64,000 nt of DNA from Candidatus Poribacteria bacterium. GTDB taxonomy: Bacteria; Poribacteria; WGA-4E; WGA-3G. Location of the stretch: the NCBI GenBank assembly GCA_965197475.1, contig CBDANF010000002.1:1056001-1120000 (forward strand). The letters run 5' to 3'. The notes under the pieces are model-generated. The model made no database searches, had not been told where the DNA came from, and was given only the letters and a program-made list of their open reading frames with translations. The translations under genes were made by a program, and so were the position numbers. This document shows, piece by piece, positions 1 through 64,000 of this stretch; position 1 is the stretch's first letter; each line of letters opens with the position of its first letter.

Positions 1-1053
1 GGGTAAGGAAATATCGAAACGTGCGGAGCAACAGCATGACAAGTGGGGGAAACAGGAGAAAGGCACTCACGTGGCTGGTAAAGCCGCTACCTTGATGATA
101 CGCAGGTGAAAGAATAGACATTATAACTAATTAGTTGTCCGTTTGGTTAGTCTCTATTATACTTATTACAATCGGACAATAGGAGGCTAACTCATGATAA
201 GTTTTCAAGAACTAAAGGACAAACCTGATACGCTCCTGTCCCTCACCGGATATACCTTAGAAGATTGGACTGAACTATCACCTTATTTTACTAAATGTTT
301 TTTAGAGTATGTTCAAACACATACCCTTGCAGGAAAACCGCGCAAAAAACGGAGATATAAACCGTATAAAAATAGTCGTTTTGATACACCTGAAGATATG
401 TTGCTATTTATACTGATTTACCTTCGTGAAGCACCGAAACAAGTGCTATTCGGTGCGCTCTTTGGCATGTCTCAACCTCTTGCTAATAGATGGATTCACT
501 TGCTTTTATCGATATTGAACAAAGCATTAGCAGAACTTGGAGAGTTGCCATCTCGGGAAACAGACCCCGCACCTATATGTGCTCCATCAAAAGTATCAAC
601 TCAAAATCAAGAAGGAGAACATTTTTTTCATGATAGCACCGAACGCCCGATACGACGCCCCAAAGACCCGTCAACTCAAAAGGCGTATTATAGTGGTAAA
701 AAGAAATGCCATACAGTGAAAAATAATCTGATTATCAATGAGACCTGCAAAGTCGTCCTATTGACACCTTCTTTTGAAGGAAGACACCATGACAAACACA
801 TAGCCGATACGGTGGGCTATTGTGTGCCACAGGGTAGCACATTGTCCCAAGATACCGGTTTTCAGGGTTTCGTTCTCCCGGATATAAACATCATTCAACC
901 AAAGAAAAAACCGAGAGGTAGAGAACGGACGAATGAAGAAAAAGAAAACAATAGAAAGATAGCGTCTATACGCATACGCGTTGAACATGCGATTAGTGGT
1001 GTCAAAAGATGCCGCATTGTCAAAGATAAACTCAGGAATTGGAAGAAAGGGTT

Positions 1054-1146
1054 CGCTCATGTAAAAGGTGTGTGCGTTTGTTTTTTATGAAGGCAATGGC
1101 CACACAGAGTAAAAGTTTTCCTTAGCACTCATTCTTTACATGAGCC
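1054..1146 (-). mobile_element. MITE family A, copy 1 (ends GGCTCATGTA...TACATGAGCG)
   Basis: Reverse complement aligns with the copies at 2473-2565 and 36663-36756; terminal inverted repeats GCTCATGTAAA. Confidence 0.88.
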
Positions 1147-1168
1147 GCCGAACTTTGTGTACTCGTGT

Positions 1169-1939
1169 TCAGTCTAGAACTGTCTTAAGATGTCCCCACG
1201 TTATTGTTAACTTTCCTGTTGCTTCCACTGTCGCTTGAAATTGCGACGTGAGCCCTGCCATTATCTCGGTAAGCTCCGAAGAGTTCAATGCCGTGTTGTA
1301 GATAGCGACCTCATCGAGGGCACCTTTTAACCGTCCGTTCTTACCATCGGGTGCCTCCGCACCGATAAGCAGCGGAGCGTCGGTTATCGCAGGTTTTCCA
1401 GCAGCAGCCCTGGCATTAAATTGATCGCCATCAACGTAAGGGGTTAGATGCTCTTCGTCATACACACCGGCGACGAAGTGCCACTTATCATCGGTGACGT
1501 GTTTGCTGCCCACCTGAAAGTCTTCTCCATCGTTGGGCAACTTAAATCCAAAAGTCATCATGCCGGGACGGATCCACATCGCATAATTTCGATTTGGCCA
1601 ATTTTGTTTGGAAATGATTTTTTGGTATGGATCGACAATCGCAGGGACTTTTATCCATGCCGTTATTGTCCACTGCCTGAGATTCATGATATCCTCATGC
1701 GGCACGATAACATACCCACTATCAAATTCGAGGCCCGTACCAAATTTCCCTTCAGTCCACGCCACCTCACCTACAATTTCACCGTCATGTCCTTTACCTG
1801 ACGCATCTTTGACGATCTTACCGTTTCCTTCATCAAATAGCCATACCCCTACCACCTCAGCTGTGGTACTTTTAGTAAGTAACACCGAAATAGCAAAAAA
1901 GCTCACGAGGAGCATCAAAAACGTTAGTTTCCTTTTCAT
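1169..1939 (-). CDS. Secreted LamG/concanavalin-A-like jellyroll protein with C-terminal VExxGKLTxxW tag
   Basis: Signal peptide; WLFDEGNG, GKFGTGLEF, WHFVAGVYD, GALDEVAIYNTAL motifs; RBS AAGGAG. Confidence 0.88.
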   Translation of the reverse strand: MKRKLTFLMLLVSFFAISVLLTKSTTAEVVGVWLFDEGNGKIVKDASGKGHDGEIVGEVAWTEGKFGTGLEFDSGYVIVPHEDIMNLRQWTITAWIKVPAIVDPYQKIISKQNWPNRNYAMWIRPGMMTFGFKLPNDGEDFQVGSKHVTDDKWHFVAGVYDEEHLTPYVDGDQFNARAAAGKPAITDAPLLIGAEAPDGKNGRLKGALDEVAIYNTALNSSELTEIMAGLTSQFQATVEATGKLTITWGHLKTVLD

Positions 1940-1961
1940 GTTTTCTGTTTCTCCTTTTTGT

Positions 1962-2121
1962 TAGTTTTTACGCAGATGCGTTTGCATTTCTATAGATTTT
2001 TCGGATTTTCAAGGTTTTACCCTCCTTTATCTCCCTGCTTGCAAGGGGAAATTCTTTCTACATCCCACAAGCTAAAACGTGGGGATTTGACGGGAGGGTG
2101 TTAACTCCTGCGTAAGGAGTC
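1962..2121. mobile_element. Degenerate MITE family B (IS701-type TTACGCA...TGCGTAA ends) in the LamG 5' UTR
   Basis: Core ends match the TIR of the IS at 18789-19878 and the MITE at 40233-40372; internal hairpins; no clean target duplication. Confidence 0.5.
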
Positions 2122-2127
2122 ATATTA

Positions 2128-2197
2128 GAAAAAGAGGGTATTGGTTAAATAATGATGCGAGAATTAGCGGATACCCTCCAGAACCCGCTGCATCACC
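2128..2197 (-). ncRNA. Candidate structured cis-regulatory RNA leader, copy 1
   Basis: GUGAUGC/GCAUCAU stem, AGCGG/CCGCU stem, loop GAGGGUAU complementary to downstream AUACCCUC followed by U5; near-identical copy at 25127-25199. Confidence 0.55.
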
Positions 2198-2211
2198 TTT
2201 CAACTACAGTT

Positions 2212-2240
2212 ATGATAACACTTATGATTAAAATTGTCAA
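2212..2240 (-). promoter_or_regulatory. Sigma70-type promoter of the LamG gene
   Basis: TTGACA-17 bp-TATCAT with extended TG. Confidence 0.75.
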
Positions 2241-2268
2241 TAAAAAATCAGTCTGATTTTTTATTGAC
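2236..2268. repeat. Perfect 16-bp inverted repeat overlapping the -35 box
   Basis: GTCAATAAAAAATCAG-T-CTGATTTTTTATTGAC. Confidence 0.8.
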
Positions 2269-2327
2269 TTCTGCGCCTAAAACTTGTCCCCTCATTGAAA
2301 ACGAACTCGCTGCTATCGGAGGATACC

Positions 2328-2472
2328 ATGAAACATTGTCCAAGATGTCAACACACCCATTTCGTCAAAAACGGATGCGTCAACGCAAAGCAACGCTATA
2401 AATGTCCAAAATGCCAATATCAATGGACACGCACAACACCACGAGGGAAACCACAAGCACATAAAACCCTCA
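2328..2472 (+). pseudogene. IS1-family transposase N-terminal zinc-ribbon fragment, truncated by MITE A
   Basis: CPRCQ...VKNG...KQRYKCPKC motif typical of InsA; ends at the MITE boundary. Confidence 0.75.
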
Positions 2473-2565
2473 GGCTCATGTAAAGACTGTGTGCTAATGA
2501 AGATGTCAAACCCACGTGGTGACTGCCTTCGTTAGAAACAATCGCACATACTTTTTACATGAGCG
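2473..2565 (+). mobile_element. MITE family A, copy 2
   Basis: GGCTCATGTAAA...TTTACATGAGCG; aligns with copies 1 and 3. Confidence 0.88.
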
Positions 2566-2694
2566 AAAGGGTTTTGTGATTTAGTTATGGAAACTTGTTG
2601 TGGTTTACACAACTTCCGACTAAACTTTAGACCCTGGCGTTATGAAACTCCTGTTATTTAAATCATTATAATGTCTAATATGTATCCACCATTG

Positions 2695-2739
2695 CACCTG
2701 GGAGAATACTTGTGCAAGCGACAAGTATTCTCCCAGGTG
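2695..2739. terminator. 19-bp perfect hairpin, probable terminator
   Basis: CACCTGGGAGAATACTTGT-7 nt loop-ACAAGTATTCTCCCAGGTG followed by a T-rich tract. Confidence 0.55.
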
Positions 2740-3096
2740 TTATCTTTTTCTGGATTGCTGTATTTACATATCGGTTATTCACTGTTCAATCCCCACCATT
2801 TATCCCAAAATATGATTGCAGTATCTAATTTCTCTTTATCTATCATCAACATTATATGGGTAAACGTAAATATTATATCCTAAGTTTCGGTGAATGTCAA
2901 ATTTTTAAGTATTTTCACAATTTTTTAATTATACACGCGAATTTTGTTTTTGTCAAATTAAATTCTGATAAATTTGACAGTAAGTTTGTCAAAAACCGCG
3001 TAATCTGTGTAATCTGAGATTCAGACAAAAATAACGTGGTATAATTTACAGAATTCATGTAAAATCATAAGATACATCATAAGAAAGGGAACTAAA

Positions 3097-5013
3097 ATGA
3101 AACATTTCTTAACATGTGTCGGACTGCTGTTTATCACCACAGCAGTTTTCGCACAAGGATTAACTATAACATCAACAGATTATCGTGAAGACATGCTTTT
3201 ATCAAAAGAGCCTGTTATAACAGGGTTTGAAGGTTCGTCAACCGTTGTTGAATTTGAGACGTTAATTGATGCACCCGCTGCTATTGCATACTACGGTGTT
3301 CCGCATACGGAAGGCAACTTGACAACACCCCGATATCGTAAAAGTGCCATGGGAATGCACATTGAAGACAACAAAACACGACATCGTATTAAAATGGACA
3401 TCTCTAAACTTGAGGATGTGCATTACGATACAGGTTTGATTGCCGATAATGGTGGCAGCATAGTATACCGTATAGAGATTTTTGATTCACGTATACAAAC
3501 AACACGTGCTTATGACCGGCGTTTGCGCTACAAGCGTGAGGGTGAACCTATGACAGGTACTTACAAATCGCTTGTTACCCTGACGGAAGGACCATTTGTC
3601 GATCTTGTTACGCATGATTCTGCAGTAATTTCTTGGGAAACGGATATCCCTGTGAAAGGAACTGTTTTGTCGCATAATAGGGAATTTTTATCCTTGGATC
3701 CTGCAATCCGACATGAAGTCCGTATTACAAATCTAAAACCTGATACAGTCTATACCTATCAGGTAAATTTCAGCATCTATACGCCATCGTATACTTTCAA
3801 AACAGCACCTGAACCGGGAAAAAGAACCACCTTTAAGTTTGGATTTATGTCAGACTCACGTGCAGGCGTAGGTGGGGGCGAGCGCGCACAGAACGGTGTC
3901 AATGCCAAAGACCTTGGGCGTTTCGCTAATGAGCTCTATAACAAAAAAGCGGATTTTGTCTGTTTCGGTGGCGATCTCATCAACGGTTATACCTCTGATG
4001 TGCAGGATTTTGAATCTCAACTTAAAACATGGAAACGAACAATCCAACCTGTCGGTGCGAATATCCCTTTTTACGAATCCATAGGCAATCATGAGCAGGT
4101 TGGGTCATACTTTAAAGTCGAAGCACCGCATCTCAAGCAAGGCGAATACTACATCCAATTCACAGGCACAGTCGGTGCAGAAAGTGCCGAGGCAATTTTC
4201 GCAAAAGAATTTGTCAATCCTGGCGGAAGCAGTTATGGATTAGGCGTGCCAAAGCCGGAAGCAAAAGGCAGCAGTGATATGGGTGGTGCCGATACAGGAC
4301 CTTCCTATCATGAAAACGTTTACTCGTTCAATTACGGCAGGGTCCATTTCATATCTCTAAACACAAATTATTGGGCAACCGGTTATAGGAATTTAAGCAC
4401 GTTCGCTCAGAAATCGCAGGATAAAACCGCGATAAATCTTGCCCTTAAGCATCTCGGTGGCAACAGGGAAGGATATGTGATGGCAAATCAGATGGAATGG
4501 CTGGCAAATGAATTAGATGCTGCACAAAAAGACTCAAATGTAGATTGGATATTCATTATTCTTCATGAACCTCCCTTCCCGAACGGTGGGCATGTCAAAG
4601 ACGGAATGTATTGGGGAACTCCTGGCGAAGGTGAACTCGGTGGTTACAACAATCCTGATGTGCCGATGGGTGATGTGATTGATATGCGAAACAGATTTTG
4701 GAAAATCGTCTCAAGCAAGTCAAAAGTGTTAGGGGTGCTTTGTGGCGATGAACACAACTACAGTCGAACTTTAATTGATTCATCGGTGAATCCAGATTTC
4801 AAGTTTCCTGTGTGGCAGATTATAAGTGGTGGGTGTGGTGCGCCTTATTACGTTCAAGATAAGTCGGTGCCGTGGGTGGACAAAGTCAAAGCGTTCGCTA
4901 TTGATAAACACTTCTGCCTTTTTTCGGTTGAAGGTAAAAAAATCGGGTTGGAAGTCTATAATGACAGCAGTCAGTTGTTGGACAAAATTGGGAATTTAAC
5001 AACAATTCGGTAG
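3097..5013 (+). CDS. Secreted metallophosphoesterase (purple acid phosphatase-like, FN3-like + calcineurin-like domains)
   Basis: Signal peptide; HEVRITNLKPDTVYTY FN3-like segment; SDSR, GGDLING, GNHE, HEP, GDEH motifs; upstream of the pst operon. Confidence 0.85.
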   Translation: MKHFLTCVGLLFITTAVFAQGLTITSTDYREDMLLSKEPVITGFEGSSTVVEFETLIDAPAAIAYYGVPHTEGNLTTPRYRKSAMGMHIEDNKTRHRIKMDISKLEDVHYDTGLIADNGGSIVYRIEIFDSRIQTTRAYDRRLRYKREGEPMTGTYKSLVTLTEGPFVDLVTHDSAVISWETDIPVKGTVLSHNREFLSLDPAIRHEVRITNLKPDTVYTYQVNFSIYTPSYTFKTAPEPGKRTTFKFGFMSDSRAGVGGGERAQNGVNAKDLGRFANELYNKKADFVCFGGDLINGYTSDVQDFESQLKTWKRTIQPVGANIPFYESIGNHEQVGSYFKVEAPHLKQGEYYIQFTGTVGAESAEAIFAKEFVNPGGSSYGLGVPKPEAKGSSDMGGADTGPSYHENVYSFNYGRVHFISLNTNYWATGYRNLSTFAQKSQDKTAINLALKHLGGNREGYVMANQMEWLANELDAAQKDSNVDWIFIILHEPPFPNGGHVKDGMYWGTPGEGELGGYNNPDVPMGDVIDMRNRFWKIVSSKSKVLGVLCGDEHNYSRTLIDSSVNPDFKFPVWQIISGGCGAPYYVQDKSVPWVDKVKAFAIDKHFCLFSVEGKKIGLEVYNDSSQLLDKIGNLTTIR

Positions 5014-5098
5014 ATACGATTTTTTAGTCTATTTCATAACTCTGATAATGTTAGATGTCTTCCGTTCTTCTTAACCTTAGACTCCGGGACACTCGTAT

Positions 5099-5732
5099 AG
5101 TAGGGCGGGTCGCTGTACCCGCCCTTTGTTTCTTGGCAAGAAATGGTGAGGTGCCAAATCAACCCTCATGCGCGTATGACATTGGGCGAGACGCAGGGGC
5201 CCGCCCTACAAAGGATTTATGAGATATGCTCCAGTAATTAGGCTTAACTAACGTGAGTTTGATAATAAGTTCCAATGTAGATGTAGGTTGGATAGAACGC
5301 AGCGAAACCCAACAATTCAACCGTTTCGGTGTCAAAAGAGTTAAGTTTCACGTTGTTCTACCCATAGGTGTCAATTTAGTGTGCTATATGCAAAAAAGAT
5401 GCTGATTTGTGATGAAAGCAGCACCAGCGGTGCGGAATGTGTCCAGAAAACAGCCTCAAACAGTCTCTTGAACCCCGCCAAATGCCATACGCGCATTTGG
5501 CGTTGATTCGCGGGGCAGCATGCTGCATGAGGTGTCTGACAACATGTGCACATATACACCTTTCGCCCCTCTAGGGCATGAGTTTGGTAGGGGTCGCGTC
5601 TCTATACACCTGTCGCCCCTCTGGGGCTTAGATATCCAAAATATAGGTTTATTTCCTTAAGTTGACATCTATGGGTTTCACATTGGTCTACCCAACCTAC
5701 GGCATTTATCTCTAGTAATTAGGCTTAACTAA
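5099..5732. repeat. Nested mosaic of GTAG-type REP hairpins and small inverted-repeat elements
   Basis: GTAGGGCGGG..CCCGCCC and GTAGGTTGG..CCCAAC hairpins; inner element ATAGGTGTCAATTTA...TAAGTTGACATCTAT with CGCCCCTCT(A/G)GGGC units; direct repeat AGTAATTAGGCTTAACTAA at both ends. Confidence 0.7.
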
Positions 5733-5860
5733 ATAAACTAAAAATTTGCCTCATACTCGGAATTGAGATATGACATAATCTATTCTCAGTTTTGTCTAAT
5801 TTTCGTAACATTTGAGTGCTATAATTATAATATAGGATAGCATTGAACAAATGAGGTAAA

Positions 5861-6784
5861 TTGATGCACAAAAGAAGTTGGATCAGTTATGTTATTATAA
5901 GCATTCTTGTCTTTTCATCGTACGTTTTCGTCCTCCGTGGTTCATCTGATAAAGAGAAAGCAAACGGTGCTGATAAAGATGCAGGACAAGCCACTATCAA
6001 GAACAAAGGTTCTGATACAATGGTAAATCTGGCACAAGCTTGGGCTGAGGCATATTCTGGTATTTCAAGTTCTGTATCTGTTGATGTATCAGGAGGTGGT
6101 TCGGGAACCGGTGTTGCTGCGTTGATCAACGGCACTGTGGATATTGCGAACTGTAGCCGACAGGTAAAGGATAAGGAAAAGAAAGAAGCATTTGAAAACA
6201 CTGGTAAAGAACCGATTGAGTTTATTGTCGGATTTGATGCACTCGCTGTTTATGTGCACAGAGAAAATCCTTTAGACCGAATTACTATTCCACAACTTGC
6301 AGAAATCTATGGTGAAGATGGTGAAATAACAAAATGGGACCAACTCGGAATTGCAAATTCTGGATGTGGAAGTGACAGTATTATCCGAATCAGTCGGCAA
6401 TCAAACTCTGGAACTTACTTCTATTTCAGGGAAGCACTGCTTGGAAAATCGCGTGACTTTGAACTCGGTTCTTTAGATTTACACGGTTCTAAAGACGTGG
6501 TAGAAGTCATCGGACGTACCGTGTGTGCTATTGGCTATAGCGGTATGGGATATGCCACTGATCATGTAAAGATGTTAGAAATTGCAACAGTTTCCGATGA
6601 ACCTTATTTCGCACCAAATCTTCAGAATGTGATTGATAAAACATACCCAATAGCGCGTCCTTTGTATATGTATTCTCTTGGCGAACCAACGGGTGAAGCG
6701 CAAGCATATCTGGATTGGATCTTATCTCCCGAAGGACAGAAAATCGTTAAGGAACTCGGTTTTGTTCCTGTAGAAAGCAATTAA
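5861..6784 (+). CDS. pstS: Phosphate ABC transporter substrate-binding protein
   Basis: KGSDTM, GGGSGTG, DIANCSR, SRQSNSGTY, YPIARPLYMY motifs. Confidence 0.92.
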   Translation: MMHKRSWISYVIISILVFSSYVFVLRGSSDKEKANGADKDAGQATIKNKGSDTMVNLAQAWAEAYSGISSSVSVDVSGGGSGTGVAALINGTVDIANCSRQVKDKEKKEAFENTGKEPIEFIVGFDALAVYVHRENPLDRITIPQLAEIYGEDGEITKWDQLGIANSGCGSDSIIRISRQSNSGTYFYFREALLGKSRDFELGSLDLHGSKDVVEVIGRTVCAIGYSGMGYATDHVKMLEIATVSDEPYFAPNLQNVIDKTYPIARPLYMYSLGEPTGEAQAYLDWILSPEGQKIVKELGFVPVESN

Positions 6785-6800
6785 AGGATTTCAGCCATAG

Positions 6801-8069
6801 ATGAATTTTATACGTATTTGCTTTACGTTTTATGGGCGAATCAACAGAGCCGCTTGGTGGTTGTTGAATTTGCCAATATTTGCTATTTTTGCCATAACCC
6901 TAATTGTTCATAACTCTCCTTCTAAAATATCCTTTGAACTACTTCTGTTAATAGTACCGGCTTGGGTACATTTAGCAGTAAGTGCTAAACGGTGGCATGA
7001 CAAAGGCAAATCAGCATGGTGGCTTTTGTTTCATCTCATACCAATAATTGGGGTGATTAGTGTGCTGTCAGTTGAGATGTCGTCAGGATGGTGGATGCTT
7101 GTTCACCTCATTGCAATTATTAATGGACTCTGGACAGTCATAGAATTAGGATTTATTAAAGACGTGAAGGAAGACAATCAGTATGGACCGGATTCAGAGA
7201 CAACTTCCGAACCGATAATTGATCTGTACATTCGTTTATGTGGAATTAGTTCAATCTTATTTGTTTTTGGGATTTTCTTCTTCGTGTTTAAGGAAGGCGC
7301 AGGTTTCCTCTTTAATGGTTTAGATCTATGGGAGTTTTTGACAAGTGAAGAATGGTATCCTACATCTCTTGGTAACAAAAGGTATGGCACATTTGCTTTA
7401 ATTCTTGGAACATTTAGCGTAACAGCATTAGCGATGTTGATTGCAGTGCCGTTTGGTCTTGGCGCAGCAATCTTCGTATCGGAATTCTGCAGTCCAAAGT
7501 TGAGAGAGACCTTCAAAATTGTGATTGAATTCCTCGCAGCAATTCCGTCAGTTGTTTGGGGATTCATCGGTTTGACGTTAATAAATCAGTTGATTATTGA
7601 GGTATTTAATGCACCAATTGGCTTGACAATGCTAAACGGTGGTATCATGCTGGCGTTAATGAGTGTTCCGATAATTGTCTCTATAGCAGAGGACGCTCTG
7701 AAAGCAGTACCGGATTCTTACCGTGAAGCGGCAGAAGCACTTGGTGCTACTCGATGGCAGGTGATTTACCGTGTACTATTACCCGCAGCGAAAAATGGAT
7801 TGTTGGCAGCGGTTTTACTCGGTGCAGCACGATCTATCGGTGAAACGATGGCGGTTTTGATGGCAACAGGACACTCAGTCAACATTCCCAACAGTCCACT
7901 CTCTGGGATTCGCACACTCACAGCAACTATCGCTGCGGAATTGGGTGAAGTCGCAAAAGGCGGTGAACATTATCAAGTCCTATTTATCATCGGCATCCTA
8001 CTTTTTTCTATTACTTTCGTAGTAAACCTTATCGCTGACTTGGTTATCAAAGGTATTCGTCAGAGTTAG
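6801..8069 (+). CDS. pstC: Phosphate ABC permease PstC with N-terminal DUF805-like membrane domain
   Basis: C-terminal: AIPSVVWG, EAAEALGAT, RSIGETMAV. N-terminal: GRINR..WW, KRWHDKGKS.WW, ELGF...NQYGP. Confidence 0.9.
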   Translation: MNFIRICFTFYGRINRAAWWLLNLPIFAIFAITLIVHNSPSKISFELLLLIVPAWVHLAVSAKRWHDKGKSAWWLLFHLIPIIGVISVLSVEMSSGWWMLVHLIAIINGLWTVIELGFIKDVKEDNQYGPDSETTSEPIIDLYIRLCGISSILFVFGIFFFVFKEGAGFLFNGLDLWEFLTSEEWYPTSLGNKRYGTFALILGTFSVTALAMLIAVPFGLGAAIFVSEFCSPKLRETFKIVIEFLAAIPSVVWGFIGLTLINQLIIEVFNAPIGLTMLNGGIMLALMSVPIIVSIAEDALKAVPDSYREAAEALGATRWQVIYRVLLPAAKNGLLAAVLLGAARSIGETMAVLMATGHSVNIPNSPLSGIRTLTATIAAELGEVAKGGEHYQVLFIIGILLFSITFVVNLIADLVIKGIRQS

Positions 8070-8092
8070 TTCCTGCTACAATTAAGGAATGT

Positions 8093-9010
8093 ATGAATAG
8101 CAATACAGACATATCCGCAGAGAAAATGTTTACTGAAATGGCAGTTGGAAAACAGAGCAGGTTTATAGAGAATGGGTTCAAAATATTTTTTCTAATTATG
8201 ACCTGTCTAATGATTCTGCCGCTGCTTCTAATTGTAGGATATCTTCTCTATAAAGCACTGCCAGTGTTATCTTTTGATTTTCTATTTACGAATCCGAAGG
8301 ATAACATGCGTGCAGGTGGATTGTGGGCACCGTTCCTCGGAACAATATATCTTGTGGTGGTTTCGTTGTTGGTAGCAGCACCGATTGGTGTATTCGCATC
8401 GGTGTATCTTAACGAGTATGCCCGTAATAATTGGTTCACACGAATCGTAAACTTAGCAGTCGTGAACCTGGCTGGTGTGCCAAGTATTGTACATGCGCTG
8501 TTCGGTGTTGGGGCATTTGTGCTGTTTGCCGGTTTAGGGGAGTCAATTTTGGCAGCTTCGCTTACATTGGCAATTATGACGTTACCCGTTATTATCGCGA
8601 GTACGACTGAGGCACTCAAAGCGGTGCCGATGTCTTTCCGTGAAGCATGTTGGAATATGGGTGCCACACGCTGGCAAACGATCCGCCGGATTGTGCTACC
8701 AAACTCAATTAGCGGTATTTTAACAGGTGTTATTTTACAGGTGTCTCGTGCAGCAGGCGAAACAGCACCGATTATGTTTACTGGGGCAGTATTCTATAAA
8801 TCTGTTGCAGAAGGAAACATTTTTGTATATAATATAACAGACCAGTGTATGGCACTTTCGTTGCACCTCTATACGATTTCGACACAGGTGCCGGACGTGA
8901 CGGAAGGTATACCTTACGGGACAGCAATTGTGTTGGTGGGAAGTGTGCTTCTTGTTAATGCTGCGGCAATTATTCTACGGGTATATCTTAGAACGCGAAA
9001 AAGGTGGTAG
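8093..9010 (+). CDS. pstA: Phosphate ABC permease PstA
   Basis: NLAGVPSIV, EACWNMGATRWQT, SRAAGETAP. Confidence 0.92.
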   Translation: MNSNTDISAEKMFTEMAVGKQSRFIENGFKIFFLIMTCLMILPLLLIVGYLLYKALPVLSFDFLFTNPKDNMRAGGLWAPFLGTIYLVVVSLLVAAPIGVFASVYLNEYARNNWFTRIVNLAVVNLAGVPSIVHALFGVGAFVLFAGLGESILAASLTLAIMTLPVIIASTTEALKAVPMSFREACWNMGATRWQTIRRIVLPNSISGILTGVILQVSRAAGETAPIMFTGAVFYKSVAEGNIFVYNITDQCMALSLHLYTISTQVPDVTEGIPYGTAIVLVGSVLLVNAAAIILRVYLRTRKRW

Positions 9011-9103
9011 CTTCTCGGAATGGGAAGGTTTGAGGTGCTAGTTACTGGTAAACTCATTTTCTTACTGAGTTTTGCTATCTCGCCCAAAAGGCGTTAAAAT
9101 AGG

Positions 9104-9859
9104 ATGTTACCCATGTTGAACGATGATATTGAAGAACAAACTAACTTTCAAAAAAAGTTAGGGGTTATTATTGAAGGGGCTGTTTTTAGCGGAATTATTC
9201 AATTTTTGATTGTTACATCAGCAGTTACTTTTGTACTTGAAACGGAGCCTGACCTTAAGCAGTATAAACATTATTTTGATATCTTAGACTGGACGTTTCT
9301 TCTACTGTTTGCGATGGAATATATCCTACGAATTTACACTGCCCTTAATAGGCGAGTATTCATATTCAGTTTCTTTGGGATTGTTGATCTGCTTGCAATT
9401 TTACCTGCCCTAGTGCTTATACCTGGGTTCCGTGTGCTACGCATTCTCAGAGTTTTGCGGGTTTTCAGAATATTTAAGGCGACTCGATTCATCTTGGCAG
9501 TGGATAGAATGATTGATGCATTAAGTGAAGTCAGAAGGGAACTTTTCGCACTTGTAATTCTATCCTCAATGTTTGTCTACTTAGCAGCATGTGGCATCTA
9601 CTACTTTGAAAGAGAGGCACAACCTGATGCTTTTGGTTCAATTTCTGACGCGATGTGGTGGGCAATTGTCACACTAACTACAATTGGTTATGGTGATGTT
9701 TATCCGGTAACAACTGGTGGCAAAATTTTCACTGCATTGGTGGCATTAGTCGGTGTTGGACTCATCGCTATTCCATCTGGATTGTTAGCTTCCGTTCTAA
9801 CTCAGGCGAGGGTTGAAGAAGAACAAGCAGAGGAGAATGCTGCAGAAGATGAAAAATAG
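9104..9859 (+). CDS. Voltage-gated-type 6TM potassium channel
   Basis: S4 segment RVLRILRVLRVFRIFK and selectivity filter TTIGYGD. Confidence 0.9.
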   Translation: MLPMLNDDIEEQTNFQKKLGVIIEGAVFSGIIQFLIVTSAVTFVLETEPDLKQYKHYFDILDWTFLLLFAMEYILRIYTALNRRVFIFSFFGIVDLLAILPALVLIPGFRVLRILRVLRVFRIFKATRFILAVDRMIDALSEVRRELFALVILSSMFVYLAACGIYYFEREAQPDAFGSISDAMWWAIVTLTTIGYGDVYPVTTGGKIFTALVALVGVGLIAIPSGLLASVLTQARVEEEQAEENAAEDEK

Positions 9860-10190
9860 AACTGGGTTCGGACAGAAGTTATTGGCATTTGTTATGCTGT
9901 TGTTGGTACTACATTTCTTTTTAGCATGTGGCATCTACTACTTTGAAAGAGAGACACAACCTGAGGCGTTTGGTTCAATTCGTGCCGCAATGTGGTATAT
10001 TGTAGTAACATTTACGACAATCGGTTATGGAGATGTATATCCTTTCACACTGGGTGGCAAAATTATTAGTATGTTAGTCGCAGGAATTGGATCCTTAATT
10101 GGTTTAGTATGCTTTATCTGGATAGTTTTAGGAACATTAAGGTTTGGAACATTTTTGAGAAAAACACGGAAGAGAATTACGAAAAGTTAG
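9849..10190 (+). CDS. 2TM pore-only (KcsA-like) potassium channel
   Basis: TTIGYGD filter flanked by two TM helices; DNA similar to the pore region of the upstream gene; ATG at 9849 overlaps the upstream stop. Confidence 0.8.
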   Translation: MKNRTGFGQKLLAFVMLLLVLHFFLACGIYYFERETQPEAFGSIRAAMWYIVVTFTTIGYGDVYPFTLGGKIISMLVAGIGSLIGLVCFIWIVLGTLRFGTFLRKTRKRITKS

Positions 10191-10205
10191 AGAAGCGAGG
10201 AAACC

Positions 10206-10961
10206 TTGCAAAACAAAATTGAGATTTCTGACCTGAAAGTGCGTTACGGGGACAAACAGGCACTGAATGGGATTTCCTTTGATGTTCACGAAAACGAAAT
10301 TCTTGGCATCATTGGTCCTGCACAATCAGGTAAAACGACTTTGTTAAAAGTCATCAATAGAACGTTGGAATTTACACAAGGGACATCAGTTGAAGGTTCG
10401 GTGAGGTTAGACGGTGTTGATGTCAACTCAATTAGTGATGTGCATGGATTGCGTAGACGTATCGGTATGGTCCTGCCATTGCCAGTCGGTTTACCACTAT
10501 CCATCTATGATAATGTTGCCTTCACACCGAGGACAGCAGGACTCAGAAAAAAAGACGAATTAGATGAAATTGTGGAACGATGTCTTCAGCAAGCAGCACT
10601 ATGGGATGAAGTCAAAGATCGCTTGGATAGCCTCGGTACTAAACTCTCAGGAGGTCAACAACAGCGATTGACAATAGCACGAGCACTCTCACATCAACCG
10701 GAAATTTTGTGTCTTGATGAATTTTCTATTGCTGTTGATCCAATCACAACAATGCGTATTGAAGATGTACTGCAAACACTGAAAAATGAGATGACAATTC
10801 TACTCGTTACAAATTTGATTCAGCAAGCAAAACGGTTAGCGAATCGAACTGCCTTTATGCTAAACGGTGATCTGATTGAAATTGATGAGACAGATGTAAT
10901 TTTTTCCGATAGTCCAGCAAGTCAATCCACTTACGACTATGTGAATGGTAATTTTGGATAG
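10206..10961 (+). CDS. pstB: Phosphate ABC ATPase PstB-1 (H-loop His replaced by Asn)
   Basis: GPAQSGKTT, LSGGQQQRL, LCLDEFSIAVD, VTNL. Confidence 0.88.
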   Translation: MQNKIEISDLKVRYGDKQALNGISFDVHENEILGIIGPAQSGKTTLLKVINRTLEFTQGTSVEGSVRLDGVDVNSISDVHGLRRRIGMVLPLPVGLPLSIYDNVAFTPRTAGLRKKDELDEIVERCLQQAALWDEVKDRLDSLGTKLSGGQQQRLTIARALSHQPEILCLDEFSIAVDPITTMRIEDVLQTLKNEMTILLVTNLIQQAKRLANRTAFMLNGDLIEIDETDVIFSDSPASQSTYDYVNGNFG

Positions 10962-10982
10962 CGAGAGAGAGGAATATCTCAC

Positions 10983-11756
10983 TTGGAAACAAATAACTAT
11001 AGCATTGAAACAGAGAATCTCAGTCTTTGGTATGGTGATTTTCAGGCACTTATTGATGTGAGTGTGAAAATTCCTGAAGGGAAAATTACAGGACTTATCG
11101 GTCCTTCTGGGTGTGGAAAAACGACACTCCTTCGCTGTTTTAACCGTGTGAATGAACGTTACGGCAACGTTACGACAAAGGGTGAGATTAAAATTTTAGG
11201 AAAAAATATTTATGACACCGATGTCTCTCTACTTGAGTTACGAAAAACAGTGGGTATGGTATTTCAGCGACCTAACCCGTTACCGATTTCAATTTACGAA
11301 AATATTCTATTTGGTTTGCGTATACATTCTCCATTTGGAAGTCTATCGCGCACCCGATCTGATGAGATCGTTGAAGAAGCACTCACCTCTGTTTTTCTGT
11401 GGGACGATTTGAAGGATAAACTAAAGACACGAGCAACATCATTGCAACTTGAGCAGCAACAAAAACTTTGTATTGCACGTCTTCTACCACTTAAACCCCA
11501 GATCATCTTGATGGATGAACCGTGCTCTGCGCTTGATGCCAAAGGCACTCTTGCAGTTGAGGAACTGATGTCTATCCTTGCAGGTACCTATACATTCTTA
11601 ATCGTTACACATAATATGGCACAAGCACGGCGAGTCAGTAATGAGTGTATTTATATGTTCCTCGGTGAACTTATTGAACACAGAGAGACTCAGGCACTTT
11701 TTGATACTCCTGAACATCCAAAAACAGCAGATTATGTGCAGATGCGGTACGGATAG
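10983..11756 (+). CDS. pstB: Phosphate ABC ATPase PstB-2 (degenerate signature motif)
   Basis: GPSGCGKTT, MVFQRPNP, LQLEQQQKL, LMDEPCSALD, VTHNMAQA. Confidence 0.88.
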   Translation: METNNYSIETENLSLWYGDFQALIDVSVKIPEGKITGLIGPSGCGKTTLLRCFNRVNERYGNVTTKGEIKILGKNIYDTDVSLLELRKTVGMVFQRPNPLPISIYENILFGLRIHSPFGSLSRTRSDEIVEEALTSVFLWDDLKDKLKTRATSLQLEQQQKLCIARLLPLKPQIILMDEPCSALDAKGTLAVEELMSILAGTYTFLIVTHNMAQARRVSNECIYMFLGELIEHRETQALFDTPEHPKTADYVQMRYG

Positions 11757-11855
11757 GTTAAATTGGATGGGTGTTTCCGAAGTTTTATAAGTTCAATAGT
11801 TTTTGACAACTGCCTGTCCGGAGAAAGGCATTTCTCTTAGCAGAATGCTAATATC

Positions 11856-12581
11856 ATGAAAAGGTCAGGACTGATTTTTCAGAGCATCGCCTTAATTATA
11901 CTGGTCGTTGCATTCATACTTTTTTGGAATTCCAATATAGGGACGACGTTTGTAGAGGGTAATCCGACATTAGATCAGATCGCCACAGACTCATATTCCG
12001 ATCTGCAAGAAAATCTCTATCGGATGCTTCCAGTTCTGTTTGGATCGATATTGTTCAGTGTTTCAATTGCGTTTTACTTAGAAGAATGGGTTGCAGAAAC
12101 AAGTTGGAAATACCGAATAGTAACAAGCCAAATTGCAATTTTGGCATGCATTCCTTCGCTATTATATGGGATCCTGGGGATTTACTTTTTTGTTTTTCAG
12201 ACAGAGAAGGTTTCGTATTTCGCACATGCGTTAACGATTGTTTTACTCGTGATGCCAATTGTCATTCAGTCAACGCAAAAGGCGATTAAAGGTGTTGCTA
12301 TGCCTGTCCGAGATGCAGCTTATGCTTTAGGTGCGAACAGATGGCGAGTGATATCTGATCATGTTTTTCCGCTTGCGTTTCCTTCGATTTTGGCTGGAAT
12401 TTTCACGGCGATTTCACGTGCGCTTGCTATTGCTGCCTTAATCATCGTTGTTCACATAGTAAAAAATCATGCCCCACATTCAGGAGGCTCCTTCAACATT
12501 CCAAGCAGTGTAATTGTGCTTCTCTCATCGGCACTGTTGTCCAGCATTATCTCAAGTTTTCTTCAGAAGAAACCAAATTAA
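11856..12581 (+). CDS. Divergent, shortened PstA-like permease
   Basis: AFYLEEW, LACIPSLLYG, DAAYALGANRW; lacks the GETAP motif. Confidence 0.78.
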   Translation: MKRSGLIFQSIALIILVVAFILFWNSNIGTTFVEGNPTLDQIATDSYSDLQENLYRMLPVLFGSILFSVSIAFYLEEWVAETSWKYRIVTSQIAILACIPSLLYGILGIYFFVFQTEKVSYFAHALTIVLLVMPIVIQSTQKAIKGVAMPVRDAAYALGANRWRVISDHVFPLAFPSILAGIFTAISRALAIAALIIVVHIVKNHAPHSGGSFNIPSSVIVLLSSALLSSIISSFLQKKPN

Positions 12582-12635
12582 CTCTAAAAACTCTCTTATT
12601 TTACATGAAACTATTAACATAGGATTCAACGAAGA

Positions 12636-13406
12636 ATGCAACCATTAAAAACGGCTCCTATCTTACATATAAACGATTTAAATGTTTGGTACGGCAAAAA
12701 ACAGATTCTCAAAAATCTCACTTTTGATGTGTTGCCAAAGCAGGTCACAGCATTTATTGGTCCGTCGAATTGTGGTAAAACCACATTGGTGCGTTGCTTA
12801 AACCGGTTAAATGACCAGACTGTAAACTTCAGACATACTGGAGAGATTCTTTTTAAAGGTAATGACCTTTATGCAGCAAAGTTAAAAGCATCTAAAATTG
12901 CTCGGCAAATAGGCATGGTTTTCCAAAAGCCGATTCCATTCCGCAAATCCATCTACGAAAATGTTGCCTACAGTATGCGGCTTCGCGGAATAAGAAAGTC
13001 AGGTCAACTTGATAGTATCGTAGAAGAATGTCTCAAAAAGGCACAACTTTGGAATGAAGTTCATCCCGATCTTCATGCTTCTCCTGAGATTTTGTCTAAT
13101 GGTCAACAACAGCAGCTTTGCATTGCACGCGCATTAGCAGGAGATCCTGAAATTCTGATATTTGACGAACCGTGTGAACAACTGGATGCAGCTGAAACAC
13201 CCATACTGGAAGCGATTGTTCAGAGTCTCAAGAGCCAATATACGCTTATCTTTGTCACCAACAAAAGACGGCAAGCCGCACGCGTGTCGGATGTAGCTGG
13301 ATTCCTCTGTTACGGGGAGTTGGTAGAATTCGGGCAAACGGAACAGATTTTTACGAACCCTAAAGACAAACGAACTGAAGACTACGTAACCGGTAGATTA
13401 GGTTAA
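12636..13406 (+). CDS. pstB: Phosphate ABC ATPase PstB-3 (degenerate)
   Basis: GPSNCGKTT, MVFQKPIPF, LSNGQQQQL, FDEPCEQLD, VTNKRRQA, C-terminal TEDYVTGRLG. Confidence 0.85.
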   Translation: MQPLKTAPILHINDLNVWYGKKQILKNLTFDVLPKQVTAFIGPSNCGKTTLVRCLNRLNDQTVNFRHTGEILFKGNDLYAAKLKASKIARQIGMVFQKPIPFRKSIYENVAYSMRLRGIRKSGQLDSIVEECLKKAQLWNEVHPDLHASPEILSNGQQQQLCIARALAGDPEILIFDEPCEQLDAAETPILEAIVQSLKSQYTLIFVTNKRRQAARVSDVAGFLCYGELVEFGQTEQIFTNPKDKRTEDYVTGRLG

Positions 13407-13429
13407 TCCAGAATTCGCGGGAGACACAG

Positions 13430-14113
13430 ATGCAACATTACCTTGAATCAGAGCTCAAAGCACTTCAGCACCAACTCCTTAAAATGGGAGGAATTGCCGA
13501 AAACATGTTGCGTGATGCTGTTCAATCTATCCTAAACCGAGATGAGGATTTGGCAAAACGTGTTATCGCTGTTGACGATACAGTTGACAAACTTGAAAAT
13601 GAAATTGAAGCAAGATGTATCCAACTAATAGCCCGACACCAACCTGTAGCATTTGAATTACGCTACTTGACTACGGCTCTGAAGGTAAATAGGAACATTG
13701 AAAGGTTAGCCGATAAATGTGTTTCTATAGCCAGACGTAGTATTCAACTTTTAACATATCCGCCAATGCAGACCTTTGTTGATCTCCCTTCTATAACACA
13801 TTTAATTCAAGAGATGGTCAAAGACGCGCTTGACGCGCTTGTCCATCGGGATGCTGAACTCGCAAGAGAAGTCCGAGAACGCGACAACAAAGTAAATACT
13901 ATCTATGAACAGATGGAGGGTGAACTTTGTGCTATTTTAGCCGATCAACCGCAGCTCATCCAGTCTGGTATTAGTGTTCTGCTTCTTTTTCGGCATCTGG
14001 AACGGGTAGGAGACCTTGCAGCAAATATTGGTGAGGAGGTATATTACCTTGTCAAAGGGGAAGTTATTCGACATTCAGACATCACAATAGATGCATCTGT
14101 AGAGTCGCAGTGA
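13430..14113 (+). CDS. phoU: Phosphate signalling complex protein PhoU
   Basis: QPVAFELR, ERLADK, LERVGDLAANI repeats. Confidence 0.92.
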   Translation: MQHYLESELKALQHQLLKMGGIAENMLRDAVQSILNRDEDLAKRVIAVDDTVDKLENEIEARCIQLIARHQPVAFELRYLTTALKVNRNIERLADKCVSIARRSIQLLTYPPMQTFVDLPSITHLIQEMVKDALDALVHRDAELAREVRERDNKVNTIYEQMEGELCAILADQPQLIQSGISVLLLFRHLERVGDLAANIGEEVYYLVKGEVIRHSDITIDASVESQ

Positions 14114-14133
14114 ACCTTGAAATGAATGTGCTG

Positions 14134-15339
14134 TTAGCTATCTTCTGAGTAAAAATGAACATCTCGTTGTGGGAATGGGATTGTGATGTTGTATTCCTTA
14201 AACTTTTTCCAAATCATAAAATGAAGGTCGCTTGCAATCTCAAAACGATCAAACGTATTTGGAATCCATGCTAACAATTCAAAGTCTAACGAAAACTCAC
14301 TAAAATTAGTAAACCGGACAAACGGAGCCGTAACGTTCTCCATTTCAGGTGTCGGTTCTTTAATCACTTCAGGGTGTGCATGTGCCACCTCAAGCAATGC
14401 TTTTTTGACGAGTTCTACGTCTGAACTAAACGATACACCTACCTTAATGCTAACACGAAAGCGGTTGTTATAATGGGTCAGGTTATGGACCGGCTCCGTA
14501 ATTAATTGCGAATTTGGAACAATAATTTCCTTTGCATCAAGTGCCATAACAATTGTTGAGCGGAGATTGATGCTACTCACCCTTCCAAAAATGTTAACGT
14601 CCATAATCTCCACCAAATCCCCAATTTTGATAGGTCGTTCAAAAATTAGAATAAATCCTGAAATCAGATTCGATACGATGTTCTGCAAACCGAAACCGAC
14701 ACCGATACTCAACCCGCCGAAAATTATAGCTAAACTCGTGAAACTAATTCCCAGGGTATTGAGACTGATAAGCACTCCGATAGTAATAAGGATGAAGTGA
14801 AAAAAGCGGAGTATAATGAATTGGGTGTGCCTCTCAATTTGAAAGGCACGTAACACTTGCCGCTGCAAGGCCCATTGCGCGTACTTAGACAGAACAAACA
14901 TCCCAAAGACAATAGCGAACCCATAAAAAAGCCTTGCTAAGGTCAATCCACTCTTATCTGTGTCGTCTATTACTGATGGCGACACTCCACCAGCATCTGT
15001 TTCAGCAGGTTTGAGGGGAGGCTGAAACAGATCAGCAAGTGGATAATTAATAGCTTTGCCAAATAGTCCTGTGCTAATGCCGGCAACATTGAATGCAACA
15101 CCGATCCCAACAATCATTACAATGAGGAATAGGATTGCAAGTAGACGATTTGATATGTTTTGCTGTATCTTTAGTCTATCAAAAAGGCGGCGGAACCATT
15201 GACGTAAATATCCTGCGATTATCAACGACGCTACCAAAATCCCAATAAAGACCAGAATTTGCCAGACTTTTACCGGCTCATCTAAAGTAATAACGTCCTC
15301 GTTGAGGAATTTGAGAAATCGTTGATATATTTCATCCAT
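14134..15339 (-). CDS. MscS-family mechanosensitive channel
   Basis: GVGFGLQNIVSNLISG, ERPIKIGD, IIVPNSQLI, IPFPQRDVH. Confidence 0.9.
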   Translation of the reverse strand: MDEIYQRFLKFLNEDVITLDEPVKVWQILVFIGILVASLIIAGYLRQWFRRLFDRLKIQQNISNRLLAILFLIVMIVGIGVAFNVAGISTGLFGKAINYPLADLFQPPLKPAETDAGGVSPSVIDDTDKSGLTLARLFYGFAIVFGMFVLSKYAQWALQRQVLRAFQIERHTQFIILRFFHFILITIGVLISLNTLGISFTSLAIIFGGLSIGVGFGLQNIVSNLISGFILIFERPIKIGDLVEIMDVNIFGRVSSINLRSTIVMALDAKEIIVPNSQLITEPVHNLTHYNNRFRVSIKVGVSFSSDVELVKKALLEVAHAHPEVIKEPTPEMENVTAPFVRFTNFSEFSLDFELLAWIPNTFDRFEIASDLHFMIWKKFKEYNITIPFPQRDVHFYSEDS

Positions 15340-15362
15340 TTTTTGTTATCCAACCCATATCC

Positions 15363-17777
15363 TCAATCAATCGCTATCTGCTCAATTGAGTGGACAAACA
15401 ACACATCGTTTACACCCTGGTAACGCTGCAGAACGTGATCTAAATCTCCGGAATTCAGGTCTTCTGTTGTTAATCCCGTGATAACCAAGTCAGCCTGAGT
15501 TGATCTTTTCTCTACTTCTTCCTCCAATTCTTCGGCACTGTCATAAGACACGGATGTCACATTCTGCATTGAAATGGGCAGTCTTCCTTCCTTGATGACC
15601 GTTGAGAGTTGATCGGCATCGAGTTCAGTATCCCACGAATCGGAACATGCGAAGAGCCGAATTTTTGCCCGTTTCCATTCCGGATGCCCAACTAAAATAT
15701 AAGCAAGCAACAACATCATCGAAACATTGGCTATGTTGTCATCTGTTACCCATACATGGATTGAGGATCGGTAACCGAAGCGATACTTCGTTGATCGCAA
15801 GACCAGAACGTTAAAAAACGATTCCACGGCGAGTCGCGCACCTTGTTTAACCTCATCGATCTCTTCAGGATGGTCTTTATCAAATTCGAGTAGGATAGAG
15901 TTGTTAGGTAATCCCGAAATTCCAGGCATCTGCAGCACCTGTGCCAAAGCAAGTTGGAAAGTCGGACAAATTAGGGAATCGACAAAAATACCCGCACGAC
16001 TTGCTTCGGTCTGTTGGATTAAAGCCTCAACATGAATACGTGCAGAGATCTCTCCGGGAAATGAGTAATCTCCTGGGAAAAATTGAATAAAATGACCGAA
16101 TCCCTGACGATGGCAGATCCAACGAAGTAGATCAAAATGTCCGAGTCGTCTTTCGCCGAATTGGGTTATGCCGACAATTGAAGGTCGCCATCCGCTTTCG
16201 GAAAAATTCGCCCTGTTTTTCTGTAAGGTAGTTTGCAGCCAACGAGTTAACTGAAACATCGCCCCTTGGAAGATACCAGTCATTCCTCGCTGTTCACCAT
16301 GTCCACGGCGAAGTCCGATGTAGATTGCCAACATGAGGAAAATTGAGATAAATGCGTAAAACACGTTTATCAGAATCATCATCAACCCACACATAACGGT
16401 GCCTAATAATGACACATACCAACGGGAGTGGAATGTTGGTCGATAGGATGGATTGCCAGCAAAATGCTCAAGGAACGAGACAACACAGAGAGCACCGTAA
16501 GTCACCAAAAAGAACATGGTCAAAATCTGTGCGATAAAGTTTAGTTCTCCTATGACGACAAACACCATCGCGATAGCACCTGAAATGAAAGTCGTGGGCA
16601 CCGGTTCCTGCGTTTTTCCTATACCTGTTCGCATGAGACGGTTGAGACCTGGAATTGGTAAAACGTTATCGCGTGCAAGTGCTTGTAACGTTCTTGGTGC
16701 TACCATGATTGAGCCAAGCGCGGATGACAACGAGGCTGCGCCCAACCCAATAAAAATTGCGGGATCCCATATTGATATTTTTGCCATAATGAATTTATCT
16801 CCAGCAAGATCCGCTGGTGTAGCACTTTGAGCAAGTTTAAAAGCAACAAGAATATATACGACCATGCCCGTTAACGTTGCACCGATTGTGCCAAGAGGGA
16901 TACTCCGTTGAGGGTTCCTCAGATCACCAGATAACCCTAAACCGGCAATCATTCCCGTGAAAGCCGGAAAACATATTGCAAATACTATCCCAAAATCATC
17001 ACCATCTGGGATGGCTGCGTTGAAGTCCAGTCCCTTTAGTTGTTTTTCTTCGGCACCCTGTTCCGGGGGTGTTTCTATAGGGACCTGCTCTAGGGGCATA
17101 TCTTCGGCACCCTGTTCCGGGGGTGTTTCTATAGGGACCTGCTCTAGGGGCATATCTTCGGCACCCTGCTCTGAGGGTATATCTATGGCACCCCCAAGGA
17201 AGAAAGCTGAAAGTGATACTACCAGAATCGCGCAAATCCACCACAACATTGACACACCCATATTAGCACCTTTTGTCAACATAATGACAATAAGTATTAA
17301 TGTAAAAGGAATACTCAACCAACGAGGTTCGTAGTCGATCTCAAGTTCTTTGTACTCTCCTACAATCGTGTCGAATAAAGGTTCGAAAGCTTCGGCGAAC
17401 GCGACCATGTAGAATGCTATAGAAATCGCTTGCGAAAGATATAAGGCAAAACCAATTGTGCCGCCGATACTTGTGCCAAAGGATCGACTAACGATATAGT
17501 AAGCACCGCCACCAGCAACACGCCGGTTCGTTGCGATCTCAGATACAGCCAGAACTGTAGGAATGGTCACGAGATGTCCAAGCACAATCAGGGCAAGACT
17601 TTTCAAAAGTCCAACATTTCCTACAGCGTAACCAAAACGTAAAAAGAGAATTGCGCCGAGGATTGTACATATTGAAGCTAAAAACACAGGAGCAGTGCCA
17701 AAACCGTGCCCTTGTTGATTAGCTGTATTATTACCACCAAATCTGGATCGATATTGTTGTCCCAACTTTGAAAGCAT
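15363..17777 (-). CDS. Cation-chloride cotransporter (SLC12/CCC)-like APC permease
   Basis: ILGAILFLR, GGGAYYIVSRSFG, FPAFTGMIAG, SGDLRNPQRSIP, WRP, cytoplasmic C-terminal domain. Confidence 0.88.
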   Translation of the reverse strand: MLSKLGQQYRSRFGGNNTANQQGHGFGTAPVFLASICTILGAILFLRFGYAVGNVGLLKSLALIVLGHLVTIPTVLAVSEIATNRRVAGGGAYYIVSRSFGTSIGGTIGFALYLSQAISIAFYMVAFAEAFEPLFDTIVGEYKELEIDYEPRWLSIPFTLILIVIMLTKGANMGVSMLWWICAILVVSLSAFFLGGAIDIPSEQGAEDMPLEQVPIETPPEQGAEDMPLEQVPIETPPEQGAEEKQLKGLDFNAAIPDGDDFGIVFAICFPAFTGMIAGLGLSGDLRNPQRSIPLGTIGATLTGMVVYILVAFKLAQSATPADLAGDKFIMAKISIWDPAIFIGLGAASLSSALGSIMVAPRTLQALARDNVLPIPGLNRLMRTGIGKTQEPVPTTFISGAIAMVFVVIGELNFIAQILTMFFLVTYGALCVVSFLEHFAGNPSYRPTFHSRWYVSLLGTVMCGLMMILINVFYAFISIFLMLAIYIGLRRGHGEQRGMTGIFQGAMFQLTRWLQTTLQKNRANFSESGWRPSIVGITQFGERRLGHFDLLRWICHRQGFGHFIQFFPGDYSFPGEISARIHVEALIQQTEASRAGIFVDSLICPTFQLALAQVLQMPGISGLPNNSILLEFDKDHPEEIDEVKQGARLAVESFFNVLVLRSTKYRFGYRSSIHVWVTDDNIANVSMMLLLAYILVGHPEWKRAKIRLFACSDSWDTELDADQLSTVIKEGRLPISMQNVTSVSYDSAEELEEEVEKRSTQADLVITGLTTEDLNSGDLDHVLQRYQGVNDVLFVHSIEQIAID
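17047..17168. repeat. 54-bp in-frame tandem repeat (~2.3 copies) inside the CCC gene
   Basis: Units start at 17047, 17101 and 17155; encode EQGAEDMPLEQVPIETPP. Confidence 0.9.
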
Positions 17778-17911
17778 TATTTGATTTCCTTCAGTTTAGA
17801 GGGAAACTCCATTAAATAAATGTTTTTCAAATAGTGTTCATCGAAAATAAATGAACACTAACACAATATATTACATTGTTTATAAATAACATTTAAGTAT
17901 TAACGTAGCCG

Positions 17912-18661
17912 CTATAGTGTGACACGTAAAATTGATAGATATTTGTAGTGCAAATTATCTGTTAATGGCGCACTATTGTAGGTTAAAGATCCGCTTAGAC
18001 GCAATCCAAGCCGAGTTGTAAGGTTAACAGTAACAGCAGGTTCTGCAGAAAACCGATAGTTCTTGAAGCCTACTTCCGGTGTAAATTTCAATAATGTATT
18101 AAGTTTTTTCCAACCTATAGAAGAAAAAGCTAACCATCGAAACGAGGTAGGATCAAATTTTCTTATTGTAAGGTCTTTGTAAGGTTGAATATTCTCAATG
18201 AAGTAGCCAATTCCTCCTGAAACGCGGAGCGTACCTTTCTCATATATCCCCGGTCGAATATAACTCCCAAGTTGTGAGGTTAAGGCACTTCCTTTACTTA
18301 TGTCGCGTTCAATATCTGTAAATGCTTCGATCCCAAATTTGTTGATGCGCATCCCACCCTGTAGATGGACCTTGATGATTTCAGTAAGCACCCCTTCTTC
18401 ACCAGAAGCACGCGAACCAAAGATACCTCCCCAACCGTTTATGTTTGTGAACGGCAAGACTGCAGTTAAGGAAAGTGTTTGTGATGCGCCATCGCCCGAA
18501 ATTCCAAAATCTAATGTTTTCGCATCGGTTGGCAAATCAGCAAACTGACTGTAAGCAGGTATTGAAATAACCATTGAAAAGATACCAACAAACGCAAGTC
18601 GCCATATTACGAAACCTCGCCCGCTGACAAAACATGCTTGTATTTCTGCCATCCAGTTCAT
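17912..18661 (-). CDS. Putative outer-membrane beta-barrel (DUF481-like); start uncertain
   Basis: Signal-like hydrophobic stretch ending AYS; alternating amphipathic strands; C-terminal LRVTL. Confidence 0.55.
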   Translation of the reverse strand: MNWMAEIQACFVSGRGFVIWRLAFVGIFSMVISIPAYSQFADLPTDAKTLDFGISGDGASQTLSLTAVLPFTNINGWGGIFGSRASGEEGVLTEIIKVHLQGGMRINKFGIEAFTDIERDISKGSALTSQLGSYIRPGIYEKGTLRVSGGIGYFIENIQPYKDLTIRKFDPTSFRWLAFSSIGWKKLNTLLKFTPEVGFKNYRFSAEPAVTVNLTTRLGLRLSGSLTYNSAPLTDNLHYKYLSILRVTL

Positions 18662-18788
18662 ATTTTGATAGTCACCTGATTACGAATATTATATATATCT
18701 TCCCATATTTCCTCAGTATAGAAGTTGATCAGAAGACCCACCAACATGCTTCTGTCAATCCTCCCACGAAACATCAACCTAACGTACA

Positions 18789-19878
18789 CAGGACTTACGC
18801 AATAATCTACAATTATGTTATACTGTTCTATTATGACTACATTACACTTTCTAAAAAGAAGCACCACTTATTTTCTGATTATTGTCAATTTTTGTTAGCG
18901 AGTTTCACTAATTTTACACAAACCTATTTTGCAAACCATACGGAGAAGTGGAGCCATGATCAACTCAATCGTTTCCTGAGAAACGAAAACATTCCTTCAA
19001 GCGAACTCTGGGAATCTGTCAAAGACGACATTGCGTTTGATAAAGATGGATACCTTATCTTTGACGATGTTGTGCTGTCAAAAATATATTCAAAACTGAT
19101 TGAAGCTGCCTACCCTCAATGGAGTGGTAGCGACAAAAAGGTCATTGAAGGCATCGGTATTGTCACGTGTGTCTATGTTAACCCAAAGACACACGAGTAT
19201 TGGATCATTGATTACCGCATTTTTGACAAAGACCCTGATGGTAAATCCAAAATTGATCATTTACTTGATATGTTGCACGATGCTTACTTCAAGAAACAAC
19301 TCTCGTTTCGGACAGTGCTAATGGATGCTTGGTATGTATCCATGAAAGTAATGAAAGCGATTGCGGCACTTTCCAAGGTCTACTATGCGCCCCTGAAACG
19401 AAACAGGCTTGTAAATGATACGGATGGTGTTGAACCGCACCAGCAAGTCCAAGATTTATCTTGGTCTCCATCAGAAACGACACAAGGCAAACGCGTGCAT
19501 ATCAAAAGGTTTCCAAAAGGGTATCAAGTGAAGTTGTTCCGGATTGTGTCTGATACAGGACGCACGGAATATATTGTGACAAACGATTTATCTCAATCGG
19601 ATGCGAAAGCGACAAAACAACAGTGTCGGGTTCGCTGGAAGATTGAGCAACTTCATCGTGAAATCAAACAATTAACCGGTATTGACAAATGTCAATGCCG
19701 CAAACTGCGTGCCCAACGAAACCATATTGCGTGTTGTTTCCAGGTCTGGGTCTGCTTGAAGCGTGCTGCCCGGAAAATCACTCAAACGATTTACGAACTC
19801 AAACAAAGTTTATTGGATGATTACGGACGACATCAACTCTCTAATCCTTCAATAATCTTCAAAACTGCGTAAGTCCTG
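18789..19878 (+). mobile_element. IS701-family insertion sequence
   Basis: Perfect 13-bp TIR CAGGACTTACGCA/TGCGTAAGTCCTG; 5-bp direct repeat GTACA at 18784-18788 and 19879-19883. Confidence 0.92.
18832..19872 (+). CDS. IS701-family DDE transposase (start unresolved; nearest ATG 18833 is out of frame)
   Basis: DYCQFLL, IFDDVVLSK, VLMDAWY, RWKIEQLHREIKQLTG. Confidence 0.82.
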   Translation, partial: YDYITLSKKKHHLFSDYCQFLLASFTNFTQTYFANHTEKWSHDQLNRFLRNENIPSSELWESVKDDIAFDKDGYLIFDDVVLSKIYSKLIEAAYPQWSGSDKKVIEGIGIVTCVYVNPKTHEYWIIDYRIFDKDPDGKSKIDHLLDMLHDAYFKKQLSFRTVLMDAWYVSMKVMKAIAALSKVYYAPLKRNRLVNDTDGVEPHQQVQDLSWSPSETTQGKRVHIKRFPKGYQVKLFRIVSDTGRTEYIVTNDLSQSDAKATKQQCRVRWKIEQLHREIKQLTGIDKCQCRKLRAQRNHIACCFQVWVCLKRAARKITQTIYELKQSLLDDYGRHQLSNPSIIFKTA

Positions 19879-20364
19879 GTACAATTATACATTGCATTTC
19901 ATTCAATAGTTATCTGCGATCCACATCATACTGAACGGATAGATCTTGTGCCAGCACCTTAGTCCATACCATTATTTCTATACTGTCGAAAAGAGTTAGA
20001 TTAATAGTGCGAATGTCCTAAAGTTGTGGAGAAAACACGAAACTAAAAGACAATTGTCAATGTATGACATTATAACACTGTACACTTTCTATAATCCACA
20101 CTTATCGTAACCCGTAGTGTTAATATGATGTCAAAAATTTACCCGCCCATCTTATTGTAGGGCGGGTATCTGTGCCGTGTACGTTTGAACACATCATAAG
20201 GTGGTGAAACAAAATATTAATGCCGCAAATCCAAAAGAAACGTATCGATTTTTGATTATAACGTAAACACTTTTACAAACCCTAATGGAGCAGTTTGGCA
20301 GAGTGGTATTCCCATTGCTGAATAGTACCTGACAAAATATTGGCAAATTCTAACAAATTTAATC

Positions 20365-21051
20365 TCATTGCAAAATTGAATGCAGTTCCTCTTCACGTTG
20401 AGGGTCTGATTTTGCAGCTTCGGTTTCTTTAGCAGATTTGTAACCGTATATCTCAATTTCATTGATTCTTGCAGGATATTGGCGTTTTTCAAATCTCCTG
20501 TTTGATCTATTAGAATTTGCATTAGGATTTCTATCCTCTTTATCTTGTTTAGTTAAGAACTCAGCTTTAGCTTTTCGATTCAAAGCGGCAGCACCCGAAG
20601 TATCTAAAACTACCAAACGCAATCGATCAGTAGGAAAGGGATATGAAATAGGAATCACAAACGGGTTTGAATTGACCATCTTAATGTCTTTTAATAATTG
20701 CCAATCCGTATCTGAATGTATAGTTCCACCTTTATTTGCATATATAACAAACTTCTTGATATTATCTGAATGAATTACGATCCGATGGATGCTCTTTTTT
20801 TCTGGTAATGTAATAATAACTTCTGTCGCATTACTTGAACCATAGAGTTTCCCTGGACCTCTTGAACGGGTTGTCACTCCTACAGTGTTCAGATTTCCGT
20901 CAATCATTTCTGGACTTGTTGAACGGACACCTTCAAGTAAGGCGTAGTTTACACTCAATTCTTGTTCTGCAATCAAGGCATGACCAAGACATCCCGTTAA
21001 AAAAGCAGCAGAACAGAAAAGCATCGGTAAAAAGGTAAATCTAAAAAACAT
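20365..21051 (-). CDS. Hypothetical lipoprotein with discoidin/galactose-binding-like fold
   Basis: Lipobox LTGC; MIDGN, I.LPE..SIHRIVIH, EIEIYG; RBS AAGGAG before ATG 21051. Confidence 0.6.
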   Translation of the reverse strand: MFFRFTFLPMLFCSAAFLTGCLGHALIAEQELSVNYALLEGVRSTSPEMIDGNLNTVGVTTRSRGPGKLYGSSNATEVIITLPEKKSIHRIVIHSDNIKKFVIYANKGGTIHSDTDWQLLKDIKMVNSNPFVIPISYPFPTDRLRLVVLDTSGAAALNRKAKAEFLTKQDKEDRNPNANSNRSNRRFEKRQYPARINEIEIYGYKSAKETEAAKSDPQREEELHSILQ

Positions 21052-21308
21052 TATATAAACTCCTTTGTGTACTTGTGTATCTATATTTGCCAACTAATCT
21101 CAATTTATTGTTAGACAGGAAAAAACAGATAATGTTCGTCCAGTCGAGATATTTTTAACCAATCTCAATTGATTAGTAATTATAACCGTTTTTTTTCAAA
21201 ATTGTCAAGTAAAATTTGATGAAAGTTAAGGAAATTGAAATCAACGTTATCTGAAGTTGCATGCACTTATGGTATTCTGCGCGCCCCTGCCTATAAGTTA
21301 TACTTGAT

Positions 21309-21812
21309 TCAAATACCCATGCGGAGTGCAACAGCTACCAATAGAATAAGTAATGAAACAACCCCCATAAGGCTTGAAACAATAGACATTTGGACGCGAT
21401 ACGGCTTAACTTCAGGTGGGAGTTCCTCTATTCCTGGGTCTAAGCCCTCAATTGCTGCTAATAATCTCGGTGCAAAGACAAAGCTGTGCAGTACGGTGAG
21501 GATAAGCAGCACAACGAATAACATCATTTTAATAAATAACGTTCGCATGAAGATATTGACAATTGGTGAAGAAAAGTCTATAGCATCAAAGATATTACCT
21601 ATTCCGGTAAAAAATAGCACACCGACACACCCCCATACAATCGGTTCAAACCGTTTGCCAATTTGTGTCAAGAGTTGAATGCGTTTCACAGGCGGTAAGT
21701 TCTGTCTGAAATACGGAACAATGACCATCGCTAAAATGAGATTACCGCCAATCCAAATCACTGCGGCAATAACATGTATCCATCGAATTAATAACCAATG
21801 TATCTCCGGCAT
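21309..21812 (-). CDS. CopD/DUF4149-like membrane protein
   Basis: RWIHVIAAVIWIGG; four TM helices. Confidence 0.65.
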   Translation of the reverse strand: MPEIHWLLIRWIHVIAAVIWIGGNLILAMVIVPYFRQNLPPVKRIQLLTQIGKRFEPIVWGCVGVLFFTGIGNIFDAIDFSSPIVNIFMRTLFIKMMLFVVLLILTVLHSFVFAPRLLAAIEGLDPGIEELPPEVKPYRVQMSIVSSLMGVVSLLILLVAVALRMGI

Positions 21813-21874
21813 ATTACGTTTTCCTTTTCATGTGTAGCGGTCCATTCCCGCTATATCTAATTATTTGTAGATGT

Positions 21875-23524
21875 TCAAGCTTCTTCAATGCGGTGAATAA
21901 TCGCCTCTGTTTGAGAGATTAATGCTTTCCGATCCTCAGTAGAAAGCGGTACAGGGGCAAACCGATGATAGTCACATTTCGTAAGAATATCAACCAATTC
22001 CTTAAGTATGGATGCTGAAACACTGAATTGTGTGCAAATTTCTTCGACTTCTGTAGTGTTAAGTTGGCGGTATGGTAAATCTTGTCGTTCACAGAGATAT
22101 TGATGTAGGATTCGGGTCAGTGTCTCGCTGAAGGATGTCGCATTTGCATCCGTTTTGCCAGATTCTAACGATTGGAGTGCTGAGAAGGTTTGTGTTGCAG
22201 GAGTCATTGCGGTATCAGGTGCAGTAGATGTGTTTTCAGGTTTGGACTTAGCACGATACAATAGATATCCGCCTATTGCAACACCAACGAGGAGTGGTAT
22301 TAATAGAAGTAACCATAATGCCCACGATGACGAATCGGATTCAATCTCAACGCCTTCACTTGGATTAGGTATAACAGTAATACCAACTGGTTTTGTTTTA
22401 GTTGTCTGATATGCCTCTTTGTTAGGATTGAAGTAGGCGAATTCAATTGTTGGAATCTGTAATATTCCTGCTTTGAGTGGGATAAGCACATATTTGTAGA
22501 TTCTGGTGTGGGAGGTGTCAATTTTGGCAAGAATTGGCGGTTCTACCCTGAATCCGCTAATGGGTGAAATTTTTGGAGCGGTTACCGTTTTGATGTTACC
22601 GTTGCCAGTGATTTGCAGTGAAAGCGTAAGTGCTTTTCGGACTTCAAGTCTCTTCGGGTCAACTTGTGCGGTGATGTTATATTTACCTATAGCCCCGCTG
22701 AAACCTGCAGGCTTTCCGACTTCAGGCAGTGGTTGGACATTGAGCAGTAAGGGTTTTGTTTTTAACGTCTTTGCATTACCTTTTATTGGAAGCTTCAACT
22801 GCGCGGGTTGAATAAGGATTTGCCCAGTTTTTTGTGGGTACAAGCGTCTCACATATTCTTGCACTTGATATGTTCTACCGCGCATCTGCGTAGTTGTATC
22901 TGTCTCATCAGAAAGTTCTTCAACTAAAAAATCGCGTAAAGTAGGGAGTGAATGTGTCGGGGATTCACGGGTTGGCAGCACGGTCGTATAAAGGTAACGA
23001 AACCGATATTCAATTGCTTCATTTAGATACGGTTTTTTTTTGCTGACTTCAGCCTGGACTTTATGAATACCGCCGGTTGAGATATCCACATAGGTATCAA
23101 CCGCACCCACCGTGATAGTACCGGGATTTGCAATATAGGGCACCCCTTGATAAGAAAAACGGACATCCGATAGTGCGATTTTTCCCGCCTTCTGAGGAAT
23201 AAGTTCATAAGCCCACGCCATTTTCACAGCCACTTTATCATCTACTAATCGTGGCGTTGTGTTGGAATGCTTCGGGACAGCGAGAAAATCGGGTAAAAAG
23301 TTGAAGGACGGGGCACCGATATGTTTTATCAGCGTCTTCCCCGAAATTGTGAGTTCTAACGTTGCCCTTTCATTCAATTGAATATGGCGCGGGGTGACGA
23401 CTGCTTCGACTTTGACATCTTGGCTTTGGGCACCCGTCTGGAAAAGCATCAGTAAGATACTGAAGGTGATAATCGTAAAATATGTTCGCAACAGAGGTAT
23501 CTGAAAATTACCAATCTTTTTCAC
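21875..23524 (-). CDS. batD: BatD-family protein (start uncertain)
   Basis: Repeated Ig-like units, LNVQPLP...FSGAIG, TGNGNIK, FAYFNP..EAYQT, C-terminal TM plus CDYHRFAP. Confidence 0.8.
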   Translation of the reverse strand: MKKIGNFQIPLLRTYFTIITFSILLMLFQTGAQSQDVKVEAVVTPRHIQLNERATLELTISGKTLIKHIGAPSFNFLPDFLAVPKHSNTTPRLVDDKVAVKMAWAYELIPQKAGKIALSDVRFSYQGVPYIANPGTITVGAVDTYVDISTGGIHKVQAEVSKKKPYLNEAIEYRFRYLYTTVLPTRESPTHSLPTLRDFLVEELSDETDTTTQMRGRTYQVQEYVRRLYPQKTGQILIQPAQLKLPIKGNAKTLKTKPLLLNVQPLPEVGKPAGFSGAIGKYNITAQVDPKRLEVRKALTLSLQITGNGNIKTVTAPKISPISGFRVEPPILAKIDTSHTRIYKYVLIPLKAGILQIPTIEFAYFNPNKEAYQTTKTKPVGITVIPNPSEGVEIESDSSSWALWLLLLIPLLVGVAIGGYLLYRAKSKPENTSTAPDTAMTPATQTFSALQSLESGKTDANATSFSETLTRILHQYLCERQDLPYRQLNTTEVEEICTQFSVSASILKELVDILTKCDYHRFAPVPLSTEDRKALISQTEAIIHRIEEA

Positions 23525-24134
23525 GCCGATATCCACTATTGAGTTGTTGTTTGAGTATCTTTTGCCGGTGCTTATTTTCATTTTTGCTCAAACGTTCAAG
23601 AAGTTGAAGGGTCTCCGCTTTAGAGAGGTTACTCGACTCAGTTTTTGCTGAATCCGGTTTCTTACTATTCTCCATTTGCTGCAGTGTAGTGTTTTGCTGT
23701 TGCTCTTTCAGCAGTTGAAGTGCTAATGTGAGATTATGTTTAGTGTCATCATCATGTGGGTTCAAACGAAGCGAGTGCTCATAAGATTTAACCGCTGCTG
23801 TGAGATCGCGCAGCTGAAACTGGGCATTTCCTAAATTGTAATAGACAGCTGCTTCATTGGGAATATTCCCATCTAAAAGGGCTGTTTGAAAGGATGCTGC
23901 AGATTCTTTATATCTGCCTTTTTTGTAGAGTGCTGTGCCGAGATTATGATGTGATATCGGATTATTAGGTTTCTCATAGATAGCTTGTTGAAAAGCATCT
24001 AATGCAGCGTCATAGTTCTGATGCCAATATGCCTCGGTACCGGTTTTGATGGTTCGCGTCCAATTCCCTAACCATCCAACAAGGAAAGACAAAATAAATA
24101 TGAAAAGTGAGCAATAGAAAATTTTATTCCACAT
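23508..24134 (-). CDS. BatC-like TPR protein
   Basis: HNLGTALYK, YYNLGNAQF, NPHDDDTKHNL, C-terminal EKDW. Confidence 0.8.
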   Translation of the reverse strand: MWNKIFYCSLFIFILSFLVGWLGNWTRTIKTGTEAYWHQNYDAALDAFQQAIYEKPNNPISHHNLGTALYKKGRYKESAASFQTALLDGNIPNEAAVYYNLGNAQFQLRDLTAAVKSYEHSLRLNPHDDDTKHNLTLALQLLKEQQQNTTLQQMENSKKPDSAKTESSNLSKAETLQLLERLSKNENKHRQKILKQQLNSGYRREKDW

Positions 24135-24140
24135 GTTCTT

Positions 24141-24169
24141 ATTATAACGAATAACATGGTGATTTGCAA
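24141..24169 (-). promoter_or_regulatory. Sigma70 promoter, probably leaderless transcript
   Basis: TTGCAA-17-TATAAT with ATG 6 nt after the -10 box and no RBS. Confidence 0.65.
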
Positions 24170-24322
24170 GGAATTGTATGACCTTTCTTTGAAACCTGCC
24201 AACAAGATGAAAGGGATCTGGAAAGAAAAAAACATGGTGAACAGAAAAAATCTATTCCCATTCGCCACTGCGTAGGCACTTTAAAAGCAGCACTACTATA
24301 AAGTTGTAGAATTAATTGCGAT

Positions 24323-25162
24323 CTATTTCCGCTTTATATCTGCCCAGATAGTCGTTAACTTTCCTGCGGGTTCAACAGGTAGAATACCCGCAACTTCTTG
24401 GAAGAATTCTGCTTGGTTAGTAGCTTTATCGGGATAAATTTTAACAGCATCGTGTGTAGCATCGTCAAAGTGAAGGTTCATGTAAGCACCTCCTCCAACT
24501 TCAGTCACACGAAAAAGGAGTACGTTTGCCCCTTTTTCCAATGATATCTCAACGTTGAAGTGTACTTTTCTGGCAGCACCTGTCCAGTCAGGGTGATAGT
24601 ACCATTTCTCTCCATTAATCCATATCTGCGCATTGTTATCATGTGCAGGCGACATTACGGATGTCATCGCTTTTGGTGAATCAATCACAAGAATACCATG
24701 GATGTCAATATTATCTGGGGGCCCGCCTCTGTTCATGTTATTATCGTCTGCTATAGGCAGTTCAAAGACATTCCATTCCCGGGTTCCACCGTGTCCATCC
24801 CAATCAATTTCGTTGATAGTTTTTGTCTTCTGCAAACCAGCAAGCGTGGAAAGGGTTTCCTGCGTCAGTTTTCCATTGGTGCCTTCGTCAATAAGATCTG
24901 TTTGTATGATTCCAGCACCACCGTTATTTGTGTAGTTACCATCAGGTCCGTACCATTTGCTGATCCAGGTGTTAACTCCGGAGTGATCTTCCTCATTCTT
25001 TCCAGGGGGATTGGCGAAGAATTCGCCTTCTTTCAAGGGACCTCCCTTGAGATTAACTTCACCTATTGCAAACGCGAGATTTGTCGCACTGAAAACTAAT
25101 CCTAAACTTAGTGTGATTGTTAATATAAAAAAGTAGAGGGTATTGGTTAAATAATGATGCAA
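24323..25162 (-). CDS. Secreted hypothetical protein with C-terminal VEPAGKLTTIWADIK tag; start unresolved (TTG inside the RNA motif)
   Basis: Hydrophobic signal ending AFA; beta-sandwich-like C-half (IWINGE, LEKGANVLLF); same tag as the LamG gene. Confidence 0.7.
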   Translation of the reverse strand: MHHYLTNTLYFFILTITLSLGLVFSATNLAFAIGEVNLKGGPLKEGEFFANPPGKNEEDHSGVNTWISKWYGPDGNYTNNGGAGIIQTDLIDEGTNGKLTQETLSTLAGLQKTKTINEIDWDGHGGTREWNVFELPIADDNNMNRGGPPDNIDIHGILVIDSPKAMTSVMSPAHDNNAQIWINGEKWYYHPDWTGAARKVHFNVEISLEKGANVLLFRVTEVGGGAYMNLHFDDATHDAVKIYPDKATNQAEFFQEVAGILPVEPAGKLTTIWADIKRK

Positions 25163-25199
25163 GAATTAGCGGGATACCCTCTGAACCGCGCTGCATCAT
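25127..25199 (-). ncRNA. Candidate structured cis-regulatory RNA leader, copy 2
   Basis: Same stems as 2128-2197; AGAGGGUAU/AUACCCUCU followed by ACUUUUUU; TGnTATCAT at 25215-25223. Confidence 0.55.
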
Positions 25200-25227
25200 A
25201 TTTCAGTTGCGGTAATGATAACACTTA

Positions 25228-26579
25228 CTGATATTTCTCAGAATGGTCTTGAACCTAATAATAATCAATAGAAACAAGGTATAGCACCATGAAAATGCGT
25301 TTTTGCTGTGTCCATTTTCCTTGACTTTTATAGCATGAGATAGCATCCTAATTACAGATTTGAATATAAACAAACATTAGGAGGATATCTCATGCTAACT
25401 CAGCTTATCAAATCTACCACTTTTTTTCAAGAACTTCTATCTTCACAGTTTCGGACCTTGAAACAGCATTTTGTTCATACCTTAGTGTTTTTGTCAACCT
25501 GCCATCTGTTTGGGCTCACTAACCCGGATCAAGTGGCGGATGCGTTGTCTATTCCGAAAACGAGGCTATATCGGGAATTGAACACGATGAGTCTTTATCT
25601 CTGGCAGCATCTTTTTGTGCGTATCGGGTGTTCTATTGCGTTAGAGGTGCTACAGGAGGCAGTATCAAAAAGTGCTGCTTCTCTATCGCGTCTACGTATC
25701 GTCATCAGTGTGGATGATACCTTTGTTTTCCGCTATGGAGAGGGTCTCGCCTACACATCCAATTGGTGGTCTTCTCAAGCAAAACAGCCGATGAAGGGGC
25801 AAAATATATTGGGGATCGTCCTAAAGATTGGAAAACGGATCATTCCCCTGAATATGCGACTGATCAGCAAACAAGGACGCGGGAATACGGATAAACCCTC
25901 CTGTGTCATCACTATGTTCAAGGAAATCTTGTCTTTCTTTGAAGGGACCGGAATAGATATCCGAAACTATCCGGTCACCTTTGATTCGTGGTATGGTAGC
26001 CGCCACTTGATTGACACCTTGCGAGAAATGGGATTTGAAACGATCCTTGTGCACGGAAAAAGCAACTATGTGATGACGATTGATGAAAAAAAAGGTGAAA
26101 CTCTCGGAGCATAAAAAGCCGATCAAACTCCTCTCCAATCAATGGGGTTGCGATAAACCGGTCTATCGCACTAAAGCCACAAGTCCAACTTTTGAAAAGT
26201 CGTGGTGTTCTTGGCAGACCGTGGCAAAATCCGAACAATGCTGGTATTCGGGAAACCGCTGCGTGCGTGTGAAATCCTACGGATATGGTCTCAACACCAC
26301 GGTATAGAACAGTATTGGCGGCATCTAAAAACAGACCTAAACCTCGCATCCATGAGCCTAAAAGGACGGAATGGCGCGTATGCGAACTTAGGTGTGAAAG
26401 TGATGAGCTACCTTTTGATACAGCAGGTCAGTCGCTCCGTGCGAAAAACCTTTCATCAAGGACAACTTGAACTTTCAGGACAGAGGCAGATGCTGTCTGA
26501 TCTCAGCGAGCATTTTCATGAACAAATACCAAGAAAACATTGATAAACATTGACATATGAAGAATTTGATAAATATCAG
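25228..26579 (+). mobile_element. IS4/IS701-like insertion sequence with frameshifted transposase
   Basis: Imperfect TIR CTGATATTTCTCAGAAT vs CTGATATTTATCAAATT; near-direct flanks CACTTA/CCCTTA. Confidence 0.7.
25392..26543 (+). pseudogene. DDE transposase broken into three ORFs
   Basis: ISVDDT, VTFDSWY, HHGIEQYWRHLK in successive frames; first shift at an A-run near 26085-26092. Confidence 0.8.
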
Positions 26580-26597
26580 CCCTTATTTGTATGTATT

Positions 26598-26910
26598 TCA
26601 GCCCCAGCCGGGCGAAAGGTGTCCAGAAAACGCGTATAAAAACCTCTTTAGCCCCAGCGGGGCGAAAGGTATATAAAAAACGCGTGCTAACAATTTGATC
26701 TTGATGTGTGCACCAAAACAGGTACACCTGTCGCCCGCTGGGGCTAAAGATTAGGTAATCACACGCGACTATACACCTATCGTCCCGCTGGGACTAAAGA
26801 CTCATACATATATGTCCAATATATTCTTAAATTGACACATAAGGGTAGAGTTTGCGAAACCCAACAACAGTGTGACAAAGTTGGGTTTCGCAAACTCTAC
26901 CTAACCTATA
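26598..26910. repeat. REP-like cluster (GCCCCAGCGGGGCGA units and GTAG-type hairpin pair)
   Basis: Four related CCCC..GGGG units; GTAGAGTTTGCGAAACCCAAC inverted pair; similar to 5360-5700. Confidence 0.7.
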
Positions 26911-26989
26911 GGCTACTATGACAATTTGTCAATTAGATATGGTGGCGTGGCAATTCTGTTAAGATGTGGAATCAATAGGTGTGCAATCT

Positions 26990-27214
26990 TTATCCTATAT
27001 TGTGGTCCAGGTCAACGGCAATGAAGCGAAATCCGGTAGATTTGAGTTTTTCAACAAGCGTGGTTCGCAGTTCAAGCACACGCGCAAACTCAGAATCGGG
27101 TACCTGTATTCTCAAGACCGGTTTATGATCAAATAGGATTGCCCCTTTGATATCGAATTCTTGCATGAGTTGCTCTGCTTGTTGCAATGCAGAAGGTGCT
27201 GGCTGGCTTTCCAT
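26990..27214 (-). CDS. Small protein resembling the C-terminal domain of LarE
   Basis: LRIQVP...LVEKLKSTGFRFIAVDLD; ATG directly after the SDR stop. Confidence 0.55.
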   Translation of the reverse strand: MESQPAPSALQQAEQLMQEFDIKGAILFDHKPVLRIQVPDSEFARVLELRTTLVEKLKSTGFRFIAVDLDHNIG

Positions 27215-27215
27215 A

Positions 27216-28022
27216 TTATGTGCGTTTTCTCCAGTCGCTTCCTGCCATAAACCCACCATCAACGAACACCATTTGGCCGGTAACAAAGTCAGAGGCGTTA
27301 GACGCAAAGAAGATCGTCAAGCCTGCCAAATCCTCCGGTTCACCCCAGCGGTAGGCAGGTGTGCGATTGAGAATCCATTCGTTTCGGCTATCTTCTCGCG
27401 CAGGCGCAGTCATCTCTGTTCGGATAAACCCCGGTGCAATCCCGTTGACCTGTATATTATGCGCTGCCCACTCTACTGCAAGCAGCTTTGTGAGTTGTAA
27501 AAGACCGCCTTTCGCCGCAGTATATGCAACACTTGTCGGAAGCCCAATCGCTGATGTCAGAGATAGCGTATTGATGACCTTACCGCCCCCTTGTTTCTCC
27601 ATGACTTTGCCGCAGGTTTTCGCGAGAAAGAACGCTCCTTTCAAATTTACATCTGTAACGAAATCCCAATCTTCTTCTGTGAAGTCCAGCGCGGGGTTCC
27701 GCACATTCACACCCGCATTGTTCACCAGCACGTCAAGTCTACCGAAAGCTTTGATGGTTTGATCAACGAGCGAGTCAATTTCCTGAAGATTACTGATGTC
27801 TGCCTGAATTGGAAGGATTGTTCTGCCGGTTTCGTCAGCAATTTGTTCAGCAACGGGGGTGAGCGTAGCTATCTCTCTACCGGCGATAACAAGTTCTGAA
27901 CCTGCGCCTGCCAGCCCTTCTGCCATCGCTCTGCCGATACCACGACTTGCGCCACTCACAAGACTTACCTTGCCATCTAACCGAAAGTGTTGAACTGTAT
28001 CTACAGCGGATTTATGATCCAT
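27216..28022 (-). CDS. SDR oxidoreductase (gluconate 5-dehydrogenase/KduD-like)
   Basis: SGASRGIG, VNNAG, YTAAK, IAPGFIRT, VDGG. Confidence 0.88.
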   Translation of the reverse strand: MDHKSAVDTVQHFRLDGKVSLVSGASRGIGRAMAEGLAGAGSELVIAGREIATLTPVAEQIADETGRTILPIQADISNLQEIDSLVDQTIKAFGRLDVLVNNAGVNVRNPALDFTEEDWDFVTDVNLKGAFFLAKTCGKVMEKQGGGKVINTLSLTSAIGLPTSVAYTAAKGGLLQLTKLLAVEWAAHNIQVNGIAPGFIRTEMTAPAREDSRNEWILNRTPAYRWGEPEDLAGLTIFFASNASDFVTGQMVFVDGGFMAGSDWRKRT

Positions 28023-28111
28023 AGTTTATCCATTAGATGTAGCCAACCACAAAAACATTGCGACTGGCGATCTCACGGCATGCTAAAGAATGTCCTTCTA
28101 CAAGAGGCAGT

Positions 28112-29296
28112 TTATTTGCTTAACTCCTCCAACTTTTCCGAACCAACAACCTTGATGTCTCCATTATGTTCATGAGCAAGAGAAACAAGTAAATGTGCAC
28201 CAGGGGAGTGCTGCAAATCAATCTCAAGCGCGACGACATAGATTCTTGCTTTTTTCAAGTTTTTCTCACCTATCGTGTCAAGAATCTTCTGTGTATCAGT
28301 TTCAATATCAAGCCCGTCGACTCTTGTGGGGAGTCCGTCTGTCACCAAAACGATAACAGAAGAATCAAGCACCAAAGCCTCTTCAAGCGCAACAAGGATA
28401 TTAGTCCCTAAGTTATTTTGAATGCTTTCAGGCGTGAAACTGTCAAGGTAAAACAAAGCGTGTTTCATGTTTTTTTCGTCAGCAGTTAGCAGTTTCTTAC
28501 TCATCCGATCCGCAGCGTTAGAGAAAGGAACAATATTGAAACTGTCATCACTACCGAGCATTAAAACGGAATCCGTGATGGCATTGAGAGCCAATTCCAG
28601 TTTGTTGAGACCGGCAGCCTGCATACTGGCAGACACATCAAGACAGTAAACCACATTTTGAGGACCATCAAGATCATTGAGAAATTTGATAATACCGAGA
28701 ATATCTTTGCTGCCAGGACGTCCACCACCTTCAAGGAGGCCGTCTCCGCCACCGCCCTGAGAAAGTCCACGGTATTTGCCCGTTCCGTCTCCGCGCGCGC
28801 GGACTCGTCCGGTTACTAATCCTCTACCATCAGTCTGCCCAGGTTGTGAAATAAGACGACTTAGGTTTGAAGCTTCAGCCTCCCTTAACTTTGCATCTGT
28901 CATCAAATCCGGTACTAATTCGTTTAGAGGCGCGTTATTGACTTCAACATCATGAATCACAACCCTTTCGCTCAATTTGACAACTTCGTCCCGCTCATTT
29001 TTTGCGGCATCAATCTTCTTCTGCTCCGCGTCCTTCGCGAGTTTTTGGTTCGGATCGAGACGTTTTTTTGTAAGCGGTGGTTTCGGTCTCAGCCTACGTT
29101 CCAACAGCGGATCATGCTCTTTAAATAGGTCAAAACCGAGTGCGTCTGCTTGGTCGTTCGCAATCTTGTTCAGCGGCAAGAAAATATAAACAATTGCTAC
29201 ACTCATGTGGAAAATAAGCGATAACAAAATTATTGAGCGCAACCGAGTTTTTCGTAGTTCTTTTTCAGCATACCGATCTTTCATTTCATCTAACAT
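28112..29296 (-). CDS. Membrane-anchored vWA-domain protein, paralog 1
   Basis: N-terminal TM (SLIFH), Gly-rich linker, MIDAS DVSAS, TDG. Confidence 0.82.
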   Translation of the reverse strand: MLDEMKDRYAEKELRKTRLRSIILLSLIFHMSVAIVYIFLPLNKIANDQADALGFDLFKEHDPLLERRLRPKPPLTKKRLDPNQKLAKDAEQKKIDAAKNERDEVVKLSERVVIHDVEVNNAPLNELVPDLMTDAKLREAEASNLSRLISQPGQTDGRGLVTGRVRARGDGTGKYRGLSQGGGGDGLLEGGGRPGSKDILGIIKFLNDLDGPQNVVYCLDVSASMQAAGLNKLELALNAITDSVLMLGSDDSFNIVPFSNAADRMSKKLLTADEKNMKHALFYLDSFTPESIQNNLGTNILVALEEALVLDSSVIVLVTDGLPTRVDGLDIETDTQKILDTIGEKNLKKARIYVVALEIDLQHSPGAHLLVSLAHEHNGDIKVVGSEKLEELSK

Positions 29297-29411
29297 TTTG
29301 GTTTTCTCCTGATGATTTTAATAAGATGTCAATCATTACTTTACGATGAATCATATCAACTTGTGAATTAATAAATTATTGATGACTGAGCTTTGCAGTA
29401 AAAACTAAAGC

Positions 29412-30602
29412 TCATTTTCTATACTTACGCAACTGTTCCGAACTAACAACCTTTACTTGTCCGTTGTGTTCTTGAGCAAGAGAAACAAGTAACGCAGCAC
29501 CAGCGGAGCGTTGCAAATCAATTTCAAGGGCAACGACATAGATTTTCGCGCTTTTGCGATTTATGGCACGCACAGTATCAAGAATCTTCTGCGTATTCGT
29601 TTCGATATTGTGTTCTTTGATTGCTGTAGGGAGACCGTCTGTTACCAAAACGATAACAGAAGAATCAAGCATCAAAGCATTCTCAAGAGCGGTGAGAATA
29701 TTTGTTCCTAAGTTGTCTTGAATGCTTTCCGGTGTAAAACTATCAAGGTGCCACAATGCACGTTTAACGTTAACTCCATCGGCAGGGAGCATTTTTTTAC
29801 TCATCGCTTTGGCAACCGTAGAAAACGTTACAATGTTGAAAGTATCATTAGTTCCAAGCATCCTAACTGAATTTTTGATAGAATCTATTGCCAATTCCAA
29901 CTTATTGAGACCTGCCGCCTGCATACTTGCAGAAACATCAAGGCAAAAAACAACATTTTGAGAACCATTACGGTCATTGGGTAAATCAATAATATTGGGA
30001 CCGGGAGGATCCCCGCCGCCTGGAGGCACGCTGCCTTTAGGGTGTCCATCTTTTTCGCCCTCCTGAGAATGTCCAAGGTCTTTGCCCGTTCCATCCCCAA
30101 GCACGCGGACGACATCGCTAAGAATTCCTTTGCCATCGGTCGGTCCAGTCTGTGAAACAAGACGGCTCAGGTTTGCAGCTTCCGCATCTCTTAACTGCGC
30201 TTCTGTCATTAAATCCGGCACGAAATCATGAACGGGAGCTTTATTGACTTCAACATCATGAATCAGAATCTTTTTGCTCAATTCAATAACTTCATCACGT
30301 TCGTTATTTGCGGCATCAATCTTCTTCCGTGCTGCGTCTTCGGCAAGTTCTTGGTTCTGGTCAAGATGTTTTTCGTCCATAAACGGCTTCGGTATGTTTT
30401 TCCGCTCTTGTAAAGTATGCATTTCTTTGAAGAGATCAAAAGGGAACGGACCCTCATGATTTTCGTTCAACATGTTCAAAGGCAGAGAAAGATAGACAAT
30501 GGCTATACTCAGGTGAAGTATAAGCGAGAGTAAAACTATTGAGCGCGTCCGAGTTTTACGCTGTTCTTTTTCAAAATACCGATCCTTCATTTTATCTAAC
30601 AT
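29412..30602 (-). CDS. Membrane-anchored vWA-domain protein, paralog 2
   Basis: Colinear tandem paralog of 28112-29296; DVSAS, TDG. Confidence 0.82.
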   Translation of the reverse strand: MLDKMKDRYFEKEQRKTRTRSIVLLSLILHLSIAIVYLSLPLNMLNENHEGPFPFDLFKEMHTLQERKNIPKPFMDEKHLDQNQELAEDAARKKIDAANNERDEVIELSKKILIHDVEVNKAPVHDFVPDLMTEAQLRDAEAANLSRLVSQTGPTDGKGILSDVVRVLGDGTGKDLGHSQEGEKDGHPKGSVPPGGGDPPGPNIIDLPNDRNGSQNVVFCLDVSASMQAAGLNKLELAIDSIKNSVRMLGTNDTFNIVTFSTVAKAMSKKMLPADGVNVKRALWHLDSFTPESIQDNLGTNILTALENALMLDSSVIVLVTDGLPTAIKEHNIETNTQKILDTVRAINRKSAKIYVVALEIDLQRSAGAALLVSLAQEHNGQVKVVSSEQLRKYRK

Positions 30603-30640
30603 CGGGTTTCTCCTATTAATTTTAGTAAAGATTTCAATCA

Positions 30641-31150
30641 TTACTTTGAAGAAAGCCTTTCAAAGGCATCAATCCAATGGTTACCTTCAGGTGTCAATTC
30701 ATAATATGTATGGTTACGATGTTTAATCCATTTACCTTTAACAATATTTTTGCGGTAGTGAATGATACGTCCTTCTACACGTTTCAAACCTCCGAGTTCC
30801 TTCAGCTTGCGATGCCGTTGATGCATCTCTTCAAGTGGAATTCTTAAGGTTTCCGCAACGACTATTGAATAGTCCATCCCTAATTCTTGATGATGCTTTA
30901 GTATATAGTAATCGATTTCATCTAATTCCGCAACCTCAGATGGAATATCTTGTGAAGTATCAGGGATTTTGGATTTATGAATCTCATCCCACGATACATC
31001 CAGTAACCTTTCTGTTCTCAAACCGGGAACTGCTGAACATGACGTGTCGTGGACAGCAATTGTGCCATCCTCCTTGAAATAACCGATAATCGGGGTGTCC
31101 TCTTCAGGTGCACAACACTTAGTAATTTTATAAGTGAGTTCATCTACCAT
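30641..31150 (-). CDS. RelA/SpoT RIS(ZFD)-like domain fused to DUF2250-like winged helix
   Basis: KCCAP..DTPIIGY...G.IAVH..SC...ERLLDVSW, then LKHH..LGMDY...IPLEE...KHRNHTYYELTPEG. Confidence 0.65.
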   Translation of the reverse strand: MVDELTYKITKCCAPEEDTPIIGYFKEDGTIAVHDTSCSAVPGLRTERLLDVSWDEIHKSKIPDTSQDIPSEVAELDEIDYYILKHHQELGMDYSIVVAETLRIPLEEMHQRHRKLKELGGLKRVEGRIIHYRKNIVKGKWIKHRNHTYYELTPEGNHWIDAFERLSSK

Positions 31151-31191
31151 TTCCCTACGACCCTAAAACTTACATTGGATAAGATTGAGAT

Positions 31192-32466
31192 TCAGATTCG
31201 CGATATCGCCCGATACCCGATGTCGTTACGCCAATGTGCATCATCAAAATGAATAACAGAAACACCGCGATATGCCCGTTCAATAGCCGATTTTAGATCA
31301 TCTGCAATTGCAGTGACTCCTAACACACGACCACCCGCTGTGACCACGTTTTCTCCATCCTGTTCTGTTCCCGCATGAAAAACGGTAACACCATCGATTG
31401 ATGCGGCTTCTGCTAAACCCGTGATAATTTTTCCCGTCTGGTATGGGTTTGGATACCCTCCTGAAGCCATGACAACGCATGCTGCCGCCTCAGTGTGCCA
31501 TTCAACATCAGCGTGTTCGTCAAGCGTCCCATCAATACATGCCATCAACAATGGCACCAAATCGCTTTTGAGACGAGGTAAGAGAACTTGTGTCTCAGGG
31601 TCTCCGAAACGACAGTTGAACTCCAGCACTTTTGGCCCCGCATCTGTAATCATCAATCCAACGTATAACACGCCTTTGAATGGACACCCAATATCTGCCA
31701 TCCCCTTGATAGTCGGATAAACAACGCGTTCCATTACATAGTCGTGCAGTTCAGGTGTCATAACAGGTGCGGGAGAATACGCTCCCATTCCACCGGTATT
31801 CTTGCCGGTATCCCCATCATGCGACATCTTGTGATCTTGCGAACTGACAAATGGCAAACAATAAGTTCCATCAACAAGGACAGTAAACGAGGTTTCTTCG
31901 CCAATTAACTCCTCCTCAATCACAGCACTATTTCCTGCTTCCCCAAATGCCTTGTCAACTAAAATTGTTTTTACTGCCTGCATTGCTTCAGCGATAGTGC
32001 GGCCTGGAATTACGCCTTTGCCAGCGGCGAGTCCATCTGCTTTGACAAAAACAGAGGTGTTGCTCGTTTTGATATAGGCTATTGCTTCATCAGCATCAAC
32101 AAACGTTCGATACACTGCTGTCGGTATGTCGTTTTTCACCATCAACTGTTTGGCAAAATCCTTACTCCCTTCAAGCCGTGCAGCTTGTCTATCCGGACCG
32201 AACGCTTTCAAGCCGCGTTCACGAAACGTATCAGCGATACCCGCTGCTAAAGGGGCTTCAGGACCGACGACCGTTAAGTCAATGTTTTCGGATTCAGCCC
32301 AGTTTGCGAGTTGGGCAAAATCATCCCTCATCGGAATAGGTTCTGCGATTTGAGCGATGCCTGCGTTCCCAGGTGCACAGTAAATTTTTTCGACGAGTGG
32401 ACTCTGCGCAATCTTCCAAACGAGGGTATGTTCGCGACCTCCCTGTCCAATAACCAAAATTTTCAA
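31192..32466 (-). CDS. purD: Phosphoribosylamine-glycine ligase
   Basis: GGREH, APGNAGI, VKADGLAAGKGV, NTGGMGAYSP, EFNCRFGDPETQ. Confidence 0.97.
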   Translation of the reverse strand: MKILVIGQGGREHTLVWKIAQSPLVEKIYCAPGNAGIAQIAEPIPMRDDFAQLANWAESENIDLTVVGPEAPLAAGIADTFRERGLKAFGPDRQAARLEGSKDFAKQLMVKNDIPTAVYRTFVDADEAIAYIKTSNTSVFVKADGLAAGKGVIPGRTIAEAMQAVKTILVDKAFGEAGNSAVIEEELIGEETSFTVLVDGTYCLPFVSSQDHKMSHDGDTGKNTGGMGAYSPAPVMTPELHDYVMERVVYPTIKGMADIGCPFKGVLYVGLMITDAGPKVLEFNCRFGDPETQVLLPRLKSDLVPLLMACIDGTLDEHADVEWHTEAAACVVMASGGYPNPYQTGKIITGLAEAASIDGVTVFHAGTEQDGENVVTAGGRVLGVTAIADDLKSAIERAYRGVSVIHFDDAHWRNDIGYRAISRI

Positions 32467-32784
32467 CGTGATGTCCTTATCAGTCTATTATACGAACTTC
32501 CAAATATGGAACAATTTTCAGGATTATAACTACAGCAGTTGCCCTTCAAGAAGGCGAGAATTTTATCAAGAGATTGTAAAACTTTTATTTTTCTGCTTAA
32601 AACAATATTTTAACAAAGTTTCGTCAACAATTCAACAAAAAACTTCGTTAGAAGATATCAGCGTTTCAGCACAAGGCTTTTGAAACGAAACGCACCTCAT
32701 TGCTGCTATCCTATTGTCAAATTTCAAGACCTTGTGCTACAATAGTGTTCAGTAATAGAAAACCACTTCCCATAGGAGGGTTAT

Positions 32785-33912
32785 ATGAAAATTGACAAAA
32801 TAGAATCGTTTTTCATTGGAAACGGTTATGTGATCAGGATTCATACGGATACCGGTATTAGCGGTATCGGTCAGACAGCGTGTTGGGGATATCCAGAGGC
32901 AGTTGAAAAGATTGTGAATACCTTTGAAAGATATCTCATCGGTCAGAATCCGATGCGCATTGAACATCACTGGCAATATCTCTACCGAATGGGTCCATTT
33001 AGAGGCACCGCATTGAGTGGGGCTATCAGTGCGGTTGACATTGCATTGTGGGATATCAAGGGTAAACATCTCGGTGTACCGATTTGGGAATTGTTAGGTG
33101 GAAACTGTCGAGATAAAATCCGATTGCACTTACTCGGTGGCGGAAGCACTCCAGAAACGATGTTTGAAGCGGCAAAAGCTGCTATAGAGGAAGGTTTTAC
33201 CGCGCTGAAGTTTGATCCGTTGGTCGGAAATTATCAGGATATGGCATTAGATCGGCTTGTGAAAACAGCGCGAGACCTCGTCGCTGCCGCAAGAGAAGGC
33301 GGGGGACCTGATCTTGATCTAATAGTTGAGGTGCATCGGAAACTGACACCGATGAACAGTATCGTATTGGAGTCGGCTTTGGCACCTTTCAATCTCTATT
33401 TCATTGAAGACCCGATTCAGATAGATACGATCACAACGCAAGCCGAATTAGCAAAGCGGATGACAAGTCCTGTCGGAAATGGTGAACGACTAACAACAAT
33501 CTGGGAATTCCGCGAACTTCTGGCAGCAGGGGGTCCTCAATATGTGCGTCCTGATGTTGGATTAGCAGGCGGTTTAACACACTGCAAAAAGATTGCTGCG
33601 ATTGCGGAGGCATACCACAGCGCGGTTGTCACACATAACTTCCTTGGCCCACTGATAACTGCTGCTTCGCTTCATTTAGATGCAAGCATTCCAAACTTTA
33701 TTACACAGGAATATACCAAAGGGGACGAATCGGATGCTTTTGCTGTCTACAAAGTTGCATATCAGCGAGAAGGTGGCTACATTCCGATTCCAGAAGTGCC
33801 TGGCTTAGGTGTTGAACTTGACGATAGTTTAATTGAAAAAACACCTTTTCAACCGATGAATACTGGGACAACACCTTTGCGTGAAGACGGTTCCGTTGCT
33901 TATGCGGTGTAA
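32785..33912 (+). CDS. Mandelate racemase/galactonate dehydratase-like enolase superfamily enzyme
   Basis: AISAVDIALWDIKGK, EVH, FIEDP, GERL, VRPD, PGLGVE. Confidence 0.88.
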   Translation: MKIDKIESFFIGNGYVIRIHTDTGISGIGQTACWGYPEAVEKIVNTFERYLIGQNPMRIEHHWQYLYRMGPFRGTALSGAISAVDIALWDIKGKHLGVPIWELLGGNCRDKIRLHLLGGGSTPETMFEAAKAAIEEGFTALKFDPLVGNYQDMALDRLVKTARDLVAAAREGGGPDLDLIVEVHRKLTPMNSIVLESALAPFNLYFIEDPIQIDTITTQAELAKRMTSPVGNGERLTTIWEFRELLAAGGPQYVRPDVGLAGGLTHCKKIAAIAEAYHSAVVTHNFLGPLITAASLHLDASIPNFITQEYTKGDESDAFAVYKVAYQREGGYIPIPEVPGLGVELDDSLIEKTPFQPMNTGTTPLREDGSVAYAV

Positions 33913-33986
33913 AATAGTGGCATGATAGGGCTGAGGCATATAGGCATTGCCTACAAAAATGGTGTGCAAAGTACAGGAGATAAAAG

Positions 33987-34787
33987 ATGAATGCTGATGA
34001 AAAATATCTATTTGATCTGAACGGTTATCTTATTGTAAAAAATGTGTTGTCACCAGAAGAGGTCGCATTAGCGAACGAGGCAATTGAAAAACATAGTGAA
34101 AACCTGCGTGTGCGTCCGCGTGAGCAAACGCTTGATGGGGGCTCTGAAGAATTAAGTGGGGAACGCGGTAGAGGGGAACGCGGCGGGATGCTCGGATGGG
34201 AGGAACCGTGGTGTAATCCGTTTCGGCACATGTTAGCACACCCTACACTTGTCCCATATCTCAATGTTATTTTGGGAAAAGGTTTCCGAATGGACCATCA
34301 AATGTTTCTCATCACGATGGATAAAGGGGCAGAAGGCTTTATTTTTCACGGGTCATCAGGCCCTGGGTTTGATCCGAATCAGTACTATATCTTTCGCGAT
34401 GGAAGGATGCACAACGGCTTGACTGTTGTCACATTTCAACTCACCGATGTGCCACCCGGTGCTGGTGGACTGATTGTTATACCGGGCAGCCATAAGAGTA
34501 ACTACCCTTGTCCACAAGAGATGCGTCTTTATCAGAAACATCAGGAACACATCCGTCAGCTTGTCTGTGATGCTGGCGATGCGATTATTTTTACTGAGGC
34601 AGTGACGCACGGGACGCTTCCGTGGACAGCAGACCATCCACGACGTTCAATTTTAACGCGTTACACTGCAGGTAATATGGCGTATGTACCTGCATATCCG
34701 GTGCCAGAATGGGCAAATGAACGGCAGCGCGCGGTTATGGAACCCCCATATCATTCTCGATTGAATCGTCCGACTTTGGATGAGTGA
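33987..34787 (+). CDS. Phytanoyl-CoA dioxygenase (PhyH) family protein
   Basis: FDLNGYLIVKNVL, IPGSHK, AGDAIIF.EA..HGT. Confidence 0.85.
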   Translation: MNADEKYLFDLNGYLIVKNVLSPEEVALANEAIEKHSENLRVRPREQTLDGGSEELSGERGRGERGGMLGWEEPWCNPFRHMLAHPTLVPYLNVILGKGFRMDHQMFLITMDKGAEGFIFHGSSGPGFDPNQYYIFRDGRMHNGLTVVTFQLTDVPPGAGGLIVIPGSHKSNYPCPQEMRLYQKHQEHIRQLVCDAGDAIIFTEAVTHGTLPWTADHPRRSILTRYTAGNMAYVPAYPVPEWANERQRAVMEPPYHSRLNRPTLDE

Positions 34788-34904
34788 TCCAATTAACGCA
34801 TTTCGTCCTGTCTTTGCAACCGATGCATGGACAAGCACACAGACCGGTCACTATAAAGTATAGTAAAATACCAGAATGTTTAACTTACTACAAAAGGAAT
34901 ATCT

Positions 34905-35969
34905 ATGATGTCATCTTCAACAAGTGCGATTTTCGGTCTAATTTTTTTAGGATTAGCGAACGCTTCCGTTTTCTTGATGTTTAAATTATGGGGTTACCCG
35001 TTTAACAAGGAAACACATAAAAGTGAAGCACCCCGATCATTGGTGCTGCTGCATCGGTGCCTCGGTTATGCGTATGCAATACTCTATGTTTTTATGATGT
35101 GGTACATGGTGCCGCGCTTGTGGAACTACCAAGTGGAATTACCACCCCGCACTGTTGCACACTTGATGCTCGGTATTACTATCGGTGTGCTGATCCTGGT
35201 CAAGGTCGCTATCCTTCGATTTTTTCGGCATTTTGAGGAATCGATGCCGTATATCGGTGTATCCTTACTTATTTGCACCTATCTGTTGATAGGGTTATCA
35301 GTCCCATTCACATTCCGTGAAACTGTGCTTCGGACCCAAACACGAGCATATAGCGATGAAGGGATTGCGAGGACACGTCAATTGATTGAAACGGCTGAGT
35401 TACCGGCGGAGGCACCACTTGACGAACTTGCTTCAAAACGAAAACTGCGGGAAGGTCAACGTGTGTTGCAACACAAATGTGTTGTCTGCCACGATTTGCG
35501 TACGATTCTCGTCAAGCCACGCACACCACCAGATTGGGTGCGCTTAGTTCATCGCATGGCGATAAAACCCGTAATCGGTGAACCGATCACCCAAACAGAG
35601 GAATGGAGCGTCTCCACATATCTGATTGCAATCACACCCGACATCAAGACTGCAGTCAAACAGCAACGTGAAGAAAAGATGCGGGCCGATGAAGCAAAAG
35701 CAGCTCTTCAAATTGCGTCCACTACAATGGCAGATGAATCAACAACAATTGCAACAGCAGACAGCTACGATGAGGTGGGAGCAAAAGCACTCTTTGAGGA
35801 TAAATGCTCACAATGTCATGACCTATCCGATGCTATAGATTTTCCTCCACATTCTAAAGAGGAAACAACAGAGATTATCACTCGTATGATTGACAATGGA
35901 CTATATCTTGAAGAGGAAGATATTGAGTTGATTACGCGTTATATGAATGAAAACATTCTTGTAGAATGA
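34905..35969 (+). CDS. Membrane-bound dihaem c-type cytochrome
   Basis: Four N-terminal TM helices containing His; CVVCH and CSQCH. Confidence 0.78.
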   Translation: MMSSSTSAIFGLIFLGLANASVFLMFKLWGYPFNKETHKSEAPRSLVLLHRCLGYAYAILYVFMMWYMVPRLWNYQVELPPRTVAHLMLGITIGVLILVKVAILRFFRHFEESMPYIGVSLLICTYLLIGLSVPFTFRETVLRTQTRAYSDEGIARTRQLIETAELPAEAPLDELASKRKLREGQRVLQHKCVVCHDLRTILVKPRTPPDWVRLVHRMAIKPVIGEPITQTEEWSVSTYLIAITPDIKTAVKQQREEKMRADEAKAALQIASTTMADESTTIATADSYDEVGAKALFEDKCSQCHDLSDAIDFPPHSKEETTEIITRMIDNGLYLEEEDIELITRYMNENILVE

Positions 35970-36008
35970 TTGTCATTACACTCATCGGAATATCATGGAG
36001 GACAAAAA

Positions 36009-36452
36009 ATGAAAACTTTTACACTTTCATCAGAGCACCTGATTAAAAAGCCCCTGGATGAGGTTTTTTCATTTTTTTCTGATGCACATAATCTAACAGA
36101 GATTACACCGCCACGGATGCATTTAGTAGTACTTACACCTCGTCCGATTGAGATGGAGGTTGGTACACGAATAGACTACCGTTTGAAACTTCGTGGTATT
36201 CCTATCCGATGGCAGAGCGAAATAACAGAATGGAATCCACCGCATTTTTTCGCAGATGAACAACGTAGGGGACCCTATCGCTGCTGGATACATAAGCACA
36301 CATTTGTTGAAACTGATGAGGGAACACTTGTAGGGGACGAGATAGAATATGCTGTGCCGGGAGGACAACTGATTAACAAACTTTTTGTTCGACCAGATAT
36401 AGAAAATATTTTTGAATATCGATCGGAAAAACTAAAGGAATTACTGAATTAA
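36009..36452 (+). CDS. SRPBCC/polyketide cyclase family protein
   Basis: VFSFFSDAHNL..ITPP, F.DEQ..GPY..W.H.H.F. Confidence 0.85.
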   Translation: MKTFTLSSEHLIKKPLDEVFSFFSDAHNLTEITPPRMHLVVLTPRPIEMEVGTRIDYRLKLRGIPIRWQSEITEWNPPHFFADEQRRGPYRCWIHKHTFVETDEGTLVGDEIEYAVPGGQLINKLFVRPDIENIFEYRSEKLKELLN

Positions 36453-36662
36453 GTGTGCAACAAATGACGAAAACGCCCAAAATTGTCCGAATCTCAAAAA
36501 AAATTTGACATTTTTTGAGACTTACAAGTATAATATATGTACGTTAGGTAAAAGAAGACGATACGTGTGACATGGTTTGTAATAAATAACGTTGTTGACT
36601 ATATTTTTGCATAGGGAGATTTATTTACAGAAAAAATTAAACTGCTTCCAACTAAAGAAACT

Positions 36663-36756
36663 GGCTCATGTAAAGAATGAGTGCTAATGAAAAAGTTAAA
36701 CCCATGTGGCCACTGCGTTCATTGAAAACAACAGCACACATTCTTATACATGAGCG
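36663..36756 (+). mobile_element. MITE family A, solo copy 3
   Basis: Same ends as copies 1 and 2; 8-bp direct repeat AAGAAACT at 36655-36662 and 36757-36764. Confidence 0.9.
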
Positions 36757-36904
36757 AAGAAACTTTTTATTGTCTTTGCGGGTGCTGCTGTTTTGTGTAA
36801 CACGCAAGCGAATGAACACAATACAGAATCCACCCGCTTATCCAAACATTGGAGATTACCACCTGCCCACAACGCAGGAAACCACCAATAAAGGAGAAAC
36901 GGAT

Positions 36905-38381
36905 ATGATGACATTCATAAAAGACTATTGGAAATCTTCTCTACTCGGTGCACTTGGCGCACTCGTGTTACTCTATATCGGACTTTTTATTTACGATGGA
37001 CTGACCCCGAGCGCAACACAAGAAGTAGTAGATACAGACACCCACAACGCCGCAAAACCACCTCCATCCGGTGCAAGACTTGCCGCGCGTATCTACCCCT
37101 CGAATCAAACGCGTGCGTACCAAGACAAATACCCGCCAAAACCGTGCACTGAAGAACATTGGACCTATCCTCCCCATTACATGTGCCATTCCTGCACCAC
37201 CACCACTCCCAACAGATGTCAAGACGCGCCTTATACAGCTACGGCGGAAAATGGTTGTTGCAGGAACATATTACGAGATACGAGATGGTGAAAAAGTTAT
37301 AACTGAGGCAGCATACAAAAGAAGGTATGACGTTCTCGTCGGCGATATGGAACCAGAGGATGCTGTCAACTTCCTTGAAACACACAGAATCTATAACCCC
37401 ATCATTTTGGACAAACTGGAACCTCGCCGTGCCATTGACTACTTCTATAAGGTGATGGTGCCTCAGAAAGAGAGAGAAGCTTACGCAAGAGGTGTTCTTG
37501 CCAGAGCCCCAGACAACCCGGATGCCCAAATGGTGCTGCTAAGTGCAGAACCGGATAACGCGACAGCGGCTGCGGGATACCGTAATATTGTCGCGAAGGA
37601 TCCTGAGAACTACCGTGCACGCAACGCATTAGGATACCGACTGCATTACGATCATCCAGAGGAGGCAATTCAGCACCTAAAGAAAGCGAACAACTTCAAC
37701 TCTGCAATCGGGTTTTTTAGTCTGGGATTGGCGTACGAACGACTCGGTGATGTCAAAACCGCATGGCTCTACTACAGAAAGCAGCAAACGATAAAGAACG
37801 GTGATCTCGTTGAAATACACAAACGGGCGATTGAAATGGGCAACCCGTTGTATAAGCCAATTTCGCAAACATCTTCCCCGATACCAGAATCCGATGCGAC
37901 ACCATTAGATATCGGGACATCACCACACGAAGAAACGTTCACTCCGGTGGCAGAAGAAACCCCTTGGTTACCGGAACTCTCATCCCAGGAACGCCACCCA
38001 TCGGAAAATCAACTGACAGACAAGGATAGCCAAAAAGCCACACGTGCAGAAGCCGTACGTGCAGAATTTCAACGACAGCAAGCCGCCGCACAACAGGAGC
38101 TTGACGATTTCCTGAAATGGGCGGAAAGCATCATGAATGCGGAAGATACTAATAACCTTGATGACTTCCTATCCAAGGAATTTGCGGCACACCTCAACGG
38201 CGGTGATGCACAATTTGCCCCGGAACGCACTGTCCGTGCCTACGAAATGATTGAACGGTACGGTCCTAAAGAGGGTTTACAACGGCTTAAGGAAAAGGAC
38301 CCTGAACTTGCGGAACAGATGGAACGTCTCATTGAAGCAAAACAACCATCTCGCCGTAATAACTCGCAAAACAGAAAATGA
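36905..38381 (+). pseudogene. Membrane-anchored TPR protein with one frameshift (or a sequence error)
   Basis: RBS AAGGAG, ATG 36905 and TM anchor in one frame; TPR-containing body (ARNALGY, FSLGLAYE) open from 37032 in the +1 frame. Confidence 0.6.
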
Positions 38382-38440
38382 AGAATGTCCCAGTGTTTTA
38401 GATTTAACCATAAACCCATCATAGAAAAAAGGAGATTCAA

Positions 38441-40144
38441 ATGAGATTTACATGTATTTTAATCGGCATCTTGTGCCTTCTATGCCTTTTTAACCATGGA
38501 AACACCACCCTGGATGCACAGCAAACAACATCCATCCAGATCGAACAACCATATCTTGACCCAAATTGGCGGCCGGAAGCGGGCTACTCACTGACTTTTG
38601 AGATAAGAGTCACCGTGCCTGCTGATTTCTCCAGTGGGACGCTGATCGCAGAACTCCAGAATGTGACTCATTATGCAGGTAAAAGTGGAAATGTGACTGA
38701 CCCAGATGACAGAGTCGTGGACGGAGAGATTTCCGCAGCCGCAGATCTAAGACTATCTCAAACTACGGGTTGGTCGGGGAGCGAAAGTCAGCTCAGCCAC
38801 ACCCTCAGCGGAACGACAACGACGCAGACGATGACTCTGCAAGTTGACTGTGAAGACTACGCTGCCTATGGCGAATTAGTATTGACTGCATCCGGATCCG
38901 ACGGCGCATCCACCCCGGTTACCTACACATCCAACACGGTTACCGTAAAAATACCCAGAGATGAAAACGGCAATAAAATTGCCGATGGCTGGCAAAACGA
39001 CGGAGCCAAGAACTACGGACACGATGACGATAATGATAGCGGGCCAGCTTCCAATTCCAATGACGGTGATGGCATCACCGTCATTGATGAATACAGAGGA
39101 CTTACTCTCAACGGCACATGGACAGCTACCGATCCCAATGGGTGGGATATTTTTGTCCAACTTAGTTCTACTCTCACTGATCCCACTGATCCCACTGATC
39201 CCACTGACACCGGATATAGCACCGATAAAGCAGATGCTTTACCCATGACCGTCCATGATGTGTCGCCAATGCTGGTAGATTGCCTCGAAGGGGCTGTCTA
39301 TTCTTCTGGAATCGGAAGTCACGAGGTTTGCGCCATTAGACTTATTGCATACTCCGGAGAGGATTTTGGAGGTTGTGATTCTGCTACTTCAGCAGGATGT
39401 ATGTATGGGGGACCTCCCAGCATTTACTCAACTGGGTACATCAACCTAAATGTAATACAAAGGGGGATTAAATCCTATAGCGACGACATGGGTATAACTA
39501 TCAATAAAACCGATTATGTAAATGCTGTCATTGCACATGAAATCGGGCACGCTGTTAATCTTGGCCACTGTCCGAATATTGACTGTCCAGACTGTTTTGT
39601 GTGGGGATTAAATGATTGGCCTTCGCAATATGTAACGCAATTTGCTGCGCATCATGATTCAGACTACGATTTAGTACCCAACCCCGGCGGATATCATCCT
39701 CGACAGACTGAATATGGTGGCACACTTCCCGATAGAGGATATAGTAGTGAAAGAGGAGTACATATCCGACAAATCGAAGATATTAATGGGGACGGTGTTA
39801 TCAATATTTTGGACCTAAACGCAGTTGCATCAAAATATAATACTAATTTGTTCGACAAAGATTACAACATTCTTATGGATGTCAACAATGACGAAAGCAT
39901 TAATATTTTAGATTTGGTGCAGGTTGCATCGGCATTTGGTACAGCTTCCGAATTTCCACATCTACCTGAAGACGTTAATGATGACCGTGTTGTCAATATT
40001 TTGGACCTAATCATCGTTGCGTCAAACTTCGGCGAGAGCGGGACACATGTTGGAGATATTAACTGTGACGGCACCGTTGATATTTTAGATTTGGTGCGGG
40101 TCACAGCGGTATTTGGGAGTACGGTTCTCGCCCCTGAAGAATAG
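38441..40144 (+). CDS. Secreted zinc-metallopeptidase-like protein with C-terminal dockerin-type EF-hand repeats
   Basis: Signal peptide; HEIGHAVNLGH; four DxNxDxxxxILDL repeats; 9-bp TDP tandem repeat near 39174-39207. Confidence 0.78.
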   Translation: MRFTCILIGILCLLCLFNHGNTTLDAQQTTSIQIEQPYLDPNWRPEAGYSLTFEIRVTVPADFSSGTLIAELQNVTHYAGKSGNVTDPDDRVVDGEISAAADLRLSQTTGWSGSESQLSHTLSGTTTTQTMTLQVDCEDYAAYGELVLTASGSDGASTPVTYTSNTVTVKIPRDENGNKIADGWQNDGAKNYGHDDDNDSGPASNSNDGDGITVIDEYRGLTLNGTWTATDPNGWDIFVQLSSTLTDPTDPTDPTDTGYSTDKADALPMTVHDVSPMLVDCLEGAVYSSGIGSHEVCAIRLIAYSGEDFGGCDSATSAGCMYGGPPSIYSTGYINLNVIQRGIKSYSDDMGITINKTDYVNAVIAHEIGHAVNLGHCPNIDCPDCFVWGLNDWPSQYVTQFAAHHDSDYDLVPNPGGYHPRQTEYGGTLPDRGYSSERGVHIRQIEDINGDGVINILDLNAVASKYNTNLFDKDYNILMDVNNDESINILDLVQVASAFGTASEFPHLPEDVNDDRVVNILDLIIVASNFGESGTHVGDINCDGTVDILDLVRVTAVFGSTVLAPEE

Positions 40145-40163
40145 CTGCGCAATCTATACTGTG

Positions 40164-40663
40164 TTGTCTGAATCTCGGATTGTACGGATTTCACGGAGGA
40201 CGCGGATTTTCTCAATTGCGATGTATACCTATCAGGACGGACGCATTCCCCCTTGATAAGGGGGTTAAAAAGTCGCTATTTCAGTGATTTAACCCCCTCC
40301 CCCACACGCTATTCGCTATGGGGACCCTTCCTTGTTATCAAGGGGACTTTAAGAGGAAGTGCGTAAGTTCTACCTATAATCCGCGAAATCTGCGTCATCC
40401 GTGAAAATCCGCGATTCAGACAAGACAAGGTGCGGCGAATCAACGCCAAATGCGCTTATGGCATTTGGCGGGTTTCGCTATCGCTCTACCCGACCTACAG
40501 GTAGTTTATGTAGAAACGTGAAAAAATATAGCAGAAAAATCGAAAATTAAATAGCCCTATGTGGCAGCTGAAAATACTTGACATAACAAAGTCAAAAATC
40601 CGCGAAATCCGATTAATCCGCGATTCAGACAACGGTAGGTGCGGTTAGGAAACCGCACCTACC
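40164..40663. repeat. Intergenic repeat cluster (AATCCG..GATTCAGACAA units, GTAG REP hairpins)
   Basis: Units recur at ~2995-3029, 40164-40209 (inverted), 40378-40423 and 40597-40632; GTAGGTGCGGTT..AACCGCACCTA also at ~62167. Confidence 0.7.
40233..40372. mobile_element. MITE family B (non-autonomous partner of the IS701 element)
   Basis: Ends CAGGACGGACGCA/TGCGTAAGTTCTA resemble the IS701 TIR; 5-bp direct repeat CCTAT at 40228-40232 and 40373-40377. Confidence 0.8.
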
Positions 40664-40715
40664 GTGCGCGGTGAGCGTTCTGTACTTTCTTATGAGTAAA
40701 AGGAGATGGACGACC

Positions 40716-42821
40716 ATGAAGACCAAATTATTTTTGATTTTAGTGATTTTGTTTACAATACTTATATTTACTCTAAACACCTTTGCCCAAGATTCCCTGC
40801 AATGGCATCTACCCGAAGGTGCGAAAATGCGCCTCGGTAAAGGACAGATACATGAGATAGCATACTCTCCAGATGGCACGCGTTTTGCGGTAGGAAGTTC
40901 TATCGGAACTTGGCTCTACGATGCGGAAACTGGTGAGGAACTTGACCTACTCACGGTGCATACGGTTGCTGTCAGAAGCGTGGCGTTCAGTCCGGATGGA
41001 AAAAAAATCGCAAGTGGCAGTGAGGCTGGCACAATCCATCTGTGGGATGCCGACACAGGACAACTTCTCCGCGCACTTATAGGGCATACGAAAGGTGTTA
41101 TTAGTATAGCGTTCAGCCCGAATGGAAAAAAAATCGCAAGTAGCAGTTGGGACGATACAATCCGTCTGTGGGATACCGACGCAGGCACACCCCTTCACAC
41201 ACTCACAGGGCATATAGGTGTTGCAGGGCATATAGGTGCGGTCCGTAGCATAGCGTTCAGCCCGGATGGAAAAAAAATCGCAAGTGGCAGCACGGACAGA
41301 ACCATCCGTCTGTGGGATGTTAATACGGGACAACTTCTTCACACACTCATAGAGCATACGAATTATGTTGTTAGTGTAGCGTTCAGCCCGGATGGGAAAA
41401 CACTCGCAAGTGGCAGTTGGGACAGAACCATCCGTCTGTGGGATACCGATACAGGCACACTTCTCCGCACAATCACAATCACAGAGCGTATATGGGGGAT
41501 TTCACACGTCATATTTAGTCCGGATGGCAAGACAATCGCAGGTGGCATCACGGACAAAACCATCCGTCTGTGGGATGTTGATACGGGACAACTTCTCCAC
41601 ACACTCATAGGGCATACGAAAAGTGTTATTAGTGTAGCATTCAGCCCGGATGGGAAAACACTCGCAAGTGGCAGTTGGGACAGAACCATCCGTCTGTGGG
41701 ATACCGATACAGGAGAACCCCTCCGCACACTCACTTTGCCTTTGCATTTGTTTTTTGCCTCTACTAACGCTGTGTTCAGTCCGGATGGGAAAACACTCGC
41801 AAGTGGCAGCACGGACAAAACCATCCATCTGTGGGATGCCGACACAGGACAACTTCTCCGTACGCTCACAGGACATACGTTTTCGGTCCGCAGCATAGCG
41901 TTCAGTCCGGATGGAAAAAAACTCGTAAGTGGCGGTGAGCGCATTATCCGTCTGTGGGATATCGACACAGGCACACCCCTCCGCACACTCACAGGACACG
42001 CGTTTTCGGTCCGTAGCGTAGCATTCAGTCCAGATGGAAAAAAAATCGCAAGTGGCAGTACGGACAGAACCATCCGTCTGTGGGATGCGGACACAGGCAC
42101 ACCCCTCCGCACGCTCATAGGACATACGAATATTATCAATAGTGTAGTGTTCAGCCCGGATGGCAAGACAATCGCAAGTGGCAGTGATGATGGCACTATT
42201 CGTTTGTGGGATGCCGACACAGGCACACCCCTCCACACAATCACAGTGGAAAACCGTTTTATTAATAGTATCGCGTTCAGTCCAGATGGGAAAAAGATCG
42301 TAAGTAACGGTCGTATCCGCACTATCCATCTGTGGGATGCCGACACAGGCACATCCCTTCAAACAATCATACTGTCTCGAGTTCACACAGTTGGTTCGAT
42401 CAATATCAAGAGTGTCGCATTTAGCCCGGATGGCAGGACAATCGCAAGTGGTACTGGTTTCAATTATGGCGGTAGACAGGGAGACAACACTATTCATCTA
42501 TGGGATGCCGATACTGGAGAACATTTACGCACCTTCACAAGGCATGCATATCTTGTGGAGCACGTAACGTTTAGTCCGGATGGAAGCACGCTCGCAAGTG
42601 TAAGTGGGGATGGTACGGTGCTCCTGTGGGATATTGCACCTTCACAACTGTCCGAAGATATTAATGGGGACGGTGTTGTGAATATTCAAGATTTAGTTGC
42701 TGTGGCACAGGCTTTTGGCGAAGCGGAACCCGATCTCAACGGTGATGGTGTTGTGAATATTCAGGACTTGATCATTGTGGCATCGGCATTTGGGATGACG
42801 GTTGCCGCCCCTGAAGAATAG
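40716..42821 (+). CDS. Secreted WD40-repeat protein (14 repeats) with C-terminal dockerin-like domain
   Basis: Signal peptide ending TFA; 14 SPDG/SPNG repeats; EDINGDGVVNIQDL and DLNGDGVVNIQDL. Confidence 0.9.
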   Translation: MKTKLFLILVILFTILIFTLNTFAQDSLQWHLPEGAKMRLGKGQIHEIAYSPDGTRFAVGSSIGTWLYDAETGEELDLLTVHTVAVRSVAFSPDGKKIASGSEAGTIHLWDADTGQLLRALIGHTKGVISIAFSPNGKKIASSSWDDTIRLWDTDAGTPLHTLTGHIGVAGHIGAVRSIAFSPDGKKIASGSTDRTIRLWDVNTGQLLHTLIEHTNYVVSVAFSPDGKTLASGSWDRTIRLWDTDTGTLLRTITITERIWGISHVIFSPDGKTIAGGITDKTIRLWDVDTGQLLHTLIGHTKSVISVAFSPDGKTLASGSWDRTIRLWDTDTGEPLRTLTLPLHLFFASTNAVFSPDGKTLASGSTDKTIHLWDADTGQLLRTLTGHTFSVRSIAFSPDGKKLVSGGERIIRLWDIDTGTPLRTLTGHAFSVRSVAFSPDGKKIASGSTDRTIRLWDADTGTPLRTLIGHTNIINSVVFSPDGKTIASGSDDGTIRLWDADTGTPLHTITVENRFINSIAFSPDGKKIVSNGRIRTIHLWDADTGTSLQTIILSRVHTVGSINIKSVAFSPDGRTIASGTGFNYGGRQGDNTIHLWDADTGEHLRTFTRHAYLVEHVTFSPDGSTLASVSGDGTVLLWDIAPSQLSEDINGDGVVNIQDLVAVAQAFGEAEPDLNGDGVVNIQDLIIVASAFGMTVAAPEE

Positions 42822-42875
42822 CTGCGCAATCTATACGCTGTGTTTACAAGGACGAGTGTAAACCCGATAATCAAT

Positions 42876-43868
42876 CTATTTGTCAAGCCAGCTCATCATA
42901 CTCCGCAGATTTTTTCCAACTTCTTCAATTTGCAATTCTGCCTCTTGTCGGCGGAGCGCGCGCAGCACAGCCTGATTTGCTTGATTTTCAAGCACCCATT
43001 CTCGTGCAAAAATACCACCCTGCACGTCTTTTAAGATCTGACGCATCTTTTCCCGAACGCTATCGTCAATGAGTTGAGGACCACGCGTGAGGTCGCCATA
43101 TTCAGCGGTATTACTGACATCATTCCGCATCTTGCTCAATCCACCGGTATAGATTAGGTCAACAATCAGTTTCAATTCGTGTAGGCATTCAAAGTATGCC
43201 ATTTCAGGTTGATAACCCGCTTCAACGAGTGTATCAAAAGCGGCTTTAATGAGGGCAGCGGTGCCACCACATAGCACGGCTTGTTCACCAAAAAGGTCGG
43301 TTTCGGTTTCTTCACGAAATGTAGTTTCGATGACCCCAGCGCGTGTGCCGCCAATGCCTCTTGCATAAGCGAGTGCAATGTCGCGAGCGGCACCGGTTGT
43401 ATCTTGATGGATAGCGATGAGACACGGCACGCCACCGCCGCCTTCAAATACTTCGCGGACGAGGGAACCGGGACCCTTTGGCGCAATCATAGTGACATCA
43501 ATATCGTTGGCAGGCACAATCTGTCCGAAATGAACGCTGAACCCGTGCGATACCATCAGCATGTTTCCCGCCTGCATATTCGGTGCGATCTGCTCACGGT
43601 ATATGTCAGAATGTTTTTCATCAGGGATAAGAATCTGGACAATATCCGCCATCGCAGACGCTTCTTCAACTGTTTTGACGGTTATGCCTTCTGCTTCTGC
43701 GCGTGCTATTGAGCGACTGCCTTCGTATAAGCCAACAACAACGTCCGCGCCGCTGTCTTGAAGGTTGAGTACTTGTGCTCTACCTTGTGCACCATAACCG
43801 ATAATGGCGACGGTGCGTTCTTTCAGTAAATCAAAATTGGCATCGCTATCGTAATAAATTGTTGCCAT
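42876..43868 (-). CDS. ilvC: Ketol-acid reductoisomerase
   Basis: [38 protein letters not shown]. Confidence 0.97.
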
Positions 43869-43914
43869 AAAGTTGGTCCTCTCTATTGTATCTCTAATGT
43901 GCTTTCAACAAATA

Positions 43915-44412
43915 CTATTTTGTAGCACCTCGCATCATCGCTACTTTGCCAGTGCGCGCTAACTCAAGGATACCGTACGTGTTGAAAATATCAATCGCCG
44001 CTTTCAACTTACCTTCATCACCTGTGATTTCAAGGACAAGGGAGGCAGGCTTCATATCAATAACCCGTCCTCGGAATACCTCCGCGACTTGTAGAATTTC
44101 GGTGCGTTTTTGAGGATCGTCGGTAGCAACCTTGATGAGAACAAGTTCACGTTCAACATGCGTTCCGGTGGAAAGGTCTGTAACCTCAATAACGTCAATC
44201 AACCTATTCAGATGCTGATAGATCTGATCAATTATTTGCGCATCCCCATGTGTAACAAGAGTCATGTGTGAGATACTCTTATCGTGGGTTTCAGCGACGT
44301 TGAGACTGTCAATATTAAAACCGCGCCCGCTGAAAAGTCCTGCGACGCGTGCAAGGACACCAAAACGGTTTTCGACCAAAACTGAAAAAATGTGCCGTTC
44401 TTCTGTACTCAT
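43915..44412 (-). CDS. ilvN: Acetolactate synthase small subunit
   Basis: SVLVENRFGVLARVAGLFSGRGFNIDSL, ERELVLIKV, ELARTG. Confidence 0.96.
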   Translation of the reverse strand: MSTEERHIFSVLVENRFGVLARVAGLFSGRGFNIDSLNVAETHDKSISHMTLVTHGDAQIIDQIYQHLNRLIDVIEVTDLSTGTHVERELVLIKVATDDPQKRTEILQVAEVFRGRVIDMKPASLVLEITGDEGKLKAAIDIFNTYGILELARTGKVAMMRGATK

Positions 44413-44541
44413 ATTTTCGTGGTATAAACTTTTGTACCGATAGCCAAAAAGGCAAATCGGTTTTTTGAATGTGAGAGGGAAAACTATTACCCTTCAGGAA
44501 CAACAAAAGAGTTTGTTTTCATACCTCTCACAGAAAATAAT

Positions 44542-46218
44542 TTAGGACAGTCCGCGGATAACATCTCCAAGCCCTTTCCCCGCAGGCACCATCGGAAACA
44601 CGTTCTCCTCTTCATCAACAATGAAGTCAATGACGACAGGACCGTCGTTAATTCCTTTTGCTTTCAGTAATGCGGGTTCGACATCTTCAGGGTGTTCAAC
44701 CCGAAGGCCGGTTGCACCGAATGCTTGTGCAAGCAAGGCGAAATCGGGGTTGTCATGGTAATCCACAGCGGAATAGCGTTTATTGTAGAACAGCTCCTGC
44801 CATTGCCGCACCATCCCTAAATACATATTGTTGATGATGAATATCTTAAGTGGTAACTTCATGGTAATTGCAGGCACCAATTCCTGAATGGTCATAATAT
44901 AGGAGCCATCGCCGTTGATATTGACAACGGTTTTGTCCGGGCATCCGAGTTGTGCGCCGATTGCAGCTGGAAGGCTGAAACCCATCGTACCGAGACCGCC
45001 TGAGTTGAGCCACTGTCGAGGTTCGGTAAATTTGAAATACTGTGCTGCCCACATCTGATGTTGCCCGACATCCGCTACAACAATCGCATCACTATAATGT
45101 TCATAAATCTGCTCTATGACATATTGCGGCATTACCTTATTGCCTTTTTGCTCGTATTCAAACGGATATTTCTGTTTCCATTCCTGAATTTGATTACGCC
45201 ACGGGTCAATATCTGCCGTATCAACCAACTTGTTTAATTCGGTAAGGACGTTTTTTGCATCGCCAACAATTGGAACATCTACTGGTACATTTTTCCCGAT
45301 ACAGGACGCATCAATATCAATGTGTATTTTTTTTGCGTTCGGTGCGAATTTATCAAGTTCACCGGTAACCCTGTCATCAAATCTTGCACCAATAGCGACA
45401 ACAAGATCAGCATCAGTGAAAGCATAATTCGCGCAGCAAGAACCGTGCATTCCGGGCATCTCCATCGCCAACGGATGCGTTTCGGGAAACGTGCCAAGTC
45501 CCATCAATGTGACGGTAATAGGTATACGTGTTTTGAGGGTTAACTCTCTGAGTTCCTCGCTTGCATTGGCAAGTACAACCCCACCGCCAGCATAAAGCAT
45601 CGGACATTTTGCTTCCTTAATCAACGCTGCGGCTTTGGCAATTTGTGCCGGATCACCATGCACTTGCGGTTTATAACTGCGAATATCGACTGTTTCAGGA
45701 TATTTAAACAGAGTCTCGTTATTCTGAGCATCTTTAGCAATGTCAATAATTACGGGACCTGGTTTCCCTGTACTCGCAATGTGGAATGCTTCTGCAACAA
45801 CATCGGCTACCTCATCACAACTTTTAATAAGGTAACTGTGTTTACAAATCGGGCGGGTTACGCCGATAACATCACATTCTTGAAAGGCATCGCTTCCAAT
45901 CCAATGGGTAAACACCTGCCCGGTAATCGCTACCATCGGAATTGAATCCATATAGGCAGTTGCGATTCCAGTCACAAGGTTAGTTGCGCCAGGACCGGAG
46001 GTAGCGAGTACAACCCCGACCTTCCCCGTGGCGCGAGCATATCCATCAGCAGCGTGAGAGGCTCCCTGCTCATGCCGCATCGGAATCAAATTCACTTCTG
46101 TTTCGTCGTACAGGGCATTAAAAATCGGCATTGCCGCGCCACCGTTAACACCGAAGATATATTCGACACCTTCACGTTTGAGACTATTAACCAGGATTCT
46201 CGCTCCTGAAAGTTCCAT
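44542..46218 (-). CDS. ilvB: Acetolactate synthase large subunit
   Basis: RHEQGA, TSGPGATN, DVGQHQMW, GLGTMGF, GDGS...NN, MVRQWQ. Confidence 0.96.
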   Translation of the reverse strand: MELSGARILVNSLKREGVEYIFGVNGGAAMPIFNALYDETEVNLIPMRHEQGASHAADGYARATGKVGVVLATSGPGATNLVTGIATAYMDSIPMVAITGQVFTHWIGSDAFQECDVIGVTRPICKHSYLIKSCDEVADVVAEAFHIASTGKPGPVIIDIAKDAQNNETLFKYPETVDIRSYKPQVHGDPAQIAKAAALIKEAKCPMLYAGGGVVLANASEELRELTLKTRIPITVTLMGLGTFPETHPLAMEMPGMHGSCCANYAFTDADLVVAIGARFDDRVTGELDKFAPNAKKIHIDIDASCIGKNVPVDVPIVGDAKNVLTELNKLVDTADIDPWRNQIQEWKQKYPFEYEQKGNKVMPQYVIEQIYEHYSDAIVVADVGQHQMWAAQYFKFTEPRQWLNSGGLGTMGFSLPAAIGAQLGCPDKTVVNINGDGSYIMTIQELVPAITMKLPLKIFIINNMYLGMVRQWQELFYNKRYSAVDYHDNPDFALLAQAFGATGLRVEHPEDVEPALLKAKGINDGPVVIDFIVDEEENVFPMVPAGKGLGDVIRGLS

Positions 46219-46277
46219 GCCAATTTCCTCACAAACGGTAGTAGGCACATTCCGTTGTGCCTAAACTTGTTGAAAGT

Positions 46278-46608
46278 AAAAAACCCTCTCGTTCCAACTT
46301 TGGAGACGAGAAGGATTTGCTTACTATAGCACGTTTCGGCTTGCAATCATGCCGAAACCGACCTTACCGTGGTACCACTCCAATTCTCTCCCTCGTTTTC
46401 AGGAAATAAGGTTTAAAAACTCCCCGAAACAAGGAAAAGCACTCTTTGGGATGCGCTAACGGACATCACACCGACTAACCCTACTATATGTTCAGATTAG
46501 CAGCTCCGGGGCGACCTTCAGTCGTAGGAACTTGAGGCGACCTCTCAGCCTATGAGTCACCTTCTCTTGCAAGCCCGGAGGACCTACTCCTCCCCTTCAA
46601 CGCTTTTT
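46278..46608 (-). promoter_or_regulatory. T-box riboswitch (probable Val specifier GUC) with terminator
   Basis: Stem I with AGUA, AGAGA, GCUGAGA, GAAG-GUC-G (codon at 46513-46515); CCGUUA motif; T-box AAUUGGAGUGGUACCACG (46368-46385); terminator hairpin plus U6 at 46278-46315. Confidence 0.9.
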
Positions 46609-46688
46609 TGTAATCTATTTAATTTTATTATACACGCCGTTTTTGTTAACTACACGGGTGTTTCTGAAATCCTTTATTTTACGCTTTA

Positions 46689-46717
46689 ATTATAACACAT
46701 CTAAATGAAAATGTCAA
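46689..46717 (-). promoter_or_regulatory. Consensus sigma70 promoter for the ilv leader
   Basis: TTGACA-17-TATAAT. Confidence 0.8.
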
Positions 46718-46916
46718 GAAAAAGGAGTACTTGCTCAGAGCCATTCAATTCTCCGGTAGTTGCTACCTTCTGATCACGGTCTTTCCACTGTAGGAGCGAC
46801 CTCCCGGTCGCGATTTAACCATCAAAATGCACAAAAACCGAAACAGAAAACCAATTGACGTAATTATTTACTTGTGCTATGTTTTAAACAGATTTTCTGT
46901 GCATGCGGAGGCAGAT

Positions 46917-47948
46917 ATGAAAGCAGCCCAATTTTACGGTGGGAAAGATATCAGGGTTGAAACGGTACCCGACCCAACACCTGAAGCAGGACAAGTACTT
47001 GTGAAAGTAGAAGCTGCTGGCATCTGTGGCAGCGATCTGCACGGATATCACCGTCAGCCGGACAAACCTTTGTCACCGCGCATCGGTGGACATGAATTAG
47101 CAGGGCAAATCGTTGACATAGGAGAAGATGTTACCGAACATAAAGTAGGGGAGCGTGTCGCAATTGAACCGATTGTCCCGTGTAACACTTGTCCAGAATG
47201 TTTAAACGGGTACTACAATATTTGTTCTAACTTGCGGCACCGTGGCGGCGGGTTTGCAGAGTATACGGTTGCACCCACATCAAATGCTTATTCCATTCCC
47301 GATAGTGTTTCCGTTGAGGGCGGTGCGTTGGCAGAGGTATATGCAGTTGCGGTGCATGCTGTCAATAGAGCGATGGTATCCCCTGGGGACCACGTTGCAA
47401 TTATTGGAAGCGGTCCTGTTGGCTTAACGATTGCACAGGTAGCGGATATTGCAGGGGCAACGTCCATCGCAGTTTTAGGGAAACCGGATGTCCCTATACA
47501 GATTGCACACAAAGCCGTAGGTGCTGTGCCTATAAATGTGGATAAAACTGATACTGTGGCAGCTATTATGGATTGGAGCAACGGGCGCGGGGCTGATGTT
47601 GTTTTTGAAGCAGTCGGCGGCAAGGCAAATACATTGGAGCAGGCTACGCAGATCGCCGCAAAAAGAGGACGCGTCTGCATGGTAGGTGGGCATGGTGCAC
47701 CCCTCACCTTTTCAGAAAGGTTTGCTCGAAGTCGAGAACTTACCATCATCTGGTCATTCTGTTACGGCAGGCGCGGCGGTAAAACCGAGTTCCAAATCGC
47801 TATTGATCTGCTTGCTGCTGGCAAACTTGATCCAAGTCCATTGGTTACACACCGATTCAACTTAGACAAGATTACGCAAGCCTTTGCCGTTGCAGCGGGA
47901 CGTGATGAACACGGGTCTGTCAAAGTTCTTGTAATGCCTAATAATTAA
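46917..47948 (+). CDS. Zinc-dependent alcohol/polyol dehydrogenase (MDR family)
   Basis: GICGSDLH, GHE, C..C..C......C, GSGPVG. Confidence 0.9.
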   Translation: MKAAQFYGGKDIRVETVPDPTPEAGQVLVKVEAAGICGSDLHGYHRQPDKPLSPRIGGHELAGQIVDIGEDVTEHKVGERVAIEPIVPCNTCPECLNGYYNICSNLRHRGGGFAEYTVAPTSNAYSIPDSVSVEGGALAEVYAVAVHAVNRAMVSPGDHVAIIGSGPVGLTIAQVADIAGATSIAVLGKPDVPIQIAHKAVGAVPINVDKTDTVAAIMDWSNGRGADVVFEAVGGKANTLEQATQIAAKRGRVCMVGGHGAPLTFSERFARSRELTIIWSFCYGRRGGKTEFQIAIDLLAAGKLDPSPLVTHRFNLDKITQAFAVAAGRDEHGSVKVLVMPNN

Positions 47949-47958
47949 CGGAGGTAAA

Positions 47959-48597
47959 ATGGAAAATCTTAAATCACTTATTTTTGTCGGAACAGAAGGT
48001 CGTTATCACGACCATGTAGGAAACGGACAGTACTTAACAACTATGCTTAATGATACCGATAACATAGAAGCCGATTTCTCACGAGACTACGATGTGCTGG
48101 TCTCCGATGGGCTTGACACATATCAAACTGTGCTTTTCTATACCGATGTTGGTAAATTTACAGCCGCACAGGAGGCAGGTTTGTTGAACTATATCCGATC
48201 AGGTGGGGGATTTTTTGGTCTGCACACCGCAGCTGCTTCCTTCAGGGAATCTGCGCCATATCACGACATGCTTAACGGATTTTTCAACGGACATAGCCCT
48301 TATATGGACTTCACTGTTAATGTGAACGACTCTGGACATCCAATCACAAAAGGGTTAACCGATTTTGAGGTGAAAGATGAACTCTACTATCTAAAACATA
48401 ACCCTGACACTTCACACCATCTAATGCAAGCGTATGACAACACGAAGGACGAAACACACGTCATGGCTTTCCACCATACGTACGGCGAGGGCAGAGTCTT
48501 CTATTTCGCGTTAGGACATGATATGGTTGTGCTTGAAAATCCAAGTTTTCAGGAAGTTATACGCAGGGGCGTTCTGTGGGTAGGAAATCAGATTTAA
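47959..48597 (+). CDS. ThuA-like domain protein
   Basis: GGGFFGLH, HPITKGL, DELY, YGEGRVFYFALGHD. Confidence 0.85.
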   Translation: MENLKSLIFVGTEGRYHDHVGNGQYLTTMLNDTDNIEADFSRDYDVLVSDGLDTYQTVLFYTDVGKFTAAQEAGLLNYIRSGGGFFGLHTAAASFRESAPYHDMLNGFFNGHSPYMDFTVNVNDSGHPITKGLTDFEVKDELYYLKHNPDTSHHLMQAYDNTKDETHVMAFHHTYGEGRVFYFALGHDMVVLENPSFQEVIRRGVLWVGNQI

Positions 48598-48638
48598 AAT
48601 GGAAAGGACAACACTATAAATAAAGACTATATTTTCAA

Positions 48639-49583
48639 CTAACTATAAGTGTACTTAGGTTGTTGGGTAAGGATTTCATCAGCCACAGCGATATCTCTAT
48701 GAATTTGTTGGACTAAAGCATGCATATTTGAGAATTTGCGTTCACTGCGAATTTTTTCAATAAAGAATATTTCAATAATTTCGCCATATATGGTCTCGTC
48801 AAAATTAAATAAATGGCTCTCTACCTGAAATTTTGTCCCATTAAAAGTCGGTCGGATTCCGATGTTCAACACACCATCTAACCAGCGTTTCGCTAATTTT
48901 GCACGAATCGCATATACACCGTTCGGTGGGCAAAGTTGTTCACCCGTTTCGATATTCGCGGTAGAAAAACCGAGTTGTCTACCGCGCCCGTCCCCGCGCA
49001 CGATAGTCCCGCTCAAAGAATAGGTTCTTCCTAATAGTTGCGATGCTAAACCGAGATCACCTCTCGCTATCGCTTGTCGGATACGTGTGCTATGCACTGG
49101 TAAACCATTTAACTCAGTCGGTGGAACAATCGTAACGCCAAATTCAGACTGGTGTCCCATAGCCTCTAAAAGCTGCGCATTCCCTTCCCGATCTTTTCCA
49201 AATTGGCACGCATAGCCAACAACCACGTGTTTGGCGCGACACAATTCAAGCAAAATACCATTCACAAAAGTATCCGGAGACATTGATGCGATCCGCTCGT
49301 TGAAGTTTACAAAAATTGCTATATCTATCCCGAGTTGTTCAAGGATTTCGACGCGTTTAGGCAAACACATTAAAACGGGCGGGCATTTTTCAGGAGCGAG
49401 AAACGCCAAAGGATGTGGATAAAACCCGACGAGAACACTCGCCAGTTTATCAGCATTGGCACGCGCACGAACTGTTTTGAGAACCTCTTGGTGACCAATA
49501 TGTAATCCGTCGAATACCCCAAACGTAGCTACTGAGTCCCGTGTCAATTCGGGGATGGACTCCAAATTATAATAGGTTTGCAA
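48639..49583 (-). CDS. ribF: Bifunctional riboflavin kinase/FAD synthetase
   Basis: GVFDGLHIGH, HSTRIR, GDGRGRQLGFSTAN, NIGIRPT. Confidence 0.95.
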   Translation of the reverse strand: MQTYYNLESIPELTRDSVATFGVFDGLHIGHQEVLKTVRARANADKLASVLVGFYPHPLAFLAPEKCPPVLMCLPKRVEILEQLGIDIAIFVNFNERIASMSPDTFVNGILLELCRAKHVVVGYACQFGKDREGNAQLLEAMGHQSEFGVTIVPPTELNGLPVHSTRIRQAIARGDLGLASQLLGRTYSLSGTIVRGDGRGRQLGFSTANIETGEQLCPPNGVYAIRAKLAKRWLDGVLNIGIRPTFNGTKFQVESHLFNFDETIYGEIIEIFFIEKIRSERKFSNMHALVQQIHRDIAVADEILTQQPKYTYS

Positions 49584-49626
49584 AATTCTTCTCCACGAGT
49601 TGATGTCTATTGGTCATTCTATATAT

Positions 49627-50607
49627 TCAACGATTTTCTTGAATATGCCGTTTCGCACTTGTCACAAGCATCGTTATGGCAGAAGTATATGGAAGATTGA
49701 TACGACATCCTGAGGCACGTTCGTGTCCGCCACCTTTAAATTCAGCGACGAGTGCCGCAACATCAACACGACCTTTGCTGCGTAGGCTTACTTTAGTGTT
49801 GCCATCTGGTAGTTCGCAAATACAAATAGCTACCTCAACACTCTCAATTGCTTGAATCTGATTGACAAAACCTTCCACATCATCCAATGTTGTTTTGGTT
49901 TCATTCAACATTGACTGTGTAACCAAAATCCAAGCTATTTTACCATCAGAAGTAAGTTCTAATGTCCGCAGAGTTTGCCCCAACAGATGGATTTTCTCCA
50001 GTGACACATGCTCATAAACCTTGCGGTAAACCTCATCAGGCGCGAAGTCACCGATCCCAATCAAATCTGCCGCTATTCGATGTGTTTCCGGTGTCGCATT
50101 GCTATAACGAAAACAACCGGTATCAAACATTAATCCAGTATATAGACACAATGCAGATGCTGCATCAATCGGGATGTGTGTGGATTTAATAAACTTGTAA
50201 ATAATTTCGGCTGTTGACGAGGCAGTGGTCACAATAATGTTGTAATCTCCGAAAGCCTCCGCAGTAATATGATGGTCAATGTTTACAACAACGTGCGTCG
50301 GTATCAGGCAGTTGCAGAGGAAAGTTCCTATCCGTTCCCGCGAACTTGCGTCTAAAATCACTAATATCTCTGGACTATACTCAACAGATGCTTCCGCATT
50401 TTCAATAATATCCCAATTCGGAAGAAACTGGTACTTTTTCGGAACCGAATCTGTATTATAGATTTTTACGGTTTTCCCTAAATTCTTCAGAAATAGGTAT
50501 AACGCTAATTCGGAACCGATCGCATCACCATCCGGATTAACGTGTGTGGAAATTGCAAACGTCTGATATTGTTCAAATAGGGTAAGGAGCGCACGAAAAC
50601 TATCCAT
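49627..50607 (-). CDS. nrnA: DHH/DHHA1 phosphoesterase (NrnA-like)
   Basis: HVNPDGDAIGS, NIDHH, DTGCF, GGGH. Confidence 0.88.
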   Translation of the reverse strand: MDSFRALLTLFEQYQTFAISTHVNPDGDAIGSELALYLFLKNLGKTVKIYNTDSVPKKYQFLPNWDIIENAEASVEYSPEILVILDASSRERIGTFLCNCLIPTHVVVNIDHHITAEAFGDYNIIVTTASSTAEIIYKFIKSTHIPIDAASALCLYTGLMFDTGCFRYSNATPETHRIAADLIGIGDFAPDEVYRKVYEHVSLEKIHLLGQTLRTLELTSDGKIAWILVTQSMLNETKTTLDDVEGFVNQIQAIESVEVAICICELPDGNTKVSLRSKGRVDVAALVAEFKGGGHERASGCRINLPYTSAITMLVTSAKRHIQENR

Positions 50608-50611
50608 CTAA

Positions 50612-50989
50612 TTAAATGTCTTGTGCTGAACTTTCCGGCTCTTCTTCATCCTCAATTTGCTTGAGAAGTCCATCAATTTTCATGAGATGGTCCACCGAAT
50701 CATCTAAATTAAACCGGAGTTCCGGTGAATATTTGAGTGTCAAACGACGACTGATCTCGCGTCTGAGGAACCCAGCAGCACTTTTAAGTCCTGCAAGGGT
50801 TGCTTCCTTCTGTTCTAAACTGCCGATAACACTCACCTTCACATCAACATATTTGAGGTCAGAGGAAACTTCTACGTGGGTGACGGTACAAAAGGCGACA
50901 CGCGGGTCTTTCACAACACGTTGAATAACCTCGCTCAACTCTCTCTGAATAAGAGCACTCACCCTGTCCTGTCTTCTATTTTCTAACAT
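50612..50989 (-). CDS. rbfA: Ribosome-binding factor A
   Basis: KDPR, V..V.VSSDL, AAGFLR, PELRF..D.S. Confidence 0.95.
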   Translation of the reverse strand: MLENRRQDRVSALIQRELSEVIQRVVKDPRVAFCTVTHVEVSSDLKYVDVKVSVIGSLEQKEATLAGLKSAAGFLRREISRRLTLKYSPELRFNLDDSVDHLMKIDGLLKQIEDEEEPESSAQDI

Positions 50990-51136
50990 GCTCGCTGACC
51001 TTTCTGGTTTCGGATGAATTACACACTATCATATAAATCCCTTGTAATTTTACACTTTATGCATCCCTTTGTACAAGTTCTCTATTTATTGCTCCTGTCT
51101 TTGCGTGCGATTTCGCACACCACGACACCTCTTTTA

Positions 51137-51421
51137 TTAGAAGAAAAAATCTGTTTCATAATCAACCAAAACGACTGACGTGTTTTCCTCAATGAATTTA
51201 ACGCTCTTCGCTAAAATTTGATTCAAAAATTTTACTTCATTCGCTACTGAAACTATTCCTAAAACAGCAGACTGATGCACATCTTGTGCTTCTATTTCGG
51301 CAATTGCGACATTAAATCGATTTTTGAGACGAGCAATTAGACTTTTGATTACCCTGCGTTTATCCTTGAGGGATTGACTCTCTGGCAGATATAACTTTAT
51401 TTTACAAACCCCGATGTGCAT
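51137..51421 (-). CDS. ylxP: DUF503 (YlxP) family protein
   Basis: SLKDKRRVIKSL...NRFNVAIAE; position in the infB operon. Confidence 0.88.
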   Translation of the reverse strand: MHIGVCKIKLYLPESQSLKDKRRVIKSLIARLKNRFNVAIAEIEAQDVHQSAVLGIVSVANEVKFLNQILAKSVKFIEENTSVVLVDYETDFFF

Positions 51422-51501
51422 CTCTCTATTTGCCTATTTTCTGTAGTGGAACGCTCGCGCCAATTCTCACTTATCCATCCAGATCACAACCGATGAAATT
51501 C

Positions 51502-52106
51502 CTAATTTGTGACAGCAGCGATGAGTTCTGCCTGTAATTTCAGAGGTTTTTGATGGGAATGCTCTTTCGTTTCTTTTCGTTCACGCCAAACGTCAGGAAT
51601 GTTGTGTATTTTCCAAACTCCTTTAGCCCTTTTCGGTTGCTTCTGTAGCACTACACAATACTCACACACTCGTCTGCTTCTATACCCCATTCCAAATCTT
51701 TCCTTATCCCAAACAATCAAATCCACTACATCTAACTGCGTAGCATCAAACCAGTTATTGAAATCTTGGCATAGATGAAACTTATCAATCCACAGAAATA
51801 GATGTCCAGATGGATAAGAACGTTATTAATACCTCTAATGAATTCTTTAATGATCTCTTCGGTCATTTGTATCAATGAGCATCTACGTTTCTCCCAGCTT
51901 TTTCCCTCATTGCCGTAATTCATTTTATCAAGCACACCTCTATACTGCGGATCAAGAAACGCTACAGGGATTGATTCATGTGGTAGATGAGATAAGAACT
52001 TCACACCATCCATCTTCAACCTTGAATTCGGTTTAAGAAAATCAGGCAAGTCAATGGAAGGAGATTTTACTTCCCGCTCAGTCGAAAAAACGTTGTTTGT
52101 AGGCAT
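51502..52106 (-). pseudogene. Frameshifted, truncated N4/N6 DNA methyltransferase
   Basis: FLDPQY (DPPY-like), IVWDK, H.HQKP; frameshift near 51812; stops before the SAM-binding motif. Confidence 0.75.
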
Positions 52107-52309
52107 ATCAAGTGTTTCACGAATAAGCGTTATATTCTTATCGGTTTTACTCTTGATGGTTGAAAAAGTAATGAGGACTACATTGCCGATCACTTAATAT
52201 AGTAGGGATTCCATCAGTATGTCAACTTTGAATTATCAATCTTAACAACGTTTGAAATAAACTTAAGGATACGAATATAAGGTAGATTTCAGCAAGGTGT
52301 GAACCTATT

Positions 52310-54379
52310 TTAAAGAGTCCTTGCGACCTGTTCGTGGACATAACATTCTAACACATCCCCAACTTTTATGTCGTCAAATTCGTCAATACCGATCCCACAT
52401 TCATAATTAGCTTGTACTTCGTTGACGTTGTCTTTAAAACGTCGCAGTGAGTCAACCTTTCCTTCATAAATCAACCGGTTTTCGCGCAGCACACGCAGAG
52501 GTTGGTTAAAAGTGATTCTACCCCAGTTGACATAACTTCCTGCGACTAATCCGATACGCGGTGCTTTGAAGATTTCCCTCACTTCAGCCCGTCCGATAAT
52601 TACTTCCCTAACCTCTGGCTCTAACAAGCCTTCCATTGCTGAGCGGATGTCGGAGATAATGTCATAAATAACCGTATAGGTGCGAACATCAATCCCTTCG
52701 ATTTCGGTCGCTTTAACTGCTTCTGTGGTGGGGTAAACGTTGAATCCAACAACGATAGCATCAGACGCGGAAGCAAGCAAGATATCTGTCTCAGTGATAC
52801 CGCCAGTGGCTTCGTGAATGATGTTTATTTTTACTTCCGGCGCGCTCAATTTTAGCAAGGATTCCGAGATGGCTTGAACGGAACCCTGCACATCTCCCTT
52901 AACAATGACATTCAATTCCTTGATTTCACCTTCTTGGATCTGTTGGAATAGGTCATCAAGACTAATATGGCTATGTGTGCCAAGTTTGGAAATACGGTAT
53001 TTATCTTGCCGTTCTTCGCTTATAGAGCGAGCATCCTTTTCGGAATCGACAGCAAAAAATAGGTCTCCTGCTTCCGGCACACCTGTAAATCCAAGTACTT
53101 CCACAGGCGTAGATGGCGCGGCTTCCTTGATTCGTCTACCGTCATCACTCATCATCGCTCTAACTCTTCCGGAGTAGCGACCAGAGACGAATGCATCGCC
53201 AACTTTCAAGGTGCCACTCTGCACTAAAACGGTCGCAACTGCGCCACGACCTTTATCTACTTGTGCCTCAATTACAACACCACGGGCAGGTTTATTCGGG
53301 TTCGCTTTTAATTCTAACAAGGCAGCTTCAAGGAGGAGCATTTCCAACAATAATTCTATTCCGGTGCCTTCGATTGCCGATATCTCTACACAGATAGTTT
53401 GACCACCCCAATCTTCTGGGACCAATTCGTTTTCAACCAACTGCTGTTTGACATAGTCGGAGCGTGCCCCAGGCACATCAATTTTGTTTATTGCAATTAC
53501 AATCGGAACTTTGGCTGCTTTAGCGTGGTTAATTGCCTCAATCGTCTGTGGCATTACGCCATCATCAGCGGCAACTATAAGAACGACTATATCTGTTGCT
53601 TGTGCACCGCGTGCGCGCATAGCCGTGAATGCCGCATGTCCAGGTGTATCAAGAAAAACAATGCTTCCATTTTCTAATTCAACGTGGTAAGCACCGATAT
53701 GTTGTGTGATATTTCCTGCCTCGGATTCACTTACGTTTGATTCACGGATACAATCCAAAAGCGAGGTTTTACCGTGGTCAACGTGTCCCATAATTGTGAT
53801 AACAGGGGCACGCGGCACCAACGAATCAGGAAGGTCTTCTTCATCTAATAGTAGTTTTTCCTCTAACGTCTTTTCCTGCAAAACTTCAAAGCCGAAATGT
53901 TCTCCTAAGACTAACAGCGTTTGGTAATCTAAACTTTGGTTAATCGTTGCCATCACCTTTAATTTCATCAACTGCATAATCAATTGGTTTGATTGTAAAT
54001 TAAGCATTGATGCGAGTGTGCTGACTGTCACCCCCTCTTGAACCTGCATGGGAGCATCTGCAGGTGTTTCTTTTTCAGGCTCAACAGGTGTTTCTTTTTC
54101 AGGCTCAACAGGCATTTCTTCTTCAGGTATGATGTTAACGTCTTTTTCTTGATCTTGACTTATTTCTTGCTCGGGATCTAATTCGGACTCAATTAGCATA
54201 ATTGTTTCCGGATCCAAAGTACTCATGTGATTTTTAATGGAAACGCCTAAGTCTTTCAGCACTTTGATAAGTTCCTTGCTGGTCAATCCGTGGCGTTTCG
54301 CCAATTCATAGACTCGGACATTTTGACTCTGTGTTATTTTTTGATTAGTTTCAGCTGGTTGCTGTCTCTGTTTTTTCAT
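52310..54379 (-). CDS. infB: Translation initiation factor IF-2
   Basis: [24 protein letters not shown]; 24-bp PVEPEKET duplication. Confidence 0.97.
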
Positions 54380-54659
54380 CGGCGATTATCTCCTTGTCAA
54401 GGAGTGCCTGTTTGAATTCGGCAATAACCGATTTCGACAGTTGCACTCGTAGCAATGCGTTTATCCGCTTAGGCACTTTAAAAGCTCTTTCAATACAAGA
54501 CTTAGAACGACAGACATAAGCTCCACGTCCGGGAAGTTTTTTTAATTTTTCTATCTCTAAAGCCTCACCTGTGCAACACACAAAACGGATTAATGTTTTT
54601 TGTGGAAATTTACAAAGGCATCCAATACACGTGCGAATGGGTGCTTTAACTCTTTTCAT
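54351..54659 (-). CDS. ylxR: YlxR (DUF448) RNA-binding protein
   Basis: P.RTCIGC, LIRFV, GRGAYVC...C. Confidence 0.9.
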   Translation of the reverse strand: MKRVKAPIRTCIGCLCKFPQKTLIRFVCCTGEALEIEKLKKLPGRGAYVCRSKSCIERAFKVPKRINALLRVQLSKSVIAEFKQALLDKEIIADEKTETATS

Positions 54660-54737
54660 TGATTAGTTGCGGGCGACAGAGCACTTCAAACAAATTTCGA
54701 TAGTGGAAAGCCACAAACATATAGGTTTGCGTGCCTG

Positions 54738-56081
54738 TCAATTTTCTTCAGATTCAGAGTCTTGATCTAATTCAGATTCAGAGTCTTGATCTAATTCAGG
54801 TTCGGTAACGGTTTCGGACTCTACGGTATTCTCCGGGTTAGTATCTTCTGATGTTACCTCAACGGCGACTTCAGAAATCGTCTCTTCCTCAGTCTCTGCA
54901 GCATTGACATCCAAAGACATCTCTTCAGTATCTTCAGATGGAGTATCCTGCTCTGGTTCCGTCTCCACAGCGTCAGTTATATCCTCTTTAAATAACGTAT
55001 CCAATGAAACAGGGGCTTCGGATTCACTTTTTATGTCAATGTTCCATCCGGTCAATTTCGCGGCAAGCCTCGCATTCTGTCCTCGTCTACCAATGGCGAG
55101 AGACAATTGGTCATCTGGGACTACGACGATCGCACTCATATCTGCTTCGTTGAGTTCAACCCTGCGAATACGTTCCGCTGGTTTTAAAGCGTTAGTGATA
55201 AAGACGCGCGGATCCTCGTTCCATGCAAGGAAATCAATTTTTTCGTTCTTCAGTTCACGTACCATAGTCCGAACTCGGGAACCTCTAACACCTACACAGG
55301 TTCCAACAGCATCTATCCCCTCTTCGTTTGCGATAACGGCAACTTTCGCGCGGTGTCCAGGCTCACGGGCAACCGCCATCACACGAACTTGACCTTCATA
55401 TACTTCTGGAACTTCATGTTCACATAACATAGCAATCAGGTCCGGATGCGTTCGGGATACGACAATTTGCTCTCCTGTTACTGTATTTTTTACTTCTAAG
55501 ATGAGACACCGCAGGGAATCACCGCGATTATACCGGTGAGATGGAGGTATCTGACTCGATGGCAACAGTGCCTCGGCTCGCAAGACATCTGTCCGCTCCA
55601 AATCAACGACAGCATTCGGTCCATCATATCGCTGTAAGTATCCAACGATAATCTCACCTTCACGCCCTTCAAATTCGTTGTAAATCTGTTCACGTTCGGC
55701 TTCTCTGAGTTTGCCAAGTAGAATCTGACGTCCCAATTGCGCTTGAATCCGACCAAATTCTTCAGGGCTAATTTGGACTTCTAACGAGTCACCAATCTCT
55801 ACATTTGGATCAAGTTTTTGTGCTTCCTCAATGGGGATCTCTGTTGAGAAATCTTGCATAATATCAACAACTTTTTTCGGGACGTGGCATTTTATTTCTT
55901 CCTGGTCAAGCTGGATATCTATTGATACTTTAGCCTCTGGGCCGTAGTGTCGCAAAGCGATTACACGCAAAGCATCTTCAATTGCCTTGACAAAAACATC
56001 CTCAGGTAAGTCAGTGTGTCCCATCATTTGCCGAATAGAGTGTTGTAAACTTTCTCTTCTTTCTGGTGTTTTTTGCTTCAT
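54738..56081 (-). CDS. nusA: Transcription factor NusA
   Basis: FGRIQAQ, SRTHP, AREPG.RAK, CVGVRGSRV, SLAIGRRGQNARLAAKLTGW; acidic tail with ELDQDSES duplication. Confidence 0.96.
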   Translation of the reverse strand: MKQKTPERRESLQHSIRQMMGHTDLPEDVFVKAIEDALRVIALRHYGPEAKVSIDIQLDQEEIKCHVPKKVVDIMQDFSTEIPIEEAQKLDPNVEIGDSLEVQISPEEFGRIQAQLGRQILLGKLREAEREQIYNEFEGREGEIIVGYLQRYDGPNAVVDLERTDVLRAEALLPSSQIPPSHRYNRGDSLRCLILEVKNTVTGEQIVVSRTHPDLIAMLCEHEVPEVYEGQVRVMAVAREPGHRAKVAVIANEEGIDAVGTCVGVRGSRVRTMVRELKNEKIDFLAWNEDPRVFITNALKPAERIRRVELNEADMSAIVVVPDDQLSLAIGRRGQNARLAAKLTGWNIDIKSESEAPVSLDTLFKEDITDAVETEPEQDTPSEDTEEMSLDVNAAETEEETISEVAVEVTSEDTNPENTVESETVTEPELDQDSESELDQDSESEEN

Positions 56082-56130
56082 AGTTCTCCTACATCATGGC
56101 GCAACTTGTAAGTCAATATACGCCAACTGA

Positions 56131-56592
56131 TCACCAGACCAGTTGAATGTACCCTTTACAAATTCGCGAGATTTCAATATGGACGGTTTTACCCGATGTT
56201 TGTTCCAAAACGACAGATGCGTCTACGACTTCTAATACTTGTCCTTCCACTTCAAACACCTGTCCATTGTGCGAAGTGGTTTCAATTTGAACGGTTCTGC
56301 CGAGATTCCGCTGGAAATCCGCTGCTGTTTTTAACGGACGGTCAACCCCTGGTGAAGCGATTTCAAGCTGTTTATATCCATCTAATATCTGGTGAACCTC
56401 CAAAATTGGACGAACAGCGTCGTCAACAGCTTTACAATCGGATACTGAAAGACCCCCCGCTTTATGGATCAATAACCTGAGTGTTTGGTTTTTGCGGCTC
56501 CCTGCTGTCTCCACGGCTACTAATTCAAACCCATCTGTTTGAAGGAAGGGTGTCAACATCTCTGCAACGGTAGTTTCAATATCTCCAGGCAT
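56131..56592 (-). CDS. rimP: Ribosome maturation factor RimP
   Basis: LEIASPGVDRPL...DF; RBS GAGGG before ATG 56592. Confidence 0.92.
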   Translation of the reverse strand: MPGDIETTVAEMLTPFLQTDGFELVAVETAGSRKNQTLRLLIHKAGGLSVSDCKAVDDAVRPILEVHQILDGYKQLEIASPGVDRPLKTAADFQRNLGRTVQIETTSHNGQVFEVEGQVLEVVDASVVLEQTSGKTVHIEISRICKGYIQLVW

Positions 56593-56760
56593 TTTTTTAC
56601 CCTCTATAAAATAAAAAACGCGATTGTTCTCGGTTGTGGAGAGTCCTCGCGGTTCTTCTTTAGCAGTTTGCCAATTCCCTTTAAATGGGAGCAGACCACT
56701 GCTTTTAACACTACATGAACAGTAGTATTTCAAATTTGACCTGCAAGCCTGTAAATTAGT

Positions 56761-56789
56761 ATGATAACACTTTCCTTTGTGGGAATCAA
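56761..56789 (-). promoter_or_regulatory. Promoter of the rimP operon
   Basis: TTGATT-17-TATCAT with TG extension; shares AAGTGTTATCAT with the LamG promoter. Confidence 0.6.
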
Positions 56790-57030
56790 GTCAAATTCAA
56801 GATCCACGTTAATGTGTTTAGAAAAACCTAATAACTTCACCGATACGTCCTTTGAAAACGGTTTTAGTTTAAGACGTTAATTCATATAGTAAGTTTAATC
56901 TATGTACAAACTTTTGTCAAGATTTATTTTTTCCGAGAAAGAAGTATTTTCAAAACAACCTCAGATGTGTAAAGATTTAGCGTTATAATAAAACTTTTCA
57001 CTTTTCAATAGCACATGTTATACTATCTAT

Positions 57031-57645
57031 ATGAGTATGTTTCGCGAACATTGGATCGGCGGATTGACTGCCTACAGCACCTTTTTTGTGGTTTCACTTG
57101 TAGCAACAATCTCCGTTTCAATTTTATACGGGTTACCATTTAATTGGAATCCAACTATTTCAACGGATCCATTGGAAATCCTTGGATGTTTTGCCATTGG
57201 GTTGCTGTTTGGGTTGTGGCCCGATGTAGATATTACGAGTAAGAGCCAAAAAATCTTTTATAGTGTCCTGTTTGCTCTGAATGCTTCGCTCATTTTTTTC
57301 CTGCACAGGTACTTAGAGGCGGCACTTTTAGGGTTATTTGCAATGCTCCCAATTCTTAGCAAGCATCGCGGATGGACTCACTCCAAGATTACGATGATTC
57401 TGTTGCCAAGTCTGTTTATAGTGATTCCGATCTATGCGGAGTATCCGAATTGGGGAACTGGGTGGGAAAAACTGACTGATTTGTTTGACTCGTTGGTGAC
57501 GTGGGAAAAACTTGGAGATACGCTGCGAAACGGTCTCGCGTTCTATGTGGCAGGATTGATTGGATATGCATCACATCTATACCTGGATGGTATCTTATTC
57601 CGTTCACGCAAAGCACAACGGCGGAAAGCACGTGCAAAACAATGA
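57031..57645 (+). CDS. Membrane-bound metal-dependent hydrolase (YdjM-like)
   Basis: FREH, L.PDVD, KHRGWTHS, GYASHL.LD. Confidence 0.82.
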   Translation: MSMFREHWIGGLTAYSTFFVVSLVATISVSILYGLPFNWNPTISTDPLEILGCFAIGLLFGLWPDVDITSKSQKIFYSVLFALNASLIFFLHRYLEAALLGLFAMLPILSKHRGWTHSKITMILLPSLFIVIPIYAEYPNWGTGWEKLTDLFDSLVTWEKLGDTLRNGLAFYVAGLIGYASHLYLDGILFRSRKAQRRKARAKQ

Positions 57646-58937
57646 ATAAAGCAATACGCAACACTCAGAAATTATGTGCCAATCCTTTGATGCAGACGCT
57701 GTACGCTTTTGCTAAGGCGCGTGAGATTCAACTCTACCTTGTAGGCGGCAGTGTGCGGGATTTGTTGTTAAATAGACCAACAACAGATTTCGATTTCACG
57801 CTGAAATCAAATACCATTCAATTTGCTAAAATGTTCGCTGACAGTATCCGTGCGCCCTTCGTTCCGCTTGAGGAGCAACCGCCTACCGCTCGCGTTATTG
57901 TTAGAACACCCCATCTTGTCCGGACTCAATTGAGCATAGATTTCACACAATTTAGAGCTGCATCTCTGACAGATGACCTGCGTTTGCGCGACCTAACAAT
58001 CAATGCAATGGCAATTCCACTTGAATCGGTTATGGAATCAGGTTGTCCTGAAGTGATTGATCCATGCAACGGCACAAATGACCTTGCGACACGCCTTCTC
58101 AGGTTTCCGAGTGAACAGGTCGTTCGTGATGATCCGCTACGCCTCATGCGAATTTATCGATTCGCTGCACAGTTGGATTTTGAAATATGTCAAAAATCCC
58201 TTGGACTGGTGCAAAAACATCAAAATTTATTACCAAATGTTTCAAAGGAACGGATTCGCGATGAATTTTTGAAAATTCTCAACATTGGGAAAGCAAAAAT
58301 CTATTTACAGCGAATGCTTGAGATTGGTCTGTTAGCACACGTTTTTCCAAATATAGAACAGACACATGCCTTGTGGCACCCGTTAGAAAACTTTGAGGAC
58401 AACCCAATTCCTGAATCGCTTTGCTTCTATGAAGATGAAATCAATACCTATCTCAATGAAGAATTAGGTTTAGAAGCGAACCGACAGTCATTAATTAAGC
58501 TCTGCCTACTTCTGCAGGAAAATCTTGGAGAAATTGGTAAACAACTTCGACTGAGTCGAAAGGCATTGCAATTTATGAAATGTCTCGTTACGGAATATCA
58601 GCAACTTACAGATAGGGAATTGACAAAGAAAGAGATAATCAATTTTTTGAGAACTTCTGCATCCGATTGGTGGGGCGTACTTCTGTTTTCGGCTGCCAAA
58701 CATCCGATTTCCGCACAAGTCCTGACGCAAATCGTAGATACCTACTACGAACATCTACTGCCAATTCTCAAGCAGGGACGACTTATTACGGGGGAAGATC
58801 TGATTCAGGAGTTCCAACTGAAGGAGGGAAGAGAAATTGGGATGCTGTTAAAGCAAATTGAGGAACGGCAGTTCAATGGTGAGATTCGGACGCGGGCTGA
58901 AGCACTTGCTGCCGTGGAGGCGTTACTTCGTAAATAA
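57642..58937 (+). CDS. Class II tRNA nucleotidyltransferase, probably CC-adding type
   Basis: LVGGSVRDLLL..TDFDF, RDLTINAMA, DDPLRLMR..RF, SKERIRDE; very short loop before motif B. Confidence 0.85.
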   Translation: MNKAIRNTQKLCANPLMQTLYAFAKAREIQLYLVGGSVRDLLLNRPTTDFDFTLKSNTIQFAKMFADSIRAPFVPLEEQPPTARVIVRTPHLVRTQLSIDFTQFRAASLTDDLRLRDLTINAMAIPLESVMESGCPEVIDPCNGTNDLATRLLRFPSEQVVRDDPLRLMRIYRFAAQLDFEICQKSLGLVQKHQNLLPNVSKERIRDEFLKILNIGKAKIYLQRMLEIGLLAHVFPNIEQTHALWHPLENFEDNPIPESLCFYEDEINTYLNEELGLEANRQSLIKLCLLLQENLGEIGKQLRLSRKALQFMKCLVTEYQQLTDRELTKKEIINFLRTSASDWWGVLLFSAAKHPISAQVLTQIVDTYYEHLLPILKQGRLITGEDLIQEFQLKEGREIGMLLKQIEERQFNGEIRTRAEALAAVEALLRK

Positions 58938-58945
58938 GGCAATTC

Positions 58946-59620
58946 CTATAAATCTGCTTGGCGTTTGCGCAGAAATTTTGGAATGAGAGAAACCAAAAGT
59001 ATGAGAACAGCAGCGATGGACAGATAAATGAAAGTTTTCGACAGACTCCCTTCGCCACTTACAAGCGCACCGCCAATTTGAACATACGCGATAGTACCGG
59101 GCAGCATAAAAATTGCTGAAACGAGGACATAAGTCGGAAACTTAATTTTGGTTAAACCGTATGCATAGTTTTGTAAATTAAAGGGGAAGATAGGTACCAA
59201 CCGCGTGAACATCAAGATCCGCCACCCTTCCTGTTCCACCTTTTCATCTATTTTTTGGAATTGAACGTTACCTGACACCCACTTTTCAACAAGTTCTCGT
59301 GCTACGTAACGTGCAACCAGGAAGGCGAGGGAAACCCCAATAACCGCACCAACCCAAACATAAACAACACCCCATACCGGACCGAATGCGATGCCTGCGA
59401 TCACTGTTACCGCAAGACCCGGTAAAAAGAAAAGTGTCGCAACAATGTACAAGCAGATGTAGACCAACGGCGCGATTATGCCGAAGTCCGAAACCCATTC
59501 TTTAATTTTGTGGACATTCTTAAGATCAATGTACTCGGTTATTCCGTAATATCTTAACAGGAAATAGATTACTGCCATAACGCCAACAGCGATAGTGAGT
59601 TTAATCACCTTACTTTTCAT
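58946..59620 (-). CDS. TVP38/TMEM64 (VTT/DedA) membrane protein
   Basis: FLPG, RLVPIFPFNLQNYAYGLT, MLPG. Confidence 0.9.
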   Translation of the reverse strand: MKSKVIKLTIAVGVMAVIYFLLRYYGITEYIDLKNVHKIKEWVSDFGIIAPLVYICLYIVATLFFLPGLAVTVIAGIAFGPVWGVVYVWVGAVIGVSLAFLVARYVARELVEKWVSGNVQFQKIDEKVEQEGWRILMFTRLVPIFPFNLQNYAYGLTKIKFPTYVLVSAIFMLPGTIAYVQIGGALVSGEGSLSKTFIYLSIAAVLILLVSLIPKFLRKRQADL

Positions 59621-61079
59621 TTATTTTGGCAATTGCCTCCAAATAGGCTTTAATCTGTGAGCGGTATCGCACCGGAATTTGATCGTTTTCAATAGCTTGC
59701 GCATACTCACGTTGTGCTGTAAGAATCACATCACTAAACAGTAGATAGTCAGGTTCAGTTCCAGTATTCCCCGCGTTTCCAGTGAAAACCCTTGTAATGT
59801 TTTGGGTATCTGGTGCAGTCTCTGAATTTAATTTGAGTTCATTACCAGCAATCTGCAACGACGGTGTTTCATCGCCAGAGAGCGGTTTTTTAGTAGTGTT
59901 ATCGTCGGCGGGTGGTGTCGCGTCATCGCCAGAGGGTGAAAAATCGGATGCATCGCCTGACGCTTGTGTGCCTTGTGTCTCTTGATTCCCCGATTCTTCA
60001 CCGGGGGCACCATCGCTACTGGCAACCCCACCGGTAGACTGATCGGTTTCAATTCCCGCCAATGCAATATCTTTTCGGCTCTCTGTAAGTTGTGCTTCAA
60101 GATGATTGAGTTGCTCAAGTTGAAGAAGGGCATCCACGATGTTCTTCAATGTGTCAGGTGAAACTGTCTTACCCTGAATCTGGTCCAACGCTTGATTTAG
60201 TCTTCCTTGCGGCACACTCTCTGCCAATTTTGTGAAAAGTTTTTCGAGTTCAGCGCGAAGTTCATGCGGGAGTTCATCTTGCCGTGTCAGACGTTCAAGT
60301 TCGTCTGCAAGTGCGGTGGTATCCATGCCTTTAAAGTGTTGTGTTCCTTGTGTTGCCTGCGCTATAGCCGACTCATCCGGAAATTCCGATTTCTGTTTCC
60401 GCACCTCACTATTTAATGCACGCAAATCTTCATGTGCAGTGGCAACATTTTTAGCGTTTTTCAACCTTTTTATCGTTTTGCTAATCTTTTCTCGGATAAT
60501 CGGGTTGTTGATATTTGCAAGTTCATCTGATAGGTTTTCAATTGCCTTGTCAATCGCTTCATGTTCTGTGGCTGTTAGCGGCTGAGGAAGTTCATATTGG
60601 CGAGGCACAACAAAAGAGAGGGCAATTATTAACATCGGAATCGAAATCCACTTCAGCAATGGCGGTGGTGTGTACGGTACTATCTTTGATTTATCTACGT
60701 TCGCAATACCTGTAACGGAATCGTGAATTTGCAGTTGCGTCAGTTCACCTTGTCGGTTTTCTTGTATCAATTCTAACGATGTGCTGACACGTTCCTTGAG
60801 TGTCAAATGCTCATCAACAAAACCTGCAATGTCAGACAGCGTTTTACGGTGTCTGAAACCGAAACAGATACCGAACAGAATTGCCCCGATAAACACCAAA
60901 AGCGCGCCAAGTGTCATAGAAAACGGAAAAAGGACGAGACGAATTCCGATGGACAGCACGGCAAGAAAGCACATTGCAAAAAAGACAGCTGTTGACACTG
61001 TCCGAAAGATTGTTTGTATGCGCGCTCGTGTTTGAAGCGTTTTTAGGCAGTTTATGATGGCATGTCTTGGGTCTTCCAT
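59610..61079 (-). CDS. Hypothetical membrane protein with coiled-coil and Gly/acidic tail
   Basis: Three TM segments, LKERVSTSLE, C-terminal IPVRYRSQIKAY. Confidence 0.65.
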   Translation of the reverse strand: MEDPRHAIINCLKTLQTRARIQTIFRTVSTAVFFAMCFLAVLSIGIRLVLFPFSMTLGALLVFIGAILFGICFGFRHRKTLSDIAGFVDEHLTLKERVSTSLELIQENRQGELTQLQIHDSVTGIANVDKSKIVPYTPPPLLKWISIPMLIIALSFVVPRQYELPQPLTATEHEAIDKAIENLSDELANINNPIIREKISKTIKRLKNAKNVATAHEDLRALNSEVRKQKSEFPDESAIAQATQGTQHFKGMDTTALADELERLTRQDELPHELRAELEKLFTKLAESVPQGRLNQALDQIQGKTVSPDTLKNIVDALLQLEQLNHLEAQLTESRKDIALAGIETDQSTGGVASSDGAPGEESGNQETQGTQASGDASDFSPSGDDATPPADDNTTKKPLSGDETPSLQIAGNELKLNSETAPDTQNITRVFTGNAGNTGTEPDYLLFSDVILTAQREYAQAIENDQIPVRYRSQIKAYLEAIAKINEK

Positions 61080-62089
61080 TTCATCTTCTCCGTAGCAGCA
61101 AAAACCATCTCAGGTTTGATAGCATTGAGATTTTGGCGTGCAACAGCAGCATGTTCGTCCCACTCTTTAGGTGATAGCGTTTTCATAAGCTTGCAATCCT
61201 GTCGTGCAATCACAGTATGTTTGTCCCACGGTGGGCCCCACTGAGTCGGACTTGACCCACCAAAAAGTGCAATCGTTGGGGTTTTCACTGCTGTGCTCAG
61301 ATGCATCGGTCCCGTATCGTTGCTGATATAGAGATGACACCGTTCTAAAAGCGCAGCAAGTTGCATTGGTGTTGTATCGTTAGCAATAATCGGTGAATAT
61401 TCCATCTGTGCCGCTACTTGATGTGAGAGTTCACCTTCTCGCGGTCCTGTTGTTATGATGATATGTGCACCGGACGCATCATGAAGCATATTGCCGAGAA
61501 TAGCAAAGTTATCCACGGACCACCGACGGTAAAACGTTGCAGCCCCTGGATTGAGACCAATAATAGGCTTGCCATCATTCAGATTTCGACTTTTAAGAAA
61601 ATTATTGCCCCATGTCTTACCCGCATCATCAACAAAAACCTCAGGCTCATCATCTGTAACTTCAATATCAAGCGCACGCACAACATCAAGATAACGTTGC
61701 GTTTCATGTTGTGCAGTATTATTCGGTACTGAGATGTGCAAAAGCCTTTTCCCACCAGTCCTGGTTTCGAACCCTACGCGGAACGGAATTCTGGCAAGGA
61801 ATGTGTGAAGCACCAAGCGGAAGGTTGGTTGTAAAACTACCGCCATATCAAACTTTCTTCTGACAAGTTGATAAATAAGTTTTGGTACTGAAGACTGATA
61901 AGTTAAAACCTCATTCAAGTGTGGGTTTGCGGATACTAAATCCTCTCGTGTCGGTGCTACCATGTATGCGATGTAGGCATCTCGGAAATGTTGACGTAAG
62001 GCTCGGATGACAGGTGTTGTTAATACCGTTTCCCCCAGCGGTGCAAGCCTGATGATTAAGATGCGTTTTATCTGCTCAGGTGCAAACAT
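61052..62089 (-). CDS. Glycosyltransferase family 9 (LPS heptosyltransferase-like)
   Basis: ILIIRL..LGE.VLTTP, GLNPGA...RRW, SNDTGPMHL. Confidence 0.9.
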   Translation of the reverse strand: MFAPEQIKRILIIRLAPLGETVLTTPVIRALRQHFRDAYIAYMVAPTREDLVSANPHLNEVLTYQSSVPKLIYQLVRRKFDMAVVLQPTFRLVLHTFLARIPFRVGFETRTGGKRLLHISVPNNTAQHETQRYLDVVRALDIEVTDDEPEVFVDDAGKTWGNNFLKSRNLNDGKPIIGLNPGAATFYRRWSVDNFAILGNMLHDASGAHIIITTGPREGELSHQVAAQMEYSPIIANDTTPMQLAALLERCHLYISNDTGPMHLSTAVKTPTIALFGGSSPTQWGPPWDKHTVIARQDCKLMKTLSPKEWDEHAAVARQNLNAIKPEMVFAATEKMKWKTQDMPS

Positions 62090-62259
62090 CTTGAATTCTT
62101 CTATTCCTACCAATTGCTAATTTCTTTTCGTCACGGTATAATACCAAATTAACTTGATCCCACTCGGTAGGTGCGGTTTCTAACCGCACCTAATACCAAG
62201 AAAAATGAGATAAATGCCGTTAATTTGATATAATAACTCAAAACGGACAGTGAGTCAAG

Positions 62260-62988
62260 ATGAAATCATACATCCACACATTAAAAGAAAAGTATCTTCA
62301 AGGTTGGGAACGCCAAACAACAGTAGTTTTGCTTGCTTCTGCTGTGCTGTTGACATTGCATAGAAAATATAGCCGGACAGGGATTTTTCGCACGCATTTA
62401 GCAGCGTATTTTGATAATCTGCCGTTGGTAGAAAGTCACCCTTACTATTACTGGTTTTTGACAACGGGACTCACATTGTTTCTAATTCCACTTCTTGTTG
62501 CTTTATTCGGGACAAAACAGCGACTGAGCGATTACGGAATTCGTTTGGGAAAGCAGAAACTCGGTTGGGGCGTGACATTTGCGGCATGGATTCTGATGAT
62601 ACCTGTGGTTATCATAGCAGTTAAAGTGTATCCCCCTTTTTTAGAAAAGTATCCGTTCTGCAAGGCAGTCGCAAGTAGTTGGTTAGTGTTTCTACCCTAT
62701 CAACTCGCTTATGGTGTTTACATGTTTTCGTGGGAATTTTTCTTCCGCGGATTTATGCTCTTTGGTTTGGAACGAAAATTCGGGAAGTACAGCATCTTAA
62801 TTCAGACCATTCCGTTCGCGGTGATGCACTTTTCCAAGCCGTTACCAGAAGCACTCGGTTCAATCATTGCAGGTGTATTGCTCGGTGTGCTCGCATTGGA
62901 AACCCGTTCTTTTATCTATGGCGCGGCGATTCACTGGCTCGTTGCTATGACAATGGATACAGTATGTGTTATCATTTCGAGCATTTAA
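62260..62988 (+). CDS. CPBP (Abi/CAAX) intramembrane metalloprotease
   Basis: WEFFFRG, FAVMH, TRS......IH. Confidence 0.85.
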   Translation: MKSYIHTLKEKYLQGWERQTTVVLLASAVLLTLHRKYSRTGIFRTHLAAYFDNLPLVESHPYYYWFLTTGLTLFLIPLLVALFGTKQRLSDYGIRLGKQKLGWGVTFAAWILMIPVVIIAVKVYPPFLEKYPFCKAVASSWLVFLPYQLAYGVYMFSWEFFFRGFMLFGLERKFGKYSILIQTIPFAVMHFSKPLPEALGSIIAGVLLGVLALETRSFIYGAAIHWLVAMTMDTVCVIISSI

Positions 62989-63300
62989 CATGGTATTTCA
63001 TTAAATAATACGATTTTGTGTTATACTGAAAAAGACTAATAAAACGGGTTGTGTTAGTTAACATTTGGTATGTTTATATTTCACATGTTTGTTTCGTTTG
63101 GGTTTGAATTCCGCAACTATTCCGATTCCTGACGACATCTAAAGGTAGGAGGGAACTCCGATTCCCGATACCGTGTCGCGATTCGGAGATCGCTCGGACA
63201 GAATATGAACAGTTGTGAAGAACAACAAAACTATTACGTAACTAGCACAAGTCGTTAATAAAAGAAAATCCTTTATAATCATCAATACCTTCGCCAATTA

Positions 63301-64000
63301 TCATGGGTTTAATTTTGGTTGGGTGTGATGAATAGCACCGATTGCTCCCAGATGTTGTGCGATTTGTTCAATAACAATAGGTTCAGGTTTTTGCGGAAGT
63401 ATTTTTAATATTTCAAGTAAATACTTCAACCCGCGGTAGCGTGCTTTAAGGTCTAAAACACTATACTCGGTATTCTCACAACGGAATATATCTGTGAGTT
63501 TCACACTCACAGATACCATAAACATTGATAAGTTTGCTGCATTGTTCACGGGTGTTTTATTGACATTCATAAAATCTTGTCCTCCCCAATACTGTTTCGC
63601 ATCCCGGAAGTTGAACTCAATTTGAAAACGAAGGGAATAATAATCCATCATTTTTTCAGCGTCTAACGCCAAATCAGAACTGAACAATAAGACGTGTGCT
63701 TGTTGTTTCGTGGTCAGGTTCGTCTTGAGAATGCAAACTACATTTAGAAGGTCTGCGAACTTTTTGTAGCGTAGCTGAGTTTGATACACTTCGGTTCTCA
63801 GATCTCCCTGTGTGTCGGCAGAGACACAGTATTTAGCGTCAATCTGTCGTGGGTTGAAACGCTCTCCGTAGATGCGTGGGTGTCCTTGTCCGGCGTAAGG
63901 TGTTGTCGGTGGAAAGGACAGCGCAGCATCTGTGCGTAGTTTTGAAATGAGGTGTAGTCCACATTGTTTTACCATTTGTAGCGCATTATTATGTCCGAAA
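63301..64000 (-). mobile_element. IS4-like DDE transposase, 5' part beyond the window
   Basis: LISKLRTDAAL, LLFSSDL, YYSLRFQIEFNFRDAKQYWG. Confidence 0.85.

Follow-up and report, generated by a model that had tools for sequence, protein, structure and literature searches.

A 1,512-bp insert that carries an intact LamG gene between two inverted 93-bp MITEs interrupts an IS5-like element in a Candidatus Poribacteria genome, and very probably represents a non-autonomous composite transposon that was built in another Poribacteria genome and moved into this host IS by an IS1595-family transposase acting in trans. The insert lies in the window, i.e. the whole stretch of 64,000 nucleotides that was analysed (GenBank assembly GCA_965197475.1, contig CBDANF010000002.1, positions 1,056,001 to 1,120,000, forward strand). 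The genome of the window is designated G000, and the other G-numbers (G003, G006, G020, G027, G146 and G172) are other genomes that were compared. The features of the window on which the argument depends are the following.

116..1053, + strand: left part of the host IS, IS5-like, with the transposase from 194 (Pfam HTH_Tnp_4 and DDE_Tnp_4), preceded by AAT at 113-115
1046..1053, + strand: left target duplication AAAGGGTT, from sequence and empty-site comparison
1054..1146, - strand: MITE L, 93 bp, IS1595-derived, CGCTCATGTA end outward, from alignment to copies
1169..1939, - strand: LamG gene, intact, 256 amino acids, PF13385 (Laminin_G_3) with E=1e-25
1968..2053, - strand: decayed dispersed hairpin repeat with GGACTTACGCA/TGCGTAAGTCC ends, from alignment
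2057..2104, - strand: left-end hairpin, presumably of IS605 type, with upstream TTAAC and no tnpA/tnpB after it, 88-94% identical to multicopy ends in relatives
2134..2472, + strand: IS1-family left end, 339 bp, with terminal repeat, outward promoter, hairpin and transposase start at 2328, cut by MITE R
2473..2565, + strand: MITE R, 93 bp, of a different subfamily, CGCTCATGTA end outward, from alignment to copies
2566..2573, + strand: right target duplication AAAGGGTT, from sequence and empty-site comparison
2574..2676, + strand: right part of the host IS, comprising roughly the final 28 codons plus the right end, with AAT after it at 2677-2679
36663..36756, + strand: solo 94-bp MITE that belongs to the same family and is flanked by a separate duplication, AAGAAACT

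Structure of the insert and its empty site

The insert is bounded by the two MITEs and by an outer 8-bp duplication, and its inner flanks are unlike each other (GCCGAACT versus AACCCTCA). The coordinates, the inverted MITEs around LamG, and the identical outer and differing inner flanks reported in the first-pass annotation all hold, as does the resumption of the interrupted transposase in frame: across the computed empty site the host protein reads NWKKGF|CDLVMETCCGLHNFR. Uninterrupted copies of the host IS, which that annotation had proposed to look for, occur in G000, where the 60-nt empty site has 29 matches at six or fewer mismatches, 18 of them exact, and each filled junction occurs a single time. 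The coincidence of two random targets for this MITE family has P ~6e-4, and there are no matching pairs among 35 distinct 8-bp duplications. One composite transposition event through the two outer MITE ends, with an 8-bp duplication, is supported. The insert is known from a single site, and the case for its movement as a unit is made by the duplication together with the empty site; a second copy of the cargo was found neither in G000 nor in 175 other genomes of the phylum. No functional cognate transposase is encoded within the insert, the only transposase piece being a 48-codon IS1 fragment.

The IS5-like host element is itself recently active, with about 20 near-full copies in G000 at 90-99.5% identity, and its ends and 3-bp AAT/ATT duplication were deduced from five other copies. 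Its transposase passes the Pfam models DDE_Tnp_4 and HTH_Tnp_4, but with 52.3 bits falls below the cut-off of 140 of the NCBIfam IS5 model NF033581. The same MITE/IS1595 family has also inserted into two further host-IS copies, as a MITE at C3 3558237 and as a full-size element at C3 3210991.

The MITEs and their IS1595-family helper

The description of the bounding elements as two copies of one 93-bp MITE is right as to length and inversion but not as to close likeness: MITE L and MITE R are 76% identical in the inverted sense (49% in the direct sense) and belong to two subfamilies. Both outer ends of the insert are C ends. The closest other copy of MITE L is 87% identical in G000 and 88% identical across 111 genomes of the family; its outer 23 nt equal the C end of a subfamily with eight identical copies, so ends of this type have moved recently in the lineage. 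MITE R has a best match of 83% in G000 and matches copies in G172, G146 and G003 at 97-98%, with about 25 copies of its type in G172, and is, judged by sequence identity, a foreign subfamily. Four MITE R-type copies lie within 3.4 kb of one another in G172 (C1:5219757-5223108, locus L124), and the reverse-complement flank matches of the outer two indicate an inversion between them.

G000 contains 26 MITEs of the family, 14 of which have a perfect 8-bp duplication of their own. The solo copy at 36663 has its own 8-bp duplication (AAGAAACT), as first annotated, although its size is 94 rather than 93 bp. Nesting of the same logic is seen elsewhere in G000, where a 91-bp MITE of the family sits inside a 330-bp element with CTGA(C/T)ATTTCTCA ends at three sites (C2:879271-879600, C2:1338046-1338375 and C3:3412241-3412568); the same 91-bp variant has about eight copies each in G003 and G020.

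The MITEs share their ends, GGCTCATGT/CGCTCATGT, with 36 full-size elements of G000, 32 of them 986 bp and four 984-985 bp long. The transposase of the 986-bp element matches PF12762 (DDE_Tnp_IS1595) at 48.1 bits against a cut-off of 27, and its putative N-terminal zinc ribbon scores 20.9 bits for PF12760, below the cut-off of 25.4. The full-size copies are flanked by A/T-edged duplications of 8 bp, a few of 9 or 7 bp, perfect in most cases. IS1595-family elements usually generate an 8-bp target duplication, according to the accessible text of PMC8101967, and A/T-rich 8-bp duplications together with a DDE_Tnp_IS1595 transposase belong to the family description in the accessible parts of PMC12561309 and PMC8101967. 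By their ends, the MITEs derive from an IS1595-family element, and the autonomous helper of IS1595 type that the first-pass annotation called for is thereby identified in G000.

Several other arrangements of related ends were observed in G000. Two full-size IS1595 copies 190 kb apart (C3:452003-452988 and 641907-642892) have swapped duplications, a signature of circle integration by recombination or of misassembly. A minimal 37-bp element at C2:458114-458150 consists of two abutted IS1595-family terminal repeats without a clear duplication. Elements of 2.0-2.4 kb, which exceed the 1,139-bp form in length, have CGCAAT(A/G)AGT ends and 8-bp duplications and are found at C2:1135902-1138154, C2:1207542-1209961, C3:590404-592373 and C3:2986104-2988507.

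The cargo

The LamG gene is preceded by a ribosome-binding site and stops 22 bp from MITE L; its product has, by eye, a signal-peptide-like N-terminus, and a TWGxLK-type tail. Third-position G+C content (GC3) is 0.48, above the 95th percentile of the genome, which is 0.47, and well above its median of 0.40. No LamG relative was detected in viral contigs, and a search of PDB sequences returned weak, uninformative matches only. Elsewhere in the window there are a 126-bp repeat array at 40949-42632, which we take to be WD40-like, and 60-bp repeats at 39776-40164, presumably dockerin-like from their appearance.

The remainder of the cargo is made up of mobile-element remnants. The decayed repeat at 1968-2053 has 13 matches at 84-88% in G027 and none in four other genomes, and belongs to a wider GGACTTACGCA/TGCGTAAGTCC family with 45 end pairs in G000. 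The presumed IS605-type end at 2057-2104 is the sole copy found in G000, and similar ends precede TnpA/TnpB-like ORFs at several loci. The IS1-family end is 79-85% identical to 15 other copies in G000, 14 of which have a twin at 98-100%, and 95% identical to an intact G006 element, the protein of which passes the NCBIfam model transpos_IS1; MITE R cuts the fragment exactly where the G006 element goes on. Another IS sits at one and the same position of IS1-family ends at 25136-25230 of the window and at several other sites in G000.

The "promoter and RNA leader" attributed to LamG are present as sequence but are not the gene's own, since they belong to the IS1-family end at 2134-2472, which the first-pass annotation overlooked, the IS605-type end and the decayed repeat. 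The best promoter-like site (2240-2212, - strand) matches 11 of 12 consensus positions with an extended -10, lies inside the IS1-family end and points toward LamG. Because a promoter scan gave four sites where 3.0 are expected from shuffles, the evidence for this promoter is its conservation rather than the count: it is kept in all 16 of the IS1-family ends. The upstream motif of the chromosomal LamG orthologs is not recognisable intact in the cargo. The outward promoter of the captured IS1 end probably drives LamG.

The predicted folding of the segment after the promoter lies about 3 SD below that of mononucleotide shuffles, and the core stem of the IS1-end hairpin is paired in 16 to 18 of 18 rows, but is nearly invariant, so that its covariation support is weak. 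An Rfam scan of 1000-3100 gave two chance miRNA matches far below threshold. Within 2134-2240 of the IS1-family end, a foldable segment of about 75 nt has a loop, GAGGGT, complementary to the terminal ACCCTC, a possible pseudoknot. In four RNA runs of one study, 0.49-0.90 of the cargo words are present; one of these runs, X11, covers the non-coding flank too, and DNA may account for the signal.

Strain variation in public sequencing runs

The junctions were sought in contigs of four of the 24 listed runs, from four studies, one of which (X1) may be the source sample and so not independent. In two of the four runs (X4 and X8) the bridge over the left junction includes 105 host-side letters, as against 30 in the other two; one X8 contig among those listed crosses the right junction, with 30 host-side letters. 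These contigs support the two joins on whose continuity the first-pass annotation depended; the right falls one letter short of the 31-letter bridging rule. X4 and X8, from two other studies, share this insert and its place in the host IS and differ from G000 at three positions over 949-2348, none of them in LamG. At least two strains have kept the LamG gene intact. The distribution of changes in the insert (none in LamG, about four events in the remainder) hints at selection, with events too few to count. The X4 and X8 contigs give no cover at 2698-2900, with a cargo depth of 61-73; the nested IS could lie elsewhere in these strains, which is a lead only, as a hole between contigs proves nothing.

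Origin of the cargo

Orthologs of the cargo LamG at 65-71% identity are present in 42 of the 65 genomes of the sister genus g13 and, with this query at E <=1e-60, in none of 39 congeners of G000. The cargo gene is the sole member of its ortholog group in G000, where its best paralog is 34% identical, and almost all named loci that hold orthologs are from Poribacteria, in keeping with the context of the genome. At 20 ortholog loci inspected, none has these elements nearby and 19 are upstream of the same large gene; the neighbour genes of the ortholog locus are scattered in G000, with no LamG remnant seen beside them. The g13 orthologs are 79-96% identical to one another but the cargo LamG is only 66-71% identical to them, and in a tree it takes a long branch of uncertain place. 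Among 1,471 candidates there are no homologs between ~71% (full length) and 100%; above ~71% full length, only its own cluster of three is found. A second assembly encodes the identical protein, and no donor emerged. A 1.6-kb contig labelled Dehalococcoidia (L051) has a LamG gene nested among the Poribacteria orthologs in the tree, and is probably a binning error.

MITE R, the IS1 fragment and the IS605-type end have no close copy in G000, and the first two are 95-98% identical to copies elsewhere. The foreign remnants, the ortholog distribution and the GC3 value argue that the cargo was assembled in another genome, and a source of its DNA outside the recipient lineage is the most likely one. 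The event is a gain of a new ortholog group in G000, not a duplication or expansion.

Mechanism and alternatives

Under the favoured reading, two MITEs of different subfamilies would have inserted independently in another Poribacteria genome, the first landing 22 bp past the LamG stop and the second inside the IS1-family transposase gene upstream. An IS1595 transposase acting in trans on the two outer ends could then have moved the block, which would have inserted once into the host IS and truncated the host transposase.

The same composite transposition might instead have relocated the genus's own ortholog, lost from most congeners, within the lineage, by cutting it from its native place in an ancestor of this strain, which we regard as unlikely although deserving of some weight. 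The 68% identity of the gene to g13 is near the 73-91% at which neighbouring genes of G000 compare with g13 genomes, G000 has no other ortholog copy, and the tree leaves the position of LamG open; however, relocation would require loss in the 39 other sampled congeners, three passenger remnants are of types not otherwise present in G000, GC3 is atypical, and no LamG remnant remains by the former neighbours.

Recombination, in which a resident solo MITE with a AAAGGGTT duplication gained foreign DNA by homologous recombination or an inversion produced the pattern, is highly improbable. Such processes have precedents in the swapped flanks between full-size copies and in the inversion between MITEs of G172, but circle integration would leave direct copies with matching inner flanks, whereas the insert has inverted copies that are 76% alike; inversion would leave reverse-complement flank matches of the G172 pattern, unlike those of the insert; and replacement within a single MITE predicts a G end on one outer side and a C end on the other, whereas both are C ends here and MITE R matches its foreign subfamily over its whole length. 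An artefact of assembly or binning is exceedingly improbable: the estimated contamination of G000 is 6.97% and no contig among those listed spans the entire stretch, but the two host halves, joined over a single 8-mer, give back the host gene exactly, and two further studies supply contigs that extend 105 letters across the left junction, with one contig that reaches 30 letters across the right.

Recurrence of MITE-bounded units

MITE composites recur in G000, as a second unit is bounded by MITEs of a different family:

G000 C3:579015-583578: MITE-bounded gene block, different MITE family, 4,564 bp, 9-bp duplication

Its 9-mer also occurs after another end, at C3:592488, 13.5 kb from the left end of this block. 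The wider claim drawn from the first-pass annotation, that pairs of the MITE family of the LamG insert regularly move expression units for secreted proteins and have driven LamG expansion, is quite unlikely. The second unit, with its predicted membrane or secreted genes, speaks for such a system, as does the occurrence of nine of 60 LamG-like ORFs within 1.5 kb of a family end, compared with 166 of 3,642 background ORFs; however, these nine neighbours form about six clusters, the background holds spurious ORFs, and IS copies accumulate in accessory regions in any case. Family ends on both sides were found for one of the 60 LamG-like ORFs, and of the 19 outer-end pairs of the family within 20 kb in G000, only that of the LamG insert shares flanks, so the proposed comparison of flanks yielded no second composite of this MITE family in G000. 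With a single cargo copy, 1/19 pairs and 1/60 ORFs bracketed, the claim of a LamG expansion route is not supported. In a pattern search of 12 relatives, the four close pairs or clusters fetched comprised two independent insertions, the inversion cluster of G172 and one pair that was half read, with no composite among them.

A generic repeat-boundary scan missed the LamG composite, and its negatives mean little; a scan by seven end families recovered the LamG composite and one other. A pattern search of 112 genomes at 300-330-nt spacing gave no matches, the spacing being too narrow to inform. In G000, 13 non-duplicated MITEs or other ends have no partner end within 15 kb, and the direct pair C3 2809388/2810983 has no common flanks.

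As a speculation to which we give a low probability, sponge Poribacteria might trade secreted-protein genes across genera through a nested non-autonomous relay, in which mixed IS1595 MITE pairs would capture a gene along with a portable outward promoter from an IS1 end, and the disabled host IS, with intact ends and many helpers, would serve as a second vehicle that carries the 2.6-kb nest from site to site and from strain to strain.

Significance and comparison with known systems

The insert is a well-documented case in which a MITE pair brought a gene for a secreted protein, unrelated to resistance, into an uncultured symbiont of sponges, and for which the empty site, a helper and signs of foreign origin are known. 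Two MITEs that are 76% alike can act as one transposon, which implies that scans for near-identical flanks would miss such units. Should such units turn out to be common, they would offer a testable route by which Poribacteria could turn over their large secreted-protein repertoires.

A literature search found no IS1595-derived MITE composites, as judged by listings from which subscription journals are largely absent. No relevant literature was found on LamG in Poribacteria, the word 'laminin' being absent from the accessible text of PMC3909097. Composites of MITEs other than TIMEs are unreported in Enterobacteriaceae, and MITEs are under-annotated, according to the available portion of PMC13367494.

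The closest likeness in working is to TIME-COMP1, TIME-COMP2 and other TIME-COMPs, in which, as described in the accessible portions of PMC4133298 and PMC13367494, two non-autonomous miniature elements in direct or inverted orientation surround cargo that lacks a transposase, duplications beyond the outermost ends serve as the evidence of movement, and non-resistance cargo and promoters from mobile DNA are possible. The LamG unit resembles TIME-COMP1 in particular, with inverted miniature elements, non-resistance cargo and a helper in trans (PMC4133298, in part). The idea that only resistance genes travel between MITEs is not supported, as TIME-COMP1 and TIME-COMP2 carry none in the accessible account (PMC4133298). 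The TIME-COMPs are Tn3-derived and mostly plasmid-borne, with 5-6-bp duplications and flanking copies that are identical or one base apart (PMC4133298, PMC13367494, both in part), whereas the LamG unit is IS1595-derived, has an 8-bp duplication and flanking elements that are 76% alike, and carries a secreted-protein gene on a chromosome-scale contig. With its IS1595 ends and 8-bp duplication, the LamG unit is TIME-COMP-like in working but not a strict TIME-COMP.

In the MITE-flanked class 1 integrons of Acinetobacter, a MITE pair likewise moves a gene block as a unit, but the available text of PMC10969869 describes the same 439-bp MITE at both ends, resistance cargo and recurrence in many strains, whereas the LamG unit has two MITE subfamilies and one known site. 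Tn7560 illustrates that two IS1595-family members can bound cargo; it is described in the accessible parts of PMC12561309 and PMC8101967 as pseudo-compound, bounded by full-size ISApl4 and without flanking duplications, whereas the bounds of the LamG unit are transposase-less and its duplication is present. What is unusual in the LamG unit is the mixed subfamily pair, the IS1595 origin and the promoter borrowed, as its sequence suggests, from a third element.
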